A DNA stretch of 32,000 nucleotides from Synechocystis sp. PCC 6803 substr. PCC-P. Lineage in GTDB: Bacteria > Cyanobacteriota > Cyanobacteriia > Cyanobacteriales > Microcystaceae. The translations under genes were made by a program, and so were the position numbers. Below, piece by piece: positions 1 through 32,000 of this stretch; within the stretch, counting starts at the first letter, position 1; each line of letters starts with the position of its first letter. Under the pieces are notes generated by a model. It was not told the origin of the DNA, made no database searches, and saw only the letters and a program-made list of their open reading frames with translations. The DNA lies in NCBI RefSeq assembly GCF_000284455.1, contig NC_017039.1, positions 1,050,001-1,082,000 on the forward strand, read 5' to 3'.

Positions 1-662
1 AAGGCAATCAATCCTTCGCTCCAACCCGGGCAGGTTAAATGGGCAGCGGCACAGAGGCGGGCATCTTCACTGGCTAGACTCCGGTTGTAATAGGCGGTCT
101 GGCCAATACTTTGTCTGACCTGTGGGCTGGCTAAAAAATTGGTTAGCCAACGGTCCAACGGTGGAAACATGAGCCGACTGGCAAAGGGTTGTTTCGCGAG
201 GCCAGCACTATCTATTAGCACTAGTTTTTTGACCCGTTCGGGAAAGCTGAGGCAAAAATCTAGGGCCACTGCTCCCCCCATGGATACCCCCACTAAGGTA
301 ATGGGTTCTTGAATAATTGTTTGCCAAAAGTGGTCTAGGTGAATTTTGATGTTGGCTGGGGTGGGTAGTAATATCTTGGATCTAGTTGTGAAACCAAATC
401 CCAGCAAATCAATGGCGATCGCCCGAAAATTTTTTTTGATTAGGGGCAGTAGGCGACGAAACTCCAACACCGAACTGTCAAAGCCATGTATAAAAAGCAT
501 GGGTTCCCCCTGGCCTTCATCCATATAGTTGGTGTCCACGGTGATGGCACTGGGGTGGTCTGGGCCATGGATGGTTAGGGAAACTTGTTGCATTTGTCGC
601 CAACATTCCCAGGAGGTTGCTTCAGTAAATGCCGGTGCGGGAAGGGTTAGGGAAGGAGTCAT
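1..662 (-). CDS. alpha/beta-fold hydrolase (N-terminal part; the C-terminus lies beyond the window start)
   Basis: Absent from the ORF track because it runs off the edge. The reverse complement from the ATG at 662 reads MTPSLTLPAPAFTEATSWECW...GEPMLFIHGFDSSVLEFRRLLP...ITLVGVSMGGAVALDFCLSFPERVKKLVLIDSAG. It has an HGF motif and a GxSxG nucleophile elbow (GVSMGG). Confidence 0.8.
   Translation of the reverse strand, partial: MTPSLTLPAPAFTEATSWECWRQMQQVSLTIHGPDHPSAITVDTNYMDEGQGEPMLFIHGFDSSVLEFRRLLPLIKKNFRAIAIDLLGFGFTTRSKILLPTPANIKIHLDHFWQTIIQEPITLVGVSMGGAVALDFCLSFPERVKKLVLIDSAGLAKQPFASRLMFPPLDRWLTNFLASPQVRQSIGQTAYYNRSLASEDARLCAAAHLTCPGWSEGLIA
415..422. repeat. HIP1 octamer GCGATCGC (example copy)
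   Basis: Read directly in ...aatGGCGATCGCCcg... Confidence 0.95.
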
Positions 663-714
663 ACTCAAATGGTGCTGGCTAAAAATGGCGATCGATAATT
701 GGGGTTAGGAGAAA

Positions 715-984
715 TTGGCCTACCCAAAAACCCCTGGGGAAGCCGTGGTAGGATTAGGCGAAAATAATCTCCCGACGAAAATTGGGGCGAAACTCACTAT
801 GGATTCAGGCAAAATCGTGGCCATTGTCACCGGTGCCATCTCAATTATTTTAGCTGTAGCGTATCTAGTTTTAGTACAAATTCTCGACTTTCGTGGCGAA
901 ATGGTGCCAGCGCCGATGGAAACCATGGGTCTGCTTACCCACATTACGGCGATCGCCAACGGCTCATTGTTGCCCTTTAGTTGA
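715..984 (+). CDS. small hydrophobic protein of unknown function; start uncertain (TTG at 715, or ATG at 799 giving MDSGKIVAIV...)
   Basis: The ORF contains one clear hydrophobic helix (IVAIVTGAISIILAVAYLVLVQIL). I recognise no family. Confidence 0.4.
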   Translation: MAYPKTPGEAVVGLGENNLPTKIGAKLTMDSGKIVAIVTGAISIILAVAYLVLVQILDFRGEMVPAPMETMGLLTHITAIANGSLLPFS

Positions 985-1066
985 GCATTGCCCGTTAGTT
1001 ATCCCCTAACCACGAACAGGGTCAGCTATAATCAGAACCGTACAAATCTTTACATTAAGCGTTGCC

Positions 1067-1333
1067 ATGGCTGTCTCGGCAAAAATTGAAATTTATACAT
1101 GGAGCACTTGCCCTTTTTGCATGAGAGCCCTGGCTTTATTGAAACGTAAAGGAGTAGAGTTCCAAGAATATTGCATTGACGGCGACAACGAAGCAAGGGA
1201 AGCCATGGCGGCAAGGGCCAACGGCAAAAGGAGCTTGCCCCAAATTTTTATTGACGACCAACACATTGGTGGCTGTGATGACATCTATGCCCTAGATGGT
1301 GCAGGCAAGTTGGACCCCCTGCTCCATAGTTAG
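1067..1333 (+). CDS. grxC: glutaredoxin (dithiol, CPFC active site)
   Basis: 88 aa. It has WSTCPFCMRA, then LPQIFIDDQHIGGCDD, the classic glutaredoxin fold signature. It lies directly upstream of gshB. Confidence 0.9.
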   Translation: MAVSAKIEIYTWSTCPFCMRALALLKRKGVEFQEYCIDGDNEAREAMAARANGKRSLPQIFIDDQHIGGCDDIYALDGAGKLDPLLHS

Positions 1334-1413
1334 GCTGGCTAATCTTATTCGTATATATATTATTTGTCTTCAACCATTACGGCTTCTGCCCCCATCCCAA
1401 GGATATTGACCCT

Positions 1414-2376
1414 GTGAAACTGGCTTTTATTATCGATCCCCTAGAAAAACTCGATCCGGGCCATGATTCCACCGTTGCCATCATGGAAGCGGCCCAAAAG
1501 TTGGGACACGAAGTTTTTGTCACATCAGTGGGGGATTTGGCCGTTATCAATGGCCAGGCCTGGGCTAAATTAGCGGCGGTACGCCTTCAGCCTGTGATTT
1601 TGGTCGATGGGCACTGGCAAGTTTCCCAACCTTGGTCCGAACTGTCCAAATCCCAGTGGATGGCCCTGACGGAATGCCAAGCAGTCTTTATGCGTAAGGA
1701 TCCGCCGGTGACCGTGCAATATCTCTACGCCACCTTCATTTTGGAGTTACTAGCCCCCACCAAGACCATGGTGATCAATTCCCCCCAGGGGCTACGGGAA
1801 GCCAATGAAAAAATGTACACCCTGCAGTTTGCTGCGGTGATGCCTCCCACGGTGGTTAGTTTGGACAAGGGCCTGATCCGCCAGTTTTTGGAAGAGCACG
1901 GGGCGGCAGTGTTAAAACCCTTGGGAGGTAAGGCCGGGGAGGGAATTTTGTTTCTCGATCCTGGCGATCGAAACTTCAACTCCCTGGTGGAGATTAGTAC
2001 CCAACATGGCAAAGAGCCGGTAATGGTACAGCGTTTTCTGCCAGAAGCGAAGGAAGGTGATAAGCGAATTATCCTGCTGGATGGTGATCCCATTGGAGCC
2101 GTCAATCGCATTCCCAGTGGAGCAGAATTCCGGGGCAATATGGCGGTTGGTGGTCAAGTGGCTCCCACTACCATTACCTCCAGGGAAATAGAAATTTGCG
2201 CTTTGCTAAAACCCAAATTGCAGGCTGACGGTTTATATTTTGTCGGTATTGATGTTATCGGAGGCTACCTAACAGAAGTCAATGTCACAAGTCCGACGGG
2301 GATCCGGGAGATTGATCGCCTTGAGGGAGTCCGCCTGGGAGAAAAAGTAATTTGCTGGTTGGAAAAACAATTTTAG
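1414..2376 (+). CDS. gshB: glutathione synthetase (ATP-grasp)
   Basis: 320 aa with a GTG start. The N-terminus MKLAFIIDPLEKLDPGHDST is typical of prokaryotic GshB. ATP-grasp motifs are present (KPLGGKAGEGI, GDKRIILLDG, EVNVTSPTG). Confidence 0.9.
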   Translation: MKLAFIIDPLEKLDPGHDSTVAIMEAAQKLGHEVFVTSVGDLAVINGQAWAKLAAVRLQPVILVDGHWQVSQPWSELSKSQWMALTECQAVFMRKDPPVTVQYLYATFILELLAPTKTMVINSPQGLREANEKMYTLQFAAVMPPTVVSLDKGLIRQFLEEHGAAVLKPLGGKAGEGILFLDPGDRNFNSLVEISTQHGKEPVMVQRFLPEAKEGDKRIILLDGDPIGAVNRIPSGAEFRGNMAVGGQVAPTTITSREIEICALLKPKLQADGLYFVGIDVIGGYLTEVNVTSPTGIREIDRLEGVRLGEKVICWLEKQF

Positions 2377-2698
2377 CCTGGGATCAAGACAGCTCAATCT
2401 CAGCAAGTTTGGTTAAAAAAAGATTATTAGTTGGGCGTTCAGTTATTTGAGCCACTATTTTAATCTTGTTTTTTCTTGATCCCTGACCTTTTTTGTTCCA
2501 TACCATACCATTATCTAAAGATTTTGTTACCTGTTAAGGTCGGGTGCTGTGTCAAACGTATCGATTTGTAAAACGAATATTAAGACAACCTGAAGAGAAT
2601 TTCCTTCCATCGGGGAGGTAAAGGCAGACAGAGTAACTGTTTAATGCGGATTTGCCCCCTTGGTTGAATAGGGCAAAATATAAACATCTAGAAAGTTC

Positions 2699-2738
2699 GA
2701 GCTGATATTTTTCAAAAAGAGCTGATATTTTTCAAAAA
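2699..2738. repeat. perfect tandem direct repeat, 2 x 20 bp (GAGCTGATATTTTTCAAAAA)
   Basis: Read directly: 2699-2718 and 2719-2738 are identical. The repeat ends 35 nt upstream of the ATG at 2773. Confidence 0.95.
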
Positions 2739-2772
2739 TTTTAACAACTGCCTAATTTCCCCACGCACCCCC

Positions 2773-3039
2773 ATGAAAACCGCTAACTTTATCACCTCAT
2801 CTTGTCGTTATTGCCGCTACTACCAGGCTGAAGGTAGGCGAGGCGGCACTTGCAGTCAACTCAATGTGCCAGTACAGGGACAGTGGAAGGCCTGTGCCCT
2901 AGCGGCAAAACCCTTTGCCGGTCCCTGGGAGAACCTCGAAGATGTGGTGTATTTAGAACATGCCTATGCTTTGACCAGTAAGGATGCTCTAGTGGAACAA
3001 TCGGCAGAAACGATCGCCACCGCAGCCGAAGCGGCCTAG
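2773..3039 (+). CDS. small Cys-rich protein of unknown function
   Basis: 88 aa with four Cys in the first 41 residues (CRYC...C...C). It is preceded by a long (~400 nt) intergenic region. I recognise no family. Confidence 0.55.
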   Translation: MKTANFITSSCRYCRYYQAEGRRGGTCSQLNVPVQGQWKACALAAKPFAGPWENLEDVVYLEHAYALTSKDALVEQSAETIATAAEAA

Positions 3040-3181
3040 ACAGCACAATTGGGGTAATGGACTCTTAAAGGGTGTTAAAGGTATTTGCCATAGTGGAGAC
3101 TGTTTTCGGGGAACTTTTGGGGTTAATTTTCCGACATAGTGCCATAGTAGGGCTGAACAGGGGAGCTTTGGTCTGATCAGC

Positions 3182-4009
3182 TTAGGGGAGCCAGGGATAT
3201 TGGCTAAAATCCGGGGGGCGTTTTTCCAGGAAGGCTTGTTTGCCTTCACTGCCCTCTTCTGTCATGTAATAAAGCAAGGTGGCGTTGCCCGCTAGTTCCT
3301 GTAATCCAGCCTGGCCGTCACAGTCGGCATTGAAAGCAGCTTTAAGACAGCGGATAGCCAGGGGACTTTTGCTCAAGATTTCCTTCGCCCATTGGATACC
3401 TTCTTCCTCCAGGCGATCGACGGGAACAACGGTGTTCACCATGCCCATGCGTTCTGCTTCCTGGGCAGAGTATTGGCGGCAAAGATACCAAATTTCCCTG
3501 GCTTTTTTTTGTCCCACAATGCGAGCTAAGTAACTGGAGCCAAAGCCTCCATCAAAACTCCCCACTTTTGGCCCGGTTTGGCCGAAAATGGCGTTATCTG
3601 CGGCAATGGTCAGGTCACACACCAAATGTAAAACGTGGCCACCACCAATGGCATAGCCAGCCACTAGGGCAATGACAACTTTGGGCATGGAGCGGATTAA
3701 CCGCTGTAAATCGAGCACATTGAGGCGGGGAGTTCCTTGGTCGTCGATATAACCCCCTTCTCCCCGGACAGATTGATCCCCACCGGAACAAAAGGCATAT
3801 TTGCCATCGCTGTGGGGCCCGGCTCCGGTTAGTAGTACAACCCCGATGCGGTTATCTTCCCTGGCGTTACAAAATGCGTCATAAAGTTCAAAAACGGTCT
3901 GGGGACGGAAGGCGTTGCGTTTATGGGGACGATTGATGACAATTTTGGCGATCCCCCCCGCTTTGTAATAGAGAATGTCGTCGTAATGTTTTGCAATGTG
4001 CCAATCCAT
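3182..4009 (-). CDS. menB: 1,4-dihydroxy-2-naphthoyl-CoA synthase (phylloquinone pathway, crotonase fold)
   Basis: 275 aa. [34 protein letters not shown] and [19 protein letters not shown] are characteristic MenB segments. Confidence 0.92.
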
Positions 4010-4209
4010 AGGTTCCCTCCTGAGCAGTCCTTACCCATCTTACGGGGACAGCGTAAAGGTTTGACCCAATTCCTATTCCATCAATAACCGACCGTTAAGG
4101 CTAATTTGTGAGTAAACAAATATAAAGCAATGCAAAGGATTGGCCCCAAACTTTGGCGATCGCCTTACTATGCAGATCAAGACCTCCGTGTTTACTTTGA
4201 TTTTTTTCC

Positions 4210-5802
4210 ATGACCATTGCCGCCCCTAAAACCACCGTTGCCCCTGAGATGAAGCCGACGACACCGAAAAAAATTGGTGTACCCAGGGAATCCTTTGACC
4301 AGGAATGCCGGGTGGCCATGACCCCCGATACAGCCCAAAAGCTGCAAAAATTGGGCTTTGATTTGTTGTTGGAAACGGGAGCGGGAGCAAAAGCGGATTT
4401 CGCCGATCGCCTTTATGAGTCCCTAGGCTGTGGCATTGTCGATGGTCGCCAAACCTTATTTGAGCAAGCGGACATTATCCTCAAAGTGCGGCCCCCTTCC
4501 CCGGCAGAGGTGGAGGAGTTACCGGCGGGGAAAGCCCTGATTAGTTTTATCTGGCCGGCCCAAAATCCCGAATTGCTGGAAAAATTGGCGGCGAAAAATA
4601 TCACTGTGCTGGCGATGGATGCGGTGCCCCGGATCAGTCGGGCCCAGAAATTGGATGCCCTCAGTTCCATGGCCAACATTGCCGGTTACCGGGCGATCAT
4701 TGAAGCGGCTAATCGTTTTGGGCGGTTTTTCACTGGACAGATCACTGCGGCGGGCAAAGTTCCCCCAGCAAAAGTTCTGGTCATTGGGGCCGGGGTAGCA
4801 GGGTTAGCGGCGATCGGGGCGGCCAAAAGCTTAGGGGCGATCGTGCGGGCCTTTGATACTCGCCCAGTGGTCAAAGAACAGGTGGAAAGTTTAGGCGGGG
4901 AATTTCTCCTGCTGGACTTTAAGGAAGACGGCACCGGGCAGGGGGGTTACGCCAAAGTAATGAGTGAAGAATTCATTGCGGCGGAAATGGCGTTATTTGC
5001 CGCCCAAGCCAAGGAAGTGGACATTATTATCACCACAGCGTTGATTCCCGGTCGTCCCGCCCCCAAATTGATTACTGAACCCATGGTCAAATCCATGCGG
5101 GCTGGTTCCGTAGTGGTGGACTTAGCGGCGGAGCAGGGGGGCAACTGTGAAGTTACTAAACCCGGCGAAGTTTATGAATATGAAGGGGTGACCATCATTG
5201 GCTACACTGATTTGCCCAGTCGCATGGCCAGTCAATCCAGTCAGCTTTACGGCACCAATCTCTGGCATTTGCTCAAGGATATGGGCGGCTCCGAAGCTTT
5301 CAAAGTGGATGTGGAAGATGAGGTTATTCGGGGAGCCTTGGTATCCCATGAAGGCAAGATTACTTGGCCACCGCCGAAGCTTAATCCCCCTAGTCCGGTG
5401 CAACCAGCTAAACCTACCGTGACCGTAGTGGAGAGTGAAGCCAAATCTGCTAAAAAATCCGGCTCCGGTAATTTTCTTTGGTTAGCCCTAGCGGCGATCG
5501 CCTTGGTGGGCATTGGTATCGGCGCACCTACTTCTTTTCTCTCCCATTTCACTGTGTTTGTGCTGGCCTGTGTGGTGGGTTGGCAGTTAATTTGGAATGT
5601 GGCCCCGGCATTGCACACCCCTTTGATGAGTGTGACCAACGCCATCAGCGGCATCATCATTATCGGTGGCATGTTGCAGATTTCCGGGCCATTGAATAGT
5701 CCCACCACTATCTTGGGGGCGATCGCCATTTTAGTGGGAACGATCAACATTGCCGGGGGATTTTTAGTTACCCAACGGATGCTGAAAATGTTTCGGAAGT
5801 AA
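4210..5802 (+). CDS. pntA: NAD(P) transhydrogenase subunit alpha (dI plus membrane helices)
   Basis: 530 aa. It has IGVPRE...RVAMTP, a Rossmann motif [22 protein letters not shown], and C-terminal transmembrane helices. An alternative start at the ATG at 4249 is possible. Confidence 0.92.
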
Positions 5803-5828
5803 TTTTATTTTTTAATAGGAATTAAATT

Positions 5829-6368
5829 ATGGCCAGAAAATCAAAAGAATTTCAAAAATTATTTCACGAAGAAACCCATGCTGAGAAATCACCAAGAAGG
5901 GAGTCTACTTCTCAATCCATTAGAAAAAAGGAATTAGCGGCTTACGATCAATTCAAAAAAAAGCTTGAAAATGATGAGCACAATAAAGGCGCCACCTTTG
6001 TTAAAAATCCCAAAGGCATGAGAAAAATGTCTGAGGTTTTAGAGGAATTTGTCGCCCCCTTTATTGGTGATGAAGACTCCTATGAAGAAAGGGAATTTTT
6101 CTTTGAGCTAGCAATATTAGCCTGGAATTGTTCAGTATTCCCAGAAAGTGGGCGAGAAAAACTTATGGAAGCTTTTTTTACAGATTTGAGCAATCCCCTC
6201 GAGCCAGAAAGTATAGAAGCGACGCAGGATTTAAGAGTTTTTGTTGAGGAGTTAATTGAGCGCAAATTAGAAGTATTTCCTAAGGACAAAAGAATTATCC
6301 AAGATTTCCAATTAACTCAACATGAAGCCGGTTTCCACGTTGCTGTGTCCTACGTTATGGCTCGATAA
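5829..6368 (+). CDS. hypothetical protein (charged N-terminus, acidic helical C-terminal part)
   Basis: 179-aa ORF in AT-rich DNA. Its stop at 6366-6368 lies 5 nt before the next ATG (6374). I recognise no catalytic motif. Confidence 0.6.
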   Translation: MARKSKEFQKLFHEETHAEKSPRRESTSQSIRKKELAAYDQFKKKLENDEHNKGATFVKNPKGMRKMSEVLEEFVAPFIGDEDSYEEREFFFELAILAWNCSVFPESGREKLMEAFFTDLSNPLEPESIEATQDLRVFVEELIERKLEVFPKDKRIIQDFQLTQHEAGFHVAVSYVMAR

Positions 6369-6373
6369 ATCCC

Positions 6374-6721
6374 ATGCAAATTTCCCCAGCATTTAAATAT
6401 AAAGTTTCCATTGATCCAGGCAAAATTACTGCATTTTGTCAGCAATGGCAAATAACTGAGCTTGCCCTATTTGGTTCATTTCTCCGAGATGATTTTGATC
6501 TAGATAACAGCGACATTGACGTTTTGGTCTCTTTTGAGCCTAATGTTCCCTGGACAATCTTAGATCTGGTGGATATGGAAGATCAACTTCAACAAATTTT
6601 TGGTCGGAAGGTGGACTTAATGGAACGGTTAAGCATTGAGCAAAGCCAAAATCCACTGAGGAAAAAAGCAATTTTGGAATCTTTACAGGTCATTTATACG
6701 GAGTCGAGACTACAGATTTAG
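6374..6721 (+). CDS. minimal nucleotidyltransferase (MNT/MntA-type, antitoxin-like)
   Basis: 115 aa. FGSFLRDDFDLDNSDIDVLVSF matches the GS-x(9-11)-SDxDxxV pol-beta-type nucleotidyltransferase signature. The following RKVDL is typical of MNT proteins of HEPN-MNT modules. Confidence 0.8.
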   Translation: MQISPAFKYKVSIDPGKITAFCQQWQITELALFGSFLRDDFDLDNSDIDVLVSFEPNVPWTILDLVDMEDQLQQIFGRKVDLMERLSIEQSQNPLRKKAILESLQVIYTESRLQI

Positions 6722-6741
6722 TCCTAATAAGGCTTCAATAA

Positions 6742-6972
6742 ATGGACAAGAAACAAAAACTTTTAAGCAAAGCTAAAAATAATCCCCAAGGCCTCAGCTT
6801 TAGAGAATTTGAAAAGCTTTTAGAACTATCTGGTTGGCTTCTTGATCATCAAACTGGTAGTCACCGTATTTGGTACTCCTATGATAAGCATCGCTTGTCC
6901 GTTCAACCAACAAAAAATGGTCAAGCAAAAGCTTATCAAGTTAAGCAATTTCTCAATCTTCTTCAGGAGTGA
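6742..6972 (+). CDS. hicA: HicA-family mRNA interferase toxin
   Basis: 76 aa. FREFEKLLELSGWLLDHQTGSHRIW contains the conserved GSH motif of HicA/YcfA proteins. Its stop overlaps the start region of the next ORF. Confidence 0.75.
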   Translation: MDKKQKLLSKAKNNPQGLSFREFEKLLELSGWLLDHQTGSHRIWYSYDKHRLSVQPTKNGQAKAYQVKQFLNLLQE

Positions 6973-6974
6973 TT

Positions 6975-7199
6975 ATGACTGTTAGTAATATTTTTGATGG
7001 TTACACAATCAATCTTTTTCAGGATGAAGATGGGGATTGGTTAGCTTGCTTGGCGGAAATGCCCAATGTTTCAGCGTTTGCCGATTCTCCCCAAGCCGCT
7101 CTTGCTGAATTAGAAATTGCCTGGCAAGGGGTAAAGGAAAGCTATCACAAACACGGAGAGCCGATTCCCATCATTGAAAGGGTTTATGCAAAACCCTAA
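6975..7199 (+). CDS. hicB: HicB-family antitoxin (short form without an obvious DNA-binding domain)
   Basis: The ATG at 6975 is preceded by AGGAG (6965-6969). The track's GTG at 6969 is in the same frame and overlaps the hicA stop. YTINLFQDEDGDWLACLAEMPNVSAFADSPQAALAELEIAW is HicB/UPF0150-like. Confidence 0.7.
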   Translation: MTVSNIFDGYTINLFQDEDGDWLACLAEMPNVSAFADSPQAALAELEIAWQGVKESYHKHGEPIPIIERVYAKP

Positions 7200-7239
7200 T
7201 CCTTTACTTAAATTGATAACCAATTACCACTAAATTCTT

Positions 7240-8682
7240 ATGTCTAACAGTTTACAAACCGTGGCCTATGTGGCCGCCAGCATATTATTTATCTTCAGCC
7301 TGGGGGGCCTGGCCAATCAGGAAACTGCCCGGCGGGGAAATGTTTATGGCATTGCCGGCATGGCGATCGCCTTTTTAGCCACTGCTTTAGGGGGCGACTT
7401 TACTGGTTACACCACTCTGCTGGGGGCAATTTTACCTGCGGTGGTTATCGGCTCCCTGTTAGCCTCCCGAGTAGCCATGACTTCCATGCCGGAACTAGTG
7501 GCGATTTTGCACAGTTTTGTGGGTTTAGCGGCGGTTTTGGTAGGTATTGCCAATTACCTAGCCCCGGAAAATGGTTTAGCGGGTTCCGAAGCTTTTATCC
7601 ATCAAATTGAAATTTATGTAGGCGTATTCATTGGGGCTGTTACCTTCACCGGCTCCATCGTGGCCTTTGGCAAATTGCGGGCCATTATCAGCAGTAAACC
7701 ACTCATGCTCCCGGCTCGGCACTTCTTGAACATTTCCCTGCTGGTGGCTACGGTGATTTTCGGGGTGCAGTTTATGCAATTGAATAGCCCCGCTGGCTTG
7801 ACCCCCCTGTTAATCATGACCGCCATTGCCGGGGTGTTGGGTCTGCATCTCGTAGCGGCGATCGGGGGGGCAGATATGCCGGTGGTCATTTCCATGCTCA
7901 ACAGCTATTCTGGCTGGGCGGCGGCGGCGGCGGGCTTTATGCTCTCCAATGATCTACTGATCATCACTGGGGCGTTGGTGGGAAGCAGTGGCGCAATTTT
8001 GAGCTACATCATGTGTAAGGCCATGAACCGTTCTTTTATCAGCGTTATCCTGGGTGGTTTTGGCGAAGGTTCTAGTGCTGCTTCCAAAGGGCCAGCCCAG
8101 GAGGTAATTGGTACAGTCACTAAAACTAGTGCGGAAGAAGTCGCGGAGGAATTGCTCGATGCCCAGAGCGTGATCATTACCCCCGGTTACGGTATGGCGG
8201 TGGCCCAAGCTCAACATCCCGTGGCAGAAATTACCAAATTACTCAAGGAAAAGGGTGTTAAGGTCAGGTTTGGCATTCATCCTGTCGCTGGTCGTTTGCC
8301 TGGCCACATGAACGTTCTGTTAGCGGAAGCCAATGTGCCCTACGACGTAGTGCTGGAAATGGACGAAATTAATGAAGATTTCCCCGAAACCGATGTGGTG
8401 CTAGTGATTGGCGCCAATGACACGGTGAACCCCAGTGCTTTGGAAGATCCCACCAGTGCGATCGCCGGAATGCCGGTGTTGGAAGTGTGGAAAGCCAAAC
8501 AGGTGGTGGTGATGAAACGGAGCATGGCTTCCGGTTATGCTGGGGTAGAAAATCCTTTGTTTTATAAGGAAAATACCCAAATGCTGTTCGGCGATGCCAA
8601 GAAAAATGTCGATGCCATTTTGACCCAAATGCGGGCTAAGGATGAGGTGGGCAGTGGCGATAAGGTTCTAGTTTCCGTTTAG
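7240..8682 (+). CDS. pntB: NAD(P) transhydrogenase subunit beta
   Basis: 480 aa. It has N-terminal polytopic membrane helices and a C-terminal dIII domain ([43 protein letters not shown]). Confidence 0.92.
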
Positions 8683-8738
8683 TTAGCTGACCTCAATGGG
8701 GACTTCTAACCCTAGGGGAGAGCTGAATACTTAATAAT

Positions 8739-8768
8739 GGGGAGGGGAATATTCGTCTCCCTTTTTTG
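8739..8768 (+). terminator. candidate intrinsic terminator after pntB
   Basis: GGGAG (8740-8744) pairs with CTCCC (8757-8761), followed by a T6 run (8762-8767). The stem is short, so this is tentative. Confidence 0.45.
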
Positions 8769-8791
8769 TTTGTCTATCATCTAGTTTTGCC

Positions 8792-10075
8792 ATGACCACC
8801 GATCTATCGGTTTACCTCGACCAAGCCCAACAAGCCGGAGCGGAAAGCGCTGAAGTTTATTACTCCCGATCCTTTTCCCGACCAGTTTTCTTTGAGGCTA
8901 ATCGGTTAAAACAGTTGGAAAGTTCTGAATCGGAAGGGGTAGCCCTGCGGTTATGGAAAAATGGTCAGGCTGGTTTAGCGGTGGCCTATGGTCCGGTGGA
9001 ACCGGAAATATTAGTCGAAAAAGCGTTGGCCCTAGCAGCCTTGAATCCCCCCAATCCGCCCCGGTTCACTGCTCCCCGGCAAGATTATCGGGAAAGTTTA
9101 GGGGAAGATGTTTCCGTAGAACAATTAATCGATTGGGGTCAAACGGCGATCGCCAGTTTACGGTCAGAGTTTGCCGAAGTGCTCTGTAGTGGCGAATTAG
9201 CCTGTAGCACTGACAGCACCCGCCTAATTAACAGTGAAGGTTTGGACTGTACCTGGACAGAGAGAAGTTTGAGTTACTACTTCGGGGTGGAATGGATTCG
9301 GGGAGAGGATTTTTTAGCCATCTATGATGGGGAGCAATGTCGGGGCCAGACCAACGTCGGACAGGTGGTGGAAAATCTGCGGCAACGGCTACTTTGGGTG
9401 GAAGTGAATCAACAAATCCAGGGCGGCAAAATGCCCATTTTGCTCACCAGTGGCGCGGCCAGTTTGCTTTGGGACACGGTAGGAGAAGCCCTCCATGGTC
9501 AACGGGTAGCGGAAGACTCATCCCCATGGGCAGAAAAATTAGGACAAACTGTGGCCATTGAAGAATTGAATATTAGTCAAGATCCCACCGCCATTCCCTT
9601 TGATTGTCCCTTTGACGATGAAGGAAGCCGTACTCAAAAACTGGCTTTAATTAAAAATGGAAAAATTGCCCAGTTTTATACAGACCATGAAACAGCAGAA
9701 AAATTAGGTACAACCACCACGGGTAATGGTTTTCGTCCTAGCCTAGGCAGTGCGCCCCAACCGGGTTTGGTGAATATGTTAATCACACCGGGAACCGCTA
9801 GCTTCGACCAGTTACTTAAAAAATTGGGTAATGGTTTAGTTGTAGATCAAATTCTTGGGGGGGGGGCGGATATTTCCGGTGATTTTTCCATCAACGTTGA
9901 TTTGGGTTATCGAGTGCAGAATGGTGAAATTACTGGCAGGGTTAAGGACACTATGGTTTCTGGCAACATTTATGAATTATTAAATCAGATTATCGCTTTG
10001 GGTTCAGACCGTCGTTGGCAGGGTTCCTGTGCCACTCCATCAATTATTTTAGATGGGGTATCGATCACCGCTTAG
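8792..10075 (+). CDS. TldD/PmbA-family protein (PmbA-like)
   Basis: 427 aa. AESAEVYYSRSFSRPVFFEANRLKQLESSESEGVALRLWKNGQAGLA and the C-terminal GGGADISGDFS...GY are typical of the PmbA/TldD family. Confidence 0.85.
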   Translation: MTTDLSVYLDQAQQAGAESAEVYYSRSFSRPVFFEANRLKQLESSESEGVALRLWKNGQAGLAVAYGPVEPEILVEKALALAALNPPNPPRFTAPRQDYRESLGEDVSVEQLIDWGQTAIASLRSEFAEVLCSGELACSTDSTRLINSEGLDCTWTERSLSYYFGVEWIRGEDFLAIYDGEQCRGQTNVGQVVENLRQRLLWVEVNQQIQGGKMPILLTSGAASLLWDTVGEALHGQRVAEDSSPWAEKLGQTVAIEELNISQDPTAIPFDCPFDDEGSRTQKLALIKNGKIAQFYTDHETAEKLGTTTTGNGFRPSLGSAPQPGLVNMLITPGTASFDQLLKKLGNGLVVDQILGGGADISGDFSINVDLGYRVQNGEITGRVKDTMVSGNIYELLNQIIALGSDRRWQGSCATPSIILDGVSITA

Positions 10076-10176
10076 TACTATATTTGAACATTGGAATTTT
10101 CACCTAACTACCATTGAAAAAATCCGGCCATAAATTTGCCCAACGGTTATTCTGGCTTTGATGGTACTGTATTGGA

Positions 10177-11028
10177 ATGGATAATGTTACTCGCTATCAA
10201 AACGCCGCGCTTCAGTACTACCAAGATCTGACTGGGTCTTCCCATCTCCACTACGGTTATTGGCAACCAATTCCGGAAACCGAAGATGATCTGACTATGG
10301 CTAAATTGCGCCATGCTCAGGAAAAATATACTGACCATTTGCTTTCATTTTTACCGCAGAATATCGAAACTGTATTGGATGTGGGTTGTGGCAACGGTGA
10401 TAACGCCAGTCAACTAATTGGCAAAGGTTTACAGGTGGAAGGAATTGCCCCAGATCCTTTTCAGGAGTCAAGTTTTTTACAAAAGACTGGGGGCAAAGCT
10501 CGCTTTAATAGTAATACTTTCCAAGGTTTTATAGAAGATTGGCAACGGATTGGTTCTATGCCCCAATATGATTTGTTGCTTTTTAGTGAAAGTACCCAAT
10601 ATATGGCTGTAGCCACTATCGCCGATGGGGCAAAATTATTGGTAAAACCAGGGGGTTATGTTCTCTTGGCTGATATGTTTCGTAAAAATGAAGATTATCA
10701 GACAGGAATGTTTTCCAATTGTTTGATCAAAAGTGAATTACAGATGGCGATGAAAGAAGCCGGTTTTATTCTGCTCGATAGGGATGATATTTCCCAACAA
10801 ATTGTACCTACCTTAGACCTTTGTGTGCAAAATTTTCAAACTTTTGGTGTTTCAACTTTAACCTATTTAGCTAGTTTAGTCAGAATTGCAGTCCCCCCTC
10901 TGTATAAAATTTTCGATTACTTTTTGGGTAAAAAGGCTAAGGTTTTGGTAAAGGAAGGATTACAGGCTGGGAATATTTTTCGGGATCATCTATGCTACGA
11001 AATTCAACTTTGGCAAAAGCTTACTTAA
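10177..11028 (+). CDS. class I SAM-dependent methyltransferase
   Basis: 283 aa. It has an HYGYW motif followed by the SAM-binding motif I, VLDVGCGNGDN. Confidence 0.8.
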   Translation: MDNVTRYQNAALQYYQDLTGSSHLHYGYWQPIPETEDDLTMAKLRHAQEKYTDHLLSFLPQNIETVLDVGCGNGDNASQLIGKGLQVEGIAPDPFQESSFLQKTGGKARFNSNTFQGFIEDWQRIGSMPQYDLLLFSESTQYMAVATIADGAKLLVKPGGYVLLADMFRKNEDYQTGMFSNCLIKSELQMAMKEAGFILLDRDDISQQIVPTLDLCVQNFQTFGVSTLTYLASLVRIAVPPLYKIFDYFLGKKAKVLVKEGLQAGNIFRDHLCYEIQLWQKLT

Positions 11029-11155
11029 ATTGCTGGGGATGATCTAGATTTACCTTGGGCAGGGGAAAGTTAAGAATAATGACTAATTTGTCTTGATGGC
11101 CAAAGCCCAGAAGTATAAGTAGAGTAAGGCCCCTTCACCGCCGGAGAGAACAATT

Positions 11156-11494
11156 ATGTCCGCTGAATTTTTTGACTGCCTCCAACATAAATGCGCCTAT
11201 GTGGCGATCGGAGAATTTAAACCCGGTCGGTTTGCAGAAGCCCAACGGTTATATGAGAAGGCCATTTCCACCTATAAAAGTGGCTTTAAGGGTGCCTTCC
11301 TGCTAAGAAAACCCAATTCCGACGAGGGCATTGCCGTGATTCTCTGGAATACGATCGAAGATATGGAGGCGAATCAAACGGAAGTCCATCGCAAAATTTT
11401 GGACGAAATGGGCCCTTTGTTTAATGTGCCTCCGGTCACCAATATTTATGAAGTTTGTAGCGAAGTGGAAGCCTATGGTAAGGTGCTCTGCTAA
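11156..11494 (+). CDS. small conserved protein, possibly ferredoxin-like/ABM fold
   Basis: 112-aa ORF. Its stop lies 2 nt before the next start (11497). The fold assignment is only an impression from its size and alternating pattern. Confidence 0.45.
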   Translation: MSAEFFDCLQHKCAYVAIGEFKPGRFAEAQRLYEKAISTYKSGFKGAFLLRKPNSDEGIAVILWNTIEDMEANQTEVHRKILDEMGPLFNVPPVTNIYEVCSEVEAYGKVLC

Positions 11495-11496
11495 CC

Positions 11497-12366
11497 ATGT
11501 ACAACATTAGCTTTACCCCCGATCGCCCGCTGACCTACCATTTGGAGGATGATCAAAGTCTGGCCCGTCTTTCCCTCGTGCCGGGGCGGGGCGGTCTGGT
11601 GACCGAGTGGACCGTTCAAGGTCAGCCCATCCTGTATTTTGACCGAGAGCGGTTCCAGGATCCATCCCTGTCAGTACGGGGAGGCATCCCAATTTTGTTT
11701 CCCATTTGTGGCAATCTGCCCCAGGATCAGTTCAACCACGCCGGTAAAAGCTATCGCCTGAAACAACATGGTTTTGCGCGGGATCTGCCGTGGGAAGTAA
11801 TCGGCCAGCAAACCCAAGACAATGCCCGGTTGGATCTACGGTTGAGCCACAATGATGCCACCCTCGAAGCTTTCCCTTTTGCATTTGAGTTGGTTTTCAG
11901 CTATCAACTCCAGGGCCATAGCCTCCGCATTGAACAACGTATTGCCAACCTTGGCGATCAGCGGATGCCCTTTTCCCTCGGTTTCCATCCCTATTTTTTC
12001 TGCCGAGAGAAGTTAGGGATTACGTTAGCAATTCCTGCCAATGATTACCTAGACCAAAAAACTGGCGATTGCCATGGCTATGACGGGCAACTGAATCTAA
12101 CTTCCCCGGAATTGGATTTAGCCTTTACCCAAATTTCCCAGCCAAGGGCCCATTTTATTGACCCAGACCGGAATTTAAAGATAGAAGTTAGCTTCAGCGA
12201 ACTGTACCAAACTCTGGTGTTGTGGACTGTGGCTGGGAAAGATTATCTGTGCCTCGAGCCTTGGAGCGGGCCTCGCAATGCCCTCAATAGCGGCGAGCAG
12301 TTAGCTTGGGTAGAACCCTATTCTTCCCGTTCCGCCTGGGTAAATTTTCAGGTGTCCACTGAGTGA
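11497..12366 (+). CDS. aldose 1-epimerase (mutarotase) family protein
   Basis: 289 aa. GGIPILFPICGN, KQHGFARDLPW and LGFHPYF are the conserved mutarotase-family segments. Confidence 0.8.
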   Translation: MYNISFTPDRPLTYHLEDDQSLARLSLVPGRGGLVTEWTVQGQPILYFDRERFQDPSLSVRGGIPILFPICGNLPQDQFNHAGKSYRLKQHGFARDLPWEVIGQQTQDNARLDLRLSHNDATLEAFPFAFELVFSYQLQGHSLRIEQRIANLGDQRMPFSLGFHPYFFCREKLGITLAIPANDYLDQKTGDCHGYDGQLNLTSPELDLAFTQISQPRAHFIDPDRNLKIEVSFSELYQTLVLWTVAGKDYLCLEPWSGPRNALNSGEQLAWVEPYSSRSAWVNFQVSTE

Positions 12367-12417
12367 CTGTGCCGCCCTTTCCACTTGGATAAAAGTCCGT
12401 TGGCAGTCCCAATTTAA

Positions 12418-12439
12418 GGGAGGAAGTTGTAATCCTCCC
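12418..12439. terminator. hairpin between convergent genes (possible bidirectional terminator)
   Basis: GGGAGGA (12418-12424) pairs with TCCTCCC (12433-12439) around an 8-nt loop. There is no clean U-tract on either strand. Confidence 0.35.
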
Positions 12440-12492
12440 GAAATCAAGCCCTTGGGCTATGGCTCAATCAACTCCGTTCAGACTATGGAGAT

Positions 12493-15459
12493 CTAAAAGT
12501 TTCCCTGGAGGGCCTCGTTGCACCGCTCACAAATGGTGGGGTCATCGCTGAAACTGCCCACTTGGGTGGAATAATTCCAGCAACGCTCACATTTATGACC
12601 GTCGGCTTTAGTGACAATAATCTTAATGGGTTTAGTGCGAATATTATTATCATGCCGTTCCAGGTTAATTACTACGGTTTCCTCATACGTAAAAGATGGT
12701 TCAATTTCAGCAGACTTGATAAACTCAACTTGAGAAGTTAGAAATATGTTGCGAAGCGAAATTTTTCGGTCATTGGGATCAAATGTGGGTTCATTAAAAT
12801 TTTCTAACCATCCGTAGAACCAATGCACAAAATTTTCTCCTTGTTTTTCATCCGTGCCACTTTCAGCAGTTCGGGGATCCACAATAATCAATTTAGCCTC
12901 CAAAGATGAACCTATCACTTTGTCCCTTCGAGCCTGTTCGAGAAGTTGGTTAATTCCATCTCGTAATTGACGTAGGCTAACCCACTTTTGAGCTAATTGC
13001 GGCTGTTGCCATTGGGCATCTAAATTTACCCAGCCTGATTGGAATACCGATTCCGTCGGTTTTTCGTAGGGTAAAAATTGCCAAATGTCCTCCGCTAAAT
13101 GACACAGCACAGGGGCGATCGCCTTGGTTAAATTTTCCAACGCCAACTGGAGAATGGTTTGGCAACTGCGGCGACGGGGAGCATTGGGGGCGGAAATATA
13201 CAGACGGTCTTTAGCAATATCTAAGTAGAAGTTAGACAAATCCACCACACAGAAGTTTTGCACCGTTTGGAAAAACTTAAAGAATTGGAAACTTTCGTAG
13301 GCTTCCGTTACTTCCGTAAATACTTCCGTCATACGGTGTAACATATAGCGGTCTAATTCTGGCAAATCTTCATAGGCCACTGCATCGGTTTCAGGATTAA
13401 AATCATGCAAGTTACCTAGTAAAAACCGGGCCGTATTGCGAATTTTATTGCGTATATCTACCAACTGTTTGAGAATGCCCTGGCCAATGGGCACATCATT
13501 GGCGTAATCTACCGATGCCACCCAAAGCCGCAACACATCAGCCCCATAGGCCGGTTCCTGTTTTTGATTTTTACCGCCATTAATAATCTGGTAGGGGTCC
13601 ACCACATTGCCCAGGGATTTGCTCATTTTGTGACCCTTTTCATCCAGTACAAAACCGTGGGTCAACACTGTTTTATAGGGGGCAATGCCATTTACTGCCA
13701 CACTGGTGAGTAAACTGGACTGGAACCAACCTCGATGCTGGTCGGAACCCTCCAAATACATATCCACCGGGTATTTTAATGGTCGATTTTTTGCATTTGC
13801 GACCGCTGCCCAGGAAGAGCCAGAATCAAACCATACGTCCATGGTGTCTTCCCCTTTGCGGTAAGTACGACCATTGTTGCGGTATGCTTCCGGCAGGAGT
13901 TCCTCTACGGTTAATTCCCACCAAGCATCGGAACCTTTTTCCGCAATGATTTGTTGCACATGATTAATGGTTTCTTCCGTTAGCAAAGGCTCACTGGTTT
14001 CCTCGTCATAAAATACGGGAATAGGAACCCCCCAAGCCCGTTGCCGGGAAATGCACCAATCACTGCGATCGCCAACCATGGGAGTGATGCGATTTTCCCC
14101 CTGGGTTGGAATCCAGGTAACTTCTTTGATCGCTTTTAAAGCTTGATCCCGAAAACCTTCCACCGAAGCAAACCACTGTTCCGTGGCTCGGAAAATAGTC
14201 GGCTTTTTGGTGCGCCAATCGTAGGGATATTTATGCTCATAAGCTTCTTCTTTGAGCAAAACTTTTTGATCTTGCAACGCATTAATAATGGCTTCATTGG
14301 CATCGTTGAGCACATTAAGCCCCGCAAATTTCCCTGCTTCCTCCGTTAAATTGCCCGCCGCATCCACCGGGGACAAAATTGGTAAGCCATACCGTTGCCC
14401 GACAACGTAATCTTCTTGACCGTGGCCTGGAGCCGTATGCACTAGCCCGGTACCAGATTCGGTAGTGACATAATCGCCACCAATAACAATGGGACTAACC
14501 CGGTCAAACAGAGGATGCTGATAACAGGTATTTTCCAAACTTTCCCCTTGCAGAGTTACTTTAACCGTTAATTTGACCCCGAAAGTTTCACTTAATTTTT
14601 CCACTAAATCCAGGGCCACAATTAAGTAACTGCGATGAAAAATATGGGACTCCGTTTCCACCACCGCATAGGTTAATTCCGGATTTAATGCCACGGCCAA
14701 ATTGCCCGGCAATGTCCAGGGGGTTGTAGTCCAAATGGCCACCGCTAAATCATCAATGTAGGGGGCCAAAATTTCAGCGGCTTTCTCCCCTGCTTGGGTG
14801 ATGGGAAAACTAACGTAAATACTGCGGGAAGTATGACCTTCAGGATATTCCAACTCCGCTTCTGCTAGGGCTGTGCGGGAACTAGGACTCCAATGGACCG
14901 GTTTTAAACCCCTGTAGATATAACCTTTCAACGCCATGGCCCCAAATACGCCAATCTGGGCCGCCTCATATTCCGGGGTCAGGGTTAAATAAGGCTTTTT
15001 CCAATCCCCCCAAATGCCATAACGCTGGAATCCCACCGCCTGTTCCTGTTGGGCTTTGAGGGCAAAATCCCTGGCTTTGTGACGGAGGGTGAGGGGAGTT
15101 AATTCCGCCCGTTCACTGCTTTTTAAACTTTGTAGAACTTTCAACTCAATGGGCAAACCGTGGCAGTCCCAACCGGGAACGTAATGGACTTTATGCCCCT
15201 GTAATAGTTTATACTTATTAATAATGTCCTTGAGAACTTTGTTTAAAGCATGGCCCATGTGGAGGGCACCGTTGGCGTAGGGCGGCCCATCGTGGAGCAC
15301 AAACAAATCTTTGGGATTATTGTCGGCTAAATCTGCGTAAATTCCTTTTTCCTGCCAATATTGCTGAATTTCCGGCTCTCTTTTGTTAGCGTTGGCCCGC
15401 ATATCAAAGCGGGTTTGGGGCAAGTTAACGGTGTCTTTATAACTTTTGGCTTCAGTCAC
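12493..15459 (-). CDS. ileS: isoleucine--tRNA ligase
   Basis: 988 aa. It has the class I HIGH-type motif (HMGHALNK), KMSKS (KMSKSLGN), an editing-domain insertion, and a C-terminal zinc motif CERCW...CERC. Confidence 0.97.
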   Translation of the reverse strand: MTEAKSYKDTVNLPQTRFDMRANANKREPEIQQYWQEKGIYADLADNNPKDLFVLHDGPPYANGALHMGHALNKVLKDIINKYKLLQGHKVHYVPGWDCHGLPIELKVLQSLKSSERAELTPLTLRHKARDFALKAQQEQAVGFQRYGIWGDWKKPYLTLTPEYEAAQIGVFGAMALKGYIYRGLKPVHWSPSSRTALAEAELEYPEGHTSRSIYVSFPITQAGEKAAEILAPYIDDLAVAIWTTTPWTLPGNLAVALNPELTYAVVETESHIFHRSYLIVALDLVEKLSETFGVKLTVKVTLQGESLENTCYQHPLFDRVSPIVIGGDYVTTESGTGLVHTAPGHGQEDYVVGQRYGLPILSPVDAAGNLTEEAGKFAGLNVLNDANEAIINALQDQKVLLKEEAYEHKYPYDWRTKKPTIFRATEQWFASVEGFRDQALKAIKEVTWIPTQGENRITPMVGDRSDWCISRQRAWGVPIPVFYDEETSEPLLTEETINHVQQIIAEKGSDAWWELTVEELLPEAYRNNGRTYRKGEDTMDVWFDSGSSWAAVANAKNRPLKYPVDMYLEGSDQHRGWFQSSLLTSVAVNGIAPYKTVLTHGFVLDEKGHKMSKSLGNVVDPYQIINGGKNQKQEPAYGADVLRLWVASVDYANDVPIGQGILKQLVDIRNKIRNTARFLLGNLHDFNPETDAVAYEDLPELDRYMLHRMTEVFTEVTEAYESFQFFKFFQTVQNFCVVDLSNFYLDIAKDRLYISAPNAPRRRSCQTILQLALENLTKAIAPVLCHLAEDIWQFLPYEKPTESVFQSGWVNLDAQWQQPQLAQKWVSLRQLRDGINQLLEQARRDKVIGSSLEAKLIIVDPRTAESGTDEKQGENFVHWFYGWLENFNEPTFDPNDRKISLRNIFLTSQVEFIKSAEIEPSFTYEETVVINLERHDNNIRTKPIKIIVTKADGHKCERCWNYSTQVGSFSDDPTICERCNEALQGNF

Positions 15460-15548
15460 AGTGGCTTGGGGCAGAATTGTGCATAGGAATACTTGCTGAT
15501 TTTACCCCGTTTTCCTAGCCCATCTACTGCGGTTTTACTCCCTAAAGG

Positions 15549-15556
15549 GCGATCGC
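15549..15556. repeat. HIP1 octamer GCGATCGC (example copy, intergenic)
   Basis: Read directly in ...aaagGGCGATCGCCgtg... Confidence 0.95.
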
Positions 15557-15573
15557 CGTGGGCCGGCCTTGGC

Positions 15574-15601
15574 TTGATCTGCTCTGGCAGGCCAGTATAA
15601 T
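15574..15601 (+). promoter_or_regulatory. sigma70-like promoter candidate for the small ORF at 15653
   Basis: TTGATC (15574-15579), a 16-nt spacer, then TATAAT (15596-15601). It lies about 50 nt upstream of the ATG. This is pattern only. Confidence 0.35.
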
Positions 15602-15652
15602 TCCAAGGGATAATCGTCTATCAACCTGCTGAATTTTCCGGAACAACGGACC

Positions 15653-15877
15653 ATGAATGAACCAAAACAGACCGAAACCGTCCAGGTGGTGGAAAAAGTT
15701 AGCGCGATCCTTTCCCCCTATTTCATCGTCATTGTGGGTTTGTTTTTGGCCGATAGCAATTTTCTCATTGGCATTGCCCTGGTGTTTGTGGGGGTATTTT
15801 CCCTGCTGAAACTTTCCTGGCACGATGTGCAAACGGGGGTAGAAAAAGTTAAGGGCTTCTTTGCCGAAAAGCAGTGA
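15653..15877 (+). CDS. small two-helix membrane protein of unknown function
   Basis: 74 aa with two hydrophobic stretches (ILSPYFIVIVGLFLA; LIGIALVFVGVFSLL). Confidence 0.5.
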   Translation: MNEPKQTETVQVVEKVSAILSPYFIVIVGLFLADSNFLIGIALVFVGVFSLLKLSWHDVQTGVEKVKGFFAEKQ

Positions 15878-15914
15878 GTCCCATTAGAAAAAAATTAGAC
15901 TTTTGAGACAGCTA

Positions 15915-18900
15915 CTAAAAAGGTAGATCTTCTTCTTCCTCCGGGGCGATCGCCGGTCGGTTCAGGACGGTGGGTTGGTTAATTTGCAGATGTCCATTGT
16001 GATCCATGGGTTGCTGACCAAGTTCCGCCGTTGGTTCCGTAGATAAATCATCGCCATTATCCGATTCCTGTTTGGGAGCCGCATCGGATGCCACAATTTC
16101 CCCGTCAAAATTTTTGGCAAACTGCTCGATCGCCTTGCGGGTGGCACTGTCACCAATATCTGTCGGAGGCGGCTCTTCCATGGCTGGAGCCGGTTTTGGT
16201 TTGGGCCGAGAAGGATTAGAGAAATTATTTGATTCCCGTCGGGGGGAAGGTTTTATTTCCGATGTAGCGGGGCCCCTGGCGATCGCCGGGGGAGAAGGAG
16301 GCACAGTGGGAGCCGGATTAGCATTAACCGCTGCGGTGGGGGGAGGGCTTGGCTCTGGAGCAAAGGCTGGCGGCTTACTATGGCTAGGGGGAGGAGCGCT
16401 GTTAACCGGAGTAGTTTCCGGGGTCGATGGCTTACCCACCACCAAATTCACTTTCACCGATTGGCCACAGGCTTGCCCTAGGGCCGCTTCCAATTCATCC
16501 TTTTTGCCCGCCGCAATTTTAAGCAGTTGTTGGGTGGTAACACTGACGGTGGCATTATTCCCCACCAAATTGATCAAAGAACCAAAGGATTTAAATAAAG
16601 ATTGACTGAGCGCCCCTAGATTGTTTAACGTTTCCGACCATAACTGGGTCAGATCCCAATGGGCGTTGCTCGGCTCAAAGCTGGATGGCTCTACATCTGC
16701 TTCTAGCTTCTCTTCTAGAACAATAGGTTCAGAAACAGGAATCATTGTAGGAGAATCCACCACGGTTAGATGGTTGTGTGAGCCACCAGGGAAAGTCACC
16801 ACATTACTGGGCTTTGGCGGAGTTATTGGTTGAGCCACAGGTGTTCTAACTGCCGTTTGACTAACTGCCCCAGTGTCCAACCCACAGGCGGATGGCAACA
16901 GCCCCAACAGGGTCACCTCTAGCCAAAGTCGGGGCTGGGTAGTGTTACGAATTTGGATTTCACTTTCCTTAAGTTTTTGTTGTCCTTGCAAAATCACTCC
17001 CCTTTGCCATTGGGGCGCCGTGTCACACAGGGCTTGCCAGGTTTCCGCCGTCACCGCCACCAAATCTGAGCGTTGGGGAGCTGTTTGGGCAATAAGTAAA
17101 TTCAAATAAAAACTGGCTAAATTTTGCAATACCACCAAGGGTTCCCGCCCCCGGTTCAAAATCTGCCGACAGGTAGCCAATAGGGTTTCTGCATCGTCAC
17201 TGGCGATCGCCTCTAGGAGGGCTAACAAATCCTGTTCCGGCACCGCCCCCACGAGGTCCCAAACTTTATCGGGGGTAATCAGGTCGGGGAGCAGACTTAA
17301 TTGATCGAGTAAACTTTCCGCATCCCGTAAACCACCATTGGCAATTTGGGCCACTAGGGTCAAAGCTGGTTGGTCAATATTAATATTTTCTCGCCCAGCA
17401 ATATAACGGAGATGGTCCACCATGGCCTGCAAAGGAATGCGGCGATAATCAAACCGCTGACACCGGGAAATAATGGTGGGTAAAACCCGCTGGGGATCGG
17501 TGGTAGCGAGGACAAAAACAACCCGCTCCGGTGGCTCTTCCAAGGTTTTTAGCAGGGCATTGAATGCGGCCGTGCTCAACATATGACAGTTATGGACTAG
17601 TAAGCCATTGGCAACAAAATTGTGATTATCTTCCACCTCCAGGTCATAAACTTTTTCCACTTGACCCTTAGTGACGGACTCAACTTCCTCGAAATTTGTA
17701 TGCCATTGCGGGGATGGAATAGATTTCCAAGTCCGATAACCACTTGCGGGTGGCCACTGCTCCCATTTTTGTGTAGTAATAGGTTTTGCTGTTAATGCTT
17801 CTGCGATAGGATTTTGCACTGGTGGGATATCCTCTATCGGTAAGCCATTCAGCAATAAGTTGATTTTCTTCCGGGAAAAAGCCCTCTGTGTGTAACTGAA
17901 TTGATGGACTCCCAGATTCGGAAATAGAGAGGGAACCGTCGTCCATGTACCACCAAGCCATTCCTTCTTCAGTGATATGCGAGAGCCATTCCGAAGAAAC
18001 TTGTTTTCTTTTACCTCCAGGTTTGACTGTGCTGAAAACATCAATAAGGTTTGGGGAACAACGGGTTTGACAGCAGATGGAACTTTCCCCATAGCCTTTA
18101 TTGGCTGTGAATCGTATTTTGGGTGACAGACATCCCAGTCTTGCCGCTTTATATTCCATCCATTCTGACTGCTTGGTGCCGTGGGTCCATCGCAAGCGGG
18201 GGAATCGGCTATGTGGGTTGGGATAGTCAATACTTCCATCCCCAAGCAAGGTTCCGTAGATAAGACCGAGAATTTCTGCTCCCAACGGTTCTGACCCTGA
18301 TGTAATTTTTTCTGTTCTGAGATCCCAAAGTCCGTGGCTTTTTTTGTAGGGATGTCTTCGCCAATGGGATTGGATACTTTTAATTTCTCTTCCTTTGCAC
18401 TGCAAAAATGCTGGAATATCAAGTTTTTCGCCACATCCGCATTGACAAAAGGGTCTTGTGGCTTCTGCTTCTTCAAGGATAGAGATAAGGTCGTATTTTT
18501 TTTGTCCGTATTGATTGCCTCGTAGTTGATGGCCCCGGACAAACCGCCTAAGCTTGCGGTCAGTGCCGTACTTTGCGATAAATTGTCCACATCCACACTC
18601 GCAGGGGATAGTATCTTCATTCCGGGAGTGATGTTTTCCGCTCTCGTCCATCCTTGTTCAGTTCTGATTAAATGGTTAGCCGTACACCGTACTGTAGAAT
18701 TTTTTGTCTTAATAGACAATGTTTGCTTTTCGCCTCTGTCAAGCCATCTTAAAACTTTTTTATATTCCCATTGCTGTAGAGTTTCGTTGTAGCTCAGAAC
18801 TTCTCGCCCTTTTATTTGGGGATTGTCAATGGACATTAAGCCATTGCGGGTCAAAACTTGTGAGTCCCCCGTTAAGCATTCATCGATCACATATACTTTA

Positions 18901-19265
18901 TATCTGCACTGTACTGGGGCAAATTGAGCCCGTTCAATAATTTCTCGGATATTATCTACCCCTGTATTACTGGCCGCATCAATTTCAATTACGTCTAAAG
19001 CTGAACCGTTAGTAATAGCCCGACAGGTGGCACATTGGCCGCAGGGAGTGGCAGTAGGCCGATCGCCAGCGATGCAGTTTAAGGATTTGGCTAAAATTCG
19101 GGCTGAAGAAGTTTTTCCCGTTCCCCTGGGGCCCGTAAATAGGTAAGCAGGTACGATGCGCTCCTGTTCAATGGCATTGCTCAATGTGGCGGCGATCGCC
19201 GTTTGGCCCACCAAATCTGCAAAGGTCTGGGGGCGATATTTATGGTGCAGAGGTTCGTAGGCCAT
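15915..19265 (-). CDS. dnaX: DNA polymerase III subunit tau/gamma, interrupted by an in-frame intein
   Basis: The N-terminus YRPQTFADLVGQ...FTGPRGTGKTS (Walker A), the CGQCATC zinc module, and KVYVIDE followed after the intein by CHMLSTAAFNALLKTLEEPP are canonical DnaX. The C-terminal part is long and Pro/Ala-rich. Confidence 0.95.
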   Translation of the reverse strand: MAYEPLHHKYRPQTFADLVGQTAIAATLSNAIEQERIVPAYLFTGPRGTGKTSSARILAKSLNCIAGDRPTATPCGQCATCRAITNGSALDVIEIDAASNTGVDNIREIIERAQFAPVQCRYKVYVIDECLTGDSQVLTRNGLMSIDNPQIKGREVLSYNETLQQWEYKKVLRWLDRGEKQTLSIKTKNSTVRCTANHLIRTEQGWTRAENITPGMKILSPASVDVDNLSQSTALTASLGGLSGAINYEAINTDKKNTTLSLSLKKQKPQDPFVNADVAKNLIFQHFCSAKEEKLKVSNPIGEDIPTKKATDFGISEQKKLHQGQNRWEQKFSVLSTEPCLGMEVLTIPTHIADSPACDGPTAPSSQNGWNIKRQDWDVCHPKYDSQPIKAMGKVPSAVKPVVPQTLLMFSAQSNLEVKENKFLRNGSRISLKKEWLGGTWTTVPSLFPNLGVHQFSYTQRAFSRKKINLLLNGLPIEDIPPVQNPIAEALTAKPITTQKWEQWPPASGYRTWKSIPSPQWHTNFEEVESVTKGQVEKVYDLEVEDNHNFVANGLLVHNCHMLSTAAFNALLKTLEEPPERVVFVLATTDPQRVLPTIISRCQRFDYRRIPLQAMVDHLRYIAGRENINIDQPALTLVAQIANGGLRDAESLLDQLSLLPDLITPDKVWDLVGAVPEQDLLALLEAIASDDAETLLATCRQILNRGREPLVVLQNLASFYLNLLIAQTAPQRSDLVAVTAETWQALCDTAPQWQRGVILQGQQKLKESEIQIRNTTQPRLWLEVTLLGLLPSACGLDTGAVSQTAVRTPVAQPITPPKPSNVVTFPGGSHNHLTVVDSPTMIPVSEPIVLEEKLEADVEPSSFEPSNAHWDLTQLWSETLNNLGALSQSLFKSFGSLINLVGNNATVSVTTQQLLKIAAGKKDELEAALGQACGQSVKVNLVVGKPSTPETTPVNSAPPPSHSKPPAFAPEPSPPPTAAVNANPAPTVPPSPPAIARGPATSEIKPSPRRESNNFSNPSRPKPKPAPAMEEPPPTDIGDSATRKAIEQFAKNFDGEIVASDAAPKQESDNGDDLSTEPTAELGQQPMDHNGHLQINQPTVLNRPAIAPEEEEDLPF
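17589..18878 (-). mobile_element. intein (430 codons) in the DnaX Walker B/sensor region
   Basis: The TGC Cys1 codon is at 18876-18878 (CLTGDSQVL, block A) and TANHLIRT is block B. The intein ends ...VYDLEVEDNHNFVANGLLVHN (AAC at 17589-17591). The +1 Cys follows at 17586-17588 (CHMLS). Removing it restores VYVIDE-CHMLS. The length, 1290 nt, is divisible by 3. Confidence 0.92.
17680..18651 (-). CDS. double-motif LAGLIDADG homing-endonuclease-like ORF nested in the intein, out of frame with dnaX
   Basis: 323 codons with an ATG start, offset 614 nt from the dnaX start (not a multiple of 3). LGLIYGTLLGDGS is at 18232-18270 and MAWWYMDDGSL at 17929-17961, about 100 aa apart. The N-terminus has two CxCGCG...H modules. 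Confidence 0.6.
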   Translation of the reverse strand: MDESGKHHSRNEDTIPCECGCGQFIAKYGTDRKLRRFVRGHQLRGNQYGQKKYDLISILEEAEATRPFCQCGCGEKLDIPAFLQCKGREIKSIQSHWRRHPYKKSHGLWDLRTEKITSGSEPLGAEILGLIYGTLLGDGSIDYPNPHSRFPRLRWTHGTKQSEWMEYKAARLGCLSPKIRFTANKGYGESSICCQTRCSPNLIDVFSTVKPGGKRKQVSSEWLSHITEEGMAWWYMDDGSLSISESGSPSIQLHTEGFFPEENQLIAEWLTDRGYPTSAKSYRRSINSKTYYYTKMGAVATRKWLSDLEIYSIPAMAYKFRGS

Positions 19266-19432
19266 GGCAAGGTAACCGGGCGATCAACAGACAGGGGGAT
19301 TCTCAGCCTAACTCCAAAATGCAAAAAAAAGAGGTCAAGTTAACAGCCGGTGACGGGGGTGCTAAAGGCAAAGGGTAAGACGCTTAGAATGAAAGGGTCA
19401 GTGTTGATTTGTAAGACTAGAGGGCAATTCCG

Positions 19433-19864
19433 ATGACAGGCCCCGTTATTTTTCACCTCGCTATCCCCGTTAATGATATTGCGAAAACTAAGGAATTTTA
19501 CTGTGATCGCCTGGGGGCCAAGGCCGGCAGAGAAACCGATAAGGCAATAATTCTAGATTTCTACGGCCATCAGGTGGTGGCCCACATTACCCTGGAACCT
19601 TTAGTAAAACAACCGGGCATCTATCCCCGCCATTTTGGTTTAGTATTTCCTGTCGAAGCGGATTGGTTTGCTTTTTCTGAACAGGTGGAAGCGGCCGGAG
19701 TGCCCTATCATTTGCCGCCCAAGTTACGCTTTGCTGGAGAATTGACGGAACATCGCACTTTTTTCCTAGCTGACCCCTTCCATAACTATCTGGAATTCAA
19801 ATGGTATCGTCACCAGGAAGCAATTTTTGATCTGAAAGAGTTTCTGGCCATTGGCGATCGCTAG
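19433..19864 (+). CDS. VOC (glyoxalase/bleomycin-resistance/dioxygenase) family protein
   Basis: 143 aa. FHLAIPVNDIAKTKEFYCDRLG is a typical VOC beta-alpha-beta-beta-beta N-terminal module. Confidence 0.75.
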   Translation: MTGPVIFHLAIPVNDIAKTKEFYCDRLGAKAGRETDKAIILDFYGHQVVAHITLEPLVKQPGIYPRHFGLVFPVEADWFAFSEQVEAAGVPYHLPPKLRFAGELTEHRTFFLADPFHNYLEFKWYRHQEAIFDLKEFLAIGDR

Positions 19865-19920
19865 TCAGACCAATCATCAGGCTAGCAATGTGGTTTGCTT
19901 GCACAACTGACCTAAAACCA

Positions 19921-21957
19921 TCAATTCTGGCGTGATCCGGGCCCTTCCGGTCTTGGTTGACCATCAATGTAGGTAGCTAAATCCCAGGCCTCTTGATCCG
20001 TCAACACTCCATCAAATTGATAGGGCATATTACCGTGGATAAATTCTGCCAAAGTATTAATCCTCGCCATCCCCGCTTGGCGATTGAAGGAATTGGGGCC
20101 CCATAGGGCTGGGCGATAATAGGTGTCACTGCCATAGCGACCCTGGCCCAACGCACCGTGGCAAAAAGCACATTTCTGCTCAAAAATTGCCTGGCCTTGA
20201 TTTGGATTCCCCGTCAGTTTGGCAATGGGGGGATAGGGGGTTTTGGGCAAATCGATGTTCAATACCTCTGCCTGTTCATCCAGCCACTGCATATAGCTGA
20301 TAAAAGCTTGGAAATCGGGACTATCGGCGGTAATGGTCAGAGGTTTGCCGTTGAGGCTATGTTCAAAACAAAGATTGATCCGTTTCTGTAAATTGATGGT
20401 TTCTGGATATTGATATTTTTTCATCATGCCAAACCAGGAAGATGCTTTCGGATTAGCCCCGGCATTGAGGTGACAACTAGCGCAATGAAGCTTGGCAGTG
20501 AGCACAAATTCTGGCATTTCCTCATAGGTTTCGGTCGTTAATTGATAGCCCCGCAGAATACTATTCCAATGCTGATTATCCCAAGCCGTTACCGGTTCAT
20601 CGGGGGGAGAAACAACTTGAGGATCAATTTGGGTCGGGAGGGCATCGGCAAAGGTAAAACTAAAATCCGCCGAAGCAAATTTTTTGACATTACTACTCCG
20701 GGCCATGGCGTGGCATCCCATACAGGAAGATGTCCCCTGGATATAGGTTTCCATGGTGGTATTGGCTAACAGGGCTGGTAGAACGTGAAAAACGGTGTCG
20801 GGGCTTTTATCCGCCGCTGATTTGGGGATAGCCCATTGAGCATTGATTAATTCATAATTGGCCCAAACGGAATCTTTTAACCCTGCTTGTACAAGGCGGT
20901 TAAGCTCGGCAACGTTATCCACTGCTTTGGTGGGTTGACTGCAATCCGGGTCTTGGTGGGGAATAGGAGTTCGGCGAGTGACTTGGTTGGGAACACCAAG
21001 AATGGTTTGTTTGTTGGTCAAGCAATTAACGCACCGATCGCCGTGGAAGGAGAAAACGGTATTGGCAGAACCACTGTGGTTTAAACCGGGGACATTATCC
21101 ACCTGTTCATAGGTGGACCAAATCCACTGGGGCGCACTGGGAGTTTTATACATAATGTGAAATCCCACCAAACCCATCTGTTGCAGTTGATATTTCCCTG
21201 TGGTTAAATCCTGCACATAGGCCGGTACATTGTGAAAACGGCCGGATTCCTCCGGGGTAATTTCCCGCCAAGCGGCCTTAATTAAAATGGAGCCATCAGG
21301 GGCATTAATTTCGGGTAAAAGAGCCTGTTGTTCTGGGTTGTAAAGTTTATTTTTCACCACATAATCAAACAACACCTTATTCATGCGAATTTCATAGCGC
21401 ACCACATTGCCCCACTGATCGGTCAAAGTTCCGGGCAATGCCCCATCAGCTTTGGTGGGTTGAAATTCATCATTGAGTACTTCATCCACCTTGCTTTGAC
21501 GAAATAAAATTTTCGTTCTTCCATCTCCTTTCAAACCATTGGGTAAAGGTTCATTACTATTCCATGGCTGCGGCACTGCGCCATTGGGCAAATAAACTTC
21601 GCTGGTTTCTTTCCAGGTTTCCCACACCCTTGGGCCGGGAGCATTGATGGCTAAATTTTTATCCGGCACTCCCCGATCGCCGTCGCCAACTATAGCGGGC
21701 CAGTTTAGGGCAATGAATTCTTGCCAAGCAAAGGTATCCACCGCCCGTTGGACAACATTGAAATTCTTTTGCTTGAGTTCCCCTTCCACGTCTGCCGGTA
21801 ACTGCCAACTGATGGCAAGGGGAGATAATTTGGCATTACAAACCCCAGGCAAAGTAATAGTAGCAACGGTTTTAGAGCTTACTGGAGTTACCAGGGAAAA
21901 AAACAGCACAAAAATAATCACAACTAGGGCATAGGCCGTAATTCTTCCTATTTTCAT
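19921..21957 (-). CDS. secreted c-type cytochrome: unknown ~450-aa N-terminal domain plus a TsdA-like dihaem C-terminal domain
   Basis: It has a Sec-type signal peptide (MKIGRITAYALVVIIFVLFFSLVTPVSS) and three CxxCH motifs (CMGCH, CASCH, CAFCH). CASCHLNAGANP...INLCFEHSLNGKPL and CAFCHGALGQG...PALWGPNSFNRQAGMAR...FIHGNMP resemble thiosulfate-dehydrogenase-type dihaem cytochromes. An SD-like AGGGGGA lies upstream of the ATG. Confidence 0.8.
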   Translation of the reverse strand: MKIGRITAYALVVIIFVLFFSLVTPVSSKTVATITLPGVCNAKLSPLAISWQLPADVEGELKQKNFNVVQRAVDTFAWQEFIALNWPAIVGDGDRGVPDKNLAINAPGPRVWETWKETSEVYLPNGAVPQPWNSNEPLPNGLKGDGRTKILFRQSKVDEVLNDEFQPTKADGALPGTLTDQWGNVVRYEIRMNKVLFDYVVKNKLYNPEQQALLPEINAPDGSILIKAAWREITPEESGRFHNVPAYVQDLTTGKYQLQQMGLVGFHIMYKTPSAPQWIWSTYEQVDNVPGLNHSGSANTVFSFHGDRCVNCLTNKQTILGVPNQVTRRTPIPHQDPDCSQPTKAVDNVAELNRLVQAGLKDSVWANYELINAQWAIPKSAADKSPDTVFHVLPALLANTTMETYIQGTSSCMGCHAMARSSNVKKFASADFSFTFADALPTQIDPQVVSPPDEPVTAWDNQHWNSILRGYQLTTETYEEMPEFVLTAKLHCASCHLNAGANPKASSWFGMMKKYQYPETINLQKRINLCFEHSLNGKPLTITADSPDFQAFISYMQWLDEQAEVLNIDLPKTPYPPIAKLTGNPNQGQAIFEQKCAFCHGALGQGRYGSDTYYRPALWGPNSFNRQAGMARINTLAEFIHGNMPYQFDGVLTDQEAWDLATYIDGQPRPEGPGSRQN

Positions 21958-21988
21958 GCCATTATTCCCCCTTGGTAGTTATCAATAA

Positions 21989-23173
21989 TTATGGTTGGGT
22001 TGGTAGAGAAAAAATCGTGTCTTGCACTGGTAACTTTTTAGTTAATTCCGGCGAAATTTGGAAAGTATTCCCCAACACCGAGCTAGGATTGCTAGCTAAC
22101 CAAGTACTCAGATCAATACTTTGATAATCCCCATCATTGAAAACCACCACAATATCCAACGGCTTTTGGGAACTGTTGCGGATGGCATGGCCATAACCCT
22201 TGGGCACATAGCCCACATCTCCCTGCTGGAGACGACTAACGCTGGCTTTACCTTCGGAAGCAAAAACGGTTAAATCCATCTCCCCATCGAGCACATATTG
22301 CCACTCGTCCGCGTTGGGATGCCAATGGAGTTGACGCATGGCTCCCGGTTCTAAATGAATTAAAGCGCCGGTCATATTAAAACTGCCGGGAAATTCCTTG
22401 GCGCTGGCTAGCCTCAATTCGTTGCCACCCAGGGAAACTAGGGGTTGTTGCCCCAGGAGATTATGGGTGTGGGGAACTTCAATTTTGGCCGTTTGCCCCT
22501 GGGGAGTTGCGCTAGCCAAGGGGCCAGAAGCCGGGCCGTAGGAGGAAATGTAAACCTGTTTTTTGGGTAATTGGGCTACCTGGGCCGCCGTCCAACCTAA
22601 ATTTTCTTCCACCCAGGCGATCGGAGTGTGGGAAAGCCAATCAGTAACGCTAAAGGTTGCCCCTTCAGAAAAGGTGCCGTCGTTGAATACCAGCAAAAAT
22701 TTGGCAGTGTCGGGACCAATGCCCTCAATGCTGTGGCCCCAACCCCGGGGAAAATACCAAAGCCCTCCTTTGTCCACATCGGCAATTTCCACTTTGCCTT
22801 CGGGACTGGTGAGGGTAATCCGGGTTCTGCCTTCCATGACATAGGCCCATTCCGCCGCGTTGGCATGCCAATGTAATTCCCGAATCGCTCCGGGCTCCAA
22901 GCTCATATAAACCCCCGCCATCCCCTTGCTGACGGGAAAGTTATAGGTACCCACCTGTTTAGTGGTGCCGCCGTCGTAAAGCACTAGGGGAGTTTTGCTA
23001 AAGGCATAGGTAAAAGCTGGTAAATCCTTACCCCAAACCACGTTGGAGAGCGATCGCCATTGTTCACTTTGGGCAATGGTTGGAGTAAAAATCCCTAAAA
23101 AAGTTATCAGTAAAACACTCAATCCTACTAGTAAAAACCGCCGTCTCAACCATCCTATTACCGAGTTGACCAT
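21989..23173 (-). CDS. mncA: periplasmic bicupin (oxalate decarboxylase/oxidase-like), MncA-type Mn-cupin with a twin-arginine signal
   Basis: 394 aa. It has the Tat motif WLRRRFLLVGLSVLL and two cupin motifs (ELHWHANAAEWAYVMEG and QLHWHPNADEWQYVLDG). I recognise it as the MncA-type protein of Synechocystis, from recall. Confidence 0.8.
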   Translation of the reverse strand: MVNSVIGWLRRRFLLVGLSVLLITFLGIFTPTIAQSEQWRSLSNVVWGKDLPAFTYAFSKTPLVLYDGGTTKQVGTYNFPVSKGMAGVYMSLEPGAIRELHWHANAAEWAYVMEGRTRITLTSPEGKVEIADVDKGGLWYFPRGWGHSIEGIGPDTAKFLLVFNDGTFSEGATFSVTDWLSHTPIAWVEENLGWTAAQVAQLPKKQVYISSYGPASGPLASATPQGQTAKIEVPHTHNLLGQQPLVSLGGNELRLASAKEFPGSFNMTGALIHLEPGAMRQLHWHPNADEWQYVLDGEMDLTVFASEGKASVSRLQQGDVGYVPKGYGHAIRNSSQKPLDIVVVFNDGDYQSIDLSTWLASNPSSVLGNTFQISPELTKKLPVQDTIFSLPTQP

Positions 23174-23334
23174 GGTGATACTGGAATAATCACAATCCAG
23201 TGATAAAAGGTGACGAAAGTTGTCTTTATCTGGACGGTAAACGAAGATTGAAGGGCCAGTAACAGTGTCTTAACAAAATGTAACTGATGCTCAGGACTGG
23301 GTTTTTACAGTGCAATAGAGGCAGGTTAAGGTAA

Positions 23335-25884
23335 CTATTTATTAGGAGAAATTAACAAACATTGACCATCGGGACAGAGGTCTTCTAATTCAATTACCAC
23401 GGGTTTGATAGCCCAGATGTCTTCGGCGTATTCCCGAATAGTGCGATCCGAGGAAAACTTACCCATGCGAGCCACATTTAAGATGGCCATGCGAGCCCAG
23501 TTTTCCTGATCTTTATAGGCTTCTCCCACTTGGTTTTGACAATCCACATAGGCTTGGAAATCGGCAAATACAAGGTATGGGTCTTGACCCAACAAGGAAT
23601 CCATTAAGGGGCGAAATAATGCTGTGTCACCATGGGAGAAAAAGCCAGAATTAATCAGATCTACCACAGCTTTTAAGTTGGCATTATTGTTGTAATATTC
23701 CCAAGGTTGATAGCCTTCCGCCAAGGTTTTTTCCACTTCTGGAGTGGTGAGGCCAAAGAGGAAAAAGTTTTCTGCCCCCACCTCTTCTCGAATTTCAATA
23801 TTTGCCCCGTCCAATGTGCCAATGGTTAAAGCTCCATTCATGGAAAATTTCATATTGCCGGTGCCGGAAGCTTCTTTGCCAGCGGTGGAAATTTGCTCGG
23901 AAAGATCAGCGGCGGGATAGACCCTTTGGCCAAATTTAACGTTATAGTCCGGCAAAAAGATAACTTTCAGGCGATCGCCAATGGTGGGGTCATTATTAAC
24001 TACATCTGCCACGGAGTTGATCAGCTTGATGATTAATTTAGCGGTAAAATAACCGGGGGCTGCTTTACCACCATAGATAAAAGTACGGGGTGTAACATCC
24101 AGATTAGGATTATTTTTAATCTGCAAATAAAGATGGATAACGTGGAGAATATTCAAATGTTGCCGTTTATATTCATGGATTCGTTTTACCTGCACATCAA
24201 ACAGGGAATCGGGATTAACCACTAAGTCAGTTCTGGTGTGGATATAGCGAGCTAAATCCTGCTTAACTTCCCGCTTAACTTTGCACCAATCCTGTCGGAA
24301 TCCAGCCAAATCAGCAAAGGGTTCCAGTTGTTTTAGCTCGTCTAAATTTTTAATCCAGCCATCACCAATGCGGGAAGAAATTAAGTTACTCAGGCGGGGA
24401 TTACTGAGCACCATCCAGCGCCGGGGGGTAACGCCGTTGGTTTTATTGCTAAATTTTTCTGGCCAAAGTTCGTAAAAGTCTTTAAGAATAGTCTCCTTCA
24501 CCAGTTGACTATGCAACGCCGCCACCCCATTAATGGCATGGGAACCCACCGTGGCCAGATAGGCCATCCGCACCGACTTTTCTCCTGCTTCGTCAATGAT
24601 GGATAACCGGGCCAGGCGATCGCCATCGTTGGGATATTTCATCCGTACTTGATCTAGGAAACGTTGGTTGATTTCGTAAATAATTTCCAAATGGCGGGGT
24701 AACATTTCGCCAAACAGGGGCAAAGACCATTTTTCCAATGCCTCCGGTAGCAAAGTGTGATTAGTAAAACCAAAGGTGGCTTCGGTAATGGCCCAAGCCC
24801 GTTGCCATTCATAGTGATGCTCATCCACCAACAGACGCATCAGTTCAGCCACCGCAATGGAAGGATGGGTGTCATTCATCTGCACCGCAAAATGTTCGTG
24901 GAAATTCTCCAGGGTGGGATTGTCCGACAGGTGAATGCGAATCATGTCCTGCAAAGAACAGGAAACAAAAAAGTATTGTTGCGCCAGCCGTAACTCTTTC
25001 CCCTGAATCTGTTCATCGTTGGGATAGAGCACTTTAGTGAGATTTTCCGAGGACATTTTGTCCTGCACTGCCCCGTAATAATCCCCCACATTAAACCGTT
25101 GAAAATCAAAGGATTCCGCCGCTTCCGATTTCCACAGGCGCAAATTATTGGCGGTGCTGACTTTGTAGCCCAAAATGGGAGTGTCATAGGGAATGCCTTT
25201 GACCAAACTGCCGGCAATCCAACGCACCCGATAATTACCTTGGTCATCGGTGTAGGGTTCCGTATGGCCCCCCAGTTTGACTAACACAGCGGATTCAGGA
25301 CGGGCAATTTCCCAAGGATTACCCAGTTGGAGCCATTTATCAGTGATTTCCACCTGCCAACCGTCTTTAATTTCCTGGTCAAAGATACCGAATTCGTAGC
25401 GGATGCCGTAGCCGATCGCCGGAATTTCCAACGTAGCCAGGGAATCCATAAAGCAGGCGGCCAAACGACCTAAACCACCGTTGCCCAACCCCGGTTCTTC
25501 TTCAATATCAATTAACTCATCCAAGCTCAACCCCGATTCTTCCACCGCCTGTTGCACCGGCTCCCATAGCCCTAAATTAATTAGGTTATTACCCAAATGG
25601 GGCCCCAGCAAATATTCCGCCGACAGATAGCACACCACCCGATTGTCACAGTTGAGATAGGTTTGGAATGTATTTAACCACCGTTGCAGGAGGCGATCGC
25701 GGATAGTGTAGGCCAGGGCCATATAACAATCGTTTTTAGTGGCAATGGCGGGAAATTTACCCTGGAGATAAAACAAATTGTCTGCCAAAGCCCGCTTGAG
25801 GGTTTCCACGCTCAGACCAGTGCGGTCATCCTCCACCTGAATGAGGGGATTGGTGGTGTTAAAAGCCATGGGAAGGTGCTCCAT
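23335..25884 (-). CDS. glgP: glycogen (alpha-glucan) phosphorylase
   Basis: 849 aa. It has GLGNGGLGRLAACF and the PLP-lysine region EASGTGNMKFSMNGALTIGTLDGANIEI. The start may be the second Met (MAFNTT). Confidence 0.95.
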   Translation of the reverse strand: MEHLPMAFNTTNPLIQVEDDRTGLSVETLKRALADNLFYLQGKFPAIATKNDCYMALAYTIRDRLLQRWLNTFQTYLNCDNRVVCYLSAEYLLGPHLGNNLINLGLWEPVQQAVEESGLSLDELIDIEEEPGLGNGGLGRLAACFMDSLATLEIPAIGYGIRYEFGIFDQEIKDGWQVEITDKWLQLGNPWEIARPESAVLVKLGGHTEPYTDDQGNYRVRWIAGSLVKGIPYDTPILGYKVSTANNLRLWKSEAAESFDFQRFNVGDYYGAVQDKMSSENLTKVLYPNDEQIQGKELRLAQQYFFVSCSLQDMIRIHLSDNPTLENFHEHFAVQMNDTHPSIAVAELMRLLVDEHHYEWQRAWAITEATFGFTNHTLLPEALEKWSLPLFGEMLPRHLEIIYEINQRFLDQVRMKYPNDGDRLARLSIIDEAGEKSVRMAYLATVGSHAINGVAALHSQLVKETILKDFYELWPEKFSNKTNGVTPRRWMVLSNPRLSNLISSRIGDGWIKNLDELKQLEPFADLAGFRQDWCKVKREVKQDLARYIHTRTDLVVNPDSLFDVQVKRIHEYKRQHLNILHVIHLYLQIKNNPNLDVTPRTFIYGGKAAPGYFTAKLIIKLINSVADVVNNDPTIGDRLKVIFLPDYNVKFGQRVYPAADLSEQISTAGKEASGTGNMKFSMNGALTIGTLDGANIEIREEVGAENFFLFGLTTPEVEKTLAEGYQPWEYYNNNANLKAVVDLINSGFFSHGDTALFRPLMDSLLGQDPYLVFADFQAYVDCQNQVGEAYKDQENWARMAILNVARMGKFSSDRTIREYAEDIWAIKPVVIELEDLCPDGQCLLISPNK

Positions 25885-26070
25885 TAATGCTGTGCCTTTC
25901 CCTTATAGTGTCGGACCAGAATTAAAATTTGGTTACCATTGCTAACTTTTGTATGACTTCTTAACAAAACACCGAAAAAATAACAAACCGCTAGGTTGCA
26001 GAGATACAGGTTCTATCCCAAACGGTGACCCCTTAAAATGGGGAATAAGTAGGCTAAATCCTAAGTAATT

Positions 26071-26709
26071 ATGGCGACAACAGCGGATGAAGTGTGGCAA
26101 CTCCTGGGAGAGCTAGTCCAAGTCCAGAAGGAACAAAGAGAAGAATCGGCACGAATGCGTCAAGAGGCTGATCGCCGTTCTCAGCAAATGGATCGCCGGT
26201 TTTAAAAACAACGGGAGGAGTCAGAGCGAAGATTTCGAGAAACAGAGCGTTTGCTGAAAGAACAAAGCCAACGGGTAGATGAACAAATAGGAAAATTGGG
26301 CAACCGGCTCGGGGAATTTGTGGAATCCCAGGTGCGGCCGGCGGCGGTGCGATTATTTCGAGAATGGGGCATTGATGTCCAAGAAATTTCCTCTGATGTA
26401 TCTCTTCAGACCAGTCAAGATGGCATTGAAATTGATATTTTGGTGGTGAATGGCACAGAGGCGATCGCCATTGAGGTGAAAAGTAAATTAAGCCAGGATG
26501 ATGTGGATGAACACCTGGAAAGATTGGGTAAATTTAAGCGACTTTTGCCCCGTTATCAAAATTTTAATCTTCTTGGGGCAGTGGCAGCCATGGTTATTCC
26601 GGGTGATGTGGCTCGCTATGCCTATAAAAAAGGGTTATTTGTAATTGCCCAATCGGGGGAAGATTTGGTCATTCTTAATGATGAGAAATTTAAACCCAAG
26701 GCCTGGTAA
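26071..26709 (+). pseudogene. PD-(D/E)xK nuclease-fold protein (DUF3782-like) interrupted by an in-frame TAA at 26203-26205
   Basis: The ATG at 26071 opens MATTADEVWQLLGELVQVQKEQREESARMRQEADRRSQQMDRRF, then a stop. The same frame continues KQREESERRFRETERLLKEQSQ... into the track ORF (26251-26709; 26251-26071=180). That downstream part has no ATG near its start. A D...ExK motif is present (EIDILVVNGTEAIAIEVKS). Confidence 0.65.
26461..26468. repeat. HIP1 octamer GCGATCGC (example copy)
   Basis: Read directly at the start of line 26461. Confidence 0.95.
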
Positions 26710-26728
26710 AACACCCAAATTTTCATCG

Positions 26729-27298
26729 TTAGCGTTGTCGGGTCATGGCCATTACGTCATTAACAGTCAAAGTCAAAAGATTGTCTAACGTGGGTGGATT
26801 TTCCAGTCCCTGATAAATTAAAGGTAACGATTCCTGATTCCAAACCCAGATTTGTTGACGATAAATATCAATGAGCCAAGCGAGTTTTGTCCCATTAGTC
26901 AAACAATGCAGAATTTTGGTTTGCAGGCTAAGAATATTTTGATCGGGGGACAGAATTTCGATTAACCAGTCCGGCGCTCCCTTCAATGGCCCGTCTTCCT
27001 CCGCCAGGAGATTGCTTTTTACAACGGCAATGTCAGGTACGGGGGAAAATGGGGGCACAATACAGCGCAATTCCTGAATGGCCTCATAATCCCTGGTTTG
27101 TGCATTAATGACGTTGACCAGATTACGCTGTAGGCGGGAATGAAACAACGTCGGCATGGGTTTCTGCTGGGCCTGCCCCCGGATAAATTCCCAGGCTGGG
27201 GAAGCCTCAATTTCTGCGCGTTGTAGAAACAGATCGAGATTGTCAGTGAGCAGAGGTGACTGCATTATCTGCACAGCCCAAGGGAATAGGTACTCCAA
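26729..27298 (-). CDS. Uma2-family (DUF820) putative restriction-endonuclease-like protein
   Basis: 189 aa in the track, from a TTG start. The likelier start is the ATG giving MQSPLL (27265). EFIRGQ...PMPTLFHSRLQ..., PDIAVV and PDWLIEILSPD match the Uma2 pattern that is common in cyanobacteria. Confidence 0.75.
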   Translation of the reverse strand: MEYLFPWAVQIMQSPLLTDNLDLFLQRAEIEASPAWEFIRGQAQQKPMPTLFHSRLQRNLVNVINAQTRDYEAIQELRCIVPPFSPVPDIAVVKSNLLAEEDGPLKGAPDWLIEILSPDQNILSLQTKILHCLTNGTKLAWLIDIYRQQIWVWNQESLPLIYQGLENPPTLDNLLTLTVNDVMAMTRQR

Positions 27299-27421
27299 AT
27301 AAACTTAGTATAATCTCCCCCCAAAAGAATGCCTAGACAGACTTTTTCTGCTTAGCAATAAATTCAGCGAGTTTGGCTTGATTGCGTTTTTTCTTCCACC
27401 AAAGTCCTCGGTCAGTTCATC

Positions 27422-27667
27422 CTATCCTAGTCTTCCTTCTAAAATGCCAACAACGGATAAGTCTTCGTCTAAGCTTGCCCAATGGAGTCCCGTTCCGCCA
27501 CAAATCAATTTAACCTCCGCTAACTGTTCCGAGCTTGCTTTTGCTAATCGTTTATTTTTGTGAGCAGGAAAACGAATCTCCCGTTCATCCTGTAGGCGAA
27601 CACAAATCCATCGATCTTCAACCCATACCCTCTCGGCTTGAATAGTTTGTTCAGATGCCAAAAACAT
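27422..27667 (-). CDS. DUF2442-domain protein
   Basis: 81 aa. ...RLAKASSEQLAEVKLICGGTGLHWASLDEDLSVVGILEG is the typical DUF2442 C-terminal pattern. It overlaps the 3' end of the upstream DUF4160-like reading frame. Confidence 0.7.
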   Translation of the reverse strand: MFLASEQTIQAERVWVEDRWICVRLQDEREIRFPAHKNKRLAKASSEQLAEVKLICGGTGLHWASLDEDLSVVGILEGRLG

Positions 27668-27887
27668 TGTGCCACTTGCTCCTGATCAAATCTAGATTAT
27701 CAACAATTAATTTTTCTGCTCTAACAATTTGTTTTGTTTTTAGGCTTTTAGCATAATCCAGCTCAACGGGTTCGATCTAAAACTTGGCATACCCACCTCC
27801 GTGCCTAACATGGACATGCATTGGCTCCTGGCCTTCGTTGGCATAAAAAAAGAAGACATATCCCTCTGCTCTGAAGATTTATGGCAT
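27651..27887 (-). pseudogene. DUF4160-like gene with two in-frame nonsense codons
   Basis: My translation is MP*IFRAEGYVFFFYANEGQEPMHVHVRHGGGYAKF*IEPVELDYAKSLKTKQIVRAEKLIVDNLDLIRSKWHNVFGI*. TAA is at 27879-27881 and TAG at 27777-27779. Otherwise it resembles intact DUF4160 proteins (F.FYSNEG.EP.H.HV ... AKFW). Confidence 0.65.
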
Positions 27888-27994
27888 TGAACCTGTCGGG
27901 GAGGCGTTTCTAGGCGTCACCCACTGCCCTCATTTTATGCTGTCCTTGGTAGGTTTCAAGGCTCCCAAATATCTTCTAAGATGAAAATACTTTT

Positions 27995-28867
27995 TTGCCA
28001 GGAAAACCCATGCTGACTGTCCACCGTGATGCCCGGGATTACCAGATTATTTTTCTCTGTAGCTTTTTGAGTTTGGGGATATTGGCCCGGGACTGGAGTT
28101 TAAGCCCCCTGGTGATCGCCGTTGTTTTGGCCACTGCCCTGACAGTGCAATCCTTATTCACCATTAATCAACAGGGCAATTTTAGTCGGTGGTTTTCCCT
28201 CGATACCTGGCAGAGTTTATGGAGACATCAAGGTTGGAAAAGTGCTTTGATTACTGGCTTAGGTCTTTGTCTATTACTCCGAGCCAACCATTTATCCACT
28301 TTGATATTGGCGGCTAGTTTGGCGATCGCCAGCAAATTTTTGTTGCAAGCCTGGGGTAAACATTGGTTTAATCCGGCTAACTTCGGCATTATTGCCGCTC
28401 TGACTTTAACGGGGGATGCGTGGGTTTCCCCTGGACAATGGGGCACGACTCTCTGGTTGGGAGCAGTTTTCCTGGCTGCGGGGGGTTTGGTGTTGGGTAA
28501 AGTGGGACGATGGGACACATCAATAATGTTTTTGGCGGTTTATGCCGGGTTGGATTTAGCCCGCAACGCTTGGTTAGGTTGGCCGCCGGAAGTTAGTTTC
28601 CATCATTTGGAAAATGGCAGTTTACTGGTGTTTGCCCTGTTTATGCTCACCGATCCCCGCTCCATTCCCAATGCCCGCTCTAGTCGTTTAATCTGGGCTA
28701 CGGCGATCGCCATTTTTAGCCTAATTTTGCAATATCACTTCTACTTGCCCACTGCTTTGTTCTGGGCCTTGTTTTGTCTTTCGCCCCTGACCGTATTGCT
28801 AGACCGTCAGTTTCCCGCCCCTCGTTTTCAATGGTGGCAGAAGAAGAACCCTGTACCGTCAAATTAA
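27995..28867 (+). CDS. polytopic membrane protein, NqrB/RnfD-family-like
   Basis: The likelier start is the ATG at 28010 (MLTVHRD...); the track uses the TTG at 27995. It has multiple transmembrane helices. FALFMLTDPRSIP ... LSPLTVLLD resembles the FFMATDP ... PLID C-terminal region of RnfD/NqrB. That is a judgement from memory of those sequences. Confidence 0.45.
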   Translation: MPGKPMLTVHRDARDYQIIFLCSFLSLGILARDWSLSPLVIAVVLATALTVQSLFTINQQGNFSRWFSLDTWQSLWRHQGWKSALITGLGLCLLLRANHLSTLILAASLAIASKFLLQAWGKHWFNPANFGIIAALTLTGDAWVSPGQWGTTLWLGAVFLAAGGLVLGKVGRWDTSIMFLAVYAGLDLARNAWLGWPPEVSFHHLENGSLLVFALFMLTDPRSIPNARSSRLIWATAIAIFSLILQYHFYLPTALFWALFCLSPLTVLLDRQFPAPRFQWWQKKNPVPSN

Positions 28868-28911
28868 GCTAGGATGTGCCATCGGCTGGATAACTTGCTT
28901 CCTTTCCCCCA

Positions 28912-30756
28912 ATGACCCCATCCTTGTCCCTGGGCCAACGCCTCGATGACCGTTACCTGATTCAACTGCATTTAGGACAAAATTCCCTGGGTCAGCAGTA
29001 TCTGGCCCAAGATACCCACCGCTTTGATGAACCCTGCACCATCACGGTTTTAACTGCGCCCCCCGGGGACAAAGCCGGCAATTTGTTTAAGCAACAGGCG
29101 GAAATACTCTACGCCCTCGACCATCCCCAAATTGCTAATTTCCGGGAGTTTTTTGCCCTGGGGTCAGAGCTTTATCTAGTACAGGATTTTATCGAAGGAC
29201 AATCCTATTTCGATTTGCTCAAAGACCGCCGCCTTCAGGGGAAAGCTTTTACGGAATTGGAAGTACGCCAATGGTGCCGTCAACTGCTACCGGTTTTACA
29301 CTATCTCCACATCCAGAAAATTTGCCATGGCCAGATTAGCCCCAGTAGTATAATGCGCCGTACAGTGGATGGGCTGCCAGTGTTGGTAGATTTTACTCAT
29401 AGTCAATATTATTCCGGTACTCCAGGGGAAGACCGACGAGATTTACATGGTCTAGGCCTGGGGGCGATCGCCTTGCTGACGGGGGAAGTTAACCCTAACC
29501 CACCTTGGGAAAACCTGTTGTCCTCCGTTGCCCTCAGTCAGGAATTTCGCCAGTTATTGCTGAAATTACTAGCTTGGCCGCCCCTGGTGGATTGGCCTAC
29601 TTTGACGGACAATCTGAACAACTTGCCCCAGCATTTTTTGCCTACAGTGGCTGAGTTTAACCTGACGTCCACCATACCAGAGCAAACTGATAATGGCGTT
29701 GGTAAATCTAGCACCGGGGAACCCCCTTTCCCCACAGTCCATCAGTCTCCTGAATCTTCTTCTTCCGCAAAAGTAAAAAATATGGTCCGAGTCGATGGGT
29801 TAAAGGGGCTAGTCAAAAAATCATTCATCTTACTGGGCTTGATGGCGATCGCCATGGCCCTAGGCTGGGGAGCAGGGCAGTTATGGCTAGATAATCAACA
29901 ACGGGCGGCGTTGGAGAAATTGGCACAGGAAGAACCGGGGGATGATGTGCCGGAAAAAACCGATTTGGAGATTAAAAATGAAATTCGGGCCCGCCGACTA
30001 AATTTAGGCATTTCTCCCCAACGATTTCAGACCTTGATGGACGATGGTTTAGCTTTTCAGTTGGGTATTGACCCCCAGCAAAGGTTGGAAAAGAACCCCA
30101 ATACCAATGGTGCCCCTCTGAGCCTCGGCTCCCCAGAGCAACAGATGGCCATGACCATCACTGTGTTGGATGCCTTGGAAAGTTTGAGTCGAGAAGCTAC
30201 GAGGGATTTTGCCCAAAACAATTCCGGCGATCGCCGCCGCTGGATTCCGAGGGTAAATCAATTGCGCCTCAGCAGTCGTAGTTTTTACGATTTGGTCAAT
30301 GCCCGTTTCCATCACTATTTACCCATGGTCAGCCCTGCTTTATTGGGGGAACCGGAATTTGAGCAACGCCCCCTGGCCCAGGTATGGAATGCCATGGCCT
30401 TTGACAGCTTGGCAAGCCTGGAGGATGAAAGCCATTACCAAAGACTGAGTTTTGACGATACCAATCAGCTCAACCTCAATGGCACCCTGGAGCCAGGAGA
30501 AGGCTATGCCTATGCTGTTACCATTCCCCCCACAGAGGAGTTCAGCCTACAATTAACCGCCCCTCCCACCGCTCGAATTTCCTTCTATCCCCCCACCGGG
30601 CCGGAGGTAATTCTGCAAAATTCTGCCATGCACCGCTGGTCTGGCCCCACTGACCAAGCCGGTTATTACGAGTTGGTAATCACATCGGTAGCGGAGGAGC
30701 CGATCGCCTTTGAACTGGAACTCAGTATCATTCCCGCCAGTGCTCAACCATTTTGA
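28912..30756 (+). CDS. spkE: membrane-anchored Hanks-type Ser/Thr kinase homologue lacking catalytic residues (pseudokinase)
   Basis: The N-terminal kinase fold is recognisable (YLIQLHLGQNSLGQQYLA, ELYLVQDFIEGQSY, LHYLHIQKICHGQISPSSIM, VLVDFTHS). The VAIK Lys, the HRD Asp and the DFG Gly are replaced. One transmembrane helix (ILLGLMAIAMALGWGAG) is followed by an extracytoplasmic domain. The symbol comes from recall of Synechocystis SpkE. Confidence 0.7.
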   Translation: MTPSLSLGQRLDDRYLIQLHLGQNSLGQQYLAQDTHRFDEPCTITVLTAPPGDKAGNLFKQQAEILYALDHPQIANFREFFALGSELYLVQDFIEGQSYFDLLKDRRLQGKAFTELEVRQWCRQLLPVLHYLHIQKICHGQISPSSIMRRTVDGLPVLVDFTHSQYYSGTPGEDRRDLHGLGLGAIALLTGEVNPNPPWENLLSSVALSQEFRQLLLKLLAWPPLVDWPTLTDNLNNLPQHFLPTVAEFNLTSTIPEQTDNGVGKSSTGEPPFPTVHQSPESSSSAKVKNMVRVDGLKGLVKKSFILLGLMAIAMALGWGAGQLWLDNQQRAALEKLAQEEPGDDVPEKTDLEIKNEIRARRLNLGISPQRFQTLMDDGLAFQLGIDPQQRLEKNPNTNGAPLSLGSPEQQMAMTITVLDALESLSREATRDFAQNNSGDRRRWIPRVNQLRLSSRSFYDLVNARFHHYLPMVSPALLGEPEFEQRPLAQVWNAMAFDSLASLEDESHYQRLSFDDTNQLNLNGTLEPGEGYAYAVTIPPTEEFSLQLTAPPTARISFYPPTGPEVILQNSAMHRWSGPTDQAGYYELVITSVAEEPIAFELELSIIPASAQPF

Positions 30757-30949
30757 ACCGATGTGGAATAATCAATTTTCCCTTGGATGCACACAAAATA
30801 TCGCCACAACAGTAAACGACGAATCGGGAGAATTTTCCCCAGAACTTGCCTGTCCAACCAGACTTCTTAACCTATTCATAATCTTGTCAAAGACCCAAAT
30901 TCCTATCCTACGATGGAGACAACGGAGCATTTAGGGTGATTTATTTGAC

Positions 30950-31951
30950 ATGGAAACAACACATAGCTTTGGCGATCGAGCAGTTTTCGCCTTCGGGAAA
31001 CACACTGGAAAAATTTTTAAATATGCCCCTAGGGTTTTAAAAGATCAAGACCCAGAGGATCTGCATCAGTTGCGGGTGGGGGTACGACGGTTAAGAACGG
31101 CGGTCATTGGTTTTATGCCAGCCGTGCAATTACCCCAGGGCATTACGGAAAGAAAAATCGGAAAAATAGGTCAACAGTTGGGAGTGCAACGGGACAATGA
31201 TGTTTTGCAGGAAATTTTGCTCCATAAATATTTACCCCATTTACCAACATCGGAACAAGGTTGTTTGGAAAAAGTTTTAAAACGTTTACAAAAGGAGCGA
31301 AAACAGGCGTTTAAAGCCACCTATAAATTGTTAACCCACGACAAATTTACTCAATTTAAACAGAGCTGGGAAATATGGCTAGAACATCCCCACTTCACTA
31401 GCCTCGGTGGTTTGGCGATCGCCGATGTATTACCTGATTTACTTCTGCCCCAACTGAGCCAATTTTTTCTTCATCCCGGTTGGTTGGTTGGTACAGAAAT
31501 TGACCCCGATACTAACAGTTCAAACCGACAACGTCGCTGTATTGACCTCAGTCCTACCGCCATTGAAACTTTGTTAGACGGGGAAGAATCAATTTTGCAC
31601 GATTTACGTAAAGAAGCAAAACGCACCCGCTACCAAATGGAGCTATTTAGCGATTACTTTGGGGAAGAATATCAACAATTATTAGCCCAGGTAAAAATGA
31701 CCCAAGAAATCCTCGGCAATTTGCAAGATAGCTTCGTTTTGAGGGCCATGGTGGAGCAGTACCTGGATGTAGACCTAAAGCAACTCTGTCCCCAATGGAG
31801 TGCTATTTTCCATGGCGATCGCCTGGGATATTGGGACCAATGGCAACCATTGCAGAGCCAGTTTATCGACCCCGTATATCGTCACCACTGTCGTCAACTG
31901 GTGCAAAATCCCCTTGTAAACAGTGACCAGCCAACTTCTAGCAACCTTTAA
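30950..31951 (+). CDS. CHAD-domain protein
   Basis: 333 aa. LHQLRVGVRRLRTAV and LRKEAKRTRYQMELF are the repeated conserved His/Arg helices of CHAD domains. Confidence 0.8.
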   Translation: METTHSFGDRAVFAFGKHTGKIFKYAPRVLKDQDPEDLHQLRVGVRRLRTAVIGFMPAVQLPQGITERKIGKIGQQLGVQRDNDVLQEILLHKYLPHLPTSEQGCLEKVLKRLQKERKQAFKATYKLLTHDKFTQFKQSWEIWLEHPHFTSLGGLAIADVLPDLLLPQLSQFFLHPGWLVGTEIDPDTNSSNRQRRCIDLSPTAIETLLDGEESILHDLRKEAKRTRYQMELFSDYFGEEYQQLLAQVKMTQEILGNLQDSFVLRAMVEQYLDVDLKQLCPQWSAIFHGDRLGYWDQWQPLQSQFIDPVYRHHCRQLVQNPLVNSDQPTSSNL

Positions 31952-31963
31952 AGTTGGTGCCTG

Positions 31964-32000
31964 ATGGTTTCCCAAACTGACAAAGCAATCATCCTCGCCC
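31964..32000 (+). CDS. start of an unidentified gene (MVSQTDKAIILA...), truncated by the window end
   Basis: An ATG at 31964 is followed by an open frame to the window end. It is too short to identify. Confidence 0.25.
   Translation, partial: MVSQTDKAIILA

Follow-up and report, generated by a model that had tools for sequence, protein, structure and literature searches.

The closest described system is the DnaX intein of Synechocystis sp. PCC 6803 itself (Ssp DnaX), whose discovery and characterization are credited to Liu (1997) in a recent preprint (Phillips, DeSimone and Gogarten, 2026; bioRxiv 10.64898/2026.09.14.751524), and engineered forms of which are described as splicing and trans-splicing. 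In the same preprint the proposal of an endonuclease in an alternate frame is attributed to Gorbalenya (1998; Nucleic Acids Res 26:1741). The preprint is dedicated to this arrangement and, with AlphaFold3 and FUBAR on 123 sequences, reported a +2-frame LAGLIDADG ORF in cyanobacterial dnaX inteins, its likeness to I-WcaI, a low-confidence in-frame centre, purifying selection in the +2 frame, Shine-Dalgarno-like motifs upstream, and a sporadic occurrence, alleles that are free of the intein or carry a mini-intein being found as well (10.64898/2026.09.14.751524). The element analyzed here does not differ in kind from the non-canonical Ssp DnaX intein of that preprint; it is the same element. A sequence-only reading of this DNA gave the intein as documented and left it open whether the alternate-frame ORF had been characterized; both are documented, and the alternate-frame endonuclease is real but already published. 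What we add, from other genomes and by other methods, is the placement of its ATG within GGA-TGG, a quantified avoidance of stop codons in the dnaX frame, and relatives in phages, which are absent from the preprint and of which it states that none could be found. What the dnaX locus means for annotation and for intein biology is not new, and the phage relatives could go beyond published work.

Non-canonical inteins of actinobacteriophages (10.1101/2025.01.02.630785) also have an unstructured in-frame centre, but they differ from the Synechocystis element in nuclease family or strand and in their host genes, and none of the types described there is a same-strand LAGLIDADG endonuclease in the -1 frame that bears CxCGCG modules. 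The endonuclease of Synechocystis dnaX was called antisense in that work, contrary to what we see in the window (the whole stretch of 32,000 nucleotides that was analyzed), where the endonuclease ORF and dnaX share a strand. PI-SceI, PI-PfuI and other canonical LAGLIDADG inteins are alike in the point at which the Hint domain is interrupted and presumably in homing by double-strand-break repair. Their nuclease is, however, an in-frame domain, whereas that of the window is a separate polypeptide in another frame and resembles them in Foldseek only at E about 1e-6.

The dnaX precursor ORF (DNA polymerase III gamma/tau; 1116 codons plus stop) occupies 15915..19265 of the minus strand, as do all features described below, and its product matches BAA17547.1 of Synechocystis sp. 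PCC 6803 exactly and was seen on 271 contigs. It consists of an N-extein (DnaX residues 1-129; 18879..19265), the last residues of which are the Walker-B sequence ...VIDE, an intein of 430 codons running from Cys1 to His-Asn430 (DnaX residues 130-559; 17589..18878), and a C-extein with the stop codon (15915..17588) that starts CHMLSTAAF... The intein begins with CLTGDSQVL and ends with VYDLEVEDNHNFVANGLLVHN, and the next residue is Cys +1 of the C-extein. Its N-terminal Hint half (intein residues 1-92; 18603..18878) contains block A (CLTGDS, residues 1-6) and block B (TANHLIRT, residues 66-73, with TANH at 66-69), and its C-terminal half (residues 396-430; 17589..17693) contains blocks F and G, while the central ~303 codons (17694..18602) form a spacer without conserved protein sequence in the dnaX frame.

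The N-terminal Hint half was matched by TIGR01445 over residues 1-73 (E=6e-9) and by PT-HINT over residues 8-91, and the C-terminal half by TIGR01443 over residues 409-430 (E=4.6e-10); Pfam Intein_splicing scored 60.1 bits on the dnaX-frame intein against a cut-off of 35.8. The sequence-only reading had seen Hint blocks at the two ends alone and no endonuclease motif between them, and the searches against Pfam and NCBIfam bear it out, since the dnaX-frame intein matched no endonuclease family and its centre was without a domain. With a Cys1 nucleophile, the TxxH of block B, blocks F and G, a C-terminal His-Asn and a +1 Cys, it is a class 1 intein. Synechocystis sp. CACIAM 05 has an allele without the intein; its DnaX of 686 aa has a seamless VIDE|CHMLS junction and is identical at 676 of 686 positions to the window protein minus residues 130-559. 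The intein is a precise in-frame insertion into a conserved host motif, and its presence is polymorphic. No Rfam family matched anywhere in the window.

The homing-endonuclease ORF (17680..18651) has 323 codons and a TGA stop and is shifted into the -1 (+2) frame of dnaX. Its ATG lies 614 nt from that of dnaX and 227 nt inside the intein, and 91 nt separate the end of its stop codon from the intein end; the overprinted ORF that had been proposed agrees with these coordinates in every detail. A profile search of both frames, which had been suggested as a check, gave for the alternate frame a match of residues 130-273 to Pfam LAGLIDADG_2 (PF03161) at E=5.7e-20 (72.4 bits, cut-off 25), and no NCBIfam family. 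The two LAGLIDADG motifs that had been noticed are present at a spacing of ~100 residues, as LGLIYGTLLGDGS (residues 128-140; 18232-18270) and MAWWYMDDGSL (residues 231-241; 17929-17961), within a single-chain core (residues 110-320; 17692..18324). The acidic residues that close the two helices, D138 (LLGD138GS) and D237/D238 (YMD237D238GS), are invariant in 24 homologs. In a profile comparison with PDB sequences, I-WcaI (6x1j) was found at E=8e-21 and I-SceI (1r7m) at E=4e-16. The AF2 model of the core (pLDDT 86.7) shows the expected order of secondary-structure elements, predicting the tandem alpha-beta-beta-alpha-beta-beta-alpha fold, and the top Foldseek match to the model was I-SceI (TM 0.73, E=5e-12), with I-WcaI also among the top matches.

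I-SceI and I-WcaI, which belong to PF03161 and reside in mitochondrial group I introns, have in common with the window protein two LAGLIDADG motifs per chain and the predicted fold (TM 0.73). Identity to them is, however, only 17-19%, the window protein is nested in an intein and not in an intron, its cleavage activity is predicted only, and it carries an additional N-terminal region of ~110 residues with two Cys3-His modules. These are the CxCGCG...H modules that had been pointed out at the N-terminus, the first at residues 17-41 (CECGCG at 17-22, H41; 18529..18603) and the second at residues 69-106 (CQCGCG at 69-74, H106; 18334..18447). Among 24 diverse homologs, C17, C19, G20 and C21 of the first are invariant and H41 nearly so, and C69, C71, G72, C73 and H106 of the second are invariant. 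The modules may bind metal and contact DNA; the first is modelled by AF2 at pLDDT 75-81, and the number of modules per relative ranges from 2 to 5. The N-terminal 124 residues alone gave nothing significant in Pfam, and no match to DUF6527 (PF20137) at E<=1, but the window modules have their motif in common with two homologs (P0027 and P0060) that match PF20137 at 3-4e-8. We found 83 protein homologs, mostly full length and 55-63% identical, and 192 hits in genomes besides those in viral and metagenome sequences.

NCBI holds no protein record for the 323-aa ORF, which means that a protein-coding gene is missing from the annotation of a model cyanobacterium; gene callers suppress the ORF because it lies inside dnaX.

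Among the best 80 dnaX loci of cyanobacteria, all 80 have an endonuclease homolog in frame -1 of a dnaX ORF of ~1100 codons, at the same offset and with the third frame closed. The sequence-only reading would have been contradicted by orthologs in which stops break the endonuclease frame and the dnaX-frame centre is conserved. In fact, ~70 of the best 80 orthologs keep the endonuclease frame intact, and the mean pairwise amino acid identity is 68.9% in that frame versus 45.4% in the dnaX-frame centre, the closed third frame giving 45.6%. Pairwise differences at codon positions 1/2/3 of the endonuclease are 0.239/0.174/0.445. The third-position periodicity, which had also been suggested as a check, follows the endonuclease frame from one ORF boundary exactly to the other; in the nucleotide alignment of orthologs the most variable site moves at these boundaries from dnaX position 3 to dnaX position 2, which is endonuclease position 3 (codons ~205-215), and back again (~526-530), and all three codon positions are constrained in the short overlap of Hint and endonuclease. 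For the window and its closest relative (L001), the endonuclease frame has a dN/dS of 0.14; the same bases read in the dnaX frame give 0.92, and the N-extein gives 0.02.

When the 323-aa protein was re-encoded 5000 times with local codon usage, 10.15 +/- 2.29 stops were expected in the dnaX frame, where none is observed, and none of the 5000 simulations was free of stops (0/5000), so that the double open frame is not a product of chance; the third frame contains 16 stops. Taken together, the sequence data indicate a dual-coding pair in which both frames are open beyond chance and the alternate frame is under purifying selection, with a dnaX-frame centre that is a spacer under stop-codon avoidance only. 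Codon choice in another frame alone keeps about 300 codons of an essential gene open. The notion that two compensating sequencing errors in the reference hide an ordinary in-frame endonuclease, for which we saw no evidence, is refuted, since 80 independent assemblies of cyanobacteria and no fewer than eight overprinted phage helicase loci show the same frame relation, and the dnaX protein is matched exactly on 271 contigs.

The endonuclease ATG (18649..18651) is formed by base 3 of a Gly codon and bases 1-2 of a Trp codon (GGA-TGG) in the Hint motif EQGWTRAEN. The synonymous third position of Gly is A in 63/63 aligned orthologs, and of 81 sequences 79 have the hexamer GGATGG and 80 retain the ATG. 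A Shine-Dalgarno-like AGGA stands 10 nt upstream of the ATG in 46/63; in PCC 6803 it reads AGAA, and an AAGG adjoins the ATG, closer than a classical ribosome-binding site would allow. No internal promoter on the minus strand came out of a simple sigma-70 scan, which is uninformative for cyanobacterial promoters and the overall counts of which were below the shuffled expectation, so the endonuclease would be read from the dnaX mRNA. A literature search for expression data under sll1360, which we take to be the dnaX locus tag, found no papers.

In other bacteria dnaX is itself recoded, by -1 frameshifting in Escherichia coli and by transcriptional slippage in Thermus, and the present case resembles these in the gene, the -1 frame and the A-rich run of PCC 6803. 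The second product here is, however, not a shortened DnaX; it is a selfish nuclease that is unrelated to DnaX and has a conserved ATG of its own. If ribosomes shifted by -1, or transcription slipped, at the A8 run (18496-18503, 146 nt into the ORF), the endonuclease would be made as a fusion to the N-terminal part of DnaX and not from its own ATG. This would suit the -1 relation of the two frames, and one Logan assembly (SRR16464703_9186, L164), identical to the window except for an A9, does encode DnaX(1-256) fused to endonuclease residues 51-323. We nevertheless consider this very improbable. A lone homopolymer variant in one assembly is most simply a sequencing error, the fusion product would lack the first invariant Cys3-His module, and 80/81 sequences keep the ATG, which falls on a synonymous site. 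The A8 is moreover specific to PCC 6803, most orthologs having A5-A6 and no slippery heptamer, and a conserved -1 frameshift or slippage at this run is ruled out by its absence from orthologs.

We have little doubt that this is a non-canonical intein whose homing-endonuclease gene is a separate, overlapping gene. According to this scheme, translation of dnaX in frame 0 would give a precursor in which ~92 N-terminal and ~35 C-terminal intein residues make up the Hint splicing domain and the intervening ~300 residues are spacer without meaning, and the intein would excise itself to leave the 686-aa clamp-loader subunit. Ribosomes presumably also begin independently at the internal ATG (18651-18649) and read the -1 frame into a protein of 323 aa, with the two Cys3-His modules followed by the I-SceI-like single-chain LAGLIDADG core. 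This protein most likely cleaves intein-less dnaX at the Walker-B junction (...GTGATCGATGAA|TGTCATATG...), for which the predicted substrate is GTATATGTGATCGATGAA|TGTCATATGTTGAGCACG, and repair of the break would copy the whole element into the intein-less allele. Selection on the centre acts on the endonuclease frame, the codon choice of which alone keeps the dnaX frame open there. For intein biology, this means that a splicing element and its nuclease can be separable genes under separate selection regimes.

The endonuclease is probably still active in PCC 6803. Alternatively, the 323-codon frame of PCC 6803 could be a recently dead relic, still open but unexpressed or inactive, with the intein remaining because precise loss is rare. 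The ~10 of the best 80 orthologs in which a nonsense codon interrupts the endonuclease frame but leaves dnaX intact indicate that decay does occur and that activity is not guaranteed in any one strain; the weakened Shine-Dalgarno-like motif of PCC 6803 and the lack of an NCBI annotation for the ORF point the same way. However, every family-invariant residue is kept in PCC 6803, as are the ATG and the full length, and dN/dS is low for the branch pair to the nearest relative, which makes a relic improbable.

Phage contigs contain the same intein-endonuclease unit, which is overprinted where the host gene encodes an SF2 helicase and either split or fused where it encodes a clamp loader. The overprinted helicase loci range in GC from 0.34 to 0.65 and have the frame relation of the cyanobacteria. 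Cyanobacteria and two phage helicase clades, at ~33% endonuclease identity, have one and the same offset (host frame = endonuclease+1), suggesting a single old event, of whatever kind. At four phage loci (L082/83, L086/87, L088/89, and L098) a three-gene layout is found, in which N-extein+IntN, an endonuclease gene that has a separate ribosome-binding site, and IntC+C-extein follow one another, with short overlaps or spacers at the endonuclease/IntC junctions. The Hint halves of the window align to the separate IntN and IntC genes of phage loci.

Of the two origins that the sequence-only reading had proposed for the overprinted arrangement, we lean towards a Hint domain that came to carry an endonuclease gene of the free-standing type, because of the I-SceI/I-WcaI-type core, the invariant ATG, and the separate endonuclease genes between phage intein halves. 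Descent from a canonical in-frame intein, through two compensating indels and rescue by a fortuitous internal ATG, would dispense with the nesting of a free-standing gene. Hint domains with an in-frame LAGLIDADG_2-type core do exist (L105, an RNA-ligase intein, and L123, L124, L126-128, L133, and L141), and at the phage clamp-loader locus L081 IntN and endonuclease are fused in one frame; the shared frame offset of cyanobacteria and phage helicase clades may also be read in this way. However, the in-frame relatives are without CxCGCG modules and match the core only (query residues ~130-320), and the core itself is of the intron-encoded or free-standing type (PF03161). The nearest module-bearing relatives that are not overprinted (L082, L086, and L088) have the endonuclease as a separate gene with a GGAGG ribosome-binding site of its own. 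Furthermore, the initial frameshift would cut short an essential protein before the compensating second could arise. The endonuclease-core NJ tree, which has no resolution at deep nodes, does not reveal the direction of change or the ancestral layout. On balance, descent from an in-frame intein seems rather unlikely to us, and the acquisition of a free-standing-type gene remains our preference.

The three-gene phage loci have exactly the layout of the split inteins known as fractured genes (Dassa et al., 2009; PMC2677866), in a figure legend of which GIY-YIG and Vsr-like endonucleases, and not LAGLIDADG ones, are named. Fractured genes are split, whereas in the window a reading frame that stays open across the endonuclease gene connects the halves into a contiguous intein. 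Since the dnaX frame is continuous through it, the window element is neither a split intein nor a fractured gene; a stop and restart between IntN and IntC occurs only in phage relatives (L082, L086, L088, L098, L101, and L081). The phage relatives connect the overprinted architecture with split inteins, on the origin of which they could shed light. Where the linker frame is free apart from stop avoidance, one nonsense mutation would make a contiguous intein split. We therefore put forward, tentatively and as a proposal that is rather more apt to fail than to hold in full, that the Synechocystis element belongs to a large clade of Hint plus CxCGCG-LAGLIDADG units in which the overprinted forms are intermediates to natural split inteins. 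In both cyanobacteria and phages, the units of such a clade may have as their homing site the Walker-B DE|CH codons of P-loop NTPases, whether clamp loaders or SF2 helicases, and they may take four layouts, namely overprinted in the -1 frame and contiguous, split into three genes, fused as IntN-nuclease with a separate IntC, and, more distantly, as an in-frame domain. Such a clade may be undescribed, as we found no description of it in the literature searched. The phage relatives are also testable systems, an example being gp40 of Xanthomonas phage FoX3.

The ORF at 15915..19265 (minus strand) encodes a 1116-aa product identical to the DNA polymerase III subunit gamma/tau BAA17547.1, and its intein occupies DnaX residues 130-559 (window 18878->17589, minus strand), starting with CLTGDSQVL, carrying TANH in block B, and ending with VYDLEVEDNHNFVANGLLVHN followed by Cys. 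In the dnaX frame, profile matches were confined to the two intein ends (intein_Nterm, residues 1-73; intein_Cterm, residues 409-430), Pfam Intein_splicing spanned intein residues 23-430 and bridged both ends of the splicing (Hint) domain, and no nuclease family was found in the intein by profile search. The ATG-initiated ORF of 323 codons at 17680..18651, on the same strand as dnaX in the -1/+2 frame, starts 614 nt downstream of the dnaX ATG, at 227 nt from the beginning of the intein, and stops 91 nt short of the intein end. All coordinates and motifs that the sequence-only reading had given for the ORF and the intein proved correct on re-checking.

That reading had taken the alternate frame to be a LAGLIDADG homing endonuclease, which was borne out by a profile search (Pfam LAGLIDADG_2, E=5.7e-20). 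A profile of 24 homologs matched two single-chain enzymes of solved structure, I-WcaI (E=8e-21) and I-SceI (E=4e-16), and the AlphaFold2 model built from the same alignment (mean pLDDT 86.7) found I-SceI and I-WcaI as its best Foldseek matches in the PDB (TM 0.73 on target, E about 5e-12). The protein collection held 83 homologs, most of them full length (~331 aa) and 55-63% identical. Across diverse homologs, both LAGLIDADG motifs have invariant acidic residues (D138, D237, and D238), and the cysteines of both Cys-x-Cys-Gly-Cys modules (C17/C19/C21 and C69/C71/C73) are likewise invariant, as is H106, while H41 is nearly so; in some relatives the number of such modules is three to five. The 323-aa ORF of PCC 6803 has no NCBI protein record, and MetaClust is the sole source of its exact sequence (UPI0002F2DE95). 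The Bacillus subtilis BEST7613 hybrid genome, whose dnaX is likewise called in pieces, is the only one to annotate a fragment of it, a hypothetical protein of 93 aa (BAM51285.1).

Among genomes sampled at one per GTDB species, a scan gave 192 relatives, of which the best 80 were fetched. In all of these 80 loci, the endonuclease homolog lies one base behind a ~1100-codon dnaX ORF, with the third frame closed. The endonuclease frame is intact in about 70 of the 80, so that the alternate frame, with its identical offset, is indeed kept open in orthologous inteins. In ten (L005, L020, L029, L037, L039, L055, L057, L070, L072, and L080), dnaX is open and a nonsense codon interrupts the endonuclease frame, which fits endonuclease decay within the homing cycle. 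All but one of the best 80 are cyanobacterial; the exception is a MAG contig labeled Rhizobium sp. Q54 (L074, CALRKB020000050.1), whose dnaX with intein and out-of-frame endonuclease resembles the cyanobacterial loci, and whose label is probably a binning contamination.

Among 46 dereplicated sequences, pairwise differences at endonuclease codon positions 1, 2, and 3 were 0.239, 0.174, and 0.445, and mean amino-acid identity was 0.689 in the endonuclease frame versus 0.454 in the dnaX frame of the same DNA and 0.456 in the closed third frame, bearing out the frame-specific conservation; stops per sequence numbered 0 in the dnaX frame and 19.3 in the third frame. In the exteins and Hint ends, variation is highest at dnaX position 3; from codons ~205-215 to codons ~526-530 the peak lies instead at dnaX position 2 (endonuclease position 3), so third-position periodicity switches to the endonuclease frame at the ORF boundaries. 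A short stretch where the ORF and the Hint domain overlap is constrained at all three codon positions. Between the window and its nearest relative L001 (80% endonuclease identity), dN/dS was 0.14 for the endonuclease ORF in its own frame, 0.92 for the same bases in the dnaX frame, and 0.02 for the N-extein in the dnaX frame. When the endonuclease was re-encoded 5000 times with local codon usage, 10.15 +/- 2.29 dnaX-frame stops arose, and never zero. The re-encoding and frame-conservation results indicate that the intein center is, in the dnaX frame, a spacer constrained only to stay open, and this openness is enforced by the codon choice of the endonuclease. The ORF is a real, selectively maintained overlapping gene; profile, ortholog-frame, and selection evidence thus confirmed the original observation and supported its interpretation.

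The endonuclease ATG straddles a Gly and a Trp codon (GGA-TGG) of the Hint motif EQGWTRAEN, taking the final base of the former and the first two bases of the latter. The synonymous third position of this Gly codon is A in 63/63 aligned orthologs; 79/81 sequences have the GGATGG hexamer, and 80/81 retain the ATG. At 10 nt upstream of the start, 46 of 63 sequences read AGGA, and PCC 6803 reads AGAA. The ORF terminates with a TGA that lies within Hint codons and ends 55 nt before the intein end in 23 loci, 67 nt in 45, and 91 nt in 5, the last group including the window. A simple promoter scan found no internal promoter on the minus strand, and an Rfam scan matched no family in the window. Judging from the sequence, the conserved ATG, the upstream AGGA, and the TGA within Hint codons argue for independent initiation of the endonuclease on the dnaX mRNA. 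We also considered -1 frameshifting or slippage at an A8 run (18496-18503; T8 on the plus strand), which lies within both frames, and rejected it as a general route because this run is not conserved. L164 (Logan SRR16464703_9186) is identical to the window except for A9 at this run, which yields a 528-aa fusion (P0097) of DnaX residues 1-256 with endonuclease residues 51-323; possible causes are a sequencing error, slippage, or a variant in a polyploid genome. On two short JGI metagenome contigs, gene calls (P0049 and P0055) put the DnaX N-extein, IntN (the N-terminal Hint half), and spacer in a single frame with the endonuclease's C-terminal part, implying a single-base indel in the overlap region; these fusions may be assembly errors or dead alleles.

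An empty allele is found in Synechocystis sp. CACIAM 05, whose 686-aa DnaX shows 676/686 identity to the window protein minus residues 130-559, with a seamless junction (VIDE|CHMLS). The predicted target of the endonuclease is the intein-less junction GTATATGTGATCGATGAA|TGTCATATGTTGAGCACG, where we infer cleavage.

The same combination of Hint halves and CxCGCG-LAGLIDADG endonuclease recurs in several layouts on phage-like contigs from metagenomes and IMG/VR, inserted at a Walker-B site, DE|C...HN|C(H/Q/N). In the first, the endonuclease is overprinted as in dnaX (host frame = endonuclease + 1) on inteins at DE|C...HN|C of phage SF2 helicase genes (ResIII/Helicase_C; L084/85, L090, L091-94, L095-97, L099, L102, and L139), for example in L084 (helicase 2778-5864, HE 4001-5056). 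Eight overprinted helicase loci, with GC of 0.34-0.65, had zero host-frame stops versus 7-36 in the third frame. The second is a "fractured" three-gene layout, in which N-extein plus IntN is followed by an endonuclease gene with its own GGAGG and then by the C-terminal Hint half (IntC) plus C-extein, with 7-24 stops in the endonuclease+1 frame. It occurs in phage clamp-loader genes (L082, 3257-6239, and L083; L088, 2538-5521, and L089) and a phage helicase (L086, 3016-5686, and L087); L098 and L101 show the same split frame pattern, the host being assigned only for L082/83, L086/87, and L088/89. In the third, a phage clamp loader (L081, 5001-7761), the N-extein, IntN, and endonuclease share one frame (531 aa), and the start ATG of IntC plus C-extein and the stop of the endonuclease overlap (ATGGCTAA), which would make L081 a split intein with the nuclease on its N fragment.

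More distant cores lack the CxCGCG modules, and some are ordinary in-frame intein domains (e.g., in the RNA ligase of L105). Others (L108, L109, L111, L114, and L155) have an overprinted LAGLIDADG_2-type core at the other offset (host = endonuclease+2) within contiguous inteins of phage genes whose host frame is open throughout, such as the DEAD/Helicase_C helicase of L108 (2609-5839) and the phage gene of L155 (1615-4419). A cultured example is gp40 of Xanthomonas phage FoX3 (L165, MT161383.1, 26902-29268), which is annotated only as "putative DNA helicase" and holds an unannotated intein (LWDE|CIVGDS...LVHN|CHH) with a 266-codon out-of-frame LAGLIDADG remnant without CxCGCG modules; it is a possible experimental system. 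A rough NJ tree gave four clades, cyanobacterial dnaX (support 100), phage clamp-loader split/fused (100), and two of phage helicase overprinted forms (92 and 99), with deep nodes not resolved.

Two origins of the overprinted state cannot be separated decisively. Nesting of a free-standing-type endonuclease gene in the Hint domain is favored by the I-SceI-type core, known from intron and free-standing enzymes, by the endonuclease's own putative N-terminal DNA-contact modules, by its nearly invariant start codon, and by the nearest module-bearing, non-overprinted relatives, which are independent genes. Frameshifting of a former in-frame endonuclease domain is favored by the distant relatives with an in-frame endonuclease and by the in-frame IntN-endonuclease fusion of L081. 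Whichever origin holds, cyanobacteria and phages share one overprinted offset, with about 33% identity between their endonucleases, indicating that overprinting is an old and stable condition. Since the linker frame can vary freely, an overprinted intein would become a split one through a single nonsense mutation together with a start codon for IntC.

A 2026 preprint (bioRxiv 10.64898/2026.09.14.751524) describes the +2-frame LAGLIDADG ORF and the low-confidence in-frame center, overlays an AlphaFold3 model on I-WcaI, and reports omega values that depend on the frame for 123 sequences, Shine-Dalgarno-like motifs upstream of the ORF, and the coexistence of full, mini, and intein-free alleles; it credits the proposal of an alternate-frame endonuclease to Gorbalenya 1998 (Nucleic Acids Res 26:1741). 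Its authors could not find the source of the endonuclease, and mention neither helicases nor split forms. Our independently obtained results agree with it. Since the element is already in the literature, the finding as submitted is of modest interest, and it is the phage relatives, with their alternative layouts, that merit further work. A 2025 preprint (10.1101/2025.01.02.630785) calls the Synechocystis dnaX endonuclease antisense, whereas in the window it lies on the dnaX strand. The neighboring 678-aa ORF (19921-21957, minus strand) has a signal-peptide-like N-terminus and several CxxCH heme-binding motifs (e.g., CASCH and CAFCH).

Follow-up and report, generated by a model that had tools for sequence, protein, structure and literature searches.

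In Synechocystis PCC 6803, a model cyanobacterium, the genes mncA (sll1358) and sll1359 are best understood, in a reading to which we give about an even chance, as a two-gene operon for exported metalloproteins with common regulation and a common compartment but no obligate enzyme-cytochrome coupling. Sll1359 would act autonomously: its features suggest an enzyme that works by itself, not an electron partner dedicated to MncA. An earlier sequence-only reading of this DNA, which proposed an operon encoding a periplasmic redox pair, is partly supported. The pair is real and likely an operon, but the case for a dedicated redox pair is weak.

The mncA-sll1359 locus

The window analysed is a stretch of 32,000 nucleotides, and the two genes, like all features described below, are located on its minus strand. 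The ORF listing gives exactly the coordinates of the sequence-only reading: mncA at 21989..23173 (394 aa) and sll1359 at 19921..21957 (678 aa), separated by a spacer of 31 nt (21958..21988). The gene order glgP-mncA-sll1359-dnaX agrees with the published table.

MncA belongs to the oxalate decarboxylase family and is an Mn(II) bicupin exported by Tat. Its residues 35-394 are 100% identical to the crystallised "SLL1358 protein" (PDB 2VQA), and it matches TIGR03404 bicupin_oxalic (333 bits, cut-off 254) and two Cupin_1 domains (E 1e-58). The Tat signal peptide (residues 1-34; 23072..23173) carries RRRF at positions 10-13; the crystallised chain begins at Q35, and Tat export of MncA has been reported (PMC4192464). 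The metal motifs HWHANAAE of the N-terminal cupin (residues 101-108; 22850..22873) and HWHPNADE of the C-terminal cupin (residues 283-290; 22304..22327) both fit HWHxNAxE and align with the Mn sites of OxdC, which bears out the earlier description of a twin-arginine bicupin. Bacillus subtilis OxdC aligns with MncA at E 2e-83 with both His3Glu Mn sites kept, and the Glu of its lid SENST is retained in the MncA lid SEGAT. However, OxdC is cytosolic, while MncA is Tat-exported.

The sequence-only reading gave the physiological substrate of MncA-type cupins as unknown, and this has to be qualified: an activity is reported for MncA, whose Mn form decarboxylates oxalate in vitro (PMC4192464, PMC11742986). 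The activity needs no partner (PMC4192464), and decarboxylation of oxalate involves no net redox change (PMC3765361). In the MncA structure both Mn sites are buried, and a narrow channel reaches only one of them (PMC11742986). The physiological role of the protein, Mn store or oxalate enzyme, is debated (review PMC7020235).

The 31-nt spacer contains a Shine-Dalgarno-like AGGGGGA at 21966-21972, 8 nt 5' of the sll1359 ATG, and a consensus scan of its minus strand found no promoter-like or terminator-like site. The 161 nt that separate mncA from the stop codon of glgP (23174..23334) are presumed to be the promoter region of the pair; the consensus scan of the minus strand there likewise found no promoter-like or terminator-like site. 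In RNA-seq of a lexA mutant, mncA fell to 0.38x and sll1359 to 0.49x, with the flanking genes at 0.78x (glgP) and 1.81x (dnaX). Because of the short gap, the separate Shine-Dalgarno site, the scan of this gap, the joint decrease in the lexA mutant and the recurrence of the same gene order in other cyanobacteria, mncA and sll1359 are very probably a single transcription unit. The spacing and the single operon suggested by the sequence-only reading thus agree with our results.

The C-terminal TsdA-like module of Sll1359

Sll1359, labelled in the literature as "predicted cytochrome c" or "unknown protein", is predicted to be a Sec-exported three-haem c-type cytochrome. Its N-terminal leader of approximately residues 1-28 (21874..21957) consists of MKIGR, a hydrophobic stretch and the putative cleavage site VSS|K. 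Exactly three CxxCH motifs are found in the chain: CMGCH (residues 412-416; 20710..20724), CASCH (residues 492-496; 20470..20484) and CAFCH (residues 596-600; 20158..20172). None of the three varies among 120 homologues, so they are not chance occurrences, and the earlier observation of a Sec-type signal and three CxxCH motifs holds.

The last part of the chain, residues 462-678 (19924..20574), forms a TsdA-like dihaem domain, so that the resemblance first noticed over the last ~220 residues is confirmed. TsdA of Allochromatium vinosum (PDB 4WQ7/4WQC/4V2K) is hit by a family profile at E 1e-39 to 9e-41 across residues 462-677, and Foldseek gives a TsdA match at E 1.7e-07. The whole of Sll1359 scores below the Pfam SoxA-TsdA threshold (15.9 bits vs 27), and Pfam Cytochrome_CBB3 and Cytochrom_C are matched over residues 584-665.

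Compared with the TsdA proteins of A. vinosum (4WQ7) and Campylobacter jejuni, thiosulfate dehydrogenases/tetrathionate reductases related to the SoxA family of Cys-ligated cytochromes, the module aligns from end to end and keeps both CxxCH motifs, the catalytic Cys, Arg526, Ser534, Gly629 and the Met ligand. CASCH corresponds to the active-site haem of TsdA (His53 in mature A. vinosum numbering) and CAFCH to its electron-transfer haem. Cys530 (20368..20370) aligns with the haem-ligating catalytic Cys96 of TsdA (Cys123 in precursor numbering), and the nearby Arg526 and Ser534 match TsdA Arg119 and Ser127; the sequence around this Cys reads RInkCFekSLNG in the family and RIGDCFERSLNG in TsdA (residue roles in PMC4423706). 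Cys530, His496, His600 and Met644 are invariant among the 120 homologues, and Arg526, Ser534 and Gly629 in a 16-sequence alignment. Haem 3 is predicted to have Met644 as its sixth ligand. This Met follows Asn643 (codons 20026..20031), and the two positions are Asn in 119 and Met in all of the 120 homologues. In this respect Sll1359 resembles C. jejuni TsdA with its Asn254-Met255 (PMC5146829), while the A. vinosum protein has Lys-Met.

However, there are clear differences from TsdA. The module of Sll1359 sits behind a haem domain of ~450 aa that no characterised TsdA protein has. One residue of the TsdA pocket, Arg109 in precursor numbering, is not kept: it aligns with Thr520, at a four-residue deletion. 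The sulfur-metabolism gene context is also absent around the relatives of Sll1359 in most genomes, and no general pattern of thiosulfate- or sulfur-related neighbours of the cytochrome gene was found across genomes. A cluster of SQR-like Pyr_redox_2, Lactamase_B, rhodanese and TauE genes adjoins the cytochrome gene in Pyxidicoccus only. TsdBA of Marichromatium purpuratum (PDB 5LO9), matched by the family profile at E 4e-39, sets a precedent, as a TsdA module is joined there to an extra N-terminal haem module with which it exchanges electrons. However, that extra module (TsdB) is small and of the dihaem class I cytochrome type, while the N-terminal part of Sll1359 is an unrelated, beta-rich mono-haem domain of 420 aa.

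The N-terminal mono-haem domain

The first ~450 residues of Sll1359 had been described as matching nothing recognisable. In fact, residues 30-450 (~420 aa; 20608..21870) belong to a very large uncharacterised family of mono-haem domains comprising 4181 clusters at 50% identity. Most members are stand-alone proteins of 400-520 aa that terminate right after the CxxCH motif, and the domain appears to be an independent module. The AlphaFold model of the domain has pLDDT 73 and pTM 0.82.

Its best, and nearly sole, structural and profile matches are cytochromes P460/c'-beta, which it resembles only remotely. Pfam P460 is matched, below threshold, in 19 of 21 family members (best E 4.4e-05). The six best Foldseek matches in the PDB are all P460/c'-beta, with TM-scores of ~0.3, and the N-domain profiles reach, at E<1, only Methylococcus capsulatus P460 chains (E ~0.5) and one unrelated spike protein. 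As in the proteins of Nitrosomonas europaea, M. capsulatus and Thermus thermophilus, a beta-sheet core is followed by a C-terminal CxxCH. The HMM alignments pair PDGsiLiKaaW of the N-domain with PDGAILVKLSW of M. capsulatus P460, and the CMGCH motifs of the two proteins are aligned as well. This places Lys227 (21277..21279), the invariant Lys of PDGxILxKxxW, at the position of Lys78, the residue cross-linked to the haem in the M. capsulatus protein (PMC11928373). Lys227 is conserved in all of 120 fused and 43 divergent, mostly stand-alone, homologues.

These observations raise the question whether Sll1359 is a P460-type enzyme, in which the Lys227-cross-linked haem would be the catalytic site, with hydroxylamine or NO as its nitrogen species. 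The TsdA-like module would then have been recruited only as a built-in electron wire, and the link to MncA would be regulatory at most. The recurrence of a single Pfam match, the colinear Lys and CMGCH, the agreement of the Foldseek matches and the invariance of Lys227 in both the fused and the stand-alone families speak for it, and the occurrence of the domain alone in thousands of clusters is expected of a catalytic or ligand-binding unit. However, all of the signals lie under their thresholds (15 bits vs 27 for Pfam), and the domain is ~2.5 times the size of P460, ~420 aa vs ~150 aa. The distal carboxylate Asp102, required for NH2OH oxidation in M. capsulatus P460 (PMC11928373), corresponds to Pro245 in Sll1359 and varies in the family. 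In addition, invariant catalytic Cys, Arg and Ser residues of TsdA would not be expected in a mere wire. We therefore regard a P460-type enzyme as unlikely.

Distribution and relationship of the two proteins

The cupin-cytochrome order with a short gap is also found in Synechocystis salina, Synechococcus elongatus, Vulcanococcus and Synechococcus UW140, so that the synteny sought in other genomes exists (for example, at loci L001, L004 and L007 and, in S. elongatus, L062, L070 and L071). The flanking genes differ, glgP and a VOC-family gene in Synechocystis and DnaJ and HypD in S. elongatus, and the order, strand and short gap are kept.

It is important to compare this with the distribution of each gene alone. 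Homologues of Sll1359 (n=2231) with ~50% identity over the full length occur across phyla: Acidobacteriota, Myxococcota, Planctomycetota, Verrucomicrobiota, Bacteroidota and Proteobacteria. At about 57 of 61 genome loci no cupin was found within 10 kb of the cytochrome gene, and no conserved neighbour of any kind was found at these cupin-less loci. Four of them are cyanobacterial (L002, L005, L006 and L063), and PCC 6312 is among the cyanobacteria that have the cytochrome without the cupin. Pairing is limited to a narrow clade of cupins with at least 69% identity to MncA; relatives at 60-69% identity exist without the cytochrome, which was found at none of 80 metagenomic loci encoding MncA relatives. 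A second MncA-like cupin (71% identity) lies ~950 nt from a different, TsdBA-like cytochrome of TsdA type, with a DsrE gene between them, which hints at a recurrent cupin-TsdA association.

The narrow clade, together with the breaking of the pair several times among cyanobacteria (the four loci above and L066), would fit an adjacency without functional meaning, where genes inherited or transferred together have yet to separate and are co-regulated by read-through. Distant cyanobacteria rarely keep gene order outside operons. The retention of the pair between Synechocystis and S. elongatus, within wholly different flanks, makes such an accident quite improbable and argues for some selective link, which our favoured explanation leaves vague.

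A closer link would be a dedicated periplasmic redox pair, in which oxidation of a substrate by the cupin (oxalate, for instance, in the manner of an oxidase) supplies the cytochrome with electrons, or the cytochrome activates MncA by converting Mn(II) to Mn(III). Turnover of oxalate decarboxylase involves Mn(III) and O2, and a redox helper is therefore chemically conceivable. The shared strand, 31-nt gap and co-regulation are consistent with such a pair, as are the adjacency retained in at least four cyanobacterial lineages and the second, independent juxtaposition of an MncA-like cupin and a TsdBA-type cytochrome. However, each family is widespread without the other. In Cyanobium (L006) a decayed cupin remnant of 35 aa adjoins an intact cytochrome gene, and in the UW140 MAG the cupin is frame-shifted beside an intact cytochrome. 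The partner-independent decarboxylation by MncA, with no net electron transfer, also speaks against the pair, and the buried Mn sites offer poor geometry for electron transfer between proteins. Together with the apparent catalytic sites of the cytochrome itself, this makes the two-component oxidoreductase of the sequence-only reading doubtful, and we consider it rather improbable.

In the favoured explanation of an operon with an autonomous Sll1359, the Tat-exported MncA folds and traps Mn in the cytoplasm and decarboxylates oxalate with no need of an electron acceptor protein. Sll1359 would be exported unfolded via Sec, and its three c-type haems would be attached outside the cytoplasm. The C-terminal module (~462-678) of this putative oxidoreductase is predicted to contain a His/Cys-ligated haem (His496/Cys530), whose pocket includes Arg526 and Ser534, and a His/Met-ligated haem (His600/Met644). 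The Cys-ligated haem may convert a small anion, for which thiosulfate and tetrathionate are the most plausible candidates, and the His/Met haem would relay electrons between this site and the haem of the N-module, in either direction. The N-module (~30-450) has a remotely P460/c'-beta-like core and an invariant Lys at the cross-link position. Its haem could be a second reactive site or a point of electron entry or exit. The combination of the N-domain with a TsdA-like module is a new domain fusion and deserves characterisation.

The mncA-sll1359 gene pair

Both genes lie on the minus strand, one directly after the other. The ORF of mncA (394 aa) occupies positions 21989-23173 (-) and is followed by that of sll1359 (678 aa) at 19921-21957 (-). 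The spacer between them consists of 31 nt (21958-21988, -) and contains the fragment AGGGGGA at 21966-21972, with the ATG located 8 nt further on. The glycogen phosphorylase gene glgP (23335-25884, -) is found upstream of mncA, 161 nt away, and a small gene of the VOC/glyoxalase family (19433-19864, +) is convergent on the pair at its downstream side. The published gene order, glgP (sll1356), mncA (sll1358), sll1359 and dnaX (sll1360, containing an intein), is the same in the window. Residues 35-394 of the first product are 100% identical to the crystallised, Mn-loaded 'SLL1358 protein' (PDB codes 2VQA and 9GOF). From this identity and the gene order the window is assigned to Synechocystis sp. 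PCC 6803, or to a strain almost identical with it, and the pair is identified as mncA-sll1359.

A consensus scan found no promoter-like or terminator-like site on the minus strand of the 31-nt spacer; the scan yields a site count below that of shuffled sequence and says only that an obvious terminator is absent. In one RNA-seq study of a lexA mutant, mncA and sll1359 drop in parallel, to 0.38x and 0.49x, while the neighbours glgP (0.78x) and dnaX (1.81x) do not follow them, which favours a link between the two genes. We infer that mncA and sll1359 are co-transcribed. Neither gene is listed in the comparison of PCC 6714 and PCC 6803, and the supplements of the CRISPRi fitness data contain no mention of sll1358 or sll1359.

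Two other features of the surrounding DNA were observed. The dnaX ORF (15915-19265, -; 1116 aa), with its known intein, contains a nested ORF of 323 aa on the same strand (17680-18651, -), in another frame and with its start offset by 614 nt. This nested ORF matches the Pfam family LAGLIDADG_2 (E 5.7e-20), so that the homing-endonuclease motifs lie in a frame other than that of the host and intein ORF. Downstream of glgP, at 26251-27298, two small nuclease-like genes are found: a 152-aa ORF with weak PD-(D/E)XK/NERD matches, and a 189-aa putative restriction endonuclease of the Uma2 family (E 3.9e-25).

The sequence-only reading described the first product as a bicupin with two HWH...E motifs and an RRRF twin-arginine signal, and this description holds. 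Each of the two cupin domains of MncA contains an HxH(4)E...H Mn site, formed by HWHANAAE (residues 101-108) and HWHPNADE (residues 283-290) together with GWGH and GYGH. Two Cupin_1 stretches are recognised (E 1e-58), and TIGR03404 is matched with 333 bits (cut-off 254). In the leader, RRRF at residues 10-13 is followed by a hydrophobic stretch, and the mature chain starts from Q35; export by the Tat system has been reported (PMC4192464). The comparison with B. subtilis OxdC gives E 2e-83; the lid Glu is retained, in the fragment SEGAT in MncA and SENST in OxdC.

The substrate of MncA-type cupins was taken by the same reading to be unknown, but Mn-MncA is reported to be an MnII-dependent oxalate decarboxylase (PMC4192464, PMC11742986). 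Both metal sites are buried in the structure, and a single narrow channel reaches one of them (PMC11742986). A protein electron acceptor is not called for by this reported chemistry and the buried sites. Descriptions of the physiological role of MncA are loose, naming it a Mn protein or Mn store of the periplasm (PMC7020235).

The C-terminal TsdA-like module of Sll1359

In the literature Sll1359 appears in passing mentions in gene lists, once as 'predicted cytochrome c' and once as a pilin. The latter assignment is rejected, given three invariant haem motifs and the absence of pilin features. The three CxxCH motifs noticed earlier in the 678-aa protein are located at residues 412-416, 492-496 (CASCH) and 596-600 (CAFCH), and all are invariant in 120 homologues. 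The C-terminal cytochrome was correctly recognised from the sequence as TsdA-type. A profile of 16 sequences of the Sll1359 family places residues 462-677 on residues 23-236 of A. vinosum TsdA (AvTsdA) with E 1e-39 to 9e-41, and matches the TsdBA fusion 5LO9 with E 4e-39. The Foldseek comparison of Sll1359 with TsdA gives E 1.7e-07, and the catalytic residues are kept.

The corresponding residues were counted along the printed alignment and are given here in the numbering of mature AvTsdA, with the precursor number in brackets. His496 and Cys530 of Sll1359 correspond to His53 (His80) and Cys96 (Cys123), the latter being the distal ligand of the active-site haem in TsdA and its counterpart a predicted ligand in Sll1359. 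His600 and Met644 correspond to His164 (His191) and to Met209 (Met236), the ligand of the electron-transfer haem, a role likewise predicted for Met644. These four residues are invariant in all 120 homologues. Arg526 and Ser534 are found in the positions of the substrate-pocket residues Arg92 (Arg119) and Ser100 (Ser127), and Gly629 in that of Gly194 (Gly221), listed for its backbone; all three are invariant in the 16-sequence alignment. In TsdA the cysteine both ligates the active-site haem and bears the thiosulfonate intermediate, while Arg119 and Ser127 bind thiosulfate (PMC4423706). The residue preceding Met644 is Asn in 119 of the 120 homologues, as in C. jejuni TsdA, whereas A. vinosum TsdA has Lys (PMC5146829).

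There are two departures from TsdA. The counterpart of AvTsdA Arg109 (precursor numbering) is Thr520, which is located beside a four-residue deletion and is variable in the Sll1359 family; Arg109 is 'less well conserved' among TsdA proteins too (PMC4423706). In addition, the whole of Sll1359 scores 15.9 bits against the Pfam family SoxA-TsdA_cyt-c (PF21342), below the cut-off of 27 bits. Since the Cys, Arg, Ser, Gly, His and Met counterparts are conserved and the departures are limited to these two, the module looks, as judged by the alignment, catalytically equipped rather than degenerate. We propose that Sll1359 may be an autonomous enzyme, in which the TsdA-type Cys-ligated haem would act on a sulfur anion of small size, by default taken to be thiosulfate/tetrathionate, and the His/Met haem would serve as a relay.

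The N-terminal haem domain of Sll1359

The first ~450 residues of Sll1359 had been read as matching nothing recognisable. A profile of the mono-haem N-domain (residues 30-450), run against a representative protein library, instead finds a large family of 4181 clusters at 50% identity, 977 of them with E <= 1e-30. Among the best 150 matches, stand-alone proteins of 390-520 aa are in the majority, and fused forms of at least 600 aa account for only ~20. The stand-alone domains of Wenyingzhuangia heitensis (locus L059, 9839-11038, 399 aa) and of a Cellvibrio MAG (locus L058, 9863-11137, 424 aa) stop a few residues after the CxxCH motif and retain the lysine corresponding to Lys227. In the W. heitensis locus, an ORF of 624 aa with no Pfam match is located 20 nt downstream of the stand-alone gene.

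In 43 divergent members of the family the invariant residues, in the numbering of full-length Sll1359, are Trp78, Pro129, Lys227, Trp230, Leu263, His267, Asn288, Tyr368, Asn399, Glu403 and the haem motif Cys412/Cys415/His416. Lys227 is invariant in fused and stand-alone homologues. For the motile 'PCC-M' substrain of PCC 6803, an Asn-to-Lys change in sll1359 (AAT to AAA) has been reported, located 'at a very conserved position' (PMC3514855); the invariant Asn residues of the protein include Asn399 and Asn643.

Three independent lines, individually weak, point to the cytochrome P460/c'-beta superfamily for the N-domain, two from sequence profiles and one from a predicted model. The first is the Pfam family Cytochrome_P460 (PF16694), the sole recurrent Pfam match, with all scores below its 27-bit cut-off. 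Sub-threshold matches were obtained for 19 of 21 fused-type N-domains, which are close relatives (best E 4.4e-05), and for Sll1359 itself (15.2-15.4 bits); among the 43 alignment members, mostly divergent stand-alone proteins, six match at E <= 0.1. The second is the search of all PDB sequences with the broad family profile, which reaches only M. capsulatus P460 (McP460), weakly, with E about 0.5. In two alignments at this level, PDGsiLiKaaW is placed on PDGAILVKLSW of McP460, CMGCH on CMGCH, and Lys227 on McP460 Lys78, the haem cross-link residue (PMC11928373).

The third line comes from structure prediction. The AlphaFold model of full-length Sll1359 has a mean pLDDT of 61, its haem-binding parts are poor and its structural matches other than TsdA are weak; for this reason the N-domain was modelled alone. 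The resulting model has pLDDT 73 and pTM 0.82, with the haem region at low confidence. The six known P460/c'-beta structures are its six best Foldseek matches, although these are weak (E 5e-03 to 0.2, probability 0.23-0.75, TM about 0.3).

There are also differences from the known P460 proteins. The N-domain, with ~420 aa, is about 2.5 times the size of a P460. The distal carboxylate that P460 needs for NH2OH oxidation (Glu96 in N. europaea P460, Asp102 in McP460) is aligned with Pro245 of Sll1359, in a part of the alignment that is locally of low confidence, and this position is variable in the family (P/S/L/T/D/E). A protein search with a 38-aa fragment of McP460, padded to 40 aa, gave no match, and the P460 link stays sub-threshold. 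Because of the size, the sub-threshold scores and the lack of conservation at the distal carboxylate position, the N-domain is best called 'P460/c'-beta-like', its membership being unproven.

The cross-link lysine (Lys70 in N. europaea P460, Lys78 in McP460) is what separates P460 from c'-beta, and an invariant lysine at this place would suit a P460-type catalytic function of Sll1359. The residue at the distal position would not, and we regard this alternative as unlikely. In the autonomous enzyme proposed here, the third haem, located in the large P460-like domain, would be either a second reactive site or a point of electron entry or exit.

Gene neighbourhoods and the relation between the two proteins

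The sequence-only reading proposed that the two proteins may form a two-component periplasmic oxidoreductase, with the cytochrome as dedicated partner of the cupin. Several gene arrangements speak for a link. The cupin gene stands first and the cytochrome gene second, on one strand and with a short gap, in Synechocystis salina (L001), Vulcanococcus limneticus (L007) and Synechococcus UW140 (L004), and the same arrangement is found in three loci of Synechococcus elongatus (L062, with a 19-nt gap, L070 and L071). The genes that flank the pair in S. elongatus (DnaJ, HypD) bear no relation to the Synechocystis flanks. In the Synechococcus sp. UW140 MAG the MncA-like gene beside the cytochrome (L004, 7623-8775) is split over two frames, and is either a frameshifted pseudogene or the result of an assembly error.

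A juxtaposition of a second kind occurs in loci L072 and L073 (4001-7789; 67% G+C), where a cupin with 71% identity to MncA lies ~950 nt upstream of a TsdBA-type cytochrome. The latter is a TsdBA-like tetrahaem protein of 547 aa with the catalytic Cys motif RIQGCFTYSMN, and a DsrE-family gene lies between the two on the opposite strand. Chance alone is unlikely to account for this juxtaposition, of which there is one case, and the arrangement is not an operon.

The wider comparison speaks against a dedicated pair. Among 61 cytochrome-bearing genome loci, 50 of which extend 1.5 kb or more upstream of the gene, a cupin gene is found within 10 kb only in L001, L004 and L007, even when the search threshold is permissive. 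Clustering of the ORFs within 6 kb over the 61 loci gave no recurrent neighbour of the cytochrome, save spurious ORFs overlapping the gene itself. The cytochrome gene is isolated in the annotated examples from Pyxidicoccus, Haliscomenobacter and a Thermoanaerobaculia MAG, and in cyanobacteria it occurs without the cupin in Synechococcus PCC 6312 (L063) and in loci L002 and L005. In Cyanobium sp. N.Huapi 1H5 (L006) an intact cytochrome gene is directly preceded by a 35-aa remnant (9740-9844) of the C-terminal part of the cupin. By local search this remnant shows 49% identity to an MncA-type cupin (E 6e-07), and in this genome the cupin has been lost and the cytochrome kept. In the reverse direction, the cytochrome is not found near four MncA relatives of 60-69% identity, and neither the N-domain nor the TsdA domain occurs in the flanks of any of 80 metagenomic loci that encode MncA relatives (39-67% identity), 41 of which extend at least 2.2 kb downstream.

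The proposed co-occurrence stands as adjacency in a cyanobacterial sub-clade and in this sub-clade only; it does not extend to wherever either gene is found (three of 61 cytochrome loci plus S. elongatus, and none of the 80 MncA-relative loci). The evidence for a mechanistic link between MncA and Sll1359 is thin. A dedicated oxidoreductase is not established: each gene occurs alone, and the known chemistry of MncA needs no partner. It is improbable, in our judgement, that the two proteins form a direct redox pair. Adjacency without function, which the loci with only one of the genes would allow, is similarly improbable in view of the unrelated flanks in S. elongatus.

Two other genomic contexts were noted. 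Proteobacterial MncA-like bicupins (60-62% identity) in locus L065 (6001-8394) and on the contig of P0184 are convergent to an FMN_dh gene and near a GST gene. This context of an FMN-dependent alpha-hydroxy-acid dehydrogenase/oxidase is in keeping with the metabolism of glycolate, glyoxylate or oxalate, not with cytochromes. In Pyxidicoccus (L067, 567-5754, and L018) a sulfide-oxidation-type cluster with Pyr_redox_2 (SQR-like), sigma-54 activator, Lactamase_B, rhodanese and TauE genes is oriented divergently to the cytochrome gene. A sulfur-oxidation context was rejected as a general clue, since tblastn finds the cluster only in these two related genomes.

The reading that we prefer is that mncA-sll1359 would be a lineage-restricted operon of two genes for exported metalloproteins, with Sll1359 an autonomous enzyme and the tie to MncA not obligatory. 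We give this reading as a whole roughly an even chance. The association in some cyanobacteria suggests a shared physiological setting and is obligatory for neither protein.

A bolder proposal, which we consider very improbable, is that the N-domain represents an enlarged version of the P460-type fold, carrying a Lys-cross-linked catalytic haem. Fused to a competent TsdA module, it would combine a sulfur-anion reaction with a second small-molecule reaction and work with the Mn cupin. Such domains would form an unrecognised family of more than 4000 clusters (50% identity), mostly stand-alone, with the TsdA fusion in cyanobacteria and several soil phyla, and in MncA-bearing cyanobacteria Sll1359 would, for example, consume or supply an oxidant or a radical involved in the turnover of oxalate. 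If true, this would provide a physiological pathway for the long-orphan MncA.

MncA itself is well known, as a textbook case of the correct metal reaching a protein. For its physiological role, a partner gene that several cyanobacteria conserve offers a lead that is concrete and can be tested, even if the relation should turn out to be only regulatory. No report of P460 and TsdA joined in one protein was found in the literature searched, and neither the fusion of the TsdA module with the N-domain nor the extent of the N-domain family seems to have been described. In Sll1359 a complete TsdA-type catalytic module is joined to a haem domain of a huge family, with an invariant lysine at the place of the P460 cross-link. 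Thousands of proteins would gain an annotation from the characterisation of one member in a genetically tractable model organism, and one of the two enzyme families, P460 or SoxA/TsdA, could be extended.
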